From the IMG/VR virus record IMGVR_UViG_3300045988_163835: a stretch of DNA of 36,596 nt; one strand, given 5' to 3'. A model generated the notes under the pieces. That model searched no databases and was not told the DNA's origin. It worked only from the letters and a program-made list of their open reading frames with translations. A program made the position numbers and the translations under genes. Of the stretch, positions 1 through 36,596 are shown piece after piece. The stretch comes from a virus. Each line of letters starts with the position of its first letter. Within the stretch, counting starts at the first letter, position 1.

Positions 1-55
1 ATAACGCCATCACTAATATTACTTAATGATGGTGCTATATCTCCCTTAATAATAA
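1..55. repeat. Terminal duplication, identical to 36542..36596 (assembly overlap of a circular or permuted molecule)
   Basis: Base-by-base identity of 1-55 with 36542-36596. Confidence 0.95.
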
Positions 56-254
56 CTTTTCCTAGCAATGTTATTTGTTTGCCATTAGAATCAATAATTC
101 TTTTGGATTTTTCACTAAAAATACATTTACCACTAGTTTTAAAATTTTCTATAGGTTCTCCTTCTTCAGATATTCCTATATCATTTAAAACTAGTGAATA
201 ATCTGTATTTAAAAGAAAATCAGGAAATGGTAACACCTTAATATTGTTTGCCAT
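1..254 (-). CDS. Head closure / head-tail adaptor protein, N-terminal part of a junction-spanning ORF (115 aa in total; continues at 36541..36448)
   Basis: ATG at 254-252. The frame stays open to nt 1 and continues in frame across the junction to TGA at 36450-36448. Size and position (between the connector and the HK97 gp10-like gene) fit a head closure protein. Confidence 0.6.
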   Translation of the reverse strand, partial: MANNIKVLPFPDFLLNTDYSLVLNDIGISEEGEPIENFKTSGKCIFSEKSKRIIDSNGKQITLLGKVIIKGDIAPSLSNISDGV

Positions 255-634
255 TACCTTAACCTACTATCCAAACCAGTTTTATGCACATAATCATATG
301 CTATTTCCGACATACTTAATTTTTGTGCAATACTTTTTTTAGAACTATCAACACTTACAGATATATCAAGGACAGAATAAGAAGAAATATCTCTATTTTC
401 TTCATTGTTATATCCATTCCTTTTGACATATTCTGCTTGACAACAAATTGCTTTACTTATCTTTTCTTTCTGAAAATTGGTTAAATTATTAAAGCCTATT
501 TTAACAATTCTATTAAATGTTATACTATCAATTTTTTCTTGTGCTAATTCCAAATATTTGTCTATTTCATCATTAGATAACAAACTACCTTTAAATGTAT
601 TTAAATAATATTTTTTATCAACATAAAGTGTCAT
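254..634 (-). CDS. Head-tail connector (gp6/gp15-like DNA-packaging/connector protein)
   Basis: 126-aa ORF with an AGGAGGTGG RBS. Called from its position downstream of the capsid gene and upstream of the head closure gene. No catalytic motif is expected. Confidence 0.5.
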   Translation of the reverse strand: MTLYVDKKYYLNTFKGSLLSNDEIDKYLELAQEKIDSITFNRIVKIGFNNLTNFQKEKISKAICCQAEYVKRNGYNNEENRDISSYSVLDISVSVDSSKKSIAQKLSMSEIAYDYVHKTGLDSRLR

Positions 635-646
635 TTAAGCCACCTC

Positions 647-817
647 CTATTGAAGTGGTTTCTTTTCCACTTCTTTTTTTTCAACTTTTTTTAGAGAAGA
701 AGGCTTAATGCCTTCTTTTATCTCCTCAAAGCTTTTATTTTTTCTTAAGTTTTCAATATAGAAGTTCAAATTTTCTTCTACTATTTGATTAGTTTTTTTA
801 TTTTTGAACTTCGCCAT
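647..817 (-). CDS. Hypothetical 56-aa Lys/Glu-rich protein
   Basis: Hand-translated ORF (MAKFKNKKTNQIVEEN...KKPLQ) below the 60-aa cutoff of the track. It fills the gap between the capsid and connector genes. Confidence 0.45.
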   Translation of the reverse strand: MAKFKNKKTNQIVEENLNFYIENLRKNKSFEEIKEGIKPSSLKKVEKKEVEKKPLQ

Positions 818-914
818 CGTTATCATCCTTTTTAGGTTGACTTTTTATATCTTTTTCTTTTGATTTATCATCCTTTTTAGGTTGACTTTTTATAATTAAT
901 CCAACAGTTCTCAT
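798..914 (-). CDS. Hypothetical 38-aa Lys-rich peptide with an internal KSQPKKDD duplication
   Basis: ATG at 914 preceded by an AGGAGGG RBS, immediately after the capsid stop. It contains the 29-bp direct repeat. Confidence 0.35.
   Translation of the reverse strand: MRTVGLIIKSQPKKDDKSKEKDIKSQPKKDDNDGEVQK
821..894. repeat. 29-bp perfect direct repeat x2 (821-849 and 866-894; 45-bp period)
   Basis: tatcatcctttttaggttgactttttata occurs twice. Confidence 0.9.
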
Positions 915-927
915 TTTATCCCTCCTA

Positions 928-1839
928 TTATGCAGTTGGTGCTGCTTTATGATGTAAGTAGATTCCTGCTACTTTGTTTTCATAAACATCTGCTAGTCCA
1001 TATTTTCTATAACCGAATTTCCATCCATCTGAAGTTTGATTTGCCTCTGGTGTAATAACTTTAGGTGCGATATGTTTATTATATTGCATTACTGCACCTT
1101 TATGAATTACCATAAAGTTAATATCTGCTCCGTTTGTATCCCCAGTATCTGAACCTTTAGCATGTCTTTTGTAACCGCCTTTAGTTTCACCACTAGTTTT
1201 ACCATCTAACATATCAATAGCAGTATAAAATCTTGTTTGAGGTACAAGTACAATTTGTGAGAATCTTGCTAATACTTCTTTTGATTTTGTAGTATCAAGA
1301 TCATCAACTAAACCTTTTAATGTTGGAGTAATAAATAATATTCTATTCTCGTAAGGCACTTCATCCTCATCCATTTTGTTTGTTGCTGCTCTTAAAGCAC
1401 TTATAACATCAGCTCCTGTTGATAAAGTAGCTGGTGTTGCAACCTTTGAAATACCACTAACTCCTGCATATGTAGCAAATCTGAAAGCATCGCCTTCTGG
1501 TGCAACTTTTGTACGAATAAACTCACTTGCTAACCTACCATAAGCAAGTCCGGCAGTTTCCTCATCATCCATTGCATCAACAGTAAACATTCTACCTCTT
1601 TCATAATTAAATTTTACTGTTTCATTAGTCATAGTCACATCACCATTGGTGTAGCCACTATTTCTATCATAATCACCTAAAGCATCCATATCGATTTTAG
1701 GAATTATAATTTCATTTGCATTTGCTCCTGCCTTTGCTAGTGAATCATCACTATCCAATATAGAAGTTAATGCAGAATTTTTGTATACCTCATCTAATAA
1801 AGGTACATATTTTTTGAATTTTGCTATACTATTTGCCAT
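928..1839 (-). CDS. Major capsid protein
   Basis: 303-aa ORF directly downstream of the scaffold gene with a good RBS. Size and position are typical of a major capsid protein. Confidence 0.8.
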   Translation of the reverse strand: MANSIAKFKKYVPLLDEVYKNSALTSILDSDDSLAKAGANANEIIIPKIDMDALGDYDRNSGYTNGDVTMTNETVKFNYERGRMFTVDAMDDEETAGLAYGRLASEFIRTKVAPEGDAFRFATYAGVSGISKVATPATLSTGADVISALRAATNKMDEDEVPYENRILFITPTLKGLVDDLDTTKSKEVLARFSQIVLVPQTRFYTAIDMLDGKTSGETKGGYKRHAKGSDTGDTNGADINFMVIHKGAVMQYNKHIAPKVITPEANQTSDGWKFGYRKYGLADVYENKVAGIYLHHKAAPTA

Positions 1840-1879
1840 TTTTAATCATCTCCCTTTCTTTGGCAATAAAAAATGAGAT

Positions 1880-2521
1880 TTATTTCAATCCCATAATTTT
1901 TCGCATATCTGCAAGTTCATCTTTTGTTTCTTCTTTTCCATCGTCACCAATTTTAAAACCTTTTTGTTTATCTTCCGTTTTACTAATTAGTTCTGGAAAA
2001 TCTTTTAATAAGTCTTCGATTTCAGTATTTAATTTACTTTCATCTAATTGACCATCCTTATCAAGAATGTTTTTCTTGTCTACTAATCTTACTGCTCTAG
2101 TGATTTTTTCATCTTTAACATTCTTTCTAAGTAAAGCGTTTTCGATTTTGGTATTAATTGCTTCAAGAGTGGCTTTTTCTGCTTTTTTAATAGCCTCTTG
2201 TGTTTTTTCATCAACACTTTTAGATTTTTCCTCTTCTTCTCTTGCCTTTGCTAAAATTGATTTAGCCTTTTCAACATCATCAATACCTAAATCCCTCAAT
2301 TGCTTTGCTAAAGCCTTTTGTTCGTTTTTTAAACTGATATCATTTAATTCTTTGTCAGTATACTTTTTTTCTTCTACTTTTTTATCAGTTTCTTTTACTC
2401 CATCATCTTTAGCATTTTTTTGATTTTCTACTGATTCATTGTCAGCAGTGTTATTTGCATTATTTTCTTCCCCACTATCAGCAAATAATTGAATGTTTAG
2501 CGGCATTAATTCTTTTTTCAT
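1880..2521 (-). CDS. Scaffold protein (DUF4355-like)
   Basis: Start moved to ATG 2521 (AAGGAG RBS). N-terminal MPLNIQLFA motif followed by Glu/Lys-rich coiled-coil. Lies upstream of the capsid gene. Confidence 0.75.
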   Translation of the reverse strand: MKKELMPLNIQLFADSGEENNANNTADNESVENQKNAKDDGVKETDKKVEEKKYTDKELNDISLKNEQKALAKQLRDLGIDDVEKAKSILAKAREEEEKSKSVDEKTQEAIKKAEKATLEAINTKIENALLRKNVKDEKITRAVRLVDKKNILDKDGQLDESKLNTEIEDLLKDFPELISKTEDKQKGFKIGDDGKEETKDELADMRKIMGLK

Positions 2522-2595
2522 ATTTCTCCTTTTTCTATGTTGGATAAGGTCATCCACACTCCGTTTATTAGATACGGTCAAACTATATTTTAGTG

Positions 2596-2625
2596 CATAA
2601 TAAAAGCCAGTATTTCTACCGACTT
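2596..2625 (-). terminator. Candidate intrinsic terminator upstream of the scaffold gene
   Basis: Minus-strand RNA aagucggua-GAAA-uacuggcuu, a 9-bp stem with 2 G-U pairs and a GNRA loop, followed by a UUAUUAU tract. The wobble pairs only work on the minus-strand transcript. Confidence 0.45.
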
Positions 2626-2639
2626 ATTTTTATAAGCAC

Positions 2640-2732
2640 CATAGAGTAGATATTAAGTCTTTACCCTTCCCGTTCGGCACGCCTAACTTTTTCAGCCTAC
2701 TCAGATGTAGCGTTTTTTATATCTACTCTATG
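2640..2732 (-). ncRNA. Candidate structured RNA element (14-bp closing helix around a 65-nt comparatively GC-rich core)
   Basis: catagagtagatat (2640-2653) is perfectly complementary to atatctactctatg (2719-2732). The interior holds small helices (cuac/guag, acgc/gcgu) and a purine-rich GCCGAACGGGAAGGG run. No ORF is present. The element lies in the 229-nt gap before the scaffold gene. Confidence 0.35.
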
Positions 2733-2750
2733 CTACCTATAAAGGTAACA

Positions 2751-2885
2751 CTATTTTCTTTTGTTTAATAAATTAACAATTTCTCTATTTTCCAATCTTG
2801 TTTTTTCTAATTCATTTTTTATTGCAGATAATACACACATTATAAAAAATAATAAAATTGCTATAATTATTAATATTGCTATCAT
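2751..2885 (-). CDS. 44-aa membrane peptide (N-terminal TM helix, charged C-terminal helix)
   Basis: Hand-translated sequence MIAILIIIAILLFFIMCVLSAIKNELEKTRLENREIVNLLNKRK. AAAGGA RBS 7 nt upstream. Confidence 0.45.
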   Translation of the reverse strand: MIAILIIIAILLFFIMCVLSAIKNELEKTRLENREIVNLLNKRK

Positions 2886-2914
2886 ATTTATTTCCTTTCT
2901 ACATATAATATTAA

Positions 2915-2991
2915 TGGTCGGAGTAACGAGATTTGAACTTGTAACCTCTAGTTCCCAAAACTAGTGCACTACCAAGTTGTGCTATGCTCCG
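2915..2991 (-). tRNA. tRNA-Pro (anticodon UGG), CCA encoded
   Basis: Hand-folded cloverleaf. Acceptor CGGAGCA/TACTCCG, D stem GCAC/GTGC with GG in the loop, anticodon stem CTAGT/ACTAG, loop TTTGGGA, T arm ACAAG-TTCAAAT-CTCGT. U8, A14, G18G19, U33, G37, T54-C56, G53-C61, A73 and C1-G72 are present. There are two C-A/A-C mismatches (6:67 and 51:63). Confidence 0.8.
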
Positions 2992-3000
2992 ATTTGACAC

Positions 3001-3006
3001 ATTATA
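3001..3006 (-). promoter_or_regulatory. Possible -10 box (TATAAT) for the tRNA cassette
   Basis: A minus-strand TATAAT ends 9 nt upstream of the tRNA 5' end. No convincing -35. Confidence 0.3.
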
Positions 3007-3031
3007 GTTTTTGTGCTATAATGTATATATT

Positions 3032-3077
3032 AAAAGTTGTAGTCGTGGTGACCTTTTCACCTAGTGTTACAACTTTT
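3032..3077 (-). terminator. Candidate terminator hairpin at the end of the MuF gene
   Basis: 10-bp outer stem (aaaagttgta/tacaactttt) plus an inner ggtga/tcacc helix. It overlaps the MuF stop codon. The U-run is short. Confidence 0.4.
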
Positions 3078-4716
3078 ATTTTTTTGTATTTATATTTTTG
3101 AATATTAAAAATTGTTTATCTTTCTTTATTCCAATTTCCTCAACCCATGGTGCTTTCCACTTAAATAATTTATCAATTTGTTTTACTAATTCATTAATAG
3201 TCAAAGGAGAGTCAGTAGCTTCAAACAAAAACTTTTTTGCTTGTTTTTCTTTTCCATCAACATTGTGGAATAATAGTTGGCTACTTTTGCCAGTAACAAT
3301 TTTCATATCATAGTTTCCTAAAAATTGTTTTTTCTTATATATAGTACAATCTGCAACGCTAATATTTTCTGGAAATTCCACTTCAGGATTTAATTGTATA
3401 TTTAATCCTGTTTTTTTTACCAACCAATCAGCAAACTCTCTTTCATTTTGTTTTGTTCTATATTTTACAAAATGATCATCAATAATATATTTCTCTCCGT
3501 TGTAATTAAATATTTCATCTTTTTCTAATACCTTTGTTTCTTTATTATTTACATCAGAAATATCAGACCATTGATTTGTTATATCAACATAAGAATTATT
3601 AATAAGTTTTTCTTTATCGTTTATCCATTGTTCTTTTCTATTAGCAAACATTTGAATATTAATAGGAGATATTGAACCATTTTCTAATCTATCAAATCTT
3701 TTGATATTTCTATCAATATAATTTAATTCATTATTATTAATTTCATCAATTCTATTATTTATCCAATTAATATCATTTTCATATTCTTCATCAGAATAAT
3801 TTTCTATATCATCAGCCTCCGGATAATAAGTCGTTAAGCCATGGCGACAATTTGGATGTAAAAACCCTTGTTTCATTGCTTCACTTAATAGCATGTACTT
3901 ACCATCTTTTTTTGTGCCACCAGAATACACATCATCAATAAATATTTTATTTTCCCATTTTTGACATATTGGACAAGCACCACCATGAGATGTTGATTGG
4001 ACTAATACTCTTCCTATAGATTTTCTAAAGTCTCCTTCCCCCATTAATTGAGCCCTTAAGCTTGCAGTTCTAACAGCCATTTGAGAATAACTGGCAATAT
4101 TGACTCTTCTGCCATTCTTATATTCGACACAGTTAAATCCTCTACTTAAAAAGTCTTTATTTGCTTCATCTATAGCAAGTTTAGTTTTTTGTAGTTCAGT
4201 TAATTCTTTAGTTGCCATTCTAGCAGACTGTTTTTCAGTAAAAACTCCATTAGCAACAAAAAAAGCACTCTTATGAATAACTTGCCTATACTGATCATTT
4301 GCCATTCTTAAAACTGCTGTGTTAGCGGTTTTTAAGTCATTATTTACAACTTTTATCAAAGCATTGACCTTTCTATCATTTGTTCTAAAAAAACTATGAT
4401 TCATTATTTTATTAGGTTTTAAATTTTTGCCCATTACTTTATTATACTGATTAATTGCATTAATAGAGCCTTGCTTAAGTTCTCTTTTTAAATGCTGTGA
4501 TACTTCATCAGATAATCCCTTAGTATAACCACCAATAATATCTTTATTTTCTCTTTGATATCTTTTTAATTCTTTCAACTTTTCTGATTGCCATTGAGAA
4601 TATTCAAAGCCGGTATCTTTTTCTTCTTTAAGATGTCTTTTATAGTTTCTTTTCATCGAAGATATCAATTCTATTTCCATATCTTCATATATTTTTTTTA
4701 TATTATAATCATTCAT
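3076..4716 (-). CDS. Minor head protein (SPP1 gp7 / Mu F-like) fused to a C-terminal PD-(D/E)xK-like domain
   Basis: 546 aa. The N-terminal ~300 aa sit in the MuF position after the portal and carry a CPICQ...HPNCRH motif. The C-terminal ~220 aa are additional and show E(425)REFADWL ... ADCTIY ... YDMKIV spacing. Confidence 0.8.
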   Translation of the reverse strand: MNDYNIKKIYEDMEIELISSMKRNYKRHLKEEKDTGFEYSQWQSEKLKELKRYQRENKDIIGGYTKGLSDEVSQHLKRELKQGSINAINQYNKVMGKNLKPNKIMNHSFFRTNDRKVNALIKVVNNDLKTANTAVLRMANDQYRQVIHKSAFFVANGVFTEKQSARMATKELTELQKTKLAIDEANKDFLSRGFNCVEYKNGRRVNIASYSQMAVRTASLRAQLMGEGDFRKSIGRVLVQSTSHGGACPICQKWENKIFIDDVYSGGTKKDGKYMLLSEAMKQGFLHPNCRHGLTTYYPEADDIENYSDEEYENDINWINNRIDEINNNELNYIDRNIKRFDRLENGSISPINIQMFANRKEQWINDKEKLINNSYVDITNQWSDISDVNNKETKVLEKDEIFNYNGEKYIIDDHFVKYRTKQNEREFADWLVKKTGLNIQLNPEVEFPENISVADCTIYKKKQFLGNYDMKIVTGKSSQLLFHNVDGKEKQAKKFLFEATDSPLTINELVKQIDKLFKWKAPWVEEIGIKKDKQFLIFKNINTKK

Positions 4717-4919
4717 TAATTATCACTACTTTGAATTATTCTTATATCACTAAAATTACAATTAATGTTTGTTACAACATTATCGCTTTTTTTATCAGTA
4801 AAATTAATTCTTTCTTTTCCACCCCAAGTACTGATACTAAAATAAGTGATATTTTCATATGTTTTTCCATCATATTTGATTTTTAATCCCTTTATTGGTT
4901 TTTCCTTACTTTCCACCAT
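4716..4919 (-). CDS. Hypothetical 67-aa protein
   Basis: ORF between the portal and MuF genes. Start moved to ATG 4919, which has an AGGTGG RBS 8 nt upstream. Confidence 0.5.
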   Translation of the reverse strand: MVESKEKPIKGLKIKYDGKTYENITYFSISTWGGKERINFTDKKSDNVVTNINCNFSDIRIIQSSDN

Positions 4920-6414
4920 CTTCAACACCACCTTTCAACATCTCTTCATTTTCAATTAAATCTAAATCTTCATTGATTGATGGTTCTTCCATATCAACTA
5001 TTCCAGATTCATTTTTAATTCTTTTTACTTCTTCCTTTTTCCATTTTTCATCTTTGGTATCACCATATAACTCTTCAATACTTGTCTCTATACTCATAAC
5101 ACCATTTGTTTTAGCTTTTCCTATTGTTTCAACTTGTGCTTCAAACGATGGATTAGCATAACCACCAAAACTTGCAACACCATCTATATCAGTAATTTCA
5201 TTCTTTTCCATAGTGTCATACACTTTAAAGGTAATGTTAACAATATCATTTATTGTTTTAGTAAGTGTTTCAATTATTTGGTTTCTTTTGTAAAGAGTTG
5301 TTTTTTCTTTTTCTCTTGTTGCTTCTGCATTATCTATTTTCTTTGTGTCAATGCCCAATGTACTTGGACTAATCAAACCAGTTAAACATTGATCTAATGC
5401 AGTAATGTAAGTGCTCAATAGTGCTTCGTGCTGAATTTGACCTTGTGTAGTCTCTATTCTGTTCTTAACATCTTCTCCAATGCTTTCTTCTACAGAAATA
5501 AAATCGTTATCTAAATCACTACCCCTTAATAACAATCCAGTTTCCGGATCTCTAGGTAATAATGATTCAGGTATATATGTTTTTATTTGTCCTTTTCTCA
5601 ATGCTAACATCCATTGTGACCATACCTCATCAAAAGCATCAAAATTATCAAGTTTGCCATCTAATAAAGATTTTCCTCTTCCTTTATATTTCTTTGACTT
5701 TTTAAACATAATTGGTAATGCCATTAAAAAATCATTTTGATTAGTAACCTTTTCATATTTTTTTGCTAATTCTGGGAAATCTTTCAAATCAAGTTCTGTA
5801 CCTTCTTTGTTATGTAATTTATAAGTAATTCCATTTTTATCATATTTTTCTAGCAAAGTATAATATTGCTTATTTATAACTTTTTTAGTTTTAAATATAA
5901 CTGCTATTAATCTACCTCTTTCATATTCAAAATCAACTCTAGAGCCATCATAGAACTCAATTATAGGATATTTACTTATACTAGTATCTATTGACCACTT
6001 AAATGCACCATCACCAGATACTAAAGTGCCCACCACTGCATCTCTTATCAAACTTTTCACATCATTTTCTTTAGATATTTCATTCCATTCTTCTTGTCTT
6101 TTTTCAACATCAATTTTATCCAAGTCATCAGTAGCAACATCTGCCAAAGTGTCTATTATCATTGATGGTAAGCCCGTATGAATTTTTCTAATATTCATAC
6201 CAACTGTAGGTTTACTTCCCCAAAAGTGTTTATTTCCAAGTCTATCATCAGCTTGTTCATAAAGTTGTTCCAATTCACTAGGTTCACCTCTATACCAAAT
6301 CATATTTATAAATGCCTGGCTTTCAAAGTTATTCAATTGCTCTATATCAAAATTAACTGAACCAGGATTTTTAATCTCTAACCAATTTCTTATCATATTT
6401 TTCACCCATCCCAT
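4906..6414 (-). CDS. Portal protein (SPP1 gp6-like)
   Basis: 502-aa ORF immediately downstream of terL and upstream of MuF, with an acidic C-terminus. Confidence 0.85.
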   Translation of the reverse strand: MGWVKNMIRNWLEIKNPGSVNFDIEQLNNFESQAFINMIWYRGEPSELEQLYEQADDRLGNKHFWGSKPTVGMNIRKIHTGLPSMIIDTLADVATDDLDKIDVEKRQEEWNEISKENDVKSLIRDAVVGTLVSGDGAFKWSIDTSISKYPIIEFYDGSRVDFEYERGRLIAVIFKTKKVINKQYYTLLEKYDKNGITYKLHNKEGTELDLKDFPELAKKYEKVTNQNDFLMALPIMFKKSKKYKGRGKSLLDGKLDNFDAFDEVWSQWMLALRKGQIKTYIPESLLPRDPETGLLLRGSDLDNDFISVEESIGEDVKNRIETTQGQIQHEALLSTYITALDQCLTGLISPSTLGIDTKKIDNAEATREKEKTTLYKRNQIIETLTKTINDIVNITFKVYDTMEKNEITDIDGVASFGGYANPSFEAQVETIGKAKTNGVMSIETSIEELYGDTKDEKWKKEEVKRIKNESGIVDMEEPSINEDLDLIENEEMLKGGVEDGGK

Positions 6415-6418
6415 ATTT

Positions 6419-7843
6419 TCACTCCTCGTTTATATCTTTTATCATTTGCTTTATCATTTCCCAATTTCCTATTAAGTTTTTGAATGGTAACCAAGCATAC
6501 TGACATCCTTGTATACTATGGTCATTACCATCTTCTAGTTGTCCATCTTCTGTAAAACTATACACATTCATTTCATCTATATAATCTTTGCAAGTTTCTA
6601 CAATTAAAAAATCTTCAGTATTTAACCAAGATTGTTGCAATTGCACTCTTGTTAAGTTCTTTGTTTTTTTCCATGCCCCTTCAAACATATAAATACAAGC
6701 ATTTTTTCTTTTATACTTTTTTGCTTCTGCTATTGTTCCAGCATCAGCACTATCTATAAAAATGTATCTTGCAAATCCCCATTTGTTTTTGCATTTCTCA
6801 GCAAAATTAATCAATTTAGGTATAACATCTGATGGAGCAAATGGTATTTCTCTATCTTTGTTGTTGTAAGTTTCTTCTTCAAGTAATATACATTTTCTGT
6901 CATCAGTAATCCCAGTAAATTCAAATGTAAGTTTGTCGTGAGATTTTTTTGAATATGAGGTGTCACAACCTATTGAAAATCTAATAAACTTTCTTTTCTT
7001 TTTAGGTTCCTTTTCTTTCCAATCCTCAAACATTGCTTGTTTTTCATTTATGATGTGCTTCTCAGCAATTACATTAAATACAAGTCCGGTTGCTTTTCCT
7101 CTTAAACCTTGTATTTTATTTTTATATAACTTTGTTCCTACTGGAACCGACTCTATTATTTGTCTTTTCTTATCTTCACTTAAACTTAAATTATGATTAA
7201 ATGTAAAATACCACCAAGTCCAATCAGAAACTTGTGTCTCATTTAACATTTCTAATAATTTTAGTGGTCCATCATTTTTGTATTTTTCTATTGGTCTAGA
7301 TTTATTAACGAACTCTGTATAACATTCTTTATTCGGATCATCAGGATTCATAGTACATAGTCTGTAATCTGCTCTCATGAATGCTTCTCGAACAAACTCC
7401 ATATCAGCAATATTAAACTCATCTATAAATAATCCAAATACTTGTCCACCTAATGCTTTTTTCCATCTTGCTTTATTATCATATCCTAGTACATAAATTA
7501 TCTTGTTACCATTTTCTGTATGGAAAATTATATGTGGAAGGCTTATCTTCCCTTTTCCATTTGGATTGTACTCTACACATCCACCTTCTTTATAATCTCC
7601 GAATATTTCAATTAAACCTTTATCTGAATTAATTATATTTTTTTCGATGGTTCCTAAGTCTAGTCCTGATATAATACTCGGTTTAGTTCCTTTATAATTT
7701 GATATTTTGAACATGAACTTTGGTATTCCTACAGTAGTCTTTCCAGCAAAAGTTGTCCCCTCGAGAAATTCAGTACTGCAATCATATTTAAGAAAATCTA
7801 TATATTTTTCACTTAACGGAAATTCTTCATTCACTCTTACCAC
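6419..7843 (-). CDS. terL: Terminase large subunit
   Basis: 474 aa. Walker A-like TFAGKTT and Walker B-like LFIDEF. Overlaps the terS 3' end. Confidence 0.9.
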   Translation of the reverse strand: MVRVNEEFPLSEKYIDFLKYDCSTEFLEGTTFAGKTTVGIPKFMFKISNYKGTKPSIISGLDLGTIEKNIINSDKGLIEIFGDYKEGGCVEYNPNGKGKISLPHIIFHTENGNKIIYVLGYDNKARWKKALGGQVFGLFIDEFNIADMEFVREAFMRADYRLCTMNPDDPNKECYTEFVNKSRPIEKYKNDGPLKLLEMLNETQVSDWTWWYFTFNHNLSLSEDKKRQIIESVPVGTKLYKNKIQGLRGKATGLVFNVIAEKHIINEKQAMFEDWKEKEPKKKRKFIRFSIGCDTSYSKKSHDKLTFEFTGITDDRKCILLEEETYNNKDREIPFAPSDVIPKLINFAEKCKNKWGFARYIFIDSADAGTIAEAKKYKRKNACIYMFEGAWKKTKNLTRVQLQQSWLNTEDFLIVETCKDYIDEMNVYSFTEDGQLEDGNDHSIQGCQYAWLPFKNLIGNWEMIKQMIKDINEE

Positions 7844-8378
7844 CTAGTTGTCTAGATATAGATGATAATATCTTTGTAGCTTCGGGATTTTCAATTTTAA
7901 CTGTTTCTGTAAACATTCCTAAATATTTACCTAATAATTCTAGTGCCTTAACTTTATCATAAGTTTCAACACCTATTCCATTTTTTGTTCTTTTATACCC
8001 TGCTATCACCTTTTTATCGATTTCTTCTAAATCATCTGTATAAGCAAATTCAATATCTTCGTATTCTATCTTTTTTCCATCTTTTGATTCAACTGTCTTT
8101 TTTACCAATTTCGCTATTTTTGTTCTATCAGTAAATGCTATAGCGGCCAACTCTTTTACTACCATGTCTATATTTACAATTGCTTTTTCTTCTACTTTTA
8201 ATCGTAGTTCTTCAATATACTTTTTTATGTTAGCATTTGTTAGCATTCTACTGGCATTAGTTCTAGCAGTTTCCTCTTTTTTGCAGGTCTTGTATACTTT
8301 CATATATGCTTGAGTAGCATTCATACCTAATTTTAAATACTCTTGGCAAAACTTCTTTTGATTATTTGTTAAATTCAT
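7827..8378 (-). CDS. terS: Terminase small subunit (Terminase_2-like)
   Basis: N-terminal NNQKKFCQEYLKLGMNATQAYMKVY HTH-like motif. Start moved to ATG 8378 (AGGTGA RBS). Confidence 0.8.
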   Translation of the reverse strand: MNLTNNQKKFCQEYLKLGMNATQAYMKVYKTCKKEETARTNASRMLTNANIKKYIEELRLKVEEKAIVNIDMVVKELAAIAFTDRTKIAKLVKKTVESKDGKKIEYEDIEFAYTDDLEEIDKKVIAGYKRTKNGIGVETYDKVKALELLGKYLGMFTETVKIENPEATKILSSISRQLGGKSE

Positions 8379-8744
8379 TCTTATCACCTGCATTTCTTTT
8401 TTTAATAAAAAAAGACACTAATGTGTCAATCTGATTACATACTAAATGAAAAAGATAAATATCATTTAATAGAGTAAAGGAGATATGTAATCTCGTATTA
8501 GTAAGCACTATACTAATGATATATACAAGTTTTGCACTTGTACCATTGAGCCGTTTTCAATTTCTACGCTAATCCAAAAAATTTGTACTTCATTTTCTAT
8601 TATTGACTAGTTTTATTCCTCAATATCTGCTACTTAAATTAATACATCATCAGTATACTACCTACTAATAGGTAGTGTACCAGGGGTTAGTTATGTGTGT
8701 GACTTTATATATTATCACAATAACATCATAAACCTAGTTTTGTC
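8379..8744 (-). promoter_or_regulatory. 366-nt non-coding region upstream of terS (candidate late promoter and/or pac region)
   Basis: No ORF. Hairpins at 8414-8427 (followed by T7 on the minus strand), 8497-8517, 8524-8542 and 8653-8680. A tandem 10-mer lies at 8739-8758. Confidence 0.4.
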
Positions 8745-9179
8745 TCATTTTGTCTCATAATTATTTTTATATAGGTTTTCTTTCATCTCCGATATAAATC
8801 TATAGACTTGAGGCCTGCTATACCCTACTAAACGATAAAACTTATACACAGATCTATGTTCTATCCATCTATAGATGTATATTTTGTCATATACATCCCC
8901 TTCTTCTTTCATTTTGATTAACTTCTTCTTAAGCTCATAATTTAGCATATCTCGCGTGTTTCTACTTTGGTTGATCAATTTATCTACTTCATCTATTTCG
9001 CTTGTGTAGTTAATTAAATTAGTGTCTGGTGAAGTATTTATGGTTACCATAACTTCTTTAGGCTTAACCGCTCCTGGCATTACAGATAATATTAATTCAC
9101 TTTTCTTTTCTAATGCTTCGTTATAGTTTCTCTCTGCTTTCTTAAATTGCTTCAGCAATTCGTTATATTCTATATACAT
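8745..9179 (-). CDS. Putative late-gene activator (ArpU/RinA-like, C-terminal region-4-like HTH)
   Basis: 144 aa and the last gene before the terminase. The C-terminus YRWIEHRSVYKFYRLVGYSRPQVYRFISEMK looks like a sigma region-4-type HTH. Position is typical of ArpU/RinA. Confidence 0.5.
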   Translation of the reverse strand: MYIEYNELLKQFKKAERNYNEALEKKSELILSVMPGAVKPKEVMVTINTSPDTNLINYTSEIDEVDKLINQSRNTRDMLNYELKKKLIKMKEEGDVYDKIYIYRWIEHRSVYKFYRLVGYSRPQVYRFISEMKENLYKNNYETK

Positions 9180-9181
9180 TA

Positions 9182-9565
9182 CTACACCCCTTTTATTATT
9201 TTTTGCATTTCATCTTCAGTGTATTGTTTGTTAACATATTTTTTTCCTAGTGTTTTTTCTTTTTTATATACTTCTGCTAATAAAAATTGTCTATTGTCCT
9301 TAGAAATTATTTTATTTTTATGCTCATTGTATTTTGAAAGCAATTCCATATCATTTTTTATTTTTCTTCTTTCTTGTCTCAAAGACTTAATTTCTTTTAG
9401 CATTCTATAACACCAAAGAACATTTATTTTATTGTTTTCTATATAATGAAGTAGATCTTGTGTCTTACTATCAACTACACTCAATTTATCACATAATGAA
9501 TTATTATAATCATCTATTTTATCTAATTTTGCTACTATTTCTTTTATCTCTTCTACTACATTCAT
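9182..9565 (-). CDS. Hypothetical protein (127 aa, coiled-coil)
   Basis: ORF with an AAAGGGGA RBS, tightly packed in the operon. Confidence 0.6.
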   Translation of the reverse strand: MNVVEEIKEIVAKLDKIDDYNNSLCDKLSVVDSKTQDLLHYIENNKINVLWCYRMLKEIKSLRQERRKIKNDMELLSKYNEHKNKIISKDNRQFLLAEVYKKEKTLGKKYVNKQYTEDEMQKIIKGV

Positions 9566-9604
9566 TTACTTCCCCTTTCCATAACCTTATTCCCCCTGAT
9601 ATTG

Positions 9605-9844
9605 TTAATCATTTCTAATCATATTTCTTTTTAATAAGCATACAGCTTGTTTTAATTCACAATCATGAGTTAATTGTTTATAATATTTTTCACTAGTTTC
9701 TACTATTCCTATTATCTTTACTAGATCATAATCATTTTTATTTTCTATTATTGCATAATCTCCTACAGATGGTTTTAATTGCATATGAGATATATCCCAG
9801 TAAAAAATAGCACCATTGTTTAATTTTCCTAATATTAACTTCAT
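9605..9844 (-). CDS. Hypothetical protein (79 aa)
   Basis: ORF whose start overlaps the upstream stop (TAATG). Confidence 0.6.
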   Translation of the reverse strand: MKLILGKLNNGAIFYWDISHMQLKPSVGDYAIIENKNDYDLVKIIGIVETSEKYYKQLTHDCELKQAVCLLKRNMIRND

Positions 9845-10005
9845 TATTTATCACCTTCCTCATTTATCAATTCTTCATCTATATCTCTTATTTGTTTAGC
9901 AAAATATTTGGTATAGAAATTATCTCCAAATTGTTTAGCAAGTTTATATCTTTCTAGAAAAGATTTCTTAATTTTTATCAACTCTCTTCTTCTATGTGGC
10001 TCCAT
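9844..10005 (-). CDS. Hypothetical protein (53 aa)
   Basis: Hand-translated MEPHRRRELIKIKKSF...EEGDK. TAATG overlaps at both ends. Confidence 0.45.
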   Translation of the reverse strand: MEPHRRRELIKIKKSFLERYKLAKQFGDNFYTKYFAKQIRDIDEELINEEGDK

Positions 10006-10397
10006 TATTTCTTACCTTCTTTAACTAAATCATTGTACTCATCATTAATTACTGCTTTGAAATAATGGTCACAATATGTGCTATCAAATTCATCAGTACA
10101 ATGTGCTATAAACAAATCTTTATACTTTTCTTCCCATTCTTTAGCACCACAATAAACATAATTGCTTTCTTCATCTTCGTAACCCAAACCACAATCTCCA
10201 CATCTTGTATGAATATAAATTACATCTTGCCCAACAAACGAATCATATAAAGATGTTTGTTCATAACTATCATTTCCATATTTTTCAACTAATCTCATAA
10301 GTTCATATCCCCTGCAACGAGGTATTTCACCATAGTTTTTTTCAATATAATTACTTATCTTTTCATCATAAGTATTTACAAATGCTTTTAAATCCAT
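10005..10397 (-). CDS. Hypothetical Cys/His-rich protein (130 aa)
   Basis: Start moved to MDLKAF (TAATG overlap with the upstream 57-aa ORF). Contains CGDCG ... C ... HC ... CDH residues. Confidence 0.6.
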   Translation of the reverse strand: MDLKAFVNTYDEKISNYIEKNYGEIPRCRGYELMRLVEKYGNDSYEQTSLYDSFVGQDVIYIHTRCGDCGLGYEDEESNYVYCGAKEWEEKYKDLFIAHCTDEFDSTYCDHYFKAVINDEYNDLVKEGKK

Positions 10398-10570
10398 TAT
10401 CTTCTTCTTCCTTTCATTTTTTCTTCTTGATATATCTCTAGCACCCACTTCAAGTTAAGCAATGCACTTTTCGTTGTTTCACTTGCTGGTAAACTTAAAT
10501 AATAATATATCTTCAATAATACCTTTTCTTCAAAATTGAAACCATCGTAATTAATATTTATATCTTTCAT
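10397..10570 (-). CDS. Hypothetical protein (57 aa)
   Basis: Hand-translated MKDININYDGFNFEEK...KGRRR. GGAGGA RBS. Confidence 0.5.
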   Translation of the reverse strand: MKDININYDGFNFEEKVLLKIYYYLSLPASETTKSALLNLKWVLEIYQEEKMKGRRR

Positions 10571-10578
10571 AATTCCTC

Positions 10579-10866
10579 CTATTTTTCTGGCATTTGATAT
10601 ACAATACTTGTTGTACCTGCTAATTGATTATTGTTAGTTGCTTTTAATCCCGCATATAACATATTTTGTATTTCAGTTAATACTTCTAATGCTCTTTCTT
10701 TTGTTTCATATCTTCCTAGTCCTCCACTTGGTCTATAATAAGTGCCAGGGATTTCTTTACCTTTTTCTACATAATAACAAATATAATTTCCAACACTGAC
10801 ATATAAATTATCAACTTTAACAATACTACTTTTATCTTGACTTCTAATCCATAACTCCATTTTCAT
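10579..10866 (-). CDS. Hypothetical protein (95 aa)
   Basis: ORF in the early operon. Confidence 0.6.
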   Translation of the reverse strand: MKMELWIRSQDKSSIVKVDNLYVSVGNYICYYVEKGKEIPGTYYRPSGGLGRYETKERALEVLTEIQNMLYAGLKATNNNQLAGTTSIVYQMPEK

Positions 10867-10875
10867 CAGTCCTTT

Positions 10876-11130
10876 CTATTTCCAATCCAATTCATTTATC
10901 TGTTGGTTTATTGCTTGTAATTCTTCTAATGTCCCATATTTAAAGTGAGTATTGCCTTGACAACTTTTTCTAGTAAGTCTAAATCTTTTATTTTTCTTAT
11001 CAAAATCTATCATTTCTCCGCCATAATATAGTTTATCTTTATCAAAATAGTTAGCATATCTTAAATATGATTTACTATCTTCAATCAATTCATAACCTAG
11101 TTCTTCAAATAATTCTCTAGCACTTTTCAT
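10876..11130 (-). CDS. Hypothetical protein (84 aa), paralogue of 13799..14005
   Basis: Shares the N-terminal FEELGY-L-E motif and the C-terminal AINQQ-ELxW motif with the other copy. Confidence 0.6.
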   Translation of the reverse strand: MKSARELFEELGYELIEDSKSYLRYANYFDKDKLYYGGEMIDFDKKNKRFRLTRKSCQGNTHFKYGTLEELQAINQQINELDWK

Positions 11131-11143
11131 ATTTTAATCCTCC

Positions 11144-11335
11144 TTATTCAACATAATCATCATAAATTTTTACAACACAATCTATTTTTTCATCTTTTTC
11201 TTTGTAAATATTAATAGTAGTTTTGTCTGTATCAATAATCAATGAATGATAAATTTTTAATAATTCTTCAAGAGTGTTTATTTCTTTGACTTCTATATAA
11301 TCCCAATCACTTGCTTTTTTTATTACTGCTTTCAT
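11144..11335 (-). CDS. Hypothetical protein (63 aa)
   Basis: ORF in the early operon. Confidence 0.55.
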   Translation of the reverse strand: MKAVIKKASDWDYIEVKEINTLEELLKIYHSLIIDTDKTTINIYKEKDEKIDCVVKIYDDYVE

Positions 11336-11709
11336 TACTTTTCTCCTTTTAATTTATTTACTTCATCAATTAATTCATTGATTCTATCAGCAAACATTAA
11401 ATCACTCTTCGAATAACTTAATTTTTCACCTTTATCATTTGCTACATATTCTGTATTGATGTCATCAATTAAAATCTTTATTTTTTCTATCTTTTTATTT
11501 TCTTCTATTATTTCTACTTCATTATTTATAAAAAAACCTGTCTCCTTTTTAAATAACTCTTGAAATAGATAAATATATTCTTCATCAATATCATTTCTGT
11601 AATAATCTTTTGCAACTTTATCATATTCCCAAACATAACCTTCATATTTTATCTTTTTTGGCATTCTTTCGCCTTGCGATATTTTTACCAGTAAATCTAT
11701 TATTTTCAT
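11335..11709 (-). CDS. Hypothetical protein (124 aa)
   Basis: ORF with overlapping start and stop. Confidence 0.6.
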   Translation of the reverse strand: MKIIDLLVKISQGERMPKKIKYEGYVWEYDKVAKDYYRNDIDEEYIYLFQELFKKETGFFINNEVEIIEENKKIEKIKILIDDINTEYVANDKGEKLSYSKSDLMFADRINELIDEVNKLKGEK

Positions 11710-11903
11710 TTTTCATCAAATCTCCATTCTACATAACTTTTTAAATACCTTATTGTTATTGTTATTTTATGACTATTAATTTCTAGTATAGTCCATTCTA
11801 TTTGCCCTATATAATGAGTAGTTCCTTTTGTGTTTGATAATATGTCATCTATTATTGAGCCAATTGCTAAATAATTTAAACTAGTATTATTTATTATTTT
11901 CAT
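11706..11903 (-). CDS. Hypothetical protein (65 aa)
   Basis: ORF in the early operon. Confidence 0.55.
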   Translation of the reverse strand: MKIINNTSLNYLAIGSIIDDILSNTKGTTHYIGQIEWTILEINSHKITITIRYLKSYVEWRFDEK

Positions 11904-11913
11904 AATTATTCTC

Positions 11914-12381
11914 CTATTCTATATTATCAATTAATTCAATTACTTTTTTCTTGCTAAGATTTCCTTTTGTATTATCTATTACTTTTTTTATTTTCTCTTT
12001 AAACTCTGGAATAACAAAATCTTTTGTGTTTTCAATTTTGTCAATAGCAATTTTTTCTCTGATTAAACAATTATTTTTTTCTTCATTAAGTTGAGCGATT
12101 TCTTTATTCTTTTCTGTTATTTTCTGTTCTAATCTAACATTTTTATCTTTTTCTCTTAAAACCCTAGCATTAAATTCTTCTAATGTAATCAGAGTGGCAT
12201 TATATTTAATTTCAATTTTTTTAAGTTCATCTATTTCTGATTCTAATTTATCGATAGTTTGTTCTTTTGTTTTTATTTCTTCAAAATCCTTAACAAGATA
12301 TTCTTTTAAGTCTCTAACTTTGATTGCTTGAATTTCATTTTCTTTAACAACTAAATTATTTTTTTTACTAAACAATTTCAT
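11914..12381 (-). CDS. Hypothetical coiled-coil protein (155 aa)
   Basis: ORF with Lys/Glu-rich heptad-like sequence. Confidence 0.6.
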   Translation of the reverse strand: MKLFSKKNNLVVKENEIQAIKVRDLKEYLVKDFEEIKTKEQTIDKLESEIDELKKIEIKYNATLITLEEFNARVLREKDKNVRLEQKITEKNKEIAQLNEEKNNCLIREKIAIDKIENTKDFVIPEFKEKIKKVIDNTKGNLSKKKVIELIDNIE

Positions 12382-12391
12382 TTTTTACCTC

Positions 12392-12628
12392 CTACTTTTC
12401 AATTCTGTATGTATTCTCAATAGTGATTAAATATCTTGGAATGTGGTCTATTGTTTGTTGTTCACTACATATTCTTATACTTTTCATTAATTCTGCTATA
12501 TAATTTTCTTTTTTTTCAGATAACTTTCTATAAAATTTATTAACTTCATCATGAATTAACTCATCAACTTCATTACTAACAATTTGTTCTAACTGTTTCT
12601 TCATGATTGTTTCAAAATCTATATTCAT
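12392..12628 (-). CDS. Hypothetical protein (78 aa)
   Basis: ORF in the early operon. Confidence 0.55.
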   Translation of the reverse strand: MNIDFETIMKKQLEQIVSNEVDELIHDEVNKFYRKLSEKKENYIAELMKSIRICSEQQTIDHIPRYLITIENTYRIEK

Positions 12629-13032
12629 TATTTATCATCTCCTATTATTTTTCTATATTTTTGTAAAATTTCTTTATATACTTTCATCTCTTTGTTGGAA
12701 TTGAACAGTAAATCAGAAACTGCTTCGCAACTATGTATTTCATCTTCTAAATAATTTATAAACTCTTTTTGTTGAGCAATTAAGCCACAGTAACTAAGCA
12801 TTACTTGTTCTATGTTTACAAAACCACATTTTTCTATCATTTTATTTATTTCTTCAAGTTGTTTCTTTAATTCCTTATTTTCTTTTAATAAACCATCTAA
12901 ATCAAGACATCTATATCCTTTACAATAAGGCTGTCCACAATTACATTTAACAACTCTGTATCGTTTTTCAAATTCTTCTTCTGTTATTTTATCTATCTCA
13001 CATCTTTGTTTTATAAATTCTTCTCTAGTCAT
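12628..13032 (-). CDS. Hypothetical protein (134 aa) with a CNCGQPYCKGYRC Cys cluster
   Basis: ORF with a Cys cluster followed by coiled-coil. Confidence 0.6.
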   Translation of the reverse strand: MTREEFIKQRCEIDKITEEEFEKRYRVVKCNCGQPYCKGYRCLDLDGLLKENKELKKQLEEINKMIEKCGFVNIEQVMLSYCGLIAQQKEFINYLEDEIHSCEAVSDLLFNSNKEMKVYKEILQKYRKIIGDDK

Positions 13033-13299
13033 TTACTCATCACTTCCTTGTAATTCTTGCATTTTATCTAAAATATCTCCTGCAACTTCACATTCGACAC
13101 TCTCGTTATCATAAGAATACCATTCAATACCAATATATTCTCTTAATTTATTCCAATTATCCTTTAGTTGTTTATTTTCTTGTTGCAACTCTTCTATGTA
13201 CGATACTAATAATTTGCTTTCTGTAGGTGTTAGCAAATAGTCGAACATACCGATACAGCCCTCTAAATTAGCAATTATTGTATTTATTTCTTTATTCAT
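13033..13299 (-). CDS. Hypothetical protein (88 aa)
   Basis: ORF in the early operon. Confidence 0.55.
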   Translation of the reverse strand: MNKEINTIIANLEGCIGMFDYLLTPTESKLLVSYIEELQQENKQLKDNWNKLREYIGIEWYSYDNESVECEVAGDILDKMQELQGSDE

Positions 13300-13706
13300 T
13301 CTGACACCTCGTTTAATATATCTTTTAAATCTTTTATTAAAGATGTTTTAAATTCATAATCTATACTTGATTTAACTTGGTTTTCTTCCCATTTTTTCAT
13401 TAATGGAAAACTAAATACTTTAAATACATCATAGTTATCTATATAATTATTTAATTTATCAATTACTTCTTTTTGCTTTTTGTTTTCGTACCTTTTATTC
13501 AACAGTTCTCTAAAAATTGTGTTATTTAGATTGTGCAGGTGTTGATTATATTCTTTTTGCTTTTTACATTGTTGTTCTAAAGACTCATTATCTTTTAATA
13601 TGAACTCCATTGCTTCAATTTCTTGTTTATTTATTGTTGTTTCATTATTTGTTTTATAATGTCCAATTAAATAAGCAAATGTTCTTAATGCTAATTCTTT
13701 ATTCAT
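13296..13706 (-). CDS. Hypothetical protein (136 aa)
   Basis: ORF with an AAGGAG RBS. Confidence 0.6.
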   Translation of the reverse strand: MNKELALRTFAYLIGHYKTNNETTINKQEIEAMEFILKDNESLEQQCKKQKEYNQHLHNLNNTIFRELLNKRYENKKQKEVIDKLNNYIDNYDVFKVFSFPLMKKWEENQVKSSIDYEFKTSLIKDLKDILNEVSE

Positions 13707-13711
13707 TATTC

Positions 13712-13798
13712 TTATTTCTCCTTTATCATCATAATTAATCCTATAATTGCTCCTATACCAATAACCCCCATTATAATTAATGGTATATATAAAATCAT
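13712..13798 (-). CDS. 28-aa hydrophobic peptide
   Basis: Hand-translated MILYIPLIIMGVIGIGAIIGLIMMIKEK. AAGGAGGG RBS 5 nt upstream. Confidence 0.35.
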   Translation of the reverse strand: MILYIPLIIMGVIGIGAIIGLIMMIKEK

Positions 13799-14005
13799 TT
13801 AGCCCTCCTTATTCCAACCTAATTCTTCTACTTGTTTGTTTATTGCTTTTAATATATCTAAAGTAAATTCATTGACTATTTCTATTGTTTCACTATTATA
13901 AAACCATATATAAATATTATTTTCTTCATTGTAGTAGTACATCATATATGGTGTAGTTTCGACTAAATCATACCCTAATTCTTCAAACATATCCTTAGCA
14001 GTCAT
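13799..14005 (-). CDS. Hypothetical protein (68 aa), paralogue of 10876..11130
   Basis: Start moved to MTAKDMFEELGY (ATG 14005), which removes most of the overlap with the upstream ORF. Confidence 0.55.
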   Translation of the reverse strand: MTAKDMFEELGYDLVETTPYMMYYYNEENNIYIWFYNSETIEIVNEFTLDILKAINKQVEELGWNKEG

Positions 14006-14282
14006 TATCAATATTGCCCCTTTCTTTTGTCTTTTTAATAAAATCATCTGTATTAGTTATAAAATAATATTTTCCTATCAGAAAGAACAATCTTATTAAA
14101 GGTATAAAAGATAATAATAAATAATCTATCATAGTTTTTATATTTCCGTGTATTTTTGAATTATCATTCATCTCTTTTCTAAATTTATCTCTAGCTTTTA
14201 TAAATTGTTTTCTCATCAATATTCCACTTGCCATATAAACAATGAAATATATTGACACTGTACTTAAATAAAACTTAAGCAT
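13995..14282 (-). CDS. Membrane protein (95 aa, 2 predicted TM segments)
   Basis: Hydrophobic stretches LSTVSIYFIVYMASGIL and LLLSFIPLIRLFFLIG. Confidence 0.55.
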   Translation of the reverse strand: MLKFYLSTVSIYFIVYMASGILMRKQFIKARDKFRKEMNDNSKIHGNIKTMIDYLLLSFIPLIRLFFLIGKYYFITNTDDFIKKTKERGNIDNDC

Positions 14283-14464
14283 TATTTATCACCCTTTCTG
14301 TCTAAATCTATAACATCATCTATTGTTGCATCCCAGATAACTTCTACGCTATCATTAATAAACTTTACATTTAAATATTGGCGATTAAATAATTCGCTAT
14401 ACCCATATGTGATACATTTTACCTTGCTTTTCATAAATAAATTATCTTTAATTTTTAGCATCAT
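14282..14464 (-). CDS. Hypothetical protein (60 aa)
   Basis: ORF in the early operon. Confidence 0.5.
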   Translation of the reverse strand: MMLKIKDNLFMKSKVKCITYGYSELFNRQYLNVKFINDSVEVIWDATIDDVIDLDRKGDK

Positions 14465-14473
14465 TCTTCCTCC

Positions 14474-14707
14474 TTACCACTTATAAGTCCACATCAAGTA
14501 AAGAACTAATATGCTTGCTATAGCCATTCCTAAAAAGAATATTGTTATTAGAAATACGCACACATTTTCACACTTTGCTTTTCTTTGTGCTTGTCTATAT
14601 TGTATTTCTTCTTTAGTTAATCTTTTTTTAGGTATTCTTTTTTTAATTTTTGGAAACTTTTTTTGTAATTTTTTTATTTCTTTTTCAGTTAATTCATTTG
14701 GTTTCAT
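14474..14707 (-). CDS. Tail-anchored membrane protein (77 aa; basic N-terminus, C-terminal TM)
   Basis: Lys/Arg-rich N-terminal half, then VCVFLITIFFLGMAIASILVLYLMW. Confidence 0.55.
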   Translation of the reverse strand: MKPNELTEKEIKKLQKKFPKIKKRIPKKRLTKEEIQYRQAQRKAKCENVCVFLITIFFLGMAIASILVLYLMWTYKW

Positions 14708-14943
14708 AATTTTCTAATCCTCTCTGGTCTACTATTTTTATCCATAGATCCATTTCCTAAAGTACAACCATACTTTTTTATTTGGTAGTTTTCTATAGCT
14801 ACAACTAGCTTGTCCAAATGCTTAAAATCACCATGTAATTTTTTAAACTTTGCTCTAAACATACTTGAATTAATCATTGATTTATCTTTATAGAGATTGA
14901 AGTAAAATTGTAATTTGAACTCACTCTCGTTCATCTTCTCCAT
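14704..14943 (-). CDS. Hypothetical protein (79 aa)
   Basis: ORF in the early operon. Confidence 0.5.
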   Translation of the reverse strand: MEKMNESEFKLQFYFNLYKDKSMINSSMFRAKFKKLHGDFKHLDKLVVAIENYQIKKYGCTLGNGSMDKNSRPERIRKL

Positions 14944-15442
14944 CCCCTTTATTCTCTAGTTTTTCTTTTTCCGTATCCAATGCATCCGATAATTTTTTTA
15001 TCTCTAGTATTGCATAATCATATCTAGCATCATTCATTTTAGATATTACATTTATTCTATGTGGCAAGTATGATTCAACTAGTTCTAATATTTTATTTCT
15101 GCTTTCAAGGAAGGTATTTCTCTGTTCCATCTTGTCATATTTTCTTTGAAGTATTTTTAGTCTTTCCTCTGCAAAGTTTTTATCTCTTTTTAGTCTTTCT
15201 ATTTCTTTTTTATTTCCTGCTAACTCTTGAGCAGTTCCAATATCTAATATTTCCCCTTTCATTTTTTCCTCCTCTATTTTCACTACACAATAACCATTTT
15301 TACTTCTTTTTCTGTGTGTTGGTGTTGTATAAAATGCTATTGTTTCAACTCTTACTTTTAGTAGTTCTGCTAATTCTTTTTTTGTTCCGATTCCAACAAG
15401 CTTTTCTCCTTTGTATAAAGCATACTGACTATTTCTTTTCAT
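14921..15442 (-). CDS. Hypothetical protein (173 aa; possible N-terminal HTH plus coiled-coil)
   Basis: ORF with a GTKKELAELLKVRVETIAFY HTH-like segment. Confidence 0.6.
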   Translation of the reverse strand: MKRNSQYALYKGEKLVGIGTKKELAELLKVRVETIAFYTTPTHRKRSKNGYCVVKIEEEKMKGEILDIGTAQELAGNKKEIERLKRDKNFAEERLKILQRKYDKMEQRNTFLESRNKILELVESYLPHRINVISKMNDARYDYAILEIKKLSDALDTEKEKLENKGDGEDERE

Positions 15443-15575
15443 ACAATAGTTCCTCTAATTTTTCCATCGTTTCCTTTAAATCTAAAAGTTGAGGAGCAGT
15501 TTTAATTTGTTTGCCATTTTTTAGCATTGATAAATATTTTAATGCTTTTTTTATAATAACACTGTAATCTCTCAT
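15429..15575 (-). CDS. Hypothetical protein (48 aa)
   Basis: Hand-translated MRDYSVIIKKALKYL...LLYEKK. AAGGAG RBS. Confidence 0.45.
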   Translation of the reverse strand: MRDYSVIIKKALKYLSMLKNGKQIKTAPQLLDLKETMEKLEELLYEKK

Positions 15576-15580
15576 TAACA

Positions 15581-16033
15581 CTACTCCTTAATCAATCTCT
15601 TTAATTCAATATCATCTTTAGTTTTTATTCCTAAATTTTTAGCTTCTTGTACTACACCATTTAAGAGAATACTCATTTCTTTGGTGTCATACTCACTACT
15701 GCCTTTGTAAATTTTATAATGGTTAAACTCTTTACCATTTAAGATGCTAGTTCCAGCCAATTTATAATATTTAAAGTAACCTTTAACATCTATTTCAGAT
15801 AGTATACTTACCATTTCAGATTGACCATAATCTATTAGCATCTGTAGATATACTTCTTCTTTTGACTTGTTAAGCACATTTCCTATTTCAGTTACTAATT
15901 TCCAAAGACAAGCATTTGCATTTAAGCTTCTCTTTTCTCTATGCTTATCTATTTTTACATCGTAGACAGTATCTTTATCTAATTTAAATATTAGTGGTAA
16001 GAACTTTTCTATCTTTCCAGTATCATCTATCAT
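15581..16033 (-). CDS. NinB/Orf-like recombination mediator
   Basis: 150 aa. EKRSLNANACLWKL resembles the RSLxQNxxxW motif of lambda NinB. It lies next to the SSB/RecT module. Confidence 0.5.
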   Translation of the reverse strand: MIDDTGKIEKFLPLIFKLDKDTVYDVKIDKHREKRSLNANACLWKLVTEIGNVLNKSKEEVYLQMLIDYGQSEMVSILSEIDVKGYFKYYKLAGTSILNGKEFNHYKIYKGSSEYDTKEMSILLNGVVQEAKNLGIKTKDDIELKRLIKE

Positions 16034-16547
16034 AAAAGGCCTCTTTCATACATTTTGCTAATTCTTTTTGCCCACAACTATTTAAATATCTTTTTAAAAA
16101 CGTGAAACGTTCTTCATCCATCTTCATTGTTCCATCGGTTATTGCATAAACAAGGTTACATATTAAGCTTCTTGGATCATTATAAAATAGCAATCTCATA
16201 TCAGTTATATTATTTTCTTTACCATCAACAATATTATTCCAATATACTTTTGTATGATTTTCATCTCTTTCTTTATTTAATTCTGATATAGGTCTGTTGC
16301 ATTTAAAACTTCTGCATATTTTCGGCCTGACATTATATATTTTGCATTCTTTTTTTTCTCTATCATAAAAACAACATTGTAAATTTATATTATTTTCATT
16401 TTGAAAGAATTCTGGTGCAATTTGATTTTCTATGATATAATTTCTTATTTGATTTTCTTCTTTTCTAGTAAGTGGTATCATAGCCGAGCAACAATTCCCA
16501 CATCTGCTGCAATTACCACATTTATCACAATAATTTTTCATTTTCAT
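16023..16547 (-). CDS. YkgJ-type cysteine-cluster (CxxCxxCC) protein
   Basis: N-terminal CDKCGNCSRCGNCC motif plus downstream CC and CxxxxxxC motifs. Confidence 0.6.
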   Translation of the reverse strand: MKMKNYCDKCGNCSRCGNCCSAMIPLTRKEENQIRNYIIENQIAPEFFQNENNINLQCCFYDREKKECKIYNVRPKICRSFKCNRPISELNKERDENHTKVYWNNIVDGKENNITDMRLLFYNDPRSLICNLVYAITDGTMKMDEERFTFLKRYLNSCGQKELAKCMKEAFYDR

Positions 16548-16552
16548 TTCTC

Positions 16553-17023
16553 CTAAAATGGTAAATCATCATCATTAATTTGCACTTCGTTTCCGAAGCT
16601 AGCAAATGGATCGTTTGCTGTAGGCATACTATCAATTTGTTCTCCAGTTATAGGTCCTGCCTTAACTGGTGGCTCTTCTAAATTGTTTACACTATCACTA
16701 GCTCCTTTACTATCAAGGAAAGTAACATTTGATACAAATATTTCAGTAACATATACTTTCTTACCATCTTTATCATCATAATTTCTTGTTTGAATTCTTC
16801 CCTCTACTGCCACTTGATTACCTTTCTTTTGATATTTAGAAAGATTCTCCGCTAGCTTGTCCCATACTACACAATTAATAAAATCTGCCTTTCTCTCGCC
16901 ATCATCATTTGTATATGGTCTATTTACCGCTATAGTAAATTGGCATACTTCTCTTTTTGTGTTTTCTGTCATTTTAAGTTCAGGATCTTTAGTTAATCTT
17001 CCAACTAATATTGCCTTGTTCAT
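16553..17023 (-). CDS. ssb: Single-stranded DNA-binding protein
   Basis: N-terminal OB-fold sequence MNKAILVGRLTKDPE and an acidic C-terminal tip DDDLPF. Confidence 0.9.
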   Translation of the reverse strand: MNKAILVGRLTKDPELKMTENTKREVCQFTIAVNRPYTNDDGERKADFINCVVWDKLAENLSKYQKKGNQVAVEGRIQTRNYDDKDGKKVYVTEIFVSNVTFLDSKGASDSVNNLEEPPVKAGPITGEQIDSMPTANDPFASFGNEVQINDDDLPF

Positions 17024-17232
17024 TTCTTAATTCCTCCTAATAATTTCATTAATTTATCTTTAAATTCTTCCCTTTCATTGATGTAAACATATTCTCCACA
17101 CCAACTACATAATTTTTTAATTCTTTTTTCAAAAGGATAAATAACAACTGAATGACCACATCTACACATATGTTTATATTTAGATATTTCATCCGATTTT
17201 TTTATTATTTCTTTATTGTTCATACAGACCAA
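17020..17232 (-). CDS. Zn-ribbon protein (about 67-70 aa)
   Basis: CRCGH ... CSWCGEY. The start is uncertain (TTG 17232 or ATG 17223). Confidence 0.5.
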   Translation of the reverse strand: MVCMNNKEIIKKSDEISKYKHMCRCGHSVVIYPFEKRIKKLCSWCGEYVYINEREEFKDKLMKLLGGIKK

Positions 17233-17443
17233 ATCTTATGTCTTTTCCTATTTCATCGTAGTCAGGCTCATTTATACTGATTTCTTTTGAGTTTTCTAAT
17301 TGTTCTCGTAAATGTTTTACTTCACTAATTAAATCATCAATCATTATTTCTATTTCTGCTATAGAAACATAACCATTTCTTGTACAATAATCAGTCATAG
17401 TTATTTCTTCTATTTCTTTTATTTTTTCCTCACTTAATATCAT
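17213..17443 (-). CDS. Hypothetical protein (76 aa)
   Basis: ORF in the early operon. Confidence 0.5.
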   Translation of the reverse strand: MILSEEKIKEIEEITMTDYCTRNGYVSIAEIEIMIDDLISEVKHLREQLENSKEISINEPDYDEIGKDIRFGLYEQ

Positions 17444-18068
17444 TTTTATTCCTTTCCTTATGCTCGTGCATAAACATATATTTAGAATTATTTCCCATGT
17501 TGTTGATTAACCATTCAGTTGCTGTTACTTTACTTAAATGAGTATTTTTTACTCTGCTTTCGTAATATCGATTTTCTGCTCTTTGATGTAATTCTTCCTC
17601 ATTTTCATAATTACCTTCAATAAAATAGTAATCATAGTTTTTAGCAATTATATGGTCTATTCGATTAGTATCAGTAGCATATATCAATTTATTTTCATTT
17701 ATTTTTAGTTTGTAGCCACATTGTGGTACATCATGATATAGTTTTATAGGTATTACTTTAAAAGTTTTATATGAGTAAGTTTTGCCTGTTTCATAGACAT
17801 CTATATTTTTCTTATTTACTCCACATTCAATTAAATCTTTTACTAACCATTCACAGCAGCCAAATCTCAATGTAGGTCTTTCAATTGCTAATTTTGATAT
17901 AGTTTTCTTATTAAAGTGATCTTCATGAATATGGGTTAGAAGAACTATTTCTAATCTCTTGTAATATTCATTTAATTTCTTAAATGAGATCCCACAATCA
18001 ATTAAAATAGTATCTTCTATAATCATTCCATTTCCATCAGAGCCACTATTAATTATTTTATAGTTCAT
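17430..18068 (-). CDS. Metallo-beta-lactamase-fold hydrolase
   Basis: 212 aa with the THIHEDH (HxHxDH) motif. Overlaps the recT 3' end. Confidence 0.75.
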   Translation of the reverse strand: MNYKIINSGSDGNGMIIEDTILIDCGISFKKLNEYYKRLEIVLLTHIHEDHFNKKTISKLAIERPTLRFGCCEWLVKDLIECGVNKKNIDVYETGKTYSYKTFKVIPIKLYHDVPQCGYKLKINENKLIYATDTNRIDHIIAKNYDYYFIEGNYENEEELHQRAENRYYESRVKNTHLSKVTATEWLINNMGNNSKYMFMHEHKERNKNDIK

Positions 18069-18939
18069 TTATATTAACCTGTTTTACTTCTGTAATCTTT
18101 TCAGTTGTTTCTGCTACTTCGGTATTTATTTTTTCTTCAGTAGGTACAGATACTATAGGTTGATTATCAACGTAATCACAAGTTCCATCTTCTTTTATAA
18201 CTGACATATCCTTTGTTAAAGCTTCTTGCATGTCTATACTCATAATTCCCCATTTAGAAATTAATTGCCTTAGCATAGTTTTAAAAGCCATACCATCGAA
18301 ATCTTTACTCCAAAATGAATAATTAGTACCTTTTTTTACATCACTTGCATATGCTTGTGAATATTCTAGTGCATGTTTTTGCATTTTTTCTTTTGACCAA
18401 TATAGATTTTTATAAAACCCATTTAAGTATTCGAAATAAGCCATATAACCAATTATTGGTTTATTTTCTCTTTCAACCTCATCTTCTATAAATTCAAATT
18501 GATGTTTACCAGTAATTTTATTTCTACCTAAGTATTCGCCTTCTCTTACTTCTATAACATCGATATCTTTATATTGACCACTTCTAATAGCCAATTGTAT
18601 ATATCCCTTGTATCCTAATTGGAATTGTGCTTTTTTAGATATTACTTCATATTTTTTTGTTTTTTCATTATATTTTTTTTGGTCAAAAGGCACTAAATAG
18701 TATTGACCTAATTGAGGGCTTGGACTTAAATTAAGTGCTTCTCCAAGTAATGCTCCACTAAGAATACTTCCGGCATCGCATTCTTGCAAACCAGGATTAG
18801 TAGCTACTGCACTACTTATTGCTGCAATAAACTTAGCTGACCTTTTTGGATCTCCCAATGTATTATTAATTAATTTTTTATAGCCTTCACTTTGAATTGC
18901 CAAACTAAACTTTGGTTTGCTTTGTAATTGATTATTCAT
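18058..18939 (-). CDS. recT: RecT-family single-strand annealing protein
   Basis: 293 aa. The N-terminal region (FIAAISSAVATNPGLQECDAGSILSGALLGEALNLSPSPQLGQYYLVPF) is typical of RecT. Confidence 0.85.
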   Translation of the reverse strand: MNNQLQSKPKFSLAIQSEGYKKLINNTLGDPKRSAKFIAAISSAVATNPGLQECDAGSILSGALLGEALNLSPSPQLGQYYLVPFDQKKYNEKTKKYEVISKKAQFQLGYKGYIQLAIRSGQYKDIDVIEVREGEYLGRNKITGKHQFEFIEDEVERENKPIIGYMAYFEYLNGFYKNLYWSKEKMQKHALEYSQAYASDVKKGTNYSFWSKDFDGMAFKTMLRQLISKWGIMSIDMQEALTKDMSVIKEDGTCDYVDNQPIVSVPTEEKINTEVAETTEKITEVKQVNINEL

Positions 18940-19801
18940 TGATATATCCCTCCTTGATTAAATAATTCTTCAATTCCTTTAATCTAGGTAAAGTAGCCTT
19001 AACTTTAAAGGTCATCTCGTATAATTCTTCTTGCTCTTCAAAATTATCAATAGTTGTTTGTTCTTCAACTGGTGCAGACAATACTTCATCCACTTTTTCG
19101 GTAACTATTTCTTCTTGTGCCTTTTGTTCTACCACAACCTCATAATCTCTTTGAACTTGTGCTAATATAACATGTCTATTATTAACTTCTTTTATTGCAA
19201 GAGATAAATTTTTATGTTTAAGATACTCGGCAAGAATTTCTTCTTTATGTTCCATTGTACTTATTGTTTCAATATCTCTCTCAACATTGTCTACTTTTTC
19301 AATAATTGCATCTTTGTATTTCTTTACCAATGCTCCTTTATCAGTTAAACCATCTAAACCAATTTGTAAATTAAGTTCTTCAAATGATAAGTAATTATCT
19401 TTGATAACTGTCTTAGAAGCTTTATATTCGTTAAAATAATCAATTGCTAATTTTTTAGCCTTTTCTTTTAAACTATTCTCCACTTCATCAATTTTAGTCT
19501 TTAATGTTAAATCTGCTTGTTGATATTTTGACTTTATTTCTGCCTCATAAGTTTTATTAAATAAATCATAAGGTGCATTGATTTTTTCTTTTATGTCTTT
19601 TCTTTGTCTTTCAAAATCTTTAAGTTCTGCCCCTAATTTAGTTCTTAGTTCTTTGATAGACTTTCTTGTCTCTTCACTGCAGACTAATGAATTTAAGTTT
19701 AGATCTTCAAGTCTTTTATCTAATTCTGCTCCAACTTCTTTAATTTTTTCAGTTATTTTTGGTAATTGTTCTACTACTGCTATTTGCATTTCTTCTTTCA
19801 T
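18932..19801 (-). CDS. DUF1351-like protein associated with RecT modules
   Basis: 289-aa acidic coiled-coil ORF immediately upstream of recT. Called from position only. Confidence 0.45.
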   Translation of the reverse strand: MKEEMQIAVVEQLPKITEKIKEVGAELDKRLEDLNLNSLVCSEETRKSIKELRTKLGAELKDFERQRKDIKEKINAPYDLFNKTYEAEIKSKYQQADLTLKTKIDEVENSLKEKAKKLAIDYFNEYKASKTVIKDNYLSFEELNLQIGLDGLTDKGALVKKYKDAIIEKVDNVERDIETISTMEHKEEILAEYLKHKNLSLAIKEVNNRHVILAQVQRDYEVVVEQKAQEEIVTEKVDEVLSAPVEEQTTIDNFEEQEELYEMTFKVKATLPRLKELKNYLIKEGYINE

Positions 19802-19827
19802 TCTTTCTACCTCGCTTTACTTTTTTA

Positions 19828-20166
19828 CTAATCAACTATTACTTGACTATCGTTTTCTTCATCATAATCTTTTGGTCTTGATGATAAAAAACTTATTTTT
19901 TCTGCTACTACTTGTAAATCATTTCCAGATAATCTTGCTAGTCTGCCTTTAACACCAATTACATCACCTTGCTTACAATATTCAACAGTACTTTCTGCTA
20001 CTTGTCCAACTAAATTAACTGGAATAAAATCTGTTTCATATTCTCCAATATCATTTTTAAAGTTTCTTGATACTGCTAAGACTATTGTTGTAGTCTTTCT
20101 ACCGTTCTCTGTTTCTTCTAATACAGGTCTTTTAACTAAACGACCTACTAAAACTAAATTATTCAT
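19828..20166 (-). CDS. Short SSB-like OB-fold protein (112 aa)
   Basis: MNNLVLVGRLVKRPV ... FIPVNLVGQVAE ... GDVIGVKGRL parallels the SSB OB fold. The tail is short and acidic and lacks the DDDLPF tip. Confidence 0.65.
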   Translation of the reverse strand: MNNLVLVGRLVKRPVLEETENGRKTTTIVLAVSRNFKNDIGEYETDFIPVNLVGQVAESTVEYCKQGDVIGVKGRLARLSGNDLQVVAEKISFLSSRPKDYDEENDSQVIVD

Positions 20167-20185
20167 TTTATCATACCTCTCTTCT

Positions 20186-20494
20186 TTATTTAAAATCTTT
20201 TAACAATTCTTCAAGCATTATTTTATCTTCTGGATCAAGTTCAACTTTTTTAACTTCTATTTCAAACCATCTAGGTCTTTTCAATTCTTTTATCTCTGCT
20301 AATGTTGGCATAAACTTTTTAGTTTTAATAGCTTCTATAATCATATTTTCGTATTCATCAGCAGAACAATCTCTCAACTCTTCATACCACAAGTTGAATA
20401 TTCTGATATCCATTTTTTTGTTGTAATTTTCTTCTAACATTTCTGTTATTTTTCTAAAATCTCTTTTATTCATTTTCCCATTTCTCTCTTTCAT
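20186..20494 (-). CDS. Hypothetical protein (about 95-102 aa)
   Basis: ORF overlapping the organizer 3' end. The start is ambiguous (20494 or 20473). Confidence 0.5.
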   Translation of the reverse strand: MKERNGKMNKRDFRKITEMLEENYNKKMDIRIFNLWYEELRDCSADEYENMIIEAIKTKKFMPTLAEIKELKRPRWFEIEVKKVELDPEDKIMLEELLKDFK

Positions 20495-21293
20495 CAGTTT
20501 TTGATTCTTTTTTATTATTAAACTTTTCGTTTTCTTTTTTTGCTAGCTCCAATGTAGTTATTTTCTTTCTTTGCCAACCTTCTAATATTCGGTCGATATA
20601 CTTAATCGAGCAAGCATTATTACAAACTGCTATCTGTGTAGCATAAACAATCAGTTCCTCTGAAATGTTATTGTCTACCCAAGATTTAATTACATCACAT
20701 TCTAATGGTGCTATAGTTCTTCCGAAGTTTTTTTCTATTGTAGAAAATATATTACTAAATATTAATTCTTCTTTATTATCTAAATTATTTAGTTTAGTAC
20801 TATTATCTAAATTATTTATATTAATATTATTATTTATATTAAGATCAGAATCAGAAACAGATACAGATACAGATGTATACCTAGGGTATGGATACCCTAT
20901 CGATACCCTATACCTTTCTAATATTTTTTCTAATTCTTTTCTTAATTTTTCACTCTTAATATATTGAATTAAACTTTCTACTTTTTTTAATAATTTTTCA
21001 CTTTTAGTCCAATTATATTTGTGCCAATTTTTTATAAGTATCTCTTTCGTTTCCTCCGCATAGAGTATTACTTTATGAACCTGTTCCATCCTAGTCAGTA
21101 GTTCCTCTACCTCACTTTTGTCTAGTTCAAGTTCATTTGACATCTGTCTAATTGAAACTTCATAGCAACCAATCAGATTTGTATGAGGATTAGTTAATAA
21201 ATATAATAGAAAATACTTATCTTTATAAGTAAAGTTATCTACTACTTTGTTGTCTTCCCAAAATGATAATGATACATTGCGATATATTGCCAT
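20466..21293 (-). CDS. Replisome organizer with a DnaD-like C-terminal domain
   Basis: Organizer-type N-terminus (SLSFWEDNKV ... LLTNPHTNLIGCYE). DnaD-like C-terminus (FSTIEKNFGRTIAPLECDVIKSW ... IKYIDRILEGWQRKKI). AGGAGG RBS. Confidence 0.8.
   Translation of the reverse strand: MAIYRNVSLSFWEDNKVVDNFTYKDKYFLLYLLTNPHTNLIGCYEVSIRQMSNELELDKSEVEELLTRMEQVHKVILYAEETKEILIKNWHKYNWTKSEKLLKKVESLIQYIKSEKLRKELEKILERYRVSIGYPYPRYTSVSVSVSDSDLNINNNININNLDNSTKLNNLDNKEELIFSNIFSTIEKNFGRTIAPLECDVIKSWVDNNISEELIVYATQIAVCNNACSIKYIDRILEGWQRKKITTLELAKKENEKFNNKKESKTDEREKWENE
20774..20915. promoter_or_regulatory. Candidate origin of replication inside the organizer gene (iterons plus AT-rich tract)
   Basis: 18-bp direct repeat tattatctaaattattta at 20774 and 20801. 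(cagaa/cagat)n hexamers at 20845-20874. 8-bp inverted repeat tagggtat/atacccta at 20882-20899. gataccctat repeated at 20891 and 20902 with 11-bp phasing. Confidence 0.45.
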
Positions 21294-21329
21294 TTAATCC
21301 TCCTTTACTCAAATCTCAAAACCCCAAAT

Positions 21330-21358
21330 TTGACAAAAACCATACTTTTTGCTATAAT
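21330..21358 (+). promoter_or_regulatory. Consensus sigma-A-type promoter: TTGACA, 17 bp, TGcTATAAT
   Basis: -35 TTGACA at 21330-21335, 17-nt spacer, extended -10 TG at 21350-21351, and -10 TATAAT at 21353-21358. Confidence 0.7.
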
Positions 21359-21364
21359 TATGTA

Positions 21365-21446
21365 TGTAAAAAGTTAACACGAACTTTTTATTTTTGTTAT
21401 TTGTCTGCTAGTTGTGTTACCGAACTATTACTAGCAGACATTTTTT
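21365..21446 (+). ncRNA. About 80-nt antisense sRNA candidate (two stem-loops, intrinsic terminator)
   Basis: SL1 is aaaaagtt/aacttttt (21368-21389). SL2 is tgtctgctagt/actagcagaca (21402-21440), followed by T6 (21441-21446). No ORF longer than 5 codons. Antisense to the minus-strand early operon. Confidence 0.6.
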
Positions 21447-21540
21447 GTATTGTAACATCATTTGTAACTGCTAATGTAATTAACACTAACAATCCATAAA
21501 AGATAATTATTCCTTTATTTCTATTTAAGAATGTTTTCAT
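21397..21540 (-). CDS. 47-aa hydrophobic peptide (N-terminal basic residues plus a TM helix)
   Basis: Hand-translated MKTFLNRNKGIIIFYGLLVLITLAVTNDVTIQKMSASNSSVTQLADK. The ATG abuts the stop of the upstream ORF. The RBS is weak (AAAGG, 11 nt upstream). Confidence 0.4.
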   Translation of the reverse strand: MKTFLNRNKGIIIFYGLLVLITLAVTNDVTIQKMSASNSSVTQLADK

Positions 21541-21825
21541 TTACATCATCGCCTTTCTCATCTTATTTGCTTCTCTTCTAATTAAAGCAACATCTATATT
21601 TAACTTTTCTACTACTTTTCTAGTAGGAACTAATATAGGCCTAGTTTTGAAATAAAATTCATTGTTTTTATCCATTTCATCACAGATTGATTTTCTAAAA
21701 TTATTTATCGCATTAGTCCCTAATGGTAATATAATTTTTAAATCTTCTGTACTTAACCAAGGTTTATTTAATACTTTTTCCTGTTCTATATAATTACTAA
21801 CAGGTCTCTTTTTATTTTTTCCCAT
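21541..21825 (-). CDS. Small basic DNA-binding-like protein (94 aa; possible excisionase/HTH)
   Basis: ORF following the cro-like gene. The WLSTEDLKIILPLGTNAINNFRK segment resembles excisionase-type HTH proteins. The functional call is weak. Confidence 0.5.
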   Translation of the reverse strand: MGKNKKRPVSNYIEQEKVLNKPWLSTEDLKIILPLGTNAINNFRKSICDEMDKNNEFYFKTRPILVPTRKVVEKLNIDVALIRREANKMRKAMM

Positions 21826-21886
21826 TTTATTTTCCTTTCTCGTGCTAGACTTATTTAGATATTCCAGTATCTATTTTTATTCAATT

Positions 21887-22102
21887 TTATTGAACAATTT
21901 TAGTAAAAAAATAATCATTAATTTTTGAATTTGGTATGTTTAACAATTCGCATGCTTTTGTAATTTCATTTTGTTTAAAATCAACTTTATTATTTATTTT
22001 TAAACTAATAGTTCTTTCAGATAAACCCATTTTAGTTGCAAAATTACCATTATTTTTAAATTTCTCTACTATCTTACCTTGCAGTTTTGAATAATCGTAC
22101 AT
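21887..22102 (-). CDS. Cro-like XRE-family HTH regulator (71 aa)
   Basis: Start moved to ATG 22102 (AAAGGAG RBS). HTH segment FATKMGLSERTISLKINNK. Divergent from the repressor gene. Confidence 0.7.
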   Translation of the reverse strand: MYDYSKLQGKIVEKFKNNGNFATKMGLSERTISLKINNKVDFKQNEITKACELLNIPNSKINDYFFTKIVQ

Positions 22103-22133
22103 TTTTTCTCCTTTCTGTTCAATTACCTTGAAC
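22077..22133. promoter_or_regulatory. Two TTCAA-N5-TTGAA operator-like palindromes (22077-22091 and 22118-22132)
   Basis: attcaatttttttgaac and gttcaattaccttgaac. The second sits at the predicted start of the cro-like transcript. Confidence 0.4.
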
Positions 22134-22139
22134 AATTTA

Positions 22140-22168
22140 ATAATACCACACTATTTTGTTGATGTCAA
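22140..22168 (-). promoter_or_regulatory. Early lytic promoter (PR-like): TTGACA, 17 bp, TGgTATTAT
   Basis: On the minus strand, -35 TTGACA at 22168-22163 and -10 TATTAT at 22145-22140 with an upstream TG. The -35 lies within the palindrome gttgatgtcaac (22158-22169). Confidence 0.6.
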
Positions 22169-22219
22169 CATAAAAATTCAATTTTTTTGAACTTTTTGAT
22201 TTATTTTTTTTTTATGATG

Positions 22220-22228
22220 TGTTATAAT
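22220..22228 (+). promoter_or_regulatory. Extended -10 (TGtTATAAT) for the repressor gene (PRM-like)
   Basis: TGTTATAAT ends 17 nt upstream of the repressor ATG region (GGGAGG RBS). No good -35. Confidence 0.45.
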
Positions 22229-22245
22229 ATATTTGGGAGGCAAAT

Positions 22246-23136
22246 ATGAAAGAAAGAAATACTAGTGATAGACTTAAAGAAATAATGGCAAAAAATGGAT
22301 TAAGGCAAATTGATATTTTAAATAAGGCAATTCCTTTTTGTAAGAAATACAATGTAAAATTAGGTAGAAATGATTTGAGTCAATATATTTCTGGAAAAGT
22401 TGAACCCAGCCAAAAAAAATTAACTGTTCTTGCTGAAGCCCTTGAAGTAAACGAAGCATGGTTAATGGGATATGATGTACCTATGGAAACAGAAATTAAA
22501 AGACAAAACAATAAATCTCGAATTTATTTTGGACTTACATTACTTGAATTATTTAGATATTATAAAATTCATATTAATAACAATATAAATTTTAAAACTT
22601 TTTGTGACTTAATTGGAATTGAAGAAAGTAGAATGCTAGACTTTATTAATTACAAAACATCACCTAATAGAGAAGAAATAAATAGAATATATAACTTATA
22701 TAATATGGATTCTGAAGAAAAACTTTTTGATGGTGAATTATATGAAGAATTGATAGAAAAGAATAACGGTTCTTGGGGTATTCAAATGATAAAAAATAGT
22801 ATGCCAGAAGAAGATTATATCAACGAAAATAATTTATCGTTAATTATCACTTCACTTTTGCCAGATAAGATTAAATTAGATAGTAATTCATTAGAAAATA
22901 CAAATAAAAATAAAATAATTTTAAAACAATTACTTTTAGACAATAATTTAATAACATCAGGAAAAGAAATTAATAAAGAAGATATATCAAATATCAAAAC
23001 CTTTTTAGAAGATAATATAGATTATATTAACAATAAATTAAACGATGAAGAAAGAAATAAAATAACATTAAACCACTCTTCTTCTAAAATCAGCGGAATG
23101 GAAAAAGAAAAACTAATTGAATCAAAAAATGAATAA
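22246..23136 (+). CDS. cI-like repressor: XRE HTH plus a long C-terminal domain
   Basis: N-terminal HTH (LRQIDILNKAI ... LSQYISGKVEPSQKKLTVLAEALEVNEAWLMG). 296 aa. Divergent from the cro-like gene and adjacent to int. Confidence 0.8.
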   Translation: MKERNTSDRLKEIMAKNGLRQIDILNKAIPFCKKYNVKLGRNDLSQYISGKVEPSQKKLTVLAEALEVNEAWLMGYDVPMETEIKRQNNKSRIYFGLTLLELFRYYKIHINNNINFKTFCDLIGIEESRMLDFINYKTSPNREEINRIYNLYNMDSEEKLFDGELYEELIEKNNGSWGIQMIKNSMPEEDYINENNLSLIITSLLPDKIKLDSNSLENTNKNKIILKQLLLDNNLITSGKEINKEDISNIKTFLEDNIDYINNKLNDEERNKITLNHSSSKISGMEKEKLIESKNE

Positions 23137-23213
23137 AAAAAAGACTAGAACTGCTGGAACAGAACTAGTCGTAGTACATAAAATAATCAAAATCTAGCAC
23201 GATTAGGATTTTT

Positions 23214-23237
23214 CTATGCAATATAATTATAGCATAG
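23214..23237. promoter_or_regulatory. Near-perfect 24-bp palindrome enclosing a TATAAT upstream of int
   Basis: ctatgcaatataattatagcatag. TATAAT at 23222-23227, about 55 nt upstream of the int ATG. Confidence 0.35.
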
Positions 23238-23281
23238 AAACAATTCTATTTCAATAATAAAATGAAAGGAAAGTGATTTTT

Positions 23282-24385
23282 ATGCCAGTATATAAAACAA
23301 AAACAGAAAAAACGAAAGATAATAGGATATGGTACTTTAAATGCAATTATAAAGATATCTATGGAAATATAAAGTCAAAGAAAAGCAAGAAGTTTTCTAC
23401 TAAAGAAGAGGCAATTAAAGAAGAGGCAAAATTTTTAATTTTAACAGGTAACACAACTACTATGTCTCCTACCTTCGATGACATATATAATGAGTATCTT
23501 ATATATAAAAAAAAGAGTTGCAGAGAAACTACCATAATCAGAATTAAAGGATATTATAAACACATTGGAAAAATATTAGGAAATATAAAAATCGAAAAGC
23601 TTACTGCCAAACAATATTTATTATTTCAAGATGAAATGAATGAATTAGGATTATCTACAGTATATAAAAATCAATTGCATTCATTAGTATTATCTTTAAT
23701 TGATTATGCCAATTTACTATATAATATTGATTCAAAAGTTCCTAAAAGTATTGGTAAATTTAAAAATCCTACCGAAATGAAAAAAGAAATGCTTTTTTGG
23801 ACTTATGATGAGTTCAGTAAGTTCATTAGTATTGTAGATGATAATATGTACAAAGTCTTTTTTGAAATATTGTACTTTTGTGGACTAAGAAGAGGTGAAA
23901 TACAGGCTCTAACGTGGAACGATATAAATTTTATAAAAGGGACAATCTCAATAAATAAAACTTTAACATCAAAAATAAAGGGGCAAAAATATGTCATATT
24001 TCCTCCAAAAACACAATCTAGTAATAGAACTATTCCAATCCCTAAAAATGCATTAGCAGGTTTAAAAACACTTTATAAGGAATATTCTGTATTGGATGGA
24101 TTTGAAAATGAATGCTTTGTATTTGGAACTTTCAAGCCACTAGCAGATACTTCAATAGAGAGAAAGAAAAATAAATGGTGTGATATAGCTGAAGTCAAAA
24201 GAATTAGAATTCATGACTTTAGACATTCTTGTGCTTCTCTATTAATCAATAATGGTGCAAACATAACTATTGTATCAAAATATTTAGGTCATAGTGATAT
24301 ATCAATGACACTAAATAGATACTCTCATATGTATGATTCTAAATTGGAAGAAGTAATTAATTTAATTGAAAATATAAATAAATAA
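23282..24385 (+). CDS. int: Tyrosine recombinase (phage integrase)
   Basis: Catalytic motifs GLRRGE, HDFRHSCASLL and LGHSDISMTLNRYSH. Start moved to ATG 23282 (AAAGGAAAG RBS). Confidence 0.9.
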   Translation: MPVYKTKTEKTKDNRIWYFKCNYKDIYGNIKSKKSKKFSTKEEAIKEEAKFLILTGNTTTMSPTFDDIYNEYLIYKKKSCRETTIIRIKGYYKHIGKILGNIKIEKLTAKQYLLFQDEMNELGLSTVYKNQLHSLVLSLIDYANLLYNIDSKVPKSIGKFKNPTEMKKEMLFWTYDEFSKFISIVDDNMYKVFFEILYFCGLRRGEIQALTWNDINFIKGTISINKTLTSKIKGQKYVIFPPKTQSSNRTIPIPKNALAGLKTLYKEYSVLDGFENECFVFGTFKPLADTSIERKKNKWCDIAEVKRIRIHDFRHSCASLLINNGANITIVSKYLGHSDISMTLNRYSHMYDSKLEEVINLIENINK

Positions 24386-24394
24386 CTAAAAAAA

Positions 24395-24414
24395 TGTACC
24401 TAAAATGTACCTAA
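24395..24414 (+). repeat. Arm-type integrase-binding site candidates, pair 1 (TGTACCTAA x2, 11-bp phasing)
   Basis: tgtacctaa at 24395-24403 and 24406-24414. The same 9-mer pair recurs at 24589-24608. Confidence 0.55.
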
Positions 24415-24433
24415 TAACATTTAAAAATATAAA

Positions 24434-24454
24434 AACCCTTATTAAATAAGGGTT
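24434..24454 (-). terminator. Intrinsic terminator reading on the minus strand, just downstream of the tRNA-like attP core
   Basis: 9-bp stem aacccttat/ataagggtt with a 3-nt loop. On the minus strand it is followed by TTTTTATATTTTT. Confidence 0.55.
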
Positions 24455-24464
24455 AATAATCACT

Positions 24465-24480
24465 TGGTGCGGGTGAAGGG
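24465..24480 (-). other. attP core candidate: 3' end of a tRNA gene (CCCTTCACCCGCACCA on the minus strand)
   Basis: The minus-strand sequence reads as T-stem 3' half, 7-nt acceptor strand CACCCGC, discriminator A, then CCA. It is flanked by arm-type repeats and is adjacent to int. Confidence 0.55.
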
Positions 24481-24588
24481 AAAGAATTTATTAATATATA
24501 CTATATATATAAATGCTCATAAATCATTGAATTATATGACATTAACACTATTATAATTCTACCTATTTCTTTGACCTTTTAAAAATAA

Positions 24589-24608
24589 TGTACCTAAAGT
24601 GTACCTAA
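24589..24608 (+). repeat. Arm-type integrase-binding site candidates, pair 2 (TGTACCTAA x2, 11-bp phasing)
   Basis: tgtacctaa at 24589-24597 and 24600-24608. Confidence 0.55.
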
Positions 24609-24648
24609 AATGTTATTCGGTATTATCTAGAAAGGAAGATAATAAACA

Positions 24649-25191
24649 ATGAATAACTATTGTATAAACTTAAAGAAAAGAAAGAATAAACCATATTGTA
24701 AATTACTAAATAAAGAAATAAAACTTTCCACTTGTAGGGAATGTGATAATAGAGAGTATAAGAAGGTCTCTACAGACTTCTGCAGAAAAATGCAGTGTTC
24801 TGCAGATATAAAACGAAAAAAGTCCACTTCCGACAAAAAAAGTCCGGCTACAAGTGGACTACAAAGTGGACTACAAAGTAGACAACAAAAATCAAATAAA
24901 CTAGCTAGTCTAGAAAGAAATAGATATAGTGTATTTAGTAATGATACTGAAAGATGTTACTTATGTGGTAGTACCTATAAACTAACTTGGCACGAAATAT
25001 ATTCGGGAAAGAATAGACAGAACTCTATGAGATATGGTCTATGCTTAAGGCTATGCTTAAATTGCCACTCTAAAGAGCAAGAAGATAGCCAATTTAACGA
25101 TTATTGGCACAAGCAAGGTCAATTATACTGGGAAGAAAATATTGGCTCTAAAGAAGAGTTTATCAAGGCATTTAGAAGAAACTATTTATAG
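24649..25191 (+). CDS. Zn-finger / HNH-like (beta-beta-alpha-Me) nuclease-domain protein
   Basis: 180 aa. N-terminal Cys pairs (C5, C17, CRECD). C-terminal CYLCGS...WHEIYSGKNRQNS...LCLNCH. GGAAG RBS. Confidence 0.6.
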   Translation: MNNYCINLKKRKNKPYCKLLNKEIKLSTCRECDNREYKKVSTDFCRKMQCSADIKRKKSTSDKKSPATSGLQSGLQSRQQKSNKLASLERNRYSVFSNDTERCYLCGSTYKLTWHEIYSGKNRQNSMRYGLCLRLCLNCHSKEQEDSQFNDYWHKQGQLYWEENIGSKEEFIKAFRRNYL

Positions 25192-25442
25192 TTATCTTCA
25201 TAATCCGAAAGTTTTAAAATTGATATTTTCTTTTGCTCCTTTTGCTTTGCAAAATATTTATTAATTTTTTCAAAGTTAGTCTCTATTCCTTCCGTTTGAA
25301 ATGCTTCTACTGTTTCTTTTAAGTGCTCTTCACATAAATGAATTTCTTTACCATCAGAGATATAATTTACAATTGATTTTTTTTTACATTTTTCAAAAGA
25401 ACAAGGTAATATATAATCTTCAAGTTTAAATGTTACCTTCAT
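25182..25442 (-). CDS. Hypothetical protein (86 aa; CX4C...CX2H motif)
   Basis: GAAGGTGA RBS. Convergent with the HNH-like gene and overlaps its end by 10 nt. Confidence 0.55.
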   Translation of the reverse strand: MKVTFKLEDYILPCSFEKCKKKSIVNYISDGKEIHLCEEHLKETVEAFQTEGIETNFEKINKYFAKQKEQKKISILKLSDYEDNYK

Positions 25443-25508
25443 TTTTTCACCTTCTTTCTTTTAATTGTTTATCCTAACATAAATTAATTATAAAGTAAAT
25501 AAAAAAAA

Positions 25509-25676
25509 CTATAGGTTAACTACTCTGTTAATGTCTATAGCTTTTCTTTTTGGCATACTATTAGTCTGAAACCATGCTCTTTTATTTTTAATATTATATT
25601 TAATAATTAAAATAGTATCTTTTCTTCTTGTTAATCTATAAATAATATCTTTATCATTTATTCTTTTTTCAACCAT
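25509..25676 (-). CDS. Hypothetical basic protein (55 aa)
   Basis: Hand-translated MVEKRINDKDIIYRLTRRKDTILIIKYNIKNKRAWFQTNSMPKRKAIDINRVVNL. GAGGGGA RBS. Confidence 0.45.
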   Translation of the reverse strand: MVEKRINDKDIIYRLTRRKDTILIIKYNIKNKRAWFQTNSMPKRKAIDINRVVNL

Positions 25677-25699
25677 ATTATCCCCTCATTTGGCTAGAT

Positions 25700-25728
25700 A
25701 TTATAGCATAAATTGATAGAAAATGCAA
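25700..25728 (-). promoter_or_regulatory. Sigma-A-type promoter: TTGCAT, 17 bp, TGcTATAAT (moron promoter)
   Basis: On the minus strand, -35 at 25728-25723, 17-nt spacer, and extended -10 TGCTATAAT ending at 25700. Confidence 0.6.
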
Positions 25729-25738
25729 ATCAGGGCAT

Positions 25739-25769
25739 AAAAAAAGAAGTAGACAATTAAGCCTACTTC
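25739..25769 (-). terminator. Intrinsic terminator after the endolysin (end of the late operon)
   Basis: 7-bp stem gaagtag/ctacttc with a 10-nt loop, followed by T7 on the minus strand. It begins 4 nt after the endolysin stop. Confidence 0.7.
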
Positions 25770-25772
25770 AAT

Positions 25773-26594
25773 TTAATATAATCTTACATTATCCCAATTT
25801 GTAGTTCCATTTTGTATATTTAAATTAACTTGTCTTTGAACTTCATCATAGTTAGATCCTAGTGCATTTCTTCTATCTTCTCCATTGCCAAAGTCTCCAC
25901 GAATTGTTTTTCTAACTAAATCTAGAATATCGACACTTGGCTCTGGTGCAGGTGCTAGAATTTCATTAACTCTTGCTTGCACTTCTGCATATCTATCGCC
26001 TAATGCATTCTTTCTATCCTCACCATTGCCATATTTGCCTTCTATTACTTCTCTAGCAAGTTCTTCGGTAGTCTTTTCTTTAATAGGCTCTGAATTATTA
26101 ATCTTGTTTGCTTCATCAGCAATATATTGCATCTTACTTCTTAGATAATCTCCAGGACAAGTGGTATTAGTAAACATACTATGCCAAGTTAAGTTCTTTC
26201 CTGGCGCCAATGTTCCTAATCCTCTTCTGTTAGCAATATCTGCTACTAATTTAATAAGACTGTTTAAAGCACTATCAGACACAGGCCAATTTCCTCCTGC
26301 TTGTGAGTTAGAAGTTTCAATTGTCACTGATTTACAGTTTGAATCCCAGTCTGAATTAGTCCATGCAGTATCTTCTTCATCTACATAACTTGCAATTCTT
26401 CCGTCGTTACCGATACCGTAATGTGAGCTACCATATCTTCCAACGGTTTGGAATATTCTTCCGCATTGTTCTGCTGAAAGAACTCCTGCCATATGATGAA
26501 TAGTAATTGCTTCAATACTTCTACCACTTCTACCTTTAGTATAGTTGCCTTCATCAGCAGGCACTACTACTTGTACTAAACTTGATTTACTCAT
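25773..26594 (-). CDS. Endolysin: N-acetylmuramoyl-L-alanine amidase (Amidase_2/PGRP-like) plus two CW_7-like repeats
   Basis: IEAITIHHMAG amidase motif. C-terminal repeats GKYGNGEDRKNALGDRYAEVQARVN and GDFGNGEDRRNALGSNYDEVQRQVN. Start moved to MSKSS (AAGGGGA RBS). Confidence 0.85.
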   Translation of the reverse strand: MSKSSLVQVVVPADEGNYTKGRSGRSIEAITIHHMAGVLSAEQCGRIFQTVGRYGSSHYGIGNDGRIASYVDEEDTAWTNSDWDSNCKSVTIETSNSQAGGNWPVSDSALNSLIKLVADIANRRGLGTLAPGKNLTWHSMFTNTTCPGDYLRSKMQYIADEANKINNSEPIKEKTTEELAREVIEGKYGNGEDRKNALGDRYAEVQARVNEILAPAPEPSVDILDLVRKTIRGDFGNGEDRRNALGSNYDEVQRQVNLNIQNGTTNWDNVRLY

Positions 26595-26659
26595 ATACTT
26601 CATCCCCTTTACCATTACTTAGTTCTAATTCCATTTCTTCTGTTAATACTAATTCTTCG

Positions 26660-26857
26660 CTATTCATTACTATCACTACCTTTCTTATCATTCTTAGCAA
26701 AGTAAAAAGTCATAATCATCATTACCATTGGTATGAATTGTTCTGATGTTACCTTGTCAGCAAACCAACCCACTACCAATGCTATAACCATTATAATTGT
26801 CATTATACTTTTTAAATCAATTAATTTTGCAACTTTTTTTAATACTTCATTTTTCAT
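26660..26857 (-). CDS. Holin (65 aa, 2 TM segments, charged C-terminus)
   Basis: TM segments IMTIIMVIALVVGWF and FIPMVMMIMTFYF, tail KNDKKGSDSNE. Lies immediately upstream of the endolysin. Confidence 0.65.
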   Translation of the reverse strand: MKNEVLKKVAKLIDLKSIMTIIMVIALVVGWFADKVTSEQFIPMVMMIMTFYFAKNDKKGSDSNE

Positions 26858-27180
26858 TATATTTTACCTTCTTTCTTTAATTTTTCCCAATGATCATGAA
26901 CATAGCTATTACCACCATGTTGACAATAATCGTCATATAGTTCATAACAGATTAATTTTTGTTCTAATGAAAGTGCTCTTTTATCTGCTAATTCCATAAA
27001 ATTTATCAAATTCGTTTTTATGTTTGATAAATTGTTTTCTTTTATTTCTTTTCTTATTGGCTCCAACAGCTTGTTCAATGCGTTTACTATTGTCTTTTTT
27101 AAATATACAATAGAGCCAATTAAGGCTACTATAAATGCCAAAGTTTTCGCTATTTGGCCTAAAGTTATACTCTCCATCAC
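26857..27180 (-). CDS. Holin-like / lysis-associated membrane protein (107 aa, one N-terminal TM)
   Basis: TM segment TLAFIVALIGSIVYL. ATGA-type overlap with the holin gene. Confidence 0.45.
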   Translation of the reverse strand: MMESITLGQIAKTLAFIVALIGSIVYLKKTIVNALNKLLEPIRKEIKENNLSNIKTNLINFMELADKRALSLEQKLICYELYDDYCQHGGNSYVHDHWEKLKKEGKI

Positions 27181-27223
27181 TCAACCTCTTTCGTTTCCTT
27201 TTAGTTTCATATTATCGCCACCT

Positions 27224-27787
27224 TTATTTTAATTTTTTTGCTTGTATGCTTGTTGCATATTTACCAAAGCCATTATTCATTTCAAAAGGTTGTCCATTAT
27301 AACCTTTTGCTGCCAACTGCAGATAATATGTTTTGGTAGGTTCTAATTCTACTGTAAAAACTTTTAACGGTAAAGCCCAATAGTTATTGCTAACACCGCT
27401 TCCTTGAAATAAAGTCCCTGCACCGCTTAGTAAATCGTTGTCAGTACCCTTTTCCTTTAATTTATAAAAAAGCCAAGCATTTAAACAACCTGATGTATAA
27501 CCACTTATTTCTAATAACTTAGTGTTTTTTATAACAATTCTATTATTACTTGTATCTGCTACAATGTCTCCATAACTAATTGGTTCTTCCCAACCTGTAA
27601 CTATAGTTTCACTATCAAATGTATTATATGCAAAATTAGTATGCATACTAGCAAAGCCAAAATTTAAATAATTACTCAATGTTTCTGCTTTACCATTATT
27701 ATCTTTTATTGCTACATCACTAGCATTTATCTTTTTATTTAATCCAAATAAATTACTTAATACTTGCATAATTTTATTTACTAACAT
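27224..27787 (-). CDS. Tail-fibre-associated protein B (187 aa); N-terminus paralogous to 27803..28255
   Basis: About 21/37 identity over MQVLSNLFGLNKKINASDVAIKDNNGKAETLSNYL versus MKVLKNLFGNNTKISASDIAIKNSNNKGMSLDNYL. The C-termini are unrelated. Confidence 0.55.
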   Translation of the reverse strand: MLVNKIMQVLSNLFGLNKKINASDVAIKDNNGKAETLSNYLNFGFASMHTNFAYNTFDSETIVTGWEEPISYGDIVADTSNNRIVIKNTKLLEISGYTSGCLNAWLFYKLKEKGTDNDLLSGAGTLFQGSGVSNNYWALPLKVFTVELEPTKTYYLQLAAKGYNGQPFEMNNGFGKYATSIQAKKLK

Positions 27788-27802
27788 ATTTAATCTCTCT
27801 AT

Positions 27803-28255
27803 TTATTTATAGCCAACAACCTTGTATATTTTTATATAACTTATTGTATATTTATCATGTGTAGTCAAGTCTACCAAACCGCATTTTCTAATTGATACAT
27901 TTCTATTATCTACATCAACAGTGGTCATCATTTGTTGTGCACTAGTGCCATCATAGATTCCTAATATCAGGTTTGCACTTTGTTGATACTCATAAAAAAG
28001 TTTTACACTACTGTTTCCAAAATTACCATTTTTACCATAACCAAAATATATTTCTAAATATTCATAGTTAGAAGCGCTATCGGTTAATGTAAAATTGGCA
28101 TTTGTTCCATCTGGATTATCATACAAGGTAGTTTTTTTTAGATAATTGTCAAGACTCATACCTTTATTATTTGAATTTTTAATTGCTATGTCACTTGCAG
28201 ATATCTTTGTATTATTTCCAAACAAATTTTTCAATACTTTCATTAAAGTTCGCAT
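27803..28255 (-). CDS. Tail-fibre-associated protein A (150 aa)
   Basis: TAATG overlap with the upstream fibre gene. N-terminal module shared with 27224..27787. Confidence 0.55.
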   Translation of the reverse strand: MRTLMKVLKNLFGNNTKISASDIAIKNSNNKGMSLDNYLKKTTLYDNPDGTNANFTLTDSASNYEYLEIYFGYGKNGNFGNSSVKLFYEYQQSANLILGIYDGTSAQQMMTTVDVDNRNVSIRKCGLVDLTTHDKYTISYIKIYKVVGYK

Positions 28256-28680
28256 TATTTAATCCTAATCCATATGTAACAAGTTATGTAAGGTTGTAAG
28301 TTGTTATGTGATTTATCTCCTCCAGTATTACCAGTTTCACGATATGGTTCTAATGCAGAGGAAACATTCCAATCACCACTTGTACCGTGTTGGAACCAAT
28401 CAACTCCAACATATTTCTCTGTATGAGTATGATTCGGCATTTCTTCAATTGTTAACTTATGTTTCTTTTCTCCGCCTGTTTGCTTAACAATTTTGAAGTC
28501 ATTATCATTTTCATCTACACACACTAAAGTTTTACCTTTTCCAAACAACTCCCAAGTACCGCCAAATCTTAAAGATGGATTTTCATTTCTTGTAGTTAGA
28601 AACAAGTCTCCAACTTTATAATAAGCATTTGGATAGTAGTTATCAGTACCACTTTTTAGCGTTCCACCTTTACAAGCCAT
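28255..28680 (-). CDS. Tail fibre/baseplate protein with tail-collar-like motifs
   Basis: 141 aa. Contains VGDLFLT...NPSLRFGGTWEL, GGEKKHKLTIEEMPNHTH and GGDKSHNNLQPYITCYIWIR. Confidence 0.6.
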   Translation of the reverse strand: MACKGGTLKSGTDNYYPNAYYKVGDLFLTTRNENPSLRFGGTWELFGKGKTLVCVDENDNDFKIVKQTGGEKKHKLTIEEMPNHTHTEKYVGVDWFQHGTSGDWNVSSALEPYRETGNTGGDKSHNNLQPYITCYIWIRIK

Positions 28681-28748
28681 AACTTGCTCCTATTGGAGTA
28701 GGTACTAAATAATACTCCCTCCAATCGTTAGAGAGATTATCGTTTCTG

Positions 28749-28796
28749 TTAGTAAACGACCCCCCCCCTCATTAACTTATAGTTTACTTTTTTCAT
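28749..28796 (-). other. 15-codon leader ORF containing the G9 tract
   Basis: ATG at 28796 with a GGAG 8 nt upstream. Sequence MKKVNYKLMRGGVVY, then TAA. Its length changes to 41 or 31 codons with G8 or G10. Confidence 0.25.
28760..28768. repeat. Homopolymeric C9 (G9 on the coding strand)
   Basis: Nine consecutive C at 28760-28768. This was the only long G/C homopolymer noticed in this AT-rich genome. Confidence 0.95.
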
Positions 28797-28807
28797 TTTC
28801 ACATCTC

Positions 28808-30238
28808 CTATTCTTCCCATTCCTCTTCTACTGTGAAGTAAAGAACTGGGTAATCATTCAGATTAAGTTTTCCATACACATCAACACCATCTTCACCAAT
28901 TGCCATTGCTTCTTGACCTTTTGGTAAGGTAATTGTTTCTGTAGCAATTACAAACACATCTTCAAAAGATATTTGAAACTGATATTCTTCATCATAGGCA
29001 AATGAACTACCTAATAGTAAATTACTTACCCTAAATGTATTGTCAGTAATAGTAGCAGTTATACTACCACCGTCAGTCCAATCAGTAGTTCCCGATTTTC
29101 TATATTTAAAACTACCGCTTAATGAATTAGCCTTAGTATCTGTAAATGAACCATTAAAGTATGCTCCATTACAATCTAAGTAAGCCTCATTAGATGTTCC
29201 CTCTGGTCTAGTAATTGAAATAGTATTTATGTGTAACTTGATGTAATCAATCATATCTAAAGTTACATCTGCTGAATTAGGATAATTTCTACTATCTGTT
29301 GCAGATACACTTACTTTATTTGAACCTATAGTATCAAAAGTGTTTTCTTGCAAATTAGAAGCTTGTCCATCATTCAAATTAATTGAATAATTTTTGATAG
29401 TAGCACTCTTTTTAGCAGTAGCACTGATTGTTACTTTTGGCTTAGATATATATTTAACAAATTTAGTGTTATTACCAGTTATAGTAGTTACATTTGTATT
29501 TGTATCAATAACTGTAGCAGTTACATCGGGCTTACATACACTTTCTTTAGCATATAAATTGAATTCTGTAGCTTGTGTATCACCTATTTGTGTATCACCA
29601 TTGTAGGTTGTACACAAAATATTACCTTTTATTTCTTTAGCAGTAGGAATTAATGCATATATTTTATCTTCTATTTCACTGGTTTTAAATTGTATCGTAG
29701 TTTCACTAGTTTTATCTTCAATATTTCCCACCAAATTTTTAATCTTGTAAGTAACTCTGCTTGTAAATGATGATGCTTTTTTGTCAATACTAATTACTGC
29801 ATTATCACCTATATAAGGACTACTACAAGCGACTCCGCTTGCTCTTGGTATTTGTGGTAAATTAGCACTAGCAGTAATAGTACCACTCCAACCCCAGTTA
29901 GGGAAACTAATTGAAGCATTACCAGTTACACTACAAGTTCCATCGTTATTGTGATATACCCAACCGCTAGTAGTTACACTTACTGATTCTCCAGTAGTGG
30001 GCCTTGTACAACCTGCACTTTGATAACTTGCTCCTGTACCACTTACACCAATTGTACCTTGATCATCTTGAATATAAGTTCTATCGTAGTAACTTCTTGC
30101 TTGATAATAAACATAAGTTCTATTATTTGCTATATCTTGTTCTGAATACCTAGCATATAATCTTACATATAGATTACCACCACTATTACCAATATACTTT
30201 TGGCCTAGATATTGCCAACTTGTTGTTAATGTTGCCAT
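28808..30238 (-). CDS. Tail fibre / receptor-binding candidate (476 aa, DUF859-like N-terminus)
   Basis: Large Ser/Thr/Asn-rich ORF downstream of the Tal-like gene. The N-terminus (MATLTTSWQYLG...YSEQDIANNRTYV) resembles siphovirus DUF859 proteins from memory only. Confidence 0.5.
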   Translation of the reverse strand: MATLTTSWQYLGQKYIGNSGGNLYVRLYARYSEQDIANNRTYVYYQARSYYDRTYIQDDQGTIGVSGTGASYQSAGCTRPTTGESVSVTTSGWVYHNNDGTCSVTGNASISFPNWGWSGTITASANLPQIPRASGVACSSPYIGDNAVISIDKKASSFTSRVTYKIKNLVGNIEDKTSETTIQFKTSEIEDKIYALIPTAKEIKGNILCTTYNGDTQIGDTQATEFNLYAKESVCKPDVTATVIDTNTNVTTITGNNTKFVKYISKPKVTISATAKKSATIKNYSINLNDGQASNLQENTFDTIGSNKVSVSATDSRNYPNSADVTLDMIDYIKLHINTISITRPEGTSNEAYLDCNGAYFNGSFTDTKANSLSGSFKYRKSGTTDWTDGGSITATITDNTFRVSNLLLGSSFAYDEEYQFQISFEDVFVIATETITLPKGQEAMAIGEDGVDVYGKLNLNDYPVLYFTVEEEWEE

Positions 30239-30241
30239 TCA

Positions 30242-31777
30242 CTACACCTCCAAGTCCTCTAGATCTTCAATTAATTCCTTTAAATGGAATATTTTAGTTA
30301 CCTTTTTATTATTTTTAGTAGATTTAACAAACTTTAAATAGCCAATCTGGGCAGTTCCAGTAACAATCAATTTATCTATACCAGAACCTTTATTGTTGAA
30401 GATTGCGTTTAATTTCGCATAGTTATATACTCTTATACCGAAATTATCTAATAATGAATTATTAGGATCTGTTGATGTACCTATCGATAAGCCTTTAGTA
30501 CTAAAGTTGAAGTTCATATCTGTTATTTTGCCTTCAAGAGTTTCTATTGTCCCATTAGTAGTTTCTAAACTCTTCTGTACATTTTTTATTGATATATCAT
30601 AATCATTAACTGTTTGGGTTACTTGGGATAATTGACTTGATTGTTCATTTTGCGTTTCTACTACTGCATTAATTTCCTTTTTTATATGATCTACATCCAA
30701 TTTAATTTTGTTTGTATTTTCTTTTGAACTTCCAGCAAGTTTATAATCTGTAGTACTTTTTTCTTGTACATCAGCACCAATTTTACTTCTAATTCTGCTA
30801 GTAGTTTCGTAATTAAGTATCACACCATTAAAAAAATTACCTTTTTTATCGGTAATTTTAATAATATCATTAAGGTCATAACAAAAGCCATCTACAAAAT
30901 CAGTAAGTTCAAATGGTATAATAGACATGCCCATAATATAATTAGCAACTGTATTTATCATTTCTTCTTTATATAAATCAACAAATGGATTGTCTAATAT
31001 TTTCCATTCAACAACATTTTCAGGTTTAATTGTAGGATAAGATATATCATTATTCATATCTTTTTTTCCTAATGTCACAACATTAATTAGACCAAATTGT
31101 TGTTCCTTACTCAATTTGATATAACGGCTGTTAGAAACAGTATGGTTAGTGTTATATTGGTTTTTAATTGCTAATTTACCATTACGATTAATAAAAGCAA
31201 CGGCTCCACCTATTTCAGCCAATCTACTTATAACTTCTCTATATGTTGTGGTTTCATCAAAATTAGGTTGTCTAAAATCATAGTCATACCAATTGAAATC
31301 GGTCGTTTCTAATTCTATTCCCAATTTTGTACATATTTCTTGAACAATTTCTAAACCAGTATGTGTTTCATTATTTGACCAAACTAATAGACTTTCATAC
31401 TTATCACTAAAAAGTTGTCCCTTGTCTTGTATATCTTTAAAGCTTATTGTTTTTTGAGATACATTAGTAGTAATTTGCTCTGCTCTAGGAATAAATATAC
31501 CTTGTGGAACATATTCCATCACACCATTTATTTCAATTCCTTTATAAATAGTTATTTCTTTATCTTTAAAGTCTAAATTTCCATTAATATCATATATTTC
31601 AAAATTGCAAGTTTTAATTGGAAAACCACCAATCATTGCACTATTTTTGTGTGTTATTTTAGGAGTAGTTTTTATTTCGGATACATATTCTACATTATCT
31701 ACGACAATTTTACTTTTTGTTTTTAATGATGTCTTTTGTTCCAATTCATTTTTATAATTATTACTTATAGCATACAT
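30242..31777 (-). CDS. Tail-associated (Tal-like) baseplate protein
   Basis: 511-aa ORF after the Dit-like gene, with a C-terminal coiled-coil. Confidence 0.55.
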   Translation of the reverse strand: MYAISNNYKNELEQKTSLKTKSKIVVDNVEYVSEIKTTPKITHKNSAMIGGFPIKTCNFEIYDINGNLDFKDKEITIYKGIEINGVMEYVPQGIFIPRAEQITTNVSQKTISFKDIQDKGQLFSDKYESLLVWSNNETHTGLEIVQEICTKLGIELETTDFNWYDYDFRQPNFDETTTYREVISRLAEIGGAVAFINRNGKLAIKNQYNTNHTVSNSRYIKLSKEQQFGLINVVTLGKKDMNNDISYPTIKPENVVEWKILDNPFVDLYKEEMINTVANYIMGMSIIPFELTDFVDGFCYDLNDIIKITDKKGNFFNGVILNYETTSRIRSKIGADVQEKSTTDYKLAGSSKENTNKIKLDVDHIKKEINAVVETQNEQSSQLSQVTQTVNDYDISIKNVQKSLETTNGTIETLEGKITDMNFNFSTKGLSIGTSTDPNNSLLDNFGIRVYNYAKLNAIFNNKGSGIDKLIVTGTAQIGYLKFVKSTKNNKKVTKIFHLKELIEDLEDLEV

Positions 31778-31779
31778 AA

Positions 31780-32148
31780 TTATTCAACTCCATTTGTAAT
31801 AAATCTAATTTGAAATGGATCAGTGTGAAATTCATCATTAATAAGATTAGCAGTTATTTTATCACCAGCAACATACATTGATTTAGTAACAAAGCCTTTT
31901 TCTTTCAAATCATAAAATGTCACACTACAATCTGTCTCTTCAAGTAGATTAATTAGTTCTGCAGCTTTCATTTCATCTCTATAATCTTTAAAGTCGTAAT
32001 ATACTTTTTTTATCATACCTATGACATCATGATACATAGTTCCATCATCACTTCTACCAGCATTATCTCCTTCTTGCATAGAATATTCCCAACCAATGCC
32101 ATCAGCAGTATAAATAGTGTTATTTATTTTAAATTGATTTTTTTTCAT
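31780..32148 (-). CDS. Distal tail protein-like (short, 122 aa)
   Basis: Lies immediately downstream of the tape measure gene. It is shorter than typical Dit proteins. Confidence 0.4.
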   Translation of the reverse strand: MKKNQFKINNTIYTADGIGWEYSMQEGDNAGRSDDGTMYHDVIGMIKKVYYDFKDYRDEMKAAELINLLEETDCSVTFYDLKEKGFVTKSMYVAGDKITANLINDEFHTDPFQIRFITNGVE

Positions 32149-32181
32149 CTTTTCACCTCTTAATTAAGTTAAAAGAGAAGT

Positions 32182-34494
32182 CTATACTAACAATAGAACT
32201 TCTCCTTCTTCTATTTGTGCTTGATTGATTTTCTTTATAATTTTTCTTCCGTCCTCATATCTTACCTCTAAAATAATTCTCATTTCTTTGGTATTACTTA
32301 AAGAATTACTATCTTTAATAGCTTTCATTGCTTGCTCATATATTTTGCTTTCTGGTGTTGTTATTTCTGGTTCACGCTTGTTATCACCAACAATAGCAAG
32401 TTGTGGATCATTTTTTTTAAAATAACCACCTTGTGCTAATTTTGGTATTTTACCTATATTCAAGCCTTTTCCTCCAACTCCCGGTACCCAACTTGGTATT
32501 TTAATTTTGTTAAGTCCTCCTATAAAAGCATTTATACCATCAATAATTAAATTAATAGGAAATTTAAACACAGCAACTAAACTATCAACAATACCTCCAA
32601 ATATATCTTTAACACCTTGCCAAGCCTTTTTCCAATTGCCAGTAAATATACCTGTTATAAAGTCAATAATTCCGCCAAGAGTTCTAAATATCGAACCCAC
32701 AACATCACTTATTACCGCCACAACACTACCAAAAACACCACTTATCAAGTTACCTAAATAACTAAAAACTGGTGCTAATTTATCATAAATCCAACTCATT
32801 ATAGGATAAATAAATTTATTGTATATCTCCAAAGCACCATTAACTAATTTTCCTATAAAATCTCCAACTTTTGTTACAACTTTACTTAAATGTTCTTCCC
32901 ATAACCAAGACATTGTTTCTAAAAATGGTGTAATTATTGGTTCCAAAACATTATCCCATACTTTTTGAAACAAACTTATTATATTTGTAACAAATTCACC
33001 TATATTATTCACAAGTGGTGCACCATGTTTATCCCATAAAATTTTTAAGATACCACTAAAATCAGCCCATCCTTGAGTTATAAGTTGTAATGCAGGGTCT
33101 ATTGCAGTGGTCCATATAGAATTAAAAAGACCACTAACACCATCTATAATAGGTTGTCCCCATGTTTGAATACCATTTGATATATCAGTCCAAAAAGTAG
33201 TCCAAAAACCAGACATATTAGTTAAAGTAATTGAAACATTTCCTTTTATATTATCCCAAGTAGTCTTTGAATTTGATACAAAATCTGTGCCTAATGTTTT
33301 CCAGTAATCCCATAAAAAAGAGCCATAATTAGTTACCGCTCCTACAAATGCACTTATTGGTTCACTATTCCAAGCACTTTTTACTTTATCTTTTATTTTA
33401 TCTAATATAGATATTGTTCCACTATCATCAATAGTAGGAGTTACTATTGAAGTACTAGATCTAGTATCAGTTCCACCACCATCACCAGAACCAGAAGAAC
33501 TATCTTTAGTTTTTAAAACATTTACTTCATCTACTCCAGCAAATGCTTTGTTAATCTTTTTTGCAGATGTTACTGCATCATTCGCAGAATCTTTAGCACT
33601 TGTACCTATTCCAGCAATGCTATCACTGGTCTTTGATACCACATCAGGCATTTTTAAACCAAATGTACCCATAACTACTTGTATTTTCTCAAATAGTCGT
33701 GTTACAGCATTTATAGCACTATTTATAATCGGAATAAATAATTGTGCTATTGGTGTTACTACCTTTCCAATTGCAACAGTCATCTGATTAAAATTGAATT
33801 TTAATTGTTGTATTTGTCCCGAAAAAGTTTTTGTATATGCACTAGCATCACCAACTTGGAACCTTGTTTCTTTCATTATCCCATTGTATTCAGCTTGTAT
33901 TTTTTGGGCTTGCGTCATTGCAGAAGTGGTAGTACCATGTGCTTTAGCCCAATCTTCCCACATCTTTGCAACATTTTTAGTAACACCAGCATTATCAACA
34001 AGAATACTATTCTCATTTTTAAGACCCTCCGTAGCAGTTACTACAGCCTCTCCTAAATCATATGATGCTTGTCTACCAAAGGCAGCACTATCTTTTAGTC
34101 GAGTAAGAGTATCCTCAATTTGAGAAGTGTCATATCCTCTAGATAATAGATTTTTATATGCAGTAGCAGTCTCTTCTATAGATACTAAACCATCGGCAGT
34201 ATACTTTTTAATAAAATCTTGTGCTTCTGAAAATGAATTGCCAGTACCTTGTACAATACTATTTAATCCTGTAAAAGCACTTTGAGCTTTACTAGCACTT
34301 GAAACACATTCTTTAGTAAAGTTGACAACTTGTTTGACTGCAAATGCTCCAGCAATAAAACCACCTATTTTTTTGAAAGTACCAGAAAAAGCATTTTCAC
34401 TACTTTTTAATTTATTATTTAACTGTTTATCATAGTTAGAATCATTTAGTTTTAAATCAACTCCAACCGCACCTACAGTAGTTGCTTTTGCCAT
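32182..34494 (-). CDS. Tail tape measure protein
   Basis: 770 aa. TP901-type core (AFGRQASYDLGEAVVTATEGLKNENSILVDNAGVTKN) and Gly/hydrophobic repeats. Start moved to ATG 34494 (GGAGG RBS). Confidence 0.9.
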   Translation of the reverse strand: MAKATTVGAVGVDLKLNDSNYDKQLNNKLKSSENAFSGTFKKIGGFIAGAFAVKQVVNFTKECVSSASKAQSAFTGLNSIVQGTGNSFSEAQDFIKKYTADGLVSIEETATAYKNLLSRGYDTSQIEDTLTRLKDSAAFGRQASYDLGEAVVTATEGLKNENSILVDNAGVTKNVAKMWEDWAKAHGTTTSAMTQAQKIQAEYNGIMKETRFQVGDASAYTKTFSGQIQQLKFNFNQMTVAIGKVVTPIAQLFIPIINSAINAVTRLFEKIQVVMGTFGLKMPDVVSKTSDSIAGIGTSAKDSANDAVTSAKKINKAFAGVDEVNVLKTKDSSSGSGDGGGTDTRSSTSIVTPTIDDSGTISILDKIKDKVKSAWNSEPISAFVGAVTNYGSFLWDYWKTLGTDFVSNSKTTWDNIKGNVSITLTNMSGFWTTFWTDISNGIQTWGQPIIDGVSGLFNSIWTTAIDPALQLITQGWADFSGILKILWDKHGAPLVNNIGEFVTNIISLFQKVWDNVLEPIITPFLETMSWLWEEHLSKVVTKVGDFIGKLVNGALEIYNKFIYPIMSWIYDKLAPVFSYLGNLISGVFGSVVAVISDVVGSIFRTLGGIIDFITGIFTGNWKKAWQGVKDIFGGIVDSLVAVFKFPINLIIDGINAFIGGLNKIKIPSWVPGVGGKGLNIGKIPKLAQGGYFKKNDPQLAIVGDNKREPEITTPESKIYEQAMKAIKDSNSLSNTKEMRIILEVRYEDGRKIIKKINQAQIEEGEVLLLV

Positions 34495-34506
34495 AAAATG
34501 CACCTC

Positions 34507-34851
34507 CTATCCAAACATTTTTGAAAATATTTTTGAAATATCTTCAGTTTTTAGTTCTATTTTTTTGATTTTATTATTTTTTCTTCTAAATTCAGCCCAT
34601 TCACTACGAATTTCTTTTTCTTTTTTTGTCATTTGTCTTATTTTCTTTGAATCAGTTTCCGCTCTGATTTGTACAACATATCCAAGTGGTGTTTCACCAT
34701 TTAATCCAGATAATAGTTGTCTAAACTCCTGACAAGGAATATTTTCATATTCGTAATAAAGTCTAATTCCGTATTGTTGAGCAAAACTAGAGACAATCAA
34801 GTCCCAATCAAACCTTAAATCATAATAAGTTTCTGGGACTATTAGTTTTTT
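34507..34851 (-). CDS. Tail assembly chaperone T extension, expressed as a G-T fusion by -1 frameshift
   Basis: The -1 frame is open from the slip site (..KKLIVPETYYDLRFDWDLIVSSFAQQ..) to the stop at 34507. It has no independent RBS. Confidence 0.6.
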   Translation of the reverse strand, partial: KKLIVPETYYDLRFDWDLIVSSFAQQYGIRLYYEYENIPCQEFRQLLSGLNGETPLGYVVQIRAETDSKKIRQMTKKEKEIRSEWAEFRRKNNKIKKIELKTEDISKIFSKMFG

Positions 34852-35177
34852 CTCATTTGTTCTTTTGATTGTTTTTCTAGTAAATTAGGATCTTCTCCAA
34901 TGATTGCACCTATAATACAATAAGATAAATGCATCGCACTTGAAACAGGTAAATCTAAATCTTCTATTTCTTTACTTGCCTCTTTTCCTAATGCTAATTC
35001 ATAAATTTTTGAAGTTCTTTCTTTTTCATTCAATTCCTTATCTTCTTGAGTTTCTTGTATTTTTTCCCAAGTTTTCTGTCTATCATCAACAGTATAAAGT
35101 TTGTCTCCAATTTTTAATTGTGGATGGTTATCTCCACTTAATATTTCTTTTGTTATTCCAGTATCAATTATTCTCAT
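34842..35177 (-). CDS. Tail assembly chaperone G (111 aa)
   Basis: Acidic ORF between the major tail and tape measure genes. It ends ..MRKN-TAA on the slippery site. Confidence 0.7.
   Translation of the reverse strand: MRIIDTGITKEILSGDNHPQLKIGDKLYTVDDRQKTWEKIQETQEDKELNEKERTSKIYELALGKEASKEIEDLDLPVSSAMHLSYCIIGAIIGEDPNLLEKQSKEQMRKN
34845..34851 (-). promoter_or_regulatory. -1 programmed frameshift slippery heptamer A_AAA_AAC
   Basis: Minus-strand AAAAAAC in X_XXY_YYZ register, immediately before the G stop codon. Confidence 0.65.
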
Positions 35178-35231
35178 TTATATTCATCCTTTCTTTTTAT
35201 AAAATAAAAAAGGGTAAAGATTTAAATATCC

Positions 35232-35681
35232 TTACCCTGTTGTAGCTGCTGTAAAAGTTGGCTTTCCTTTACAAGTAATATCACCACTTAATGGTGCTAC
35301 ATCAGTTGCAGCCCCTAATATGTCAGTTAAAGCAGTAACAGCAGTAAACTCCAACTTAGAACCATCTGGAAAATCAATTTCCCAATCAGCCTCAGCATCT
35401 TTAGCTAGTTTATATCTTAGTCCTTCTACATAGTCATTTCCTGTGTCACCTAGTGTTCTTTTTCCACTAAAAGAACCACTCAATGCTTTTGCGGTTAGTA
35501 AAGCATTTTGCCAACCACCATCATTTATTGAATACCAAGTTTCAGTATTGCTTTCAATACTTAAACTAAATTCTTCTAAATCTGCTACTTCACTATAAAC
35601 TGCTTGTCCAGAAGCACCAGATGTTTTGACTTTGACCTTACAATTACTTACTGAATATTGTCCGATTGTAATATTTGCCAT
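35232..35681 (-). CDS. Major tail protein
   Basis: 149-aa ORF upstream of the chaperones. Start moved to ATG 35681. Confidence 0.65.
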   Translation of the reverse strand: MANITIGQYSVSNCKVKVKTSGASGQAVYSEVADLEEFSLSIESNTETWYSINDGGWQNALLTAKALSGSFSGKRTLGDTGNDYVEGLRYKLAKDAEADWEIDFPDGSKLEFTAVTALTDILGAATDVAPLSGDITCKGKPTFTAATTG

Positions 35682-35690
35682 ATTTATCAC

Positions 35691-36080
35691 TTACCTTTCT
35701 TCATAAAAATTTAATTCTATAGAGTATTCATACACATTATTATCATCTGTCCCTAAATTAATAGGCTCAGCATATATCATTTGTGTAAATACCCGTTTTT
35801 CATTAATGAAAAACGACCTCTCGTTAAAGAAGTCATATATTTTTTGTGCCATTATCTCGGCATCATTTTGATTTTTAGTATATCTTAATAGAATTGTTAC
35901 TGCTTTTATATTTGTAGATTTGTTTTTAATACCACCAAATACTCCAACATAACTTCCATTCATTTTCGAATTATAAAAGCATATTGCTTTGTCTTTGTTA
36001 TTATCAATTTTACCTATACTAATAGAGTCAATCCACTTAAATTCACTTTTAAAGTAATCTTTATATTCTTTTAAAGTCAT
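35691..36080 (-). CDS. Tail terminator / tail completion protein
   Basis: 129 aa, between the HK97 gp10-like gene and the major tail gene. Called from position only. Confidence 0.45.
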   Translation of the reverse strand: MTLKEYKDYFKSEFKWIDSISIGKIDNNKDKAICFYNSKMNGSYVGVFGGIKNKSTNIKAVTILLRYTKNQNDAEIMAQKIYDFFNERSFFINEKRVFTQMIYAEPINLGTDDNNVYEYSIELNFYEER

Positions 36081-36451
36081 TTTAACTTTCCTTTCAATAT
36101 TTTTGTAAAAGTTTTAGTCGCAAATTTCTTTTTATTACCGTTGATATATGATTCAAACCATGCACCACCAGCATTTTTATTATGTGTCTTTTGATAATTA
36201 TATTCAGGATGAAAATAAAGTCTCCTAGCATATACAGTATCAGATACAATAGACACAACGCCACTGCTTTTTTTAGAATCATCAATAAATGTACTTCTAT
36301 TTTGCAATGCTCCAGTATCAAATGGCATTATTTGACTTTGTTCTAAATCACTTTTTAACGCATCTGCAGTTTCAACTAAAGCCTCTTGCATTAATTTCTT
36401 AACATAAGCATTACCTTTAAGATCTATTTTACTTGTAACTTTAACTTTCAT
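36077..36451 (-). CDS. HK97 gp10-family head-tail joining protein
   Basis: 124 aa. IMPFDTGALQNRS and VYARRLYFHPE segments resemble the gp10 family. ATGA overlaps at both ends. Confidence 0.55.
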   Translation of the reverse strand: MKVKVTSKIDLKGNAYVKKLMQEALVETADALKSDLEQSQIMPFDTGALQNRSTFIDDSKKSSGVVSIVSDTVYARRLYFHPEYNYQKTHNKNAGGAWFESYINGNKKKFATKTFTKILKGKLK

Positions 36452-36596
36452 TTTATTTCGAACTCCGTATGATGTATAGTTCCATTAGGATTTCTAGGTC
36501 TATAACCTGCATGTATCTCATAATTACATCCATTTATAGTAATAACGCCATCACTAATATTACTTAATGATGGTGCTATATCTCCCTTAATAATAA
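36448..36596 (-). CDS. Head closure / head-tail adaptor protein, C-terminal part of the junction-spanning ORF
   Basis: In-frame continuation of 1..254 across the circular junction. It ends ..NPNGTIHHTEFEIK, then TGA at 36450-36448. Confidence 0.6.
   Translation of the reverse strand, partial: IIKGDIAPSLSNISDGVITINGCNYEIHAGYRPRNPNGTIHHTEFEIK
36542..36596. repeat. Terminal duplication, identical to 1..55
   Basis: Exact 55-nt identity. Confidence 0.95.

What the first reader, a model, noticed from the sequence alone, without database searches (positions are those of the whole stretch)
21330..21446. Full-consensus promoter plus intrinsic terminator define an ~80-nt antisense RNA opposing the early/replication operon
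On the plus strand, which is otherwise silent here, there is TTGACA (21330-21335), exactly 17 bp of spacer, and TGcTATAAT (21350-21358). This is a 6/6 + 6/6 promoter with an extended -10, stronger on paper than the phage's own PR- and PRM-like promoters. About 7 nt downstream begins an ORF-free stretch that folds into an 8-bp stem-loop (21368-21389) and an 11-bp stem (21402-21412 with 21430-21440) followed by T6. That is a classic two-hairpin sRNA ending in a rho-independent terminator. It is fully complementary to the minus-strand early mRNA. It covers the last ~50 nt of the 47-aa hydrophobic ORF and part of the spacer before the replisome-organizer gene. Two known architectures fit. One is lambda OOP RNA (77 nt, antisense to the cII 3' end, just upstream of replication gene O). 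The other is type I toxin-antitoxin pairs of Firmicute prophages, in which the antitoxin RNA overlaps the 3' end of a small hydrophobic toxin mRNA. It could therefore damp leaky early or replication expression in lysogens, tune the lysis-lysogeny decision, or neutralise a toxic peptide.
Basis: partly seen in the sequence, partly recalled or inferred. Interest (0 to 1): 0.8.

Follow-up and report, generated by a model that had tools for sequence, protein, structure and literature searches.

The report
Conserved antisense small-RNA gene in phage
A perfect promoter and a terminator in this gut-bacterial virus mark a very probably real gene for an ~80-base RNA that runs against the virus's early genes just before its replication genes, much like the classic OOP RNA of phage lambda; it is conserved in about 48 related viral sequences, but its function is still inferred.

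Summary
TTGACA, a 17-nt spacer and TGcTATAAT lie at 21330-21358 (+). A 10-bp A/U hairpin (SL1) follows, then an 11-bp hairpin and T6 (SL2, ending at 21446).

A perfect promoter with an extended -10 is expected 0.002 times per window. Two occur, both followed by a hairpin and T-run.

The unit is found in 48 related loci (IMG/VR, human-gut metagenomes, Bacilli MAGs). The -35, the 17-nt spacing, TGnTAyAAT, the +1 region and the SL1 arms are almost invariant. The spacer sequence, the SL1 loop (8 alleles) and both flanks vary freely.

Genes on either side are swapped: at least 5 kinds of downstream gene and 3 kinds of small membrane ORF. SL2 keeps pairing through compensatory changes. One ORF type has an unrelated hairpin and T-run at the same place.

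My best reading is a constitutive counter-transcript with lambda-OOP geometry that damps early and replication expression. This is an analogue, not a homologue. The type I antitoxin reading fails several defining features.

There are no expression data. Two more counter-oriented short units exist (2994-3083 +, 23254-23142 -). Interest is moderate.

The parts
21330..21335 (+). -35 hexamer TTGACA
   Evidence: TTGAC is invariant in 26 distinct cassette sequences from 48 loci; the sixth base is A or T.
21336..21349 (+). Promoter spacer: the length is fixed so that the hexamers are 17 nt apart, but the sequence is free
   Evidence: 12 of 14 positions vary among relatives (pi 0.29), while the spacing never changes.
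21350..21358 (+). Extended -10, TGcTATAAT
   Evidence: TG is invariant and the hexamer is TATAAT or TACAAT in all relatives. The same TGCTATAAT occurs in the two other short units.
21359..21367 (+). Start region TATGTATGT, with the predicted transcription start at about 21364-21366
   Evidence: One variable site in 9. The start position is inferred from the usual 6-8 nt distance from the -10 and is not mapped.
21366..21391 (+). SL1: 10-bp A/U-rich hairpin with core arms AAAAAGTT/AACTTTTT and a 6-nt loop
   Evidence: Fold (-6.6 kcal/mol). The arms are invariant in all loci, even where the search pattern allowed transitions. The loop has 8 alleles and all 6 of its positions vary.
21391..21395 (+). 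T-run after SL1 (T5 here, T7-T8 in relatives that lack SL2): a possible first, leaky terminator
21402..21440 (+). SL2: terminator hairpin with an 11-bp stem and a 17-nt loop
   Evidence: In 17 distinct sequences 100% of cells are paired, 2 pairs show compensatory changes and 2 show wobble changes.
21441..21446 (+). T6 tract of the terminator, the predicted 3' end of the RNA
   Evidence: T5-T8 in all type i relatives.
21364..21446 (+). Predicted non-coding counter-transcript of about 81-85 nt
   Evidence: Fold z-scores of -4.8 and -5.0. No Rfam family and no tRNA. No expression data.
21397..21540 (-). 47-aa signal-anchor-like small ORF; its last 50 nt are complementary to the RNA
   Evidence: The family is narrow: 35 clusters at 70% identity or more, from Bacilli MAGs. 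A homologous variant carries a lipobox. No Pfam or NCBIfam match.
21294..21396 (.). 103-nt spacer of the early operon that holds the promoter and SL1
20466..21293 (-). DnaD-like replisome organizer, the first gene of the replication module downstream of the opposed site
   Evidence: Pfam DnaB_2 at 1.4e-20 and phrog_6251 at 2e-46.
22140..22168 (-). Early lytic promoter (TTGACA-17-TGgTATTAT), the source of the opposed mRNA, flanked by repressor operators

Best explanation
This is a real, constitutively transcribed gene for a short non-coding RNA of about 81-85 nt here, and possibly about 30 nt when transcription stops at the first hairpin. It lies head-on against the early lytic operon of a temperate siphovirus of uncultured gut Bacilli.

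The host sigma-A polymerase starts at about 21364-21366, transcribes SL1, and stops either at the T-run after SL1 or at the stronger SL2/T6 terminator inside the 3' end of the 47-aa ORF.

The unit sits exactly at the junction between the switch and early genes (MOR/Cro-like gene, 94-aa ORF, small membrane ORF) and the replication module.

I infer that it lowers expression across that junction in two ways:
- The RNA pairs with the complementary stretch of the early mRNA. This makes a duplex that host double-strand-specific or other RNases cut, as OOP does to cII mRNA.
- Polymerases on a very strong convergent promoter collide with, or block, those coming from the early promoter.

The net effect would be a threshold. 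Leaky early transcription in a lysogen, or early transcripts of an incoming phage carrying the same cassette, would not reach the replication genes or yield the small membrane protein, while full derepression would override it.

Shown: the sequence elements, their improbability by chance, the conservation footprint, the kept pairing, and the portability of the unit.

Inferred: that the RNA is made, where it ends, and everything about its effect.
For: **Promoter.**
- It is 12/12 with an extended -10, expected 0.002 times per window.
- Footprint over 26 distinct sequences from 48 loci, as pi per segment: 0.39 in the 15 nt upstream; 0.025 in the -35; 0.29 in the spacer, whose length never changes; 0.013 in the -10; 0.024 in the +1 region; 0 in the SL1 arms; 0.36 in the SL1 loop; 0.25 in the tail.
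- Loci found with a pattern that did not include the promoter (L048, L049, L050, L052) all carry TTGACA-17-TGnTAyAAT.

**Terminators.**
- SL2 is 100% paired in 17 distinct sequences, with G-C/G-U/A-U at one pair and G-C/A-U at another. One of these changes costs an amino-acid change in the overlapping ORF.
- The lipobox ORF type has an unrelated 11-14-bp hairpin and T-run at the same place.
- Both terminators work in one direction only (sequence).

**Portability.** The roughly 65-bp core is kept while at least 5 different genes lie on one side and 3 kinds of small ORF on the other. It is also found in phages with a different repressor/Cro module.

**Geometry compared with lambda, same tools.** The oop promoter lies beside the start of O and its terminator lies inside the 3' end of cII; by my own reckoning from those coordinates and the known 77-nt RNA, the overlap with cII is about 50 nt. 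Here the overlap is 50 nt and the RNA is 81-85 nt, directly before the replication initiator gene.

**Precedent for the mechanism.** OOP acts on cII through RNase III, and the prophage antisense RNA STnc6030 excludes superinfecting phage (PMC7067206 and references therein).

**Other units.** Two further units of the same design in this genome, one of them conserved in 25 or more loci, show that this promoter-plus-hairpin signature marks conserved genes in this phage group.
Against: - There is no transcript evidence of any kind. The host is uncultured and no cultured phage matches.
- The SL1 arms never vary, so there is no covariation. An RNA hairpin cannot be told apart from a DNA palindrome on that evidence alone.
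- One lineage (the 64-68-aa two-TM ORF type) has no second terminator within 350 nt. There the RNA is either about 30 nt long or of unknown length.
- The RNA does not reach the ribosome-binding site of the replication gene; its 5' end is about 70 nt away. Any effect on replication genes must therefore be indirect, through cleavage, decay or polymerase collision.
- A small membrane-protein gene always abuts the cassette, which the junction-damping model does not require.
Confidence: 0.55

Rival explanations
1. Type I toxin-antitoxin pair. The small membrane protein is toxic, and the convergent RNA is its antitoxin, pairing with the 3' end of its mRNA and triggering decay, as with RatA/txpA or SR4/bsrG in Bacillus prophages and the RCd RNAs of C. 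difficile prophages.
For: - A small hydrophobic ORF (47-68 aa) abuts the cassette in all 48 loci, although three different ORF types are involved.
- The RNA is convergent and overlaps 50 nt of the ORF's 3' end.
- The RNA promoter is strong and the setting is a prophage, as described for such systems (PMC6563280).
Against: - The ORF has no promoter of its own. It starts 1 nt after the stop of the 94-aa ORF, and the best upstream match is 9/12.
- The C-terminal tail is polar with net charge about 0, not lysine-rich.
- Homologues carry a lipobox (IAGC/IVGC), so they are exported lipoprotein precursors.
- There is no match to any Pfam or NCBIfam toxin family at E <= 10.
- The invariant part of the RNA (SL1) lies outside the ORF.
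- The two-TM type has no defined overlapping terminator.
Confidence: 0.15
2. An RNA that acts in trans between phages. A prophage makes the RNA constitutively, and it pairs with the same conserved stretch in the early mRNA of incoming phages, including phages with different repressors. This gives an RNA-based layer of superinfection exclusion. The hypervariable SL1 loop would be the recognition (kissing) determinant that lets phages escape each other.
For: - The cassette is shared by phages with different repressor/Cro modules.
- The SL1 loop has 8 alleles and all 6 positions vary, while both arms and 9 nt upstream are fixed.
- There is precedent: the prophage antisense RNA STnc6030 excludes BTP1 (PMC7067206). 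From my own knowledge, loop changes define the specificity of plasmid copy-control RNAs.
Against: - An unconstrained hairpin loop is also what plain neutral drift predicts.
- The loop differences are mostly transitions.
- Loop alleles could not be tested against immunity types.
- No host or phage trans target was found. The only 13-nt match, in int, does not co-vary.
Confidence: 0.12
3. A DNA- or transcription-level element rather than an RNA regulator. Options are: a strong promoter whose firing away from the nearby origin helps open it; a polymerase-bound roadblock only; a leaky promoter for repressor establishment (like lambda PRE) gated by the two terminators; or merely a conserved recombination linker between modules.
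For: - The minimal conserved unit is just a promoter, a weak hairpin and a T-run.
- Repeats inside the organizer gene 330-400 bp away could be origin iterons, giving the same layout as oop and ori in lambda.
- In the two-TM lineage a read-through transcript would run antisense through cro and into the repressor gene on its sense strand.
- Module breakpoints fall at both edges of the cassette.
Against: - A mere recombination linker would not show a promoter-shaped footprint with free spacer and loop.
- A PRE-like role is hard to square with a perfect constitutive promoter and a strong, selected terminator.
- The SL1 palindrome is unique in the genome and differs from the repressor operators.
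- A second unit has the same stem base but 32 nt between the arms, which fits an RNA hairpin and not a dimer-binding site.
- GC skew gives no origin signal.
Confidence: 0.13
4. A chance promoter-like and hairpin-like sequence in an A+T-rich genome, with no function.
For: - The genome is 28% G+C, and weaker promoter-like matches are no commoner than in shuffles (63 against 60).
- SL1 alone is weak (-6.6 kcal/mol, z = -2.5).
Against: - The expected number of perfect promoters with TG is 0.002 per window.
- The footprint across 48 loci, the compensatory changes and the non-homologous terminator at the same place all argue against chance.
Confidence: 0.03

Closest known systems
OOP RNA of phage lambda (77 nt; Krinke and Wulff 1987, 1991, as cited in PMC7067206) and OOP-BTP1 of Salmonella prophage BTP1
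   Same: - Both are short RNAs from their own promoter and end at an intrinsic terminator.
- Both are transcribed against the early rightward-type operon.
- Both start in the gap just before the replication initiator gene and end inside the 3' end of the gene upstream, with about 50 nt of overlap.
- In both, possible origin repeats lie a few hundred bp behind the promoter, inside the initiator gene. The geometry was checked with the same tools.
   Different: - There is no sequence relationship.
- The host is a Gram-positive-type Bacilli lineage, and the phage has a TP901-1-type CI and a DUF739 partner.
- The overlapped gene is a small membrane or lipoprotein ORF, not a CII-type activator.
- The promoter is a perfect consensus, against 9/12 for oop in the same scan.
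- There are two hairpins with a possible first stop.
- The conserved part is the 5' hairpin outside the ORF.
- The unit is portable between different neighbouring genes.
Type I antitoxin RNAs of Firmicute prophages (RatA/txpA, SR4/bsrG, SR5/bsrE; RCd8-14 of C. difficile; review PMC6563280)
   Same: A convergent small RNA overlaps the 3' end of a gene for a small hydrophobic protein. The RNA promoter is strong and the location is a prophage.
   Different: The ORF is embedded in the early operon without its own promoter. Its tail is uncharged, a homologue has a lipobox, and it matches no toxin family. See the membership test.
Prophage antisense RNAs that act on phage mRNAs: P22 sar, P1/P7 c4, BTP1 STnc6030 (PMC7067206)
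   Same: They are expressed from a prophage and are complementary to lytic-cycle mRNAs. They affect immunity or superinfection.
   Different: Those lie in other genome positions (the ant region or late genes) and differ in length. None is a portable promoter-hairpin cassette at the early/replication junction.
Convergent-promoter transcriptional interference in coliphage 186/P2 switches (my own knowledge)
   Same: A strong promoter faces another across a short distance, so polymerase collisions lower output of the opposing unit.
   Different: There the two promoters are the lytic and lysogenic promoters themselves, 62 bp apart. Here the opposing promoter is about 800 bp downstream of the early promoter and its transcript is ended at once.

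Membership tests
Sigma-70/sigma-A promoter | -35 TTGACA and -10 TATAAT 17 +/- 1 nt apart, optionally with TG at -15/-14 | tested here: met
   12/12 match, 17-nt spacer, TG present.
Sigma-70/sigma-A promoter | Among relatives, the hexamers and their spacing are conserved while the spacer sequence drifts | tested here: met
   pi is 0.025 (-35) and 0.013 (-10) against 0.29 in the spacer. The spacing is 17 nt in all 26 distinct sequences.
Sigma-70/sigma-A promoter | Transcription actually starts there | not testable with these tools
   No transcriptome is available and the host is uncultured.
Intrinsic (rho-independent) terminator | A stable hairpin directly followed by a U-tract on the transcribed strand only | tested here: met
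   SL2 has 11 bp with 5 G-C pairs and is followed by T6. No T-run follows it on the opposite strand. SL1 meets the form only weakly, with 1 G-C pair and -6.6 kcal/mol.
Intrinsic (rho-independent) terminator | Pairing is kept in evolution | tested here: met
   SL2 is 100% paired, with 2 compensatory and 2 wobble pairs. A non-homologous hairpin and T-run sits at the same place in type iii. SL1 is inconclusive because its arms are invariant.
Lambda OOP RNA | Sequence or structure homology to OOP | tested here: not met
   No similarity is evident. Rfam gives no hit here, but it also gives none on lambda's own oop region, so Rfam cannot decide. The phage lineage is unrelated.
Lambda OOP RNA | A short RNA antisense to the 3' end of the gene immediately upstream of the replication initiator gene, with its own promoter in that gap and a terminator inside the upstream gene | tested here: met
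   compared.
Lambda OOP RNA | The overlapped gene is the CII lysogeny activator, and the effect depends on RNase III | tested here: not met
   The overlapped gene is a 47-aa membrane ORF with no HTH and no family match. RNase III dependence is not testable here.
Type I toxin-antitoxin | Toxin of under 60 aa, hydrophobic, with a transmembrane segment (PMC6563280) | tested here: met
   47 aa with one hydrophobic segment, GIIIFYGLLVLITLAV. The other lineage is 64-68 aa with two segments.
Type I toxin-antitoxin | Charged (often lysine-rich) C-terminus (PMC6563280) | tested here: not met
   The tail is TNDVTIQKMSASNSSVTQLADK, with 2 acidic and 2 basic residues. The basic cluster is N-terminal.
Type I toxin-antitoxin | A self-contained module: the toxin mRNA has its own promoter, convergent with the antitoxin | tested here: not met
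   The ORF's ATG lies 1 nt after the stop of the 94-aa ORF. There is no promoter of 10/12 or better within 300 nt upstream. Type ii is packed the same way.
Type I toxin-antitoxin | The antisense RNA overlaps the toxin mRNA | tested here: met
   A predicted overlap of 50 nt at the 3' end.
Type I toxin-antitoxin | Homology to a known toxin family | tested here: not met
   No Pfam or NCBIfam toxin family at E <= 10.
Type I toxin-antitoxin | Toxicity of the peptide and rescue by the RNA | not testable with these tools
   This needs an experiment.

The most novel reading that the evidence does not exclude
These gut Bacilli phages use portable 'counter-transcript cassettes' as a general design element. 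Each cassette is a perfect promoter, a hairpin and a one-way terminator, set head-on in the gap between two co-oriented genes. They sit at module junctions: early|replication, repressor|integrase, and head genes|tRNA.

In this reading, the cassette studied here also acts in trans between heteroimmune phages. Its hypervariable loop on an invariant stem would be the specificity determinant, making an RNA-based incompatibility or exclusion system like plasmid copy-control RNAs.
Probability: 0.12. Interest if true: 0.72.

Novelty: new member of a known kind. Interest (0 to 1): 0.5.

Why it matters
Short antisense RNAs that tune the lysis-lysogeny circuitry are textbook for lambda, P22 and P1, but are hardly documented for temperate phages of Gram-positive-type gut bacteria.

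This is a well-supported candidate with lambda-OOP geometry in a phage that otherwise uses a TP901-1-type CI/MOR switch. That would argue that a counter-transcript at the early/replication junction is a convergent solution, not a lambdoid peculiarity.

The unit is a roughly 65-bp portable cassette with a clear footprint, so it is easy to test in a heterologous host and easy to annotate in viromes. Gene callers see nothing here.

If the RNA acts between phages, it would add an RNA layer to cross-immunity in the gut virome.

Tried and rejected
- **Rfam.** At gathering thresholds on the whole window, and at E <= 10 on 20800-22300, only the tRNA and a chance tsr33 hit appeared. As a control, lambda's own oop region also gives nothing, so Rfam cannot speak to OOP membership.
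- **Cultured phages.** There was no DNA match, near or distant, in 50,697 phage records. By protein, only the N-terminal third of the organizer matches Bacillus, Geobacillus and Listeria phages, at under 60% identity.
- **A miscounted pattern.** One scan used 20 N instead of 18, found nothing and was wasted. The corrected promoter-only pattern added only 7 unrelated promoters.
- **More distant organizer homologues** (L008-L030, 30-56% identity). None has the cassette. L008 has an antisense 10/12 promoter that is not evidently related.
- **Search for SL1 stem covariation.** A metagenome pattern that allowed transitions in every stem position still returned only the invariant arms.
- **Trans targets.** The only long match is 13 nt of the SL2 loop against int mRNA at 23447-59. 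It does not co-vary with loop changes and is absent where the integrase differs, so I take it as chance. A 12-nt match to the start of the 94-aa ORF is a low-complexity A-run.
- **SL1 as a repeated operator.** No other copy occurs beyond chance. The real operators are TTCAA-N7-TTGAA.
- **LexA box.** By eye there is no GAAC-N4-GTTC.
- **GC skew.** It follows the coding strand only and gives no origin signal.
- **Peptide-signal idea.** I considered the small ORF as an arbitrium- or RRNPP-like propeptide sensed by the 296-aa repressor. I dropped it because the repressor's N-terminal domain is TP901-1 CI, there was no TPR hit, and the two genes are not adjacent.
- **Not tested.** An RNA anti-CRISPR (solitary repeat) reading was considered but could not be tested without the host CRISPR arrays.
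Full report
**1. What is in the sequence**

On the plus strand, TTGACA (21330-35) is followed by exactly 17 nt and then TGcTATAAT (21350-58).

- After 9 nt comes a hairpin with arms AAAAAGTT/AACTTTTT and a 6-nt loop. Folding extends it to 10 bp (21366-21391, -6.6 kcal/mol). T5 follows it.
- Ten bases further on, an 11-bp stem (21402-12 with 21430-40, 17-nt loop) is followed by T6 (21441-46).
- An RNA from about 21364 to 21448 folds at -24.7 kcal/mol, with z = -4.8 against dinucleotide shuffles.
- On the opposite strand neither hairpin is followed by a T-run. Both therefore act only on a plus-strand transcript.

The window is 28% G+C. A first-order Markov model expects 0.038 perfect promoters of this form and 0.002 with the TG. 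Two are observed, and each is followed by a hairpin and T-run within 55-81 nt.

- A 78-aa plus-strand ORF (21263-21499) formally spans the site. It starts before the promoter and ends after the terminator.
- The plus strand also carries int, the repressor gene and a second short unit.

**2. Context**

The window is a circularly permuted genome of a temperate siphovirus. Terminase, portal, head, tail and lysis genes lie on the minus strand. The integrase (23273-24385) and a 296-aa repressor (22246-23136) lie on the plus strand.

- The repressor's N-terminal domain matches the solved CI of lactococcal phage TP901-1, by my reading of PDB entries 6tri, 5a7l and 3zhm (E from 1e-23 to 4e-19).
- The divergent first early gene is a DUF739 protein.
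- Three copies of TTCAA-N7-TTGAA-type operators lie at 21879-900, 22117-38 and 22176-97. Two of them flank the early promoter TTGACA-17-TGgTATTAT (22168-22140, minus strand).
- The early operon then reads: DUF739 gene, a 94-aa ORF, a 47-aa ORF with a basic N-terminus and one hydrophobic segment (21540-21397), a 103-nt gap, and then a DnaD-like replisome organizer (21293-20466), a helicase-loader-like protein, SSB and RecT.

The unit under study lies in that gap and points against the operon.

**3. Relatives**

No cultured phage matches. Related sequences are plentiful in uncultured data:
- IMG/VR contigs found with the organizer protein.
- IMG/VR contigs found with a 23-nt pattern across the -10 and the first arm.
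- GTDB MAGs labelled Bacillota, Bacilli or Clostridia, found with a pattern covering only the hairpin.
- Human-gut metagenome contigs.
- Contigs found through homologues of the 47-aa protein.

In all there are 48 loci and 26 distinct cassette sequences.

The conservation footprint, as pi per segment:

| Segment | pi |
|---|---|
| 15 nt upstream of the -35 | 0.39 |
| -35 hexamer (TTGACA or TTGACT) | 0.025 |
| spacer (12 of 14 positions vary; length always 17) | 0.29 |
| -10 hexamer (TATAAT or TACAAT) | 0.013 |
| 9-nt start region | 0.024 |
| SL1 arms | 0 |
| SL1 loop (8 alleles, all 6 positions vary) | 0.36 |
| 12 nt after SL1 | 0.25 |

TG is invariant.

Sampling was partly conditioned on these patterns, but each element was left free in at least one search:
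- The promoter was free.
- The -35, the spacing and the 3' arm were free.
- Transitions in every stem position were allowed.

This is the footprint of a working promoter and a constrained hairpin. It is not what a passively shared stretch would show.

**4. Portability**

The roughly 65-bp core is kept while both neighbours change.

- On the promoter side, at least five different genes start 30-60 nt away. They are the DnaD-like organizer, two other replication-type proteins (beginning MDDNKSFIKLHRKMLKW... and MNEINNFTFYRNYYE...) and two unknowns.
- On the other side there are three kinds of small ORF:
  - type i, the 47-49-aa family of this window;
  - type iii, 50-62 aa, homologous in the N-terminus but with a lipobox (IAGC/IVGC) and a different tail;
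  - type ii, 64-68 aa with two hydrophobic segments.
- Type ii phages also have a different repressor/Cro pair.
- Identity breaks off within about 15 nt of the -35 on one side and right after the T-run on the other.

**5. The terminators**

Seventeen distinct type i sequences were aligned.
- SL2 is paired in 100% of cells.
- One pair runs G-C, G-U, A-U. Another runs G-C, A-U. Two more change only to wobble pairs. No change breaks a pair.
- The stem is encoded by the codons for ..MSAS.. and ..QLADK. One compensatory pair joins a synonymous change in one arm to an amino-acid change in the other (CTA to TTA with AGT to AAC). This points to selection on the RNA pairing.
- Type iii has a quite different 11-14-bp hairpin followed by TTTTTATT at the same distance.
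- Type ii has no second hairpin within 350 nt, but there SL1 is followed by T7-T8.

So the conserved minimal unit is the promoter, SL1 and a U-tract. SL2 looks like a strong back-stop. SL1 may be a leaky first terminator, giving a roughly 30-nt product as well as the roughly 83-nt product.

Because the SL1 arms never vary, there is no covariation for SL1. Two observations favour an RNA hairpin over a protein-binding palindrome:
- The palindrome is unique in the genome and is unlike the operators.
- A second unit in this phage uses the same stem base (AAAAGTT...AACTTTT plus a T-run) with 32 nt, not 6, between the arms.

**6. Two more units of the same design (outside the finding)**

- Unit 2: TTGACA-17-TGCTATAAT at 2994-3022 (+), then a 12-bp-stem hairpin and T7 (to 3083; -18.5 kcal/mol, z = -6.0). 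It lies in the gap between the minor head protein gene and tRNA-Pro, both on the minus strand. It is identical in 5 IMG/VR contigs.
- Unit 3: TTGAAA-17-TGCTATAAT at 23254-23226 (-), then a two-hairpin RNA of about 80 nt ending in T8 at 23142 (-26.7 kcal/mol, z = -6.2). It lies in the gap between the repressor and integrase genes, both on the plus strand. It is conserved in 25 or more loci, one of which has a different promoter.

All three point against their neighbours and end at one-way terminators. This raises confidence that the signature marks real genes. It also suggests a common logic of counter-transcripts at module junctions.

**7. What it most likely does**

Shown: a conserved, portable promoter-hairpin-terminator unit placed head-on in the early operon at the border of the replication module.

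Inferred: it is transcribed constitutively, since no operator lies near it.

Also inferred: it lowers expression across the junction by two routes that are not exclusive.
- The RNA pairs with the early mRNA, which is then cut. This is the OOP mechanism, RNase III-dependent in lambda (Krinke and Wulff, cited in PMC7067206).
- Polymerases collide with, or are blocked by, those on a very strong convergent promoter.

The RNA ends about 70 nt short of the organizer's ribosome-binding site, so direct translational block of that gene is excluded.

The same scans run on lambda find the oop promoter beside the start of O, its terminator inside the 3' end of cII, and the ori iterons about 350 bp behind the promoter inside O. 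Here the layout is the same, including two 32-nt repeats inside the organizer gene 330-400 bp behind the promoter. Whether those repeats are an origin is untested.

**8. Rivals**

- Type I toxin-antitoxin: the constant presence of a small membrane ORF next to the cassette favours it. However, the ORF lacks its own promoter, has an uncharged tail, has lipoprotein homologues, matches no toxin family, and is not overlapped by the invariant part of the RNA (criteria from PMC6563280).
- Trans-acting exclusion between heteroimmune phages, with the variable loop as specificity determinant: attractive (precedent STnc6030, PMC7067206) but unsupported beyond the loop pattern, which neutral drift also explains.
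- DNA-level roles (origin activation, roadblock only, a PRE-like promoter gated by terminators, a recombination linker) cannot be excluded. They fit the footprint and the selected terminator less well.
- Chance is effectively excluded.

**9. Novelty and score**

This is a non-homologous analogue of a known kind, a phage cis-antisense counter-transcript of OOP type. It sits in a phage lineage and switch type where none has been described in the papers I could search.

- It is a good annotation and a testable candidate.
- It is not a new principle unless the cassette or trans-exclusion reading proves right.
- Interest is 0.5.
- Confidence that the unit is a real transcription unit is about 0.85.
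- Confidence in the stated function is about 0.55.

Noticed in passing
window 2994-3083 (+): This is a second perfect promoter (TTGACA-17-TGCTATAAT, 2994-3022). It is followed at once by a hairpin (AAAAGTTGTA...TACAACTTTT with an inner GGTGA/TCACC stem) and T7, predicting a ~55-nt RNA (-18.5 kcal/mol, z = -6.0). It points against the minor head protein gene (3076-4716, -) and tRNA-Pro(tgg) (2915-2991, -) and fills the gap between them. It is identical in 5 IMG/VR contigs. Its stem base resembles SL1. It lies 18.3 kb from the first unit, which is half of the 36.6-kb window and probably a coincidence.
   Followed up: partly
window 23142-23254 (-): This is a third counter-oriented unit, lying between the repressor and integrase genes, both on the plus strand. 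It has TTGAAA-17-TGCTATAAT, then a two-hairpin RNA of about 80 nt ending in T8 right at the repressor's stop codon (-26.7 kcal/mol, z = -6.2). It is conserved at 81-100% identity in 25 or more related loci. One locus (L074) has a different promoter but the same core, AAAAATCCTRATCGTGCTAGATT, and the same terminator. There is no Rfam match.
   Followed up: partly
window 21879-21900, 22117-22138, 22176-22197; repressor 22246-23136 (+); DUF739 gene 21887-22135 (-): The genetic switch looks like the TP901-1 type. The repressor's N-terminal domain matches solved TP901-1 CI structures (E 1e-23), its partner is a DUF739 protein, and there are three operator copies (TTCAA-N7-TTGAA). One of the three lies downstream of the DUF739 gene, like O_D of TP901-1. 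The repressor has an unusually long C-terminal part of about 200 aa with no family match.
   Followed up: partly
window 20927-20958 and 20975-21006 (inside the organizer gene): Two 32-nt direct repeats (84% identical, 48 nt apart) lie inside the replisome-organizer gene, 330-400 bp behind the antisense promoter. They could be origin iterons, as in TP901-1 and lambda, or simply a repeated peptide (KSEKL..K.E).
   Followed up: no
window 21397-21540 (-); L032, L033, L041; L002, L031, L050, L052: The small ORF next to the cassette comes in three forms. One is a 47-49-aa signal-anchor-like form. A second is a homologous 50-62-aa form with a lipobox (IAGC/IVGC), which makes it a likely lipoprotein precursor. 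The third is an unrelated 64-68-aa protein with two transmembrane segments. In the first form, the conserved residues (..SAS.. and QLADK) are exactly those encoded by the two arms of the terminator hairpin.
   Followed up: partly
L087 (Bacillus phage Gamma, NC_073041) 2403-2490, minus strand: In the gap before the replisome-organizer gene of phage Gamma there is also a hairpin with a T-rich tail, oriented against the operon (2426-2403). A weak promoter-like site (9/12 with TG) lies about 35 nt upstream of it. This is a faint hint that a counter-transcript before the organizer gene may be more widespread.
   Followed up: partly
window 23447-23459 (+), inside int: A 13-nt perfect complement to the top of SL2 (GGTAACACAACTA) lies inside the integrase gene. 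It does not co-vary with SL2 loop changes in relatives, and it is absent where the integrase differs, so I take it as chance.
   Followed up: yes
window 3001-3006 (-): Read on the minus strand, the -35 region of unit 2 contains a perfect TATAAT 9 nt upstream of the mature 5' end of tRNA-Pro. A tRNA promoter and the counter-oriented promoter may therefore overlap face to face. The matching -35 is poor (3/6).
   Followed up: no
L091 (lambda 38200-39300): Rfam release 15 returns no family for lambda's own oop region at E <= 1. Rfam-negative results therefore cannot be used to rule OOP-like RNAs in or out.
   Followed up: yes

Follow-up and report, generated by a model that had tools for sequence, protein, structure and literature searches.

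In the window, by which we mean the whole 36,596-nucleotide stretch of viral DNA that was analysed, the shaft and the tip of a tail fibre are encoded by separate genes on the minus strand. The shaft gene (28808..30238) specifies a protein of 476 aa, which matches DUF859 (PF05895, E = 8e-34) and phrog_372 'tail protein' (E = 2.5e-67). A leader region of 127 nt (28681..28807, minus strand), kept in 30+ related loci, separates it from a stand-alone 141-aa gene (28255..28680) for a Gp10_C tail-tip protein, or 'phage baseplate protein' (PF21939, E = 1.7e-29); this match reaches 104 bits at a cut-off of 27 and covers positions 4-139 of the 139 in the profile. The first-pass annotation of this DNA had placed a 476-aa fibre gene and a 'collar-like' fibre gene on the two sides of the spacer, and both are found as described, the former belonging to DUF859/phrog_372 and the latter to Gp10_C.

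Downstream of the tip gene lies a 150-aa gene (27803..28255, minus strand), which is probably co-translated with it, because its ATG and the tip stop codon share one base (TAATG). It is followed after 15 nt by a 187-aa gene (27224..27787, minus strand). The N-termini of the 187-aa and 150-aa proteins are paralogous (61% identity over 36 residues), and family searches with the two proteins gave no match. For the tip protein 430 homologues were found, the best 120 of these 430 being all stand-alone proteins of 92-199 aa, and there is a weak sequence match to the T4 gp10 structures 2fkk and 5hx2. An AlphaFold2 model of the 141-aa tip, built with 36 homologues, was unusable (mean pLDDT 45.7, pTM 0.20), probably as a monomer model of an intertwined oligomer.

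Streptococcus prophages such as Javan51 (QBX20174.1) have a homologous shaft and tip, arranged likewise and at the corresponding genome position, immediately ahead of the lysis genes. Residues 94-458 of the shaft align to residues 85-476 of a 618-aa Javan51 structural protein (26% identity over about 400 aa), and the tip shares 48% identity with its 122 C-terminal residues. In Javan51, shaft and tip form one 618-aa polypeptide with no annotated break, whereas in the window family the tip is separate and stands behind the leader. The leader sits exactly where the DUF859-Gp10_C fibre is split into shaft and tip genes. Two candidate origins of the spacer were rejected. One was a remnant of the linker in the fused Streptococcus protein, to which the leader peptide bears no resemblance. 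Nor is the spacer a frameshifted relic of a gene that once fused the shaft, leader and tip ORFs: the shaft frame meets TGA two codons past its TAG, the tip frame has a TAG four codons upstream of its ATG, and neither alternative leader frame runs into the tip frame.

In searches of the leader region itself, Rfam 15 gave no match at E up to 1 (28000-29500, both strands), and a promoter scan found sites in a number not above that in shuffled sequence, none of them convincing in the spacer. Megablast of the region against isolated phages gave no match; the nearest cultured relatives, Streptococcus 'Javan' prophages, are visible at the protein level only.

The poly-G tract and the leader ORF

The leader contains nine consecutive G at 28768-28760 on the minus strand (C9 on the plus strand), in the minus-strand context ...AAGTTAATGA-GGGGGGGGG-TCGTTTACTAAC... 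The window has a G+C content of 28.3%, and G9 is the only run of six or more G or C in all 36,596 bases; base composition predicts 0.005 runs of nine or more. Position and strand of the tract had been given in the first-pass annotation, together with its improbability by chance, and both statements are borne out. As an SSR, the length feature by which contingency loci are recognised, G9 is far longer than composition predicts. The spacer in which it lies, 127 nt (28681-28807), is also the widest gap of the late operon, where the other gaps measure -4 to 54 nt.

The tract is part of a mini-ORF with its own ribosome binding site and start, a reading likewise anticipated by the first-pass annotation. 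A leader SD, GGAG (28805..28808, minus strand), read from the sequence and overlapped by the shaft stop codon TAG (28810-28808), precedes the leader ATG (28796-28794) by 8 nt. Tract length alters the product of this ORF, which has 15, 30 or 41 aa with G9, G10 or G8, respectively. In the G9 form present here (MKKVNYKLMRGGVVY, 28749..28796, minus strand), 15 aa are followed by TAA at 28751-28749, 68 nt upstream of the tip gene; this early stop sits in a motif, TTTAYTAA, which is also kept after the tract in L011, L115 and L045-type leaders. The G10 frame extends to 30 aa and stops at TAG (28705..28707, minus strand), 24 nt before the downstream ATG, and corresponding ORFs of 30-31 aa exist in L012, L019, L026 and L029. 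In the G8 frame, 41 aa are read up to a TAA at 28672-28670, which starts 8 nt after the A of the tip ATG at 28680, so that at in-frame lengths only, the leader stop and the tip ATG (28680-28678) form a start/stop overlap, AUGGCUUGUAA (28670..28680, minus strand). This geometry agrees with the earlier prediction of 15, about 30 and about 41 aa with the last stop inside the next gene. The tip gene begins 80 nt downstream of the tract, which belongs to a different ORF in another frame, and no frame fuses the two. The short and the G10-frame leader peptides had no exact match in the protein collection, a result that is uninformative, since such short ORFs are rarely called.

Tract length among relatives and recurrence of the design

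Comparison of tract length in related phages and prophages, which the first-pass annotation had proposed, revealed that lengths differ between near-identical genomes. L213 carries G8 and differs from the window in a single base over 2,800 flanking nt, and L002 and L003, both G9, each differ from it in one base over the same distance. L212, also G8, is identical to the window over 914 nt. Gapped alignments show one difference in 761 nt between L014 (G9) and L022 (G8), and nine in 800 nt between L012 (G10) and L017 (G8). Among 27 non-redundant relatives we counted G10 eight times, G9 ten times, G8 eight times and G5 once; these are lengths in consensus assemblies, and a single short-read assembly may err by one base. 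Called peptides added G11 and G14. At least eight leader-peptide backgrounds were found both as RGG (G8) and as RGGG (G11), and one cluster as RGGGG (G14). The window's own in-frame (G8) peptide, P0039, is present in 31 contigs and 48 index blocks, its leader peptide was also found in the G11 form (P0052), and the exact 141-aa tip protein occurs in 175 index blocks. An SD-like AGGA/GGAG and the ATG are kept in all relatives, while the bases between them are variable.

The same design recurs in leaders of other kinds, some of which cannot be aligned to each other. We compared seven leaders of six independent types, namely that of the window, L045 and L084 (one type), L115, L132, L147 and L155; the six other than that of the window were located through the downstream protein. 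The recurring elements are a strong SD, a short ORF and a tract of G7-G11, strong SD and ATG preceding the tract in every type but L155, where no SD is evident. In each of the seven leaders exactly one frame enters the next gene and ends 1-8 nt past its start codon. The chance of such a one-frame overlap is 0.10-0.38 per leader, with a product of about 1e-5. The overlaps equivalent to AUGGCUUGUAA in the six other leaders are ATGACTAG, ATGGCTAA, ATGA, ATGAATAA, TTGGCTAA and ATGTTAA.

Poly-G is also associated with tip genes beyond these leaders. In 160 loci with Gp10_C genes (790 kb), 41 runs of seven or more G were found on the gene strand and no run of seven or more C. Twenty-nine of the 41 precede the Gp10_C signature motif by 69-260 nt and fall into two classes, at about 180-200 and about 69-81 nt. 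In L207 and L138 the tract is located inside the tip genes and one length class yields the full protein, one of four tip cassettes being ON in L207 and one of three in L138. An intragenic tract is present in L089 as well, and other relatives have up to four tip genes with intragenic poly-G. The conservation of the in-frame leader ORF, the position of the leader at the split of shaft and tip, the predicted pairing of the G-run with CUCUCU and the wide spread of the design were not part of the first-pass annotation.

Predicted folding of the leader RNA

Directly after the tract, both the MFE and the centroid fold contain a hairpin, H1 (28740..28759, minus strand), with the stem UCGUUU/AAACGA and an 8-nt loop. 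In 5 of 14 aligned relatives a C-G pair of H1 is replaced by U-A, a compensatory change. Covariation support is limited to H1, the other helix segments being mostly invariant, partly as one of them was the search bait. A pyrimidine segment, UCUCUCU (28730..28736, minus strand), is invariant in all relatives though it lay outside the bait; its predicted partner is either the G-run or GGAGGGAG. Pairing of the G-run with CUCUCU appears in the MFE of the window and in the consensus fold, and pairing of the G-run with a C/U-rich segment is predicted for the window and eight other leaders.

Further downstream on the same strand, an SD-like purine segment, UUGGAGGGAG (28715..28724), is predicted to pair with UACUCCAA (28693..28700) in naked RNA; once the G-run is covered, UCUCUCU becomes its predicted partner. 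UACUCCAA includes the anti-SD CUCC (28698-28695), which in the MFE pairs with the GGAG of 28715-28724; if the model places a ribosome on the tract or at the G9 stop, UACUCCAA pairs with the true SD of the tip gene instead. This SD, AGGAG (28687..28691, minus strand), is located 6 nt before the tip ATG, and the AUG itself is predicted to lie in the loop of a weak 6-bp hairpin. The helix elements listed in the first-pass annotation were thus located at CUCC (28698-28695) and SD GGAG (28690-28687) as it had them, and UGGAGGGAG had to be moved to 28723-28715 from 28727-28719.

According to the thermodynamic model, AGGA is unpaired with a probability of 0.52 in naked RNA; a ribosome at the G9 stop lowers this value to 0.21, and one at the G10 stop gives 0.55. 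The SD/anti-SD helix comprises just 4 bp and the fold of the whole leader has z = -1.76. The switching of SD accessibility suggested earlier is hinted at by the model: the SD, unpaired about half of the time in naked RNA, becomes about 2.5-fold less accessible with a ribosome at the G9 stop. As the main mechanism, SD sequestration was set aside on the basis of this accessibility model and lowered to a modest contribution. Since the tip SD is good (AGGAG, 6-nt spacing) and about half open in naked RNA, an 'OFF' state may reduce tip output only modestly. The leader also holds a weak terminator-like candidate at 28736-28716, with 9 pairs (3 of them G-C) and a U-rich tail, GUAUUAUUUA, for which the G-run is a possible competitor; the terminator-like tail is missing from the L045 family.

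A probable contingency tract and its alternatives

We consider it probable, if by no means certain, that G9 is a contingency tract which acts via the translated leader ORF at the split tail fibre. The tract is retained at one functional position, as G7-G11, in six independent leader types and with a strand bias of 41:0. An effect on translation, the assignment of tract states to ON and OFF and a phenotype are what we infer from here on. Slipped-strand errors of replication would add or remove one or a few G and so determine the leader frame. At in-frame lengths (G5, G8, G11, G14) a ribosome would read about 41 codons and reach the UAA 8 nt inside the tip gene (AUGGCUUGUAA), melting the leader structure on its way and re-initiating at the tip AUG. 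Such translational coupling would give high expression of the tip, which the 150-aa gene would follow through the TAATG junction. With G9 the leader would end after 15 codons, and the terminating ribosome would cover the G-run and H1; the freed CUCUCU could then pair with GGAGGGAG, and CUCC with the SD, leaving the tip uncoupled and less expressed. With G10 the leader stop lies 24 nt upstream of the tip gene, on the anti-SD, which would probably make for an intermediate state. Since tract length sets the leader frame, a population of a lysate or of lysogens would consist of subpopulations with differing amounts of tail tip, a form of bet-hedging on adsorption or host range.

It is conceivable, but unlikely, that the in-frame leader encodes a functional protein of 40-43 aa, for instance a tip adaptor or an assembly factor, and that this peptide rather than tip translation is switched. 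The peptide is well kept within the window family (…NLS.DWREYYLV.TP…), gene callers mark the leader ORF as a gene, and the indels after the tract (AAC, AAACAT, AAATAT, ACA and a 3-nt deletion in L041) are all multiples of three. These 3-nt indels, however, fall into a predicted hairpin loop and represent just two or three events, for which reason we downgraded them as proof of coding. Nucleotides of the leader, third positions included, are better conserved than those of the flanking genes, which points to constraints on RNA or DNA. Moreover, leader peptides of different families have no common sequence, and that of the window is unlike the linker of the fused Streptococcus protein. The leaders L045 and L084 also speak against a functional peptide. 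They have common leader DNA with a 1-nt indel, the in-frame tract class is G8/G11 in one and G9 in the other, and both were seen in the in-frame state, so that one DNA is read in two frames. This suggests that translation as such is what counts, and not the peptide it yields.

The G-run could also be mainly an RNA structural element, which would hold the SD-like and anti-SD segments open or block the weak terminator while ribosome traffic or a factor regulates and variation in length is tolerated. The pairing of the G-run with a C/U-rich segment in all leader types folded (mono-shuffle z -1.4 to -6.1) agrees with this, as does L196, where at 3531 a perfect 10-bp helix of the G-run and AACUACUCCC is predicted beside an alternative 7-bp anti-SD:SD helix; in addition, the hairpin of CUCUCU and GGAGGGAG, followed by a U-rich tail, has a terminator-like score. 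Nevertheless, a structural G-rich strand needs no pure homopolymer, and the run stays uninterrupted from G7 to G14 in families that have diverged. The strict one-frame overlap of stop and start is left unexplained, and the terminator-like tail does not extend to the L045 family. We regard this explanation as quite unlikely.

Very unlikely in our view is neutrality, with the tract as a mutational hotspot where recombining segments join, the leader as a homology patch for swaps of tip modules and the state of the tract inconsequential. Leaders are indeed joined in mosaic fashion to differing upstream 3' ends and downstream genes, the leader of L021 preceding a gene of the 150-aa type and not Gp10_C. 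The frame classes, too, are close to 1:1:1 among the assemblies (9 of 27 in frame), and such equal frequencies are also what a neutral tract would give. A pure homopolymer without function should nonetheless decay by interruption, yet all six independent types of leader have kept it, invariably as G on the coding strand (41:0) and with an unchanged ORF geometry; judging by sequence, the intragenic tract in L207 and L138 plainly turns tip proteins on and off.

Transcription can slip on long homopolymers, and in formal terms G GGG GGN is a slippery sequence, which raises the highly improbable case of a recoding site, where ribosomal frameshifting or slippage of RNA polymerase would give all frames from any template and DNA length would be of minor importance. 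A potentially slippery G-run with a hairpin directly after it fits this description, but there is no spacer between run and hairpin, and programmed sites are fixed in sequence, whereas the run varies here from G5 to G14. The leader is fused to the downstream protein in no frame, as both other frames hit stops; we therefore rejected a programmed frameshift or slippage site of fixed length. Finally, homopolymer calls in short-read assemblies err by about one base, but an artefact of sequencing or assembly as the source of the tract or its length differences has a negligible probability, and for the existence of the tract it is largely refuted, since the tract lies within long contigs that stem from many independent projects and assemblers (IMG/VR, ENA, Logan, NCBI MAGs), many contigs repeatedly show in-frame lengths spaced by three bases (G8, G11, G14), and position, strand and ORF geometry are kept across families.

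Understood as a contingency tract, the G-run has parallels in several known systems. Poly-G/C contingency loci of bacteria are known from surface genes of Neisseria, Haemophilus and Campylobacter. In them, as is proposed for the window, a homopolymer slips between three frame states and so switches genes for surface interaction ON and OFF at random; unlike in the window, the classical tract lies within the 5' coding part of the switched gene itself or in a promoter spacer. Campylobacter phages of the genus Fletchervirus reportedly carry hypermutable polyG tracts. There, as is proposed here, poly-G of a phage slips in length, giving rise to subpopulations that differ in a receptor-binding or tail protein. 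Those tracts, however, are inside the affected genes of lytic myoviruses, whose Gram-negative host itself uses polyG, whereas the tract of the window precedes the tip gene in a leader mini-ORF of its own, and the phages concerned are temperate siphoviruses of gut Bacillota with low G+C. The relatives L207 and L138 have the intragenic arrangement, as in Fletchervirus.

In T2/T4 and other phages, SSRs give reversible frameshifts and population heterogeneity, which were read as bet-hedging; they are mostly of six bases or more, are located inside ORFs of all functional classes and in coliphages are under-represented in tail-fibre genes (Gomez, Barrick and Waters, 10.1101/2025.10.21.683753). Compared with these T-even contingency loci, G8-G14 is here tied to tail-tip genes and would act through an upstream ORF. 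Our literature searches found no case of a tract in a coupled leader ORF that gives long, medium and short leaders.

Control by leader peptides and translational coupling are known from leaders of the trp/erm type and from termination-reinitiation at overlapping stop and start codons, respectively. The window likewise has a short leader ORF preceded by an SD, predicted alternative pairings of purine and pyrimidine segments and, at in-frame tract lengths, a stop that overlaps the next start. In trp/erm-type leaders, the position of the ribosome is set by metabolite, antibiotic or tRNA supply; here it would be set by tract length, which is genetic and heritable. The G-segment inversion of Mu and the DGR of Bordetella phage BPP-1 are similar in that variation is programmed at a distal tail-fibre or tip gene, as it would be here. 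In these systems the protein sequence itself is altered, by means of an invertase or a reverse transcriptase, whereas the mechanism proposed here needs no enzyme and would vary the amount or presence of the tip.

Whether the leaders form a class of their own is a more tentative matter. It is possible, though we would not call it probable, that poly-G leaders are a widespread and undescribed class of heritable cis-regulatory switches in phages of gut Bacillota. In these the homopolymer would be both the mutable element and a strand of the RNA switch (G-run:C/U segment:SD-like:anti-SD:SD), its length would set three levels of the tip through a long coupled, an intermediate or a short leader, and arrays of two to four independently switched tips in relatives would allow combinatorial bet-hedging on host range with neither a recombinase nor a reverse transcriptase.

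The host range of a phage is usually taken as set by its genome sequence. If the contingency reading is true, a reversible change of one base outside the structural genes decides whether a temperate gut phage is fitted with a given tip, and a single prophage would release a mixed population. A consensus genome would then be insufficient to read tip content for host prediction. In annotation and assembly such tracts resemble errors, and the leader ORF comes and goes between assemblies. For phage engineering, the leader would offer a compact, portable and tunable stochastic switch. These findings extend the contingency loci of phages from intragenic frameshifts in Campylobacter phages and T-even phages to uncultured phages of Bacillota, and would add to them a mechanism that works through an upstream ORF. 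Splitting of the DUF859-Gp10_C fibre into shaft and tip coincides with this leader arrangement.

The split fibre and its leader

The window is a complete, circularly permuted genome of a temperate siphovirus-like phage. It encodes a tyrosine integrase, an HTH repressor-like protein, RecT, a DnaB_2 replication protein, a small terminase, a tape-measure protein and, for lysis, a holin and an Amidase_2/CW_7 endolysin. On its minus strand, the shaft gene (28808-30238, 476 aa) specifies a DUF859/phrog_372 'tail protein' spanning just positions 3-450 of the 626-position Pfam profile. The tip gene (28255-28680, minus strand, 141 aa) specifies a Gp10_C domain, whose matches to PHROG profiles are confined to the C-terminal ends of longer tail proteins. 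Streptococcus prophages, Javan51 among them, encode both parts as one 'structural protein' of 618 aa at the corresponding genome position; its residues 85-476 align to the shaft protein and residues 495-616 to the tip protein (48% identity in the latter). Since this single protein spans both parts, the fibre of the window family is split at the shaft/tip junction, exactly where the leader lies. Among 430 tip homologues, the best 120 are all stand-alone proteins of 92-199 aa with conserved ends and a variable middle; the two named ones among the matches listed are a 'phage baseplate protein' and a hypothetical protein (Candidatus Onthovivens MAG).

Downstream of the tip gene (27224-28255, minus strand), a 150-aa and a 187-aa protein have a common 36-residue N-terminus (61% identity) and diverge completely after it. 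Neither matched Pfam or PHROG; they look like alternative distal fibre parts sharing an attachment segment.

Elsewhere in the genome, the C-terminus of a 546-aa 'phage minor capsid protein 2' (3076-4716, minus strand) matches PF18451, the CdiA_C toxin domain, at 28.2 bits (cut-off 26.6), unusual in a head protein. The longest A/T run, T10 (22204-22213, plus strand), lies where minus-strand early genes and the plus-strand HTH (repressor-like) gene diverge, in intergenic DNA that may belong to the lysis/lysogeny switch region. A cysteine-rich 180-aa protein (24649-25191, plus strand) adjoins the integrase and had no match in Pfam.

Reading frames through the G tract

The leader between shaft and tip genes (28681-28807, minus strand) measures 127 nt and is the widest gap of the late operon, the remaining gaps being -4 to 54 nt. 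From shaft to tip it reads UAGGAGAUGUGAAAAUGAAAAAAGUAAACUAUAAGUUAAUGA-G9-UCGUUUACUAACAGAAACGAUAAUCUCUCUAACGAUUGGAGGGAGUAUUAUUUAGUACCUACUCCAAUAGGAGCAAGUUAUG on the minus strand. Apart from the G9 run, read from the sequence (28768-28760), no G or C homopolymer in the window (28.3% G+C) reaches six bases; composition predicts about one run of at least six and 0.005 runs of at least nine, which bears out the claimed improbability of the tract by chance. The first-pass annotation was also right about the mini-ORF, with its own GGAG (28808-28805), ATG at 28796 and TAA at 28751-28749 (15 codons with G9), and about the G8 version, a 41-aa product whose TAA (28672-28670) lies within the tip gene. Its only slip concerned the purine segment UGGAGGGAG, which is present, at 28723-28715. 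The G10 frame stops at a TAG (28707-28705) after 30 aa. The leader ORF gains 8 codons if read from an ATG further upstream in the same frame (MGRIGDVK-M…; 28820-28794, minus strand), which lies within the 3´ end of the shaft gene and is used by some gene callers (peptides P0010, P0023-P0026).

Throughout the window family, in-frame tract lengths open a 40-43-codon ORF whose stop is reached 8 nt into the tip gene (AUGGCUUGUAA). Of the two out-of-frame classes, one is 15 codons long, ending within the conserved UUUACUAA, and the other 30-31 codons, ending 24 nt upstream of the AUG. Further leader types (L045/L063/L084/L089, L115, L132, L147, L155) were found via the downstream protein, not the leader sequence. 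All comprise 6-12 codons followed by G7-G11, and a strong SD precedes the ATG in every type but L155. In each, just one frame reaches the next gene, ending 1-8 nt past its start codon, with the overlaps ATGACTAG, ATGGCTAA, ATGA, ATGAATAA, TTGGCTAA and ATGTTAA. Depending on the leader, 10-38% of shuffled spacers showed such an arrangement; multiplied over seven leaders (six independent types), the chance is about 1e-5.

L045 and L084 have common leader DNA. Close to its 3´ end L084 lacks one nucleotide, so that G9 is its in-frame class, not G8/G11, and the shared DNA is translated in a different frame; both loci are observed in-frame. From this difference and the geometry it follows that what is kept is not the peptide but an open path for the ribosome as far as the following start codon. 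At the level of sequence, such a conserved path is the signature of a putative regulatory leader ORF. That the long ORF instead produces a functional small peptide is unlikely, given the frame switch between these two loci and the dissimilarity of leader peptides between families.

In L021, a window-family leader with G9 and the downstream start ATGCGAACTTTT, the next gene is a homologue of the window 150-aa gene (MRTFMKVLKNL…) with no Gp10_C gene between, marking the leader as a portable module boundary.

Purine and pyrimidine segments alternate along the leader RNA: the G-run, hairpin H1 (28740..28759, minus strand), UCUCUCU, UUGGAGGGAG, a U-rich stretch, UACUCCAA and the SD AGGAG. The MFE and consensus folds enclose H1 in a helix of the G-run with CUCUCU and pair GGAG with CUCC; the tip-gene SD is then mostly free, and a weak hairpin holds the AUG in its loop. 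A compensatory change in H1, CG to UA, occurs in 5 of 14 sequences. A modelled ribosome footprint on the tract or at the G9 stop switches the fold: CUCUCU pairs with GGAGGGAG, a hairpin additionally flagged as terminator-like, and CUCC with the SD GGAG. The modelled probability of an unpaired SD falls from 0.52 to 0.21 with a ribosome at the G9 stop and is 0.55 at the G10 stop; at in-frame lengths the terminating ribosome itself would occupy SD and AUG. These modelled SD effects are modest and covariation support is limited to H1; the predicted fold switch is consistent with the coupling model and is not proof of it. The same kind of pairing, G-run with a C/U-rich segment, is predicted for eight other leaders. 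A purely structural G-run is quite unlikely, as it explains neither the purity of the homopolymer nor the stop/start overlap in a single frame.

L196 (3470-3625) carries a G9 tract in an 8-codon mini-ORF, its G-run predicted to form a helix with a pyrimidine-rich neighbour, and a perfect 7-bp anti-SD:SD alternative (CUACUCC / GGAGUAG) just upstream of a different kind of fibre gene (MNVNGKYLKDESG…). With these predicted helices, L196 shows the putative switch very cleanly, in three segments.

Tract length variation and distribution

About 30 loci with the window-type leader came from exact look-up of the protein and from scans for DNA patterns. Tract lengths in 27 non-redundant loci were G5 (1), G8 (8), G9 (10) and G10 (8), so lengths do vary among relatives, a comparison proposed by the first-pass annotation, and even between near-identical genomes. 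The flanks of L014 (G9) and L022 (G8) show a single difference in 761 nt; the pair L016 (G8) and L030 (G9 and one additional T) shows one in 800, and the pair L012 (G10) and L017 (G8) nine in 800. In the window lineage, L213 (G8) and L002/L003 (G9) are each one base off the window over 2,800 nt, and L212 (G8) is identical to it over 914 nt. The tract therefore shifts faster than flanking DNA gathers substitutions (essentially none). A search with the in-frame peptide gave 17 clusters, with members carrying RG, RGG, RGGG or RGGGG (G5, G8, G11, G14) and at least eight peptide backgrounds present as both G8 and G11. P0039, the G8 peptide of the window lineage, was found in 31 contigs and 48 index blocks; the exact tip protein, in 175 index blocks. 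The tract cannot be a sequencing or assembly artefact, because it recurs across many projects and assemblers, always internal to long contigs.

In L007, L018 and L020, window-family leaders, a T-to-G change beside the tract turns G9-T into G10 with total length and frame kept; point mutation can therefore extend the mutable run. In L004/L032 (CAVCHK010000007.1) the tract has shrunk, in frame, to G5, which is presumably far less mutable and may be a 'locked-ON' variant. The Paludibacteraceae label of this MAG is probably a binning error, the phage being of 29-31% G+C Bacillota type.

Across 160 Gp10_C-like loci (790 kb), 41 runs of G7 or longer lie on the gene strand and no run of C7 or longer does. 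Twenty-nine of the 41 sit 69-260 nt upstream of the Gp10_C signature NPxxxFGGxW, in two classes. One, at about 180-200 nt, is the leader type; in the other, at about 69-81 nt, the tract lies within the tip gene, about 22 codons past the ATG (…YEGGG…), where one length class yields the full tip protein. In L207 (520-2430) and L138 (700-2860), three to four Gp10_C-type tip genes follow one another, each with its own intragenic G8-G10 tract. One of four intragenic-tract cassettes is ON in the assembled sequence of L207 and one of three in L138, which has a leader-type tract besides. MAG host labels of the loci are uncultured gut Bacilli, Clostridia and Bacillota.

The frame classes, close to 1:1:1, and the mosaic flanks would suit a neutral hotspot at a recombination junction; we consider this very improbable, since the tract is kept across families, the strand bias is 41:0 and the intragenic version plainly toggles proteins on and off. 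A recoding site is very unlikely, the tract length being variable and a trans-frame product absent.

A candidate switch for the fibre tip

Poly-G phase variation reportedly occurs within genes of Campylobacter phages (Sorensen et al. 2021), whereas the window has its poly-G in a leader ORF. Contingency loci are likewise found inside ORFs of T-even and other phages, and in coliphages such repeats are rarer than expected in tail-fibre genes (Gomez, Barrick and Waters, bioRxiv 10.1101/2025.10.21.683753); the window tract, in contrast, lies in a leader before the tip gene. The literature searched, whose coverage is incomplete, yielded no account of poly-G in a coupled leader ORF or of poly-G tip-gene arrays in Bacillota phages.

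The sequence comparisons best support a contingency tract whose length would fix the reading frame of a translated leader and, with it, whether ribosomes arrive at the tip gene start. With G8, G11 and G14 the leader would be coupled to the tip gene and expression high; G10 would give intermediate expression, and G9, the window state, would be uncoupled and low. The 150-aa gene, whose ATG shares one base with the tip stop (TAATG), would follow tip expression. At the sequence level, tract polymorphism and frame geometry in relatives thus support the phase-variable switch first proposed for this locus. Three findings extend the proposal: the putatively coupled leader ORF, the splitting of the fibre and the broad occurrence of such tracts.
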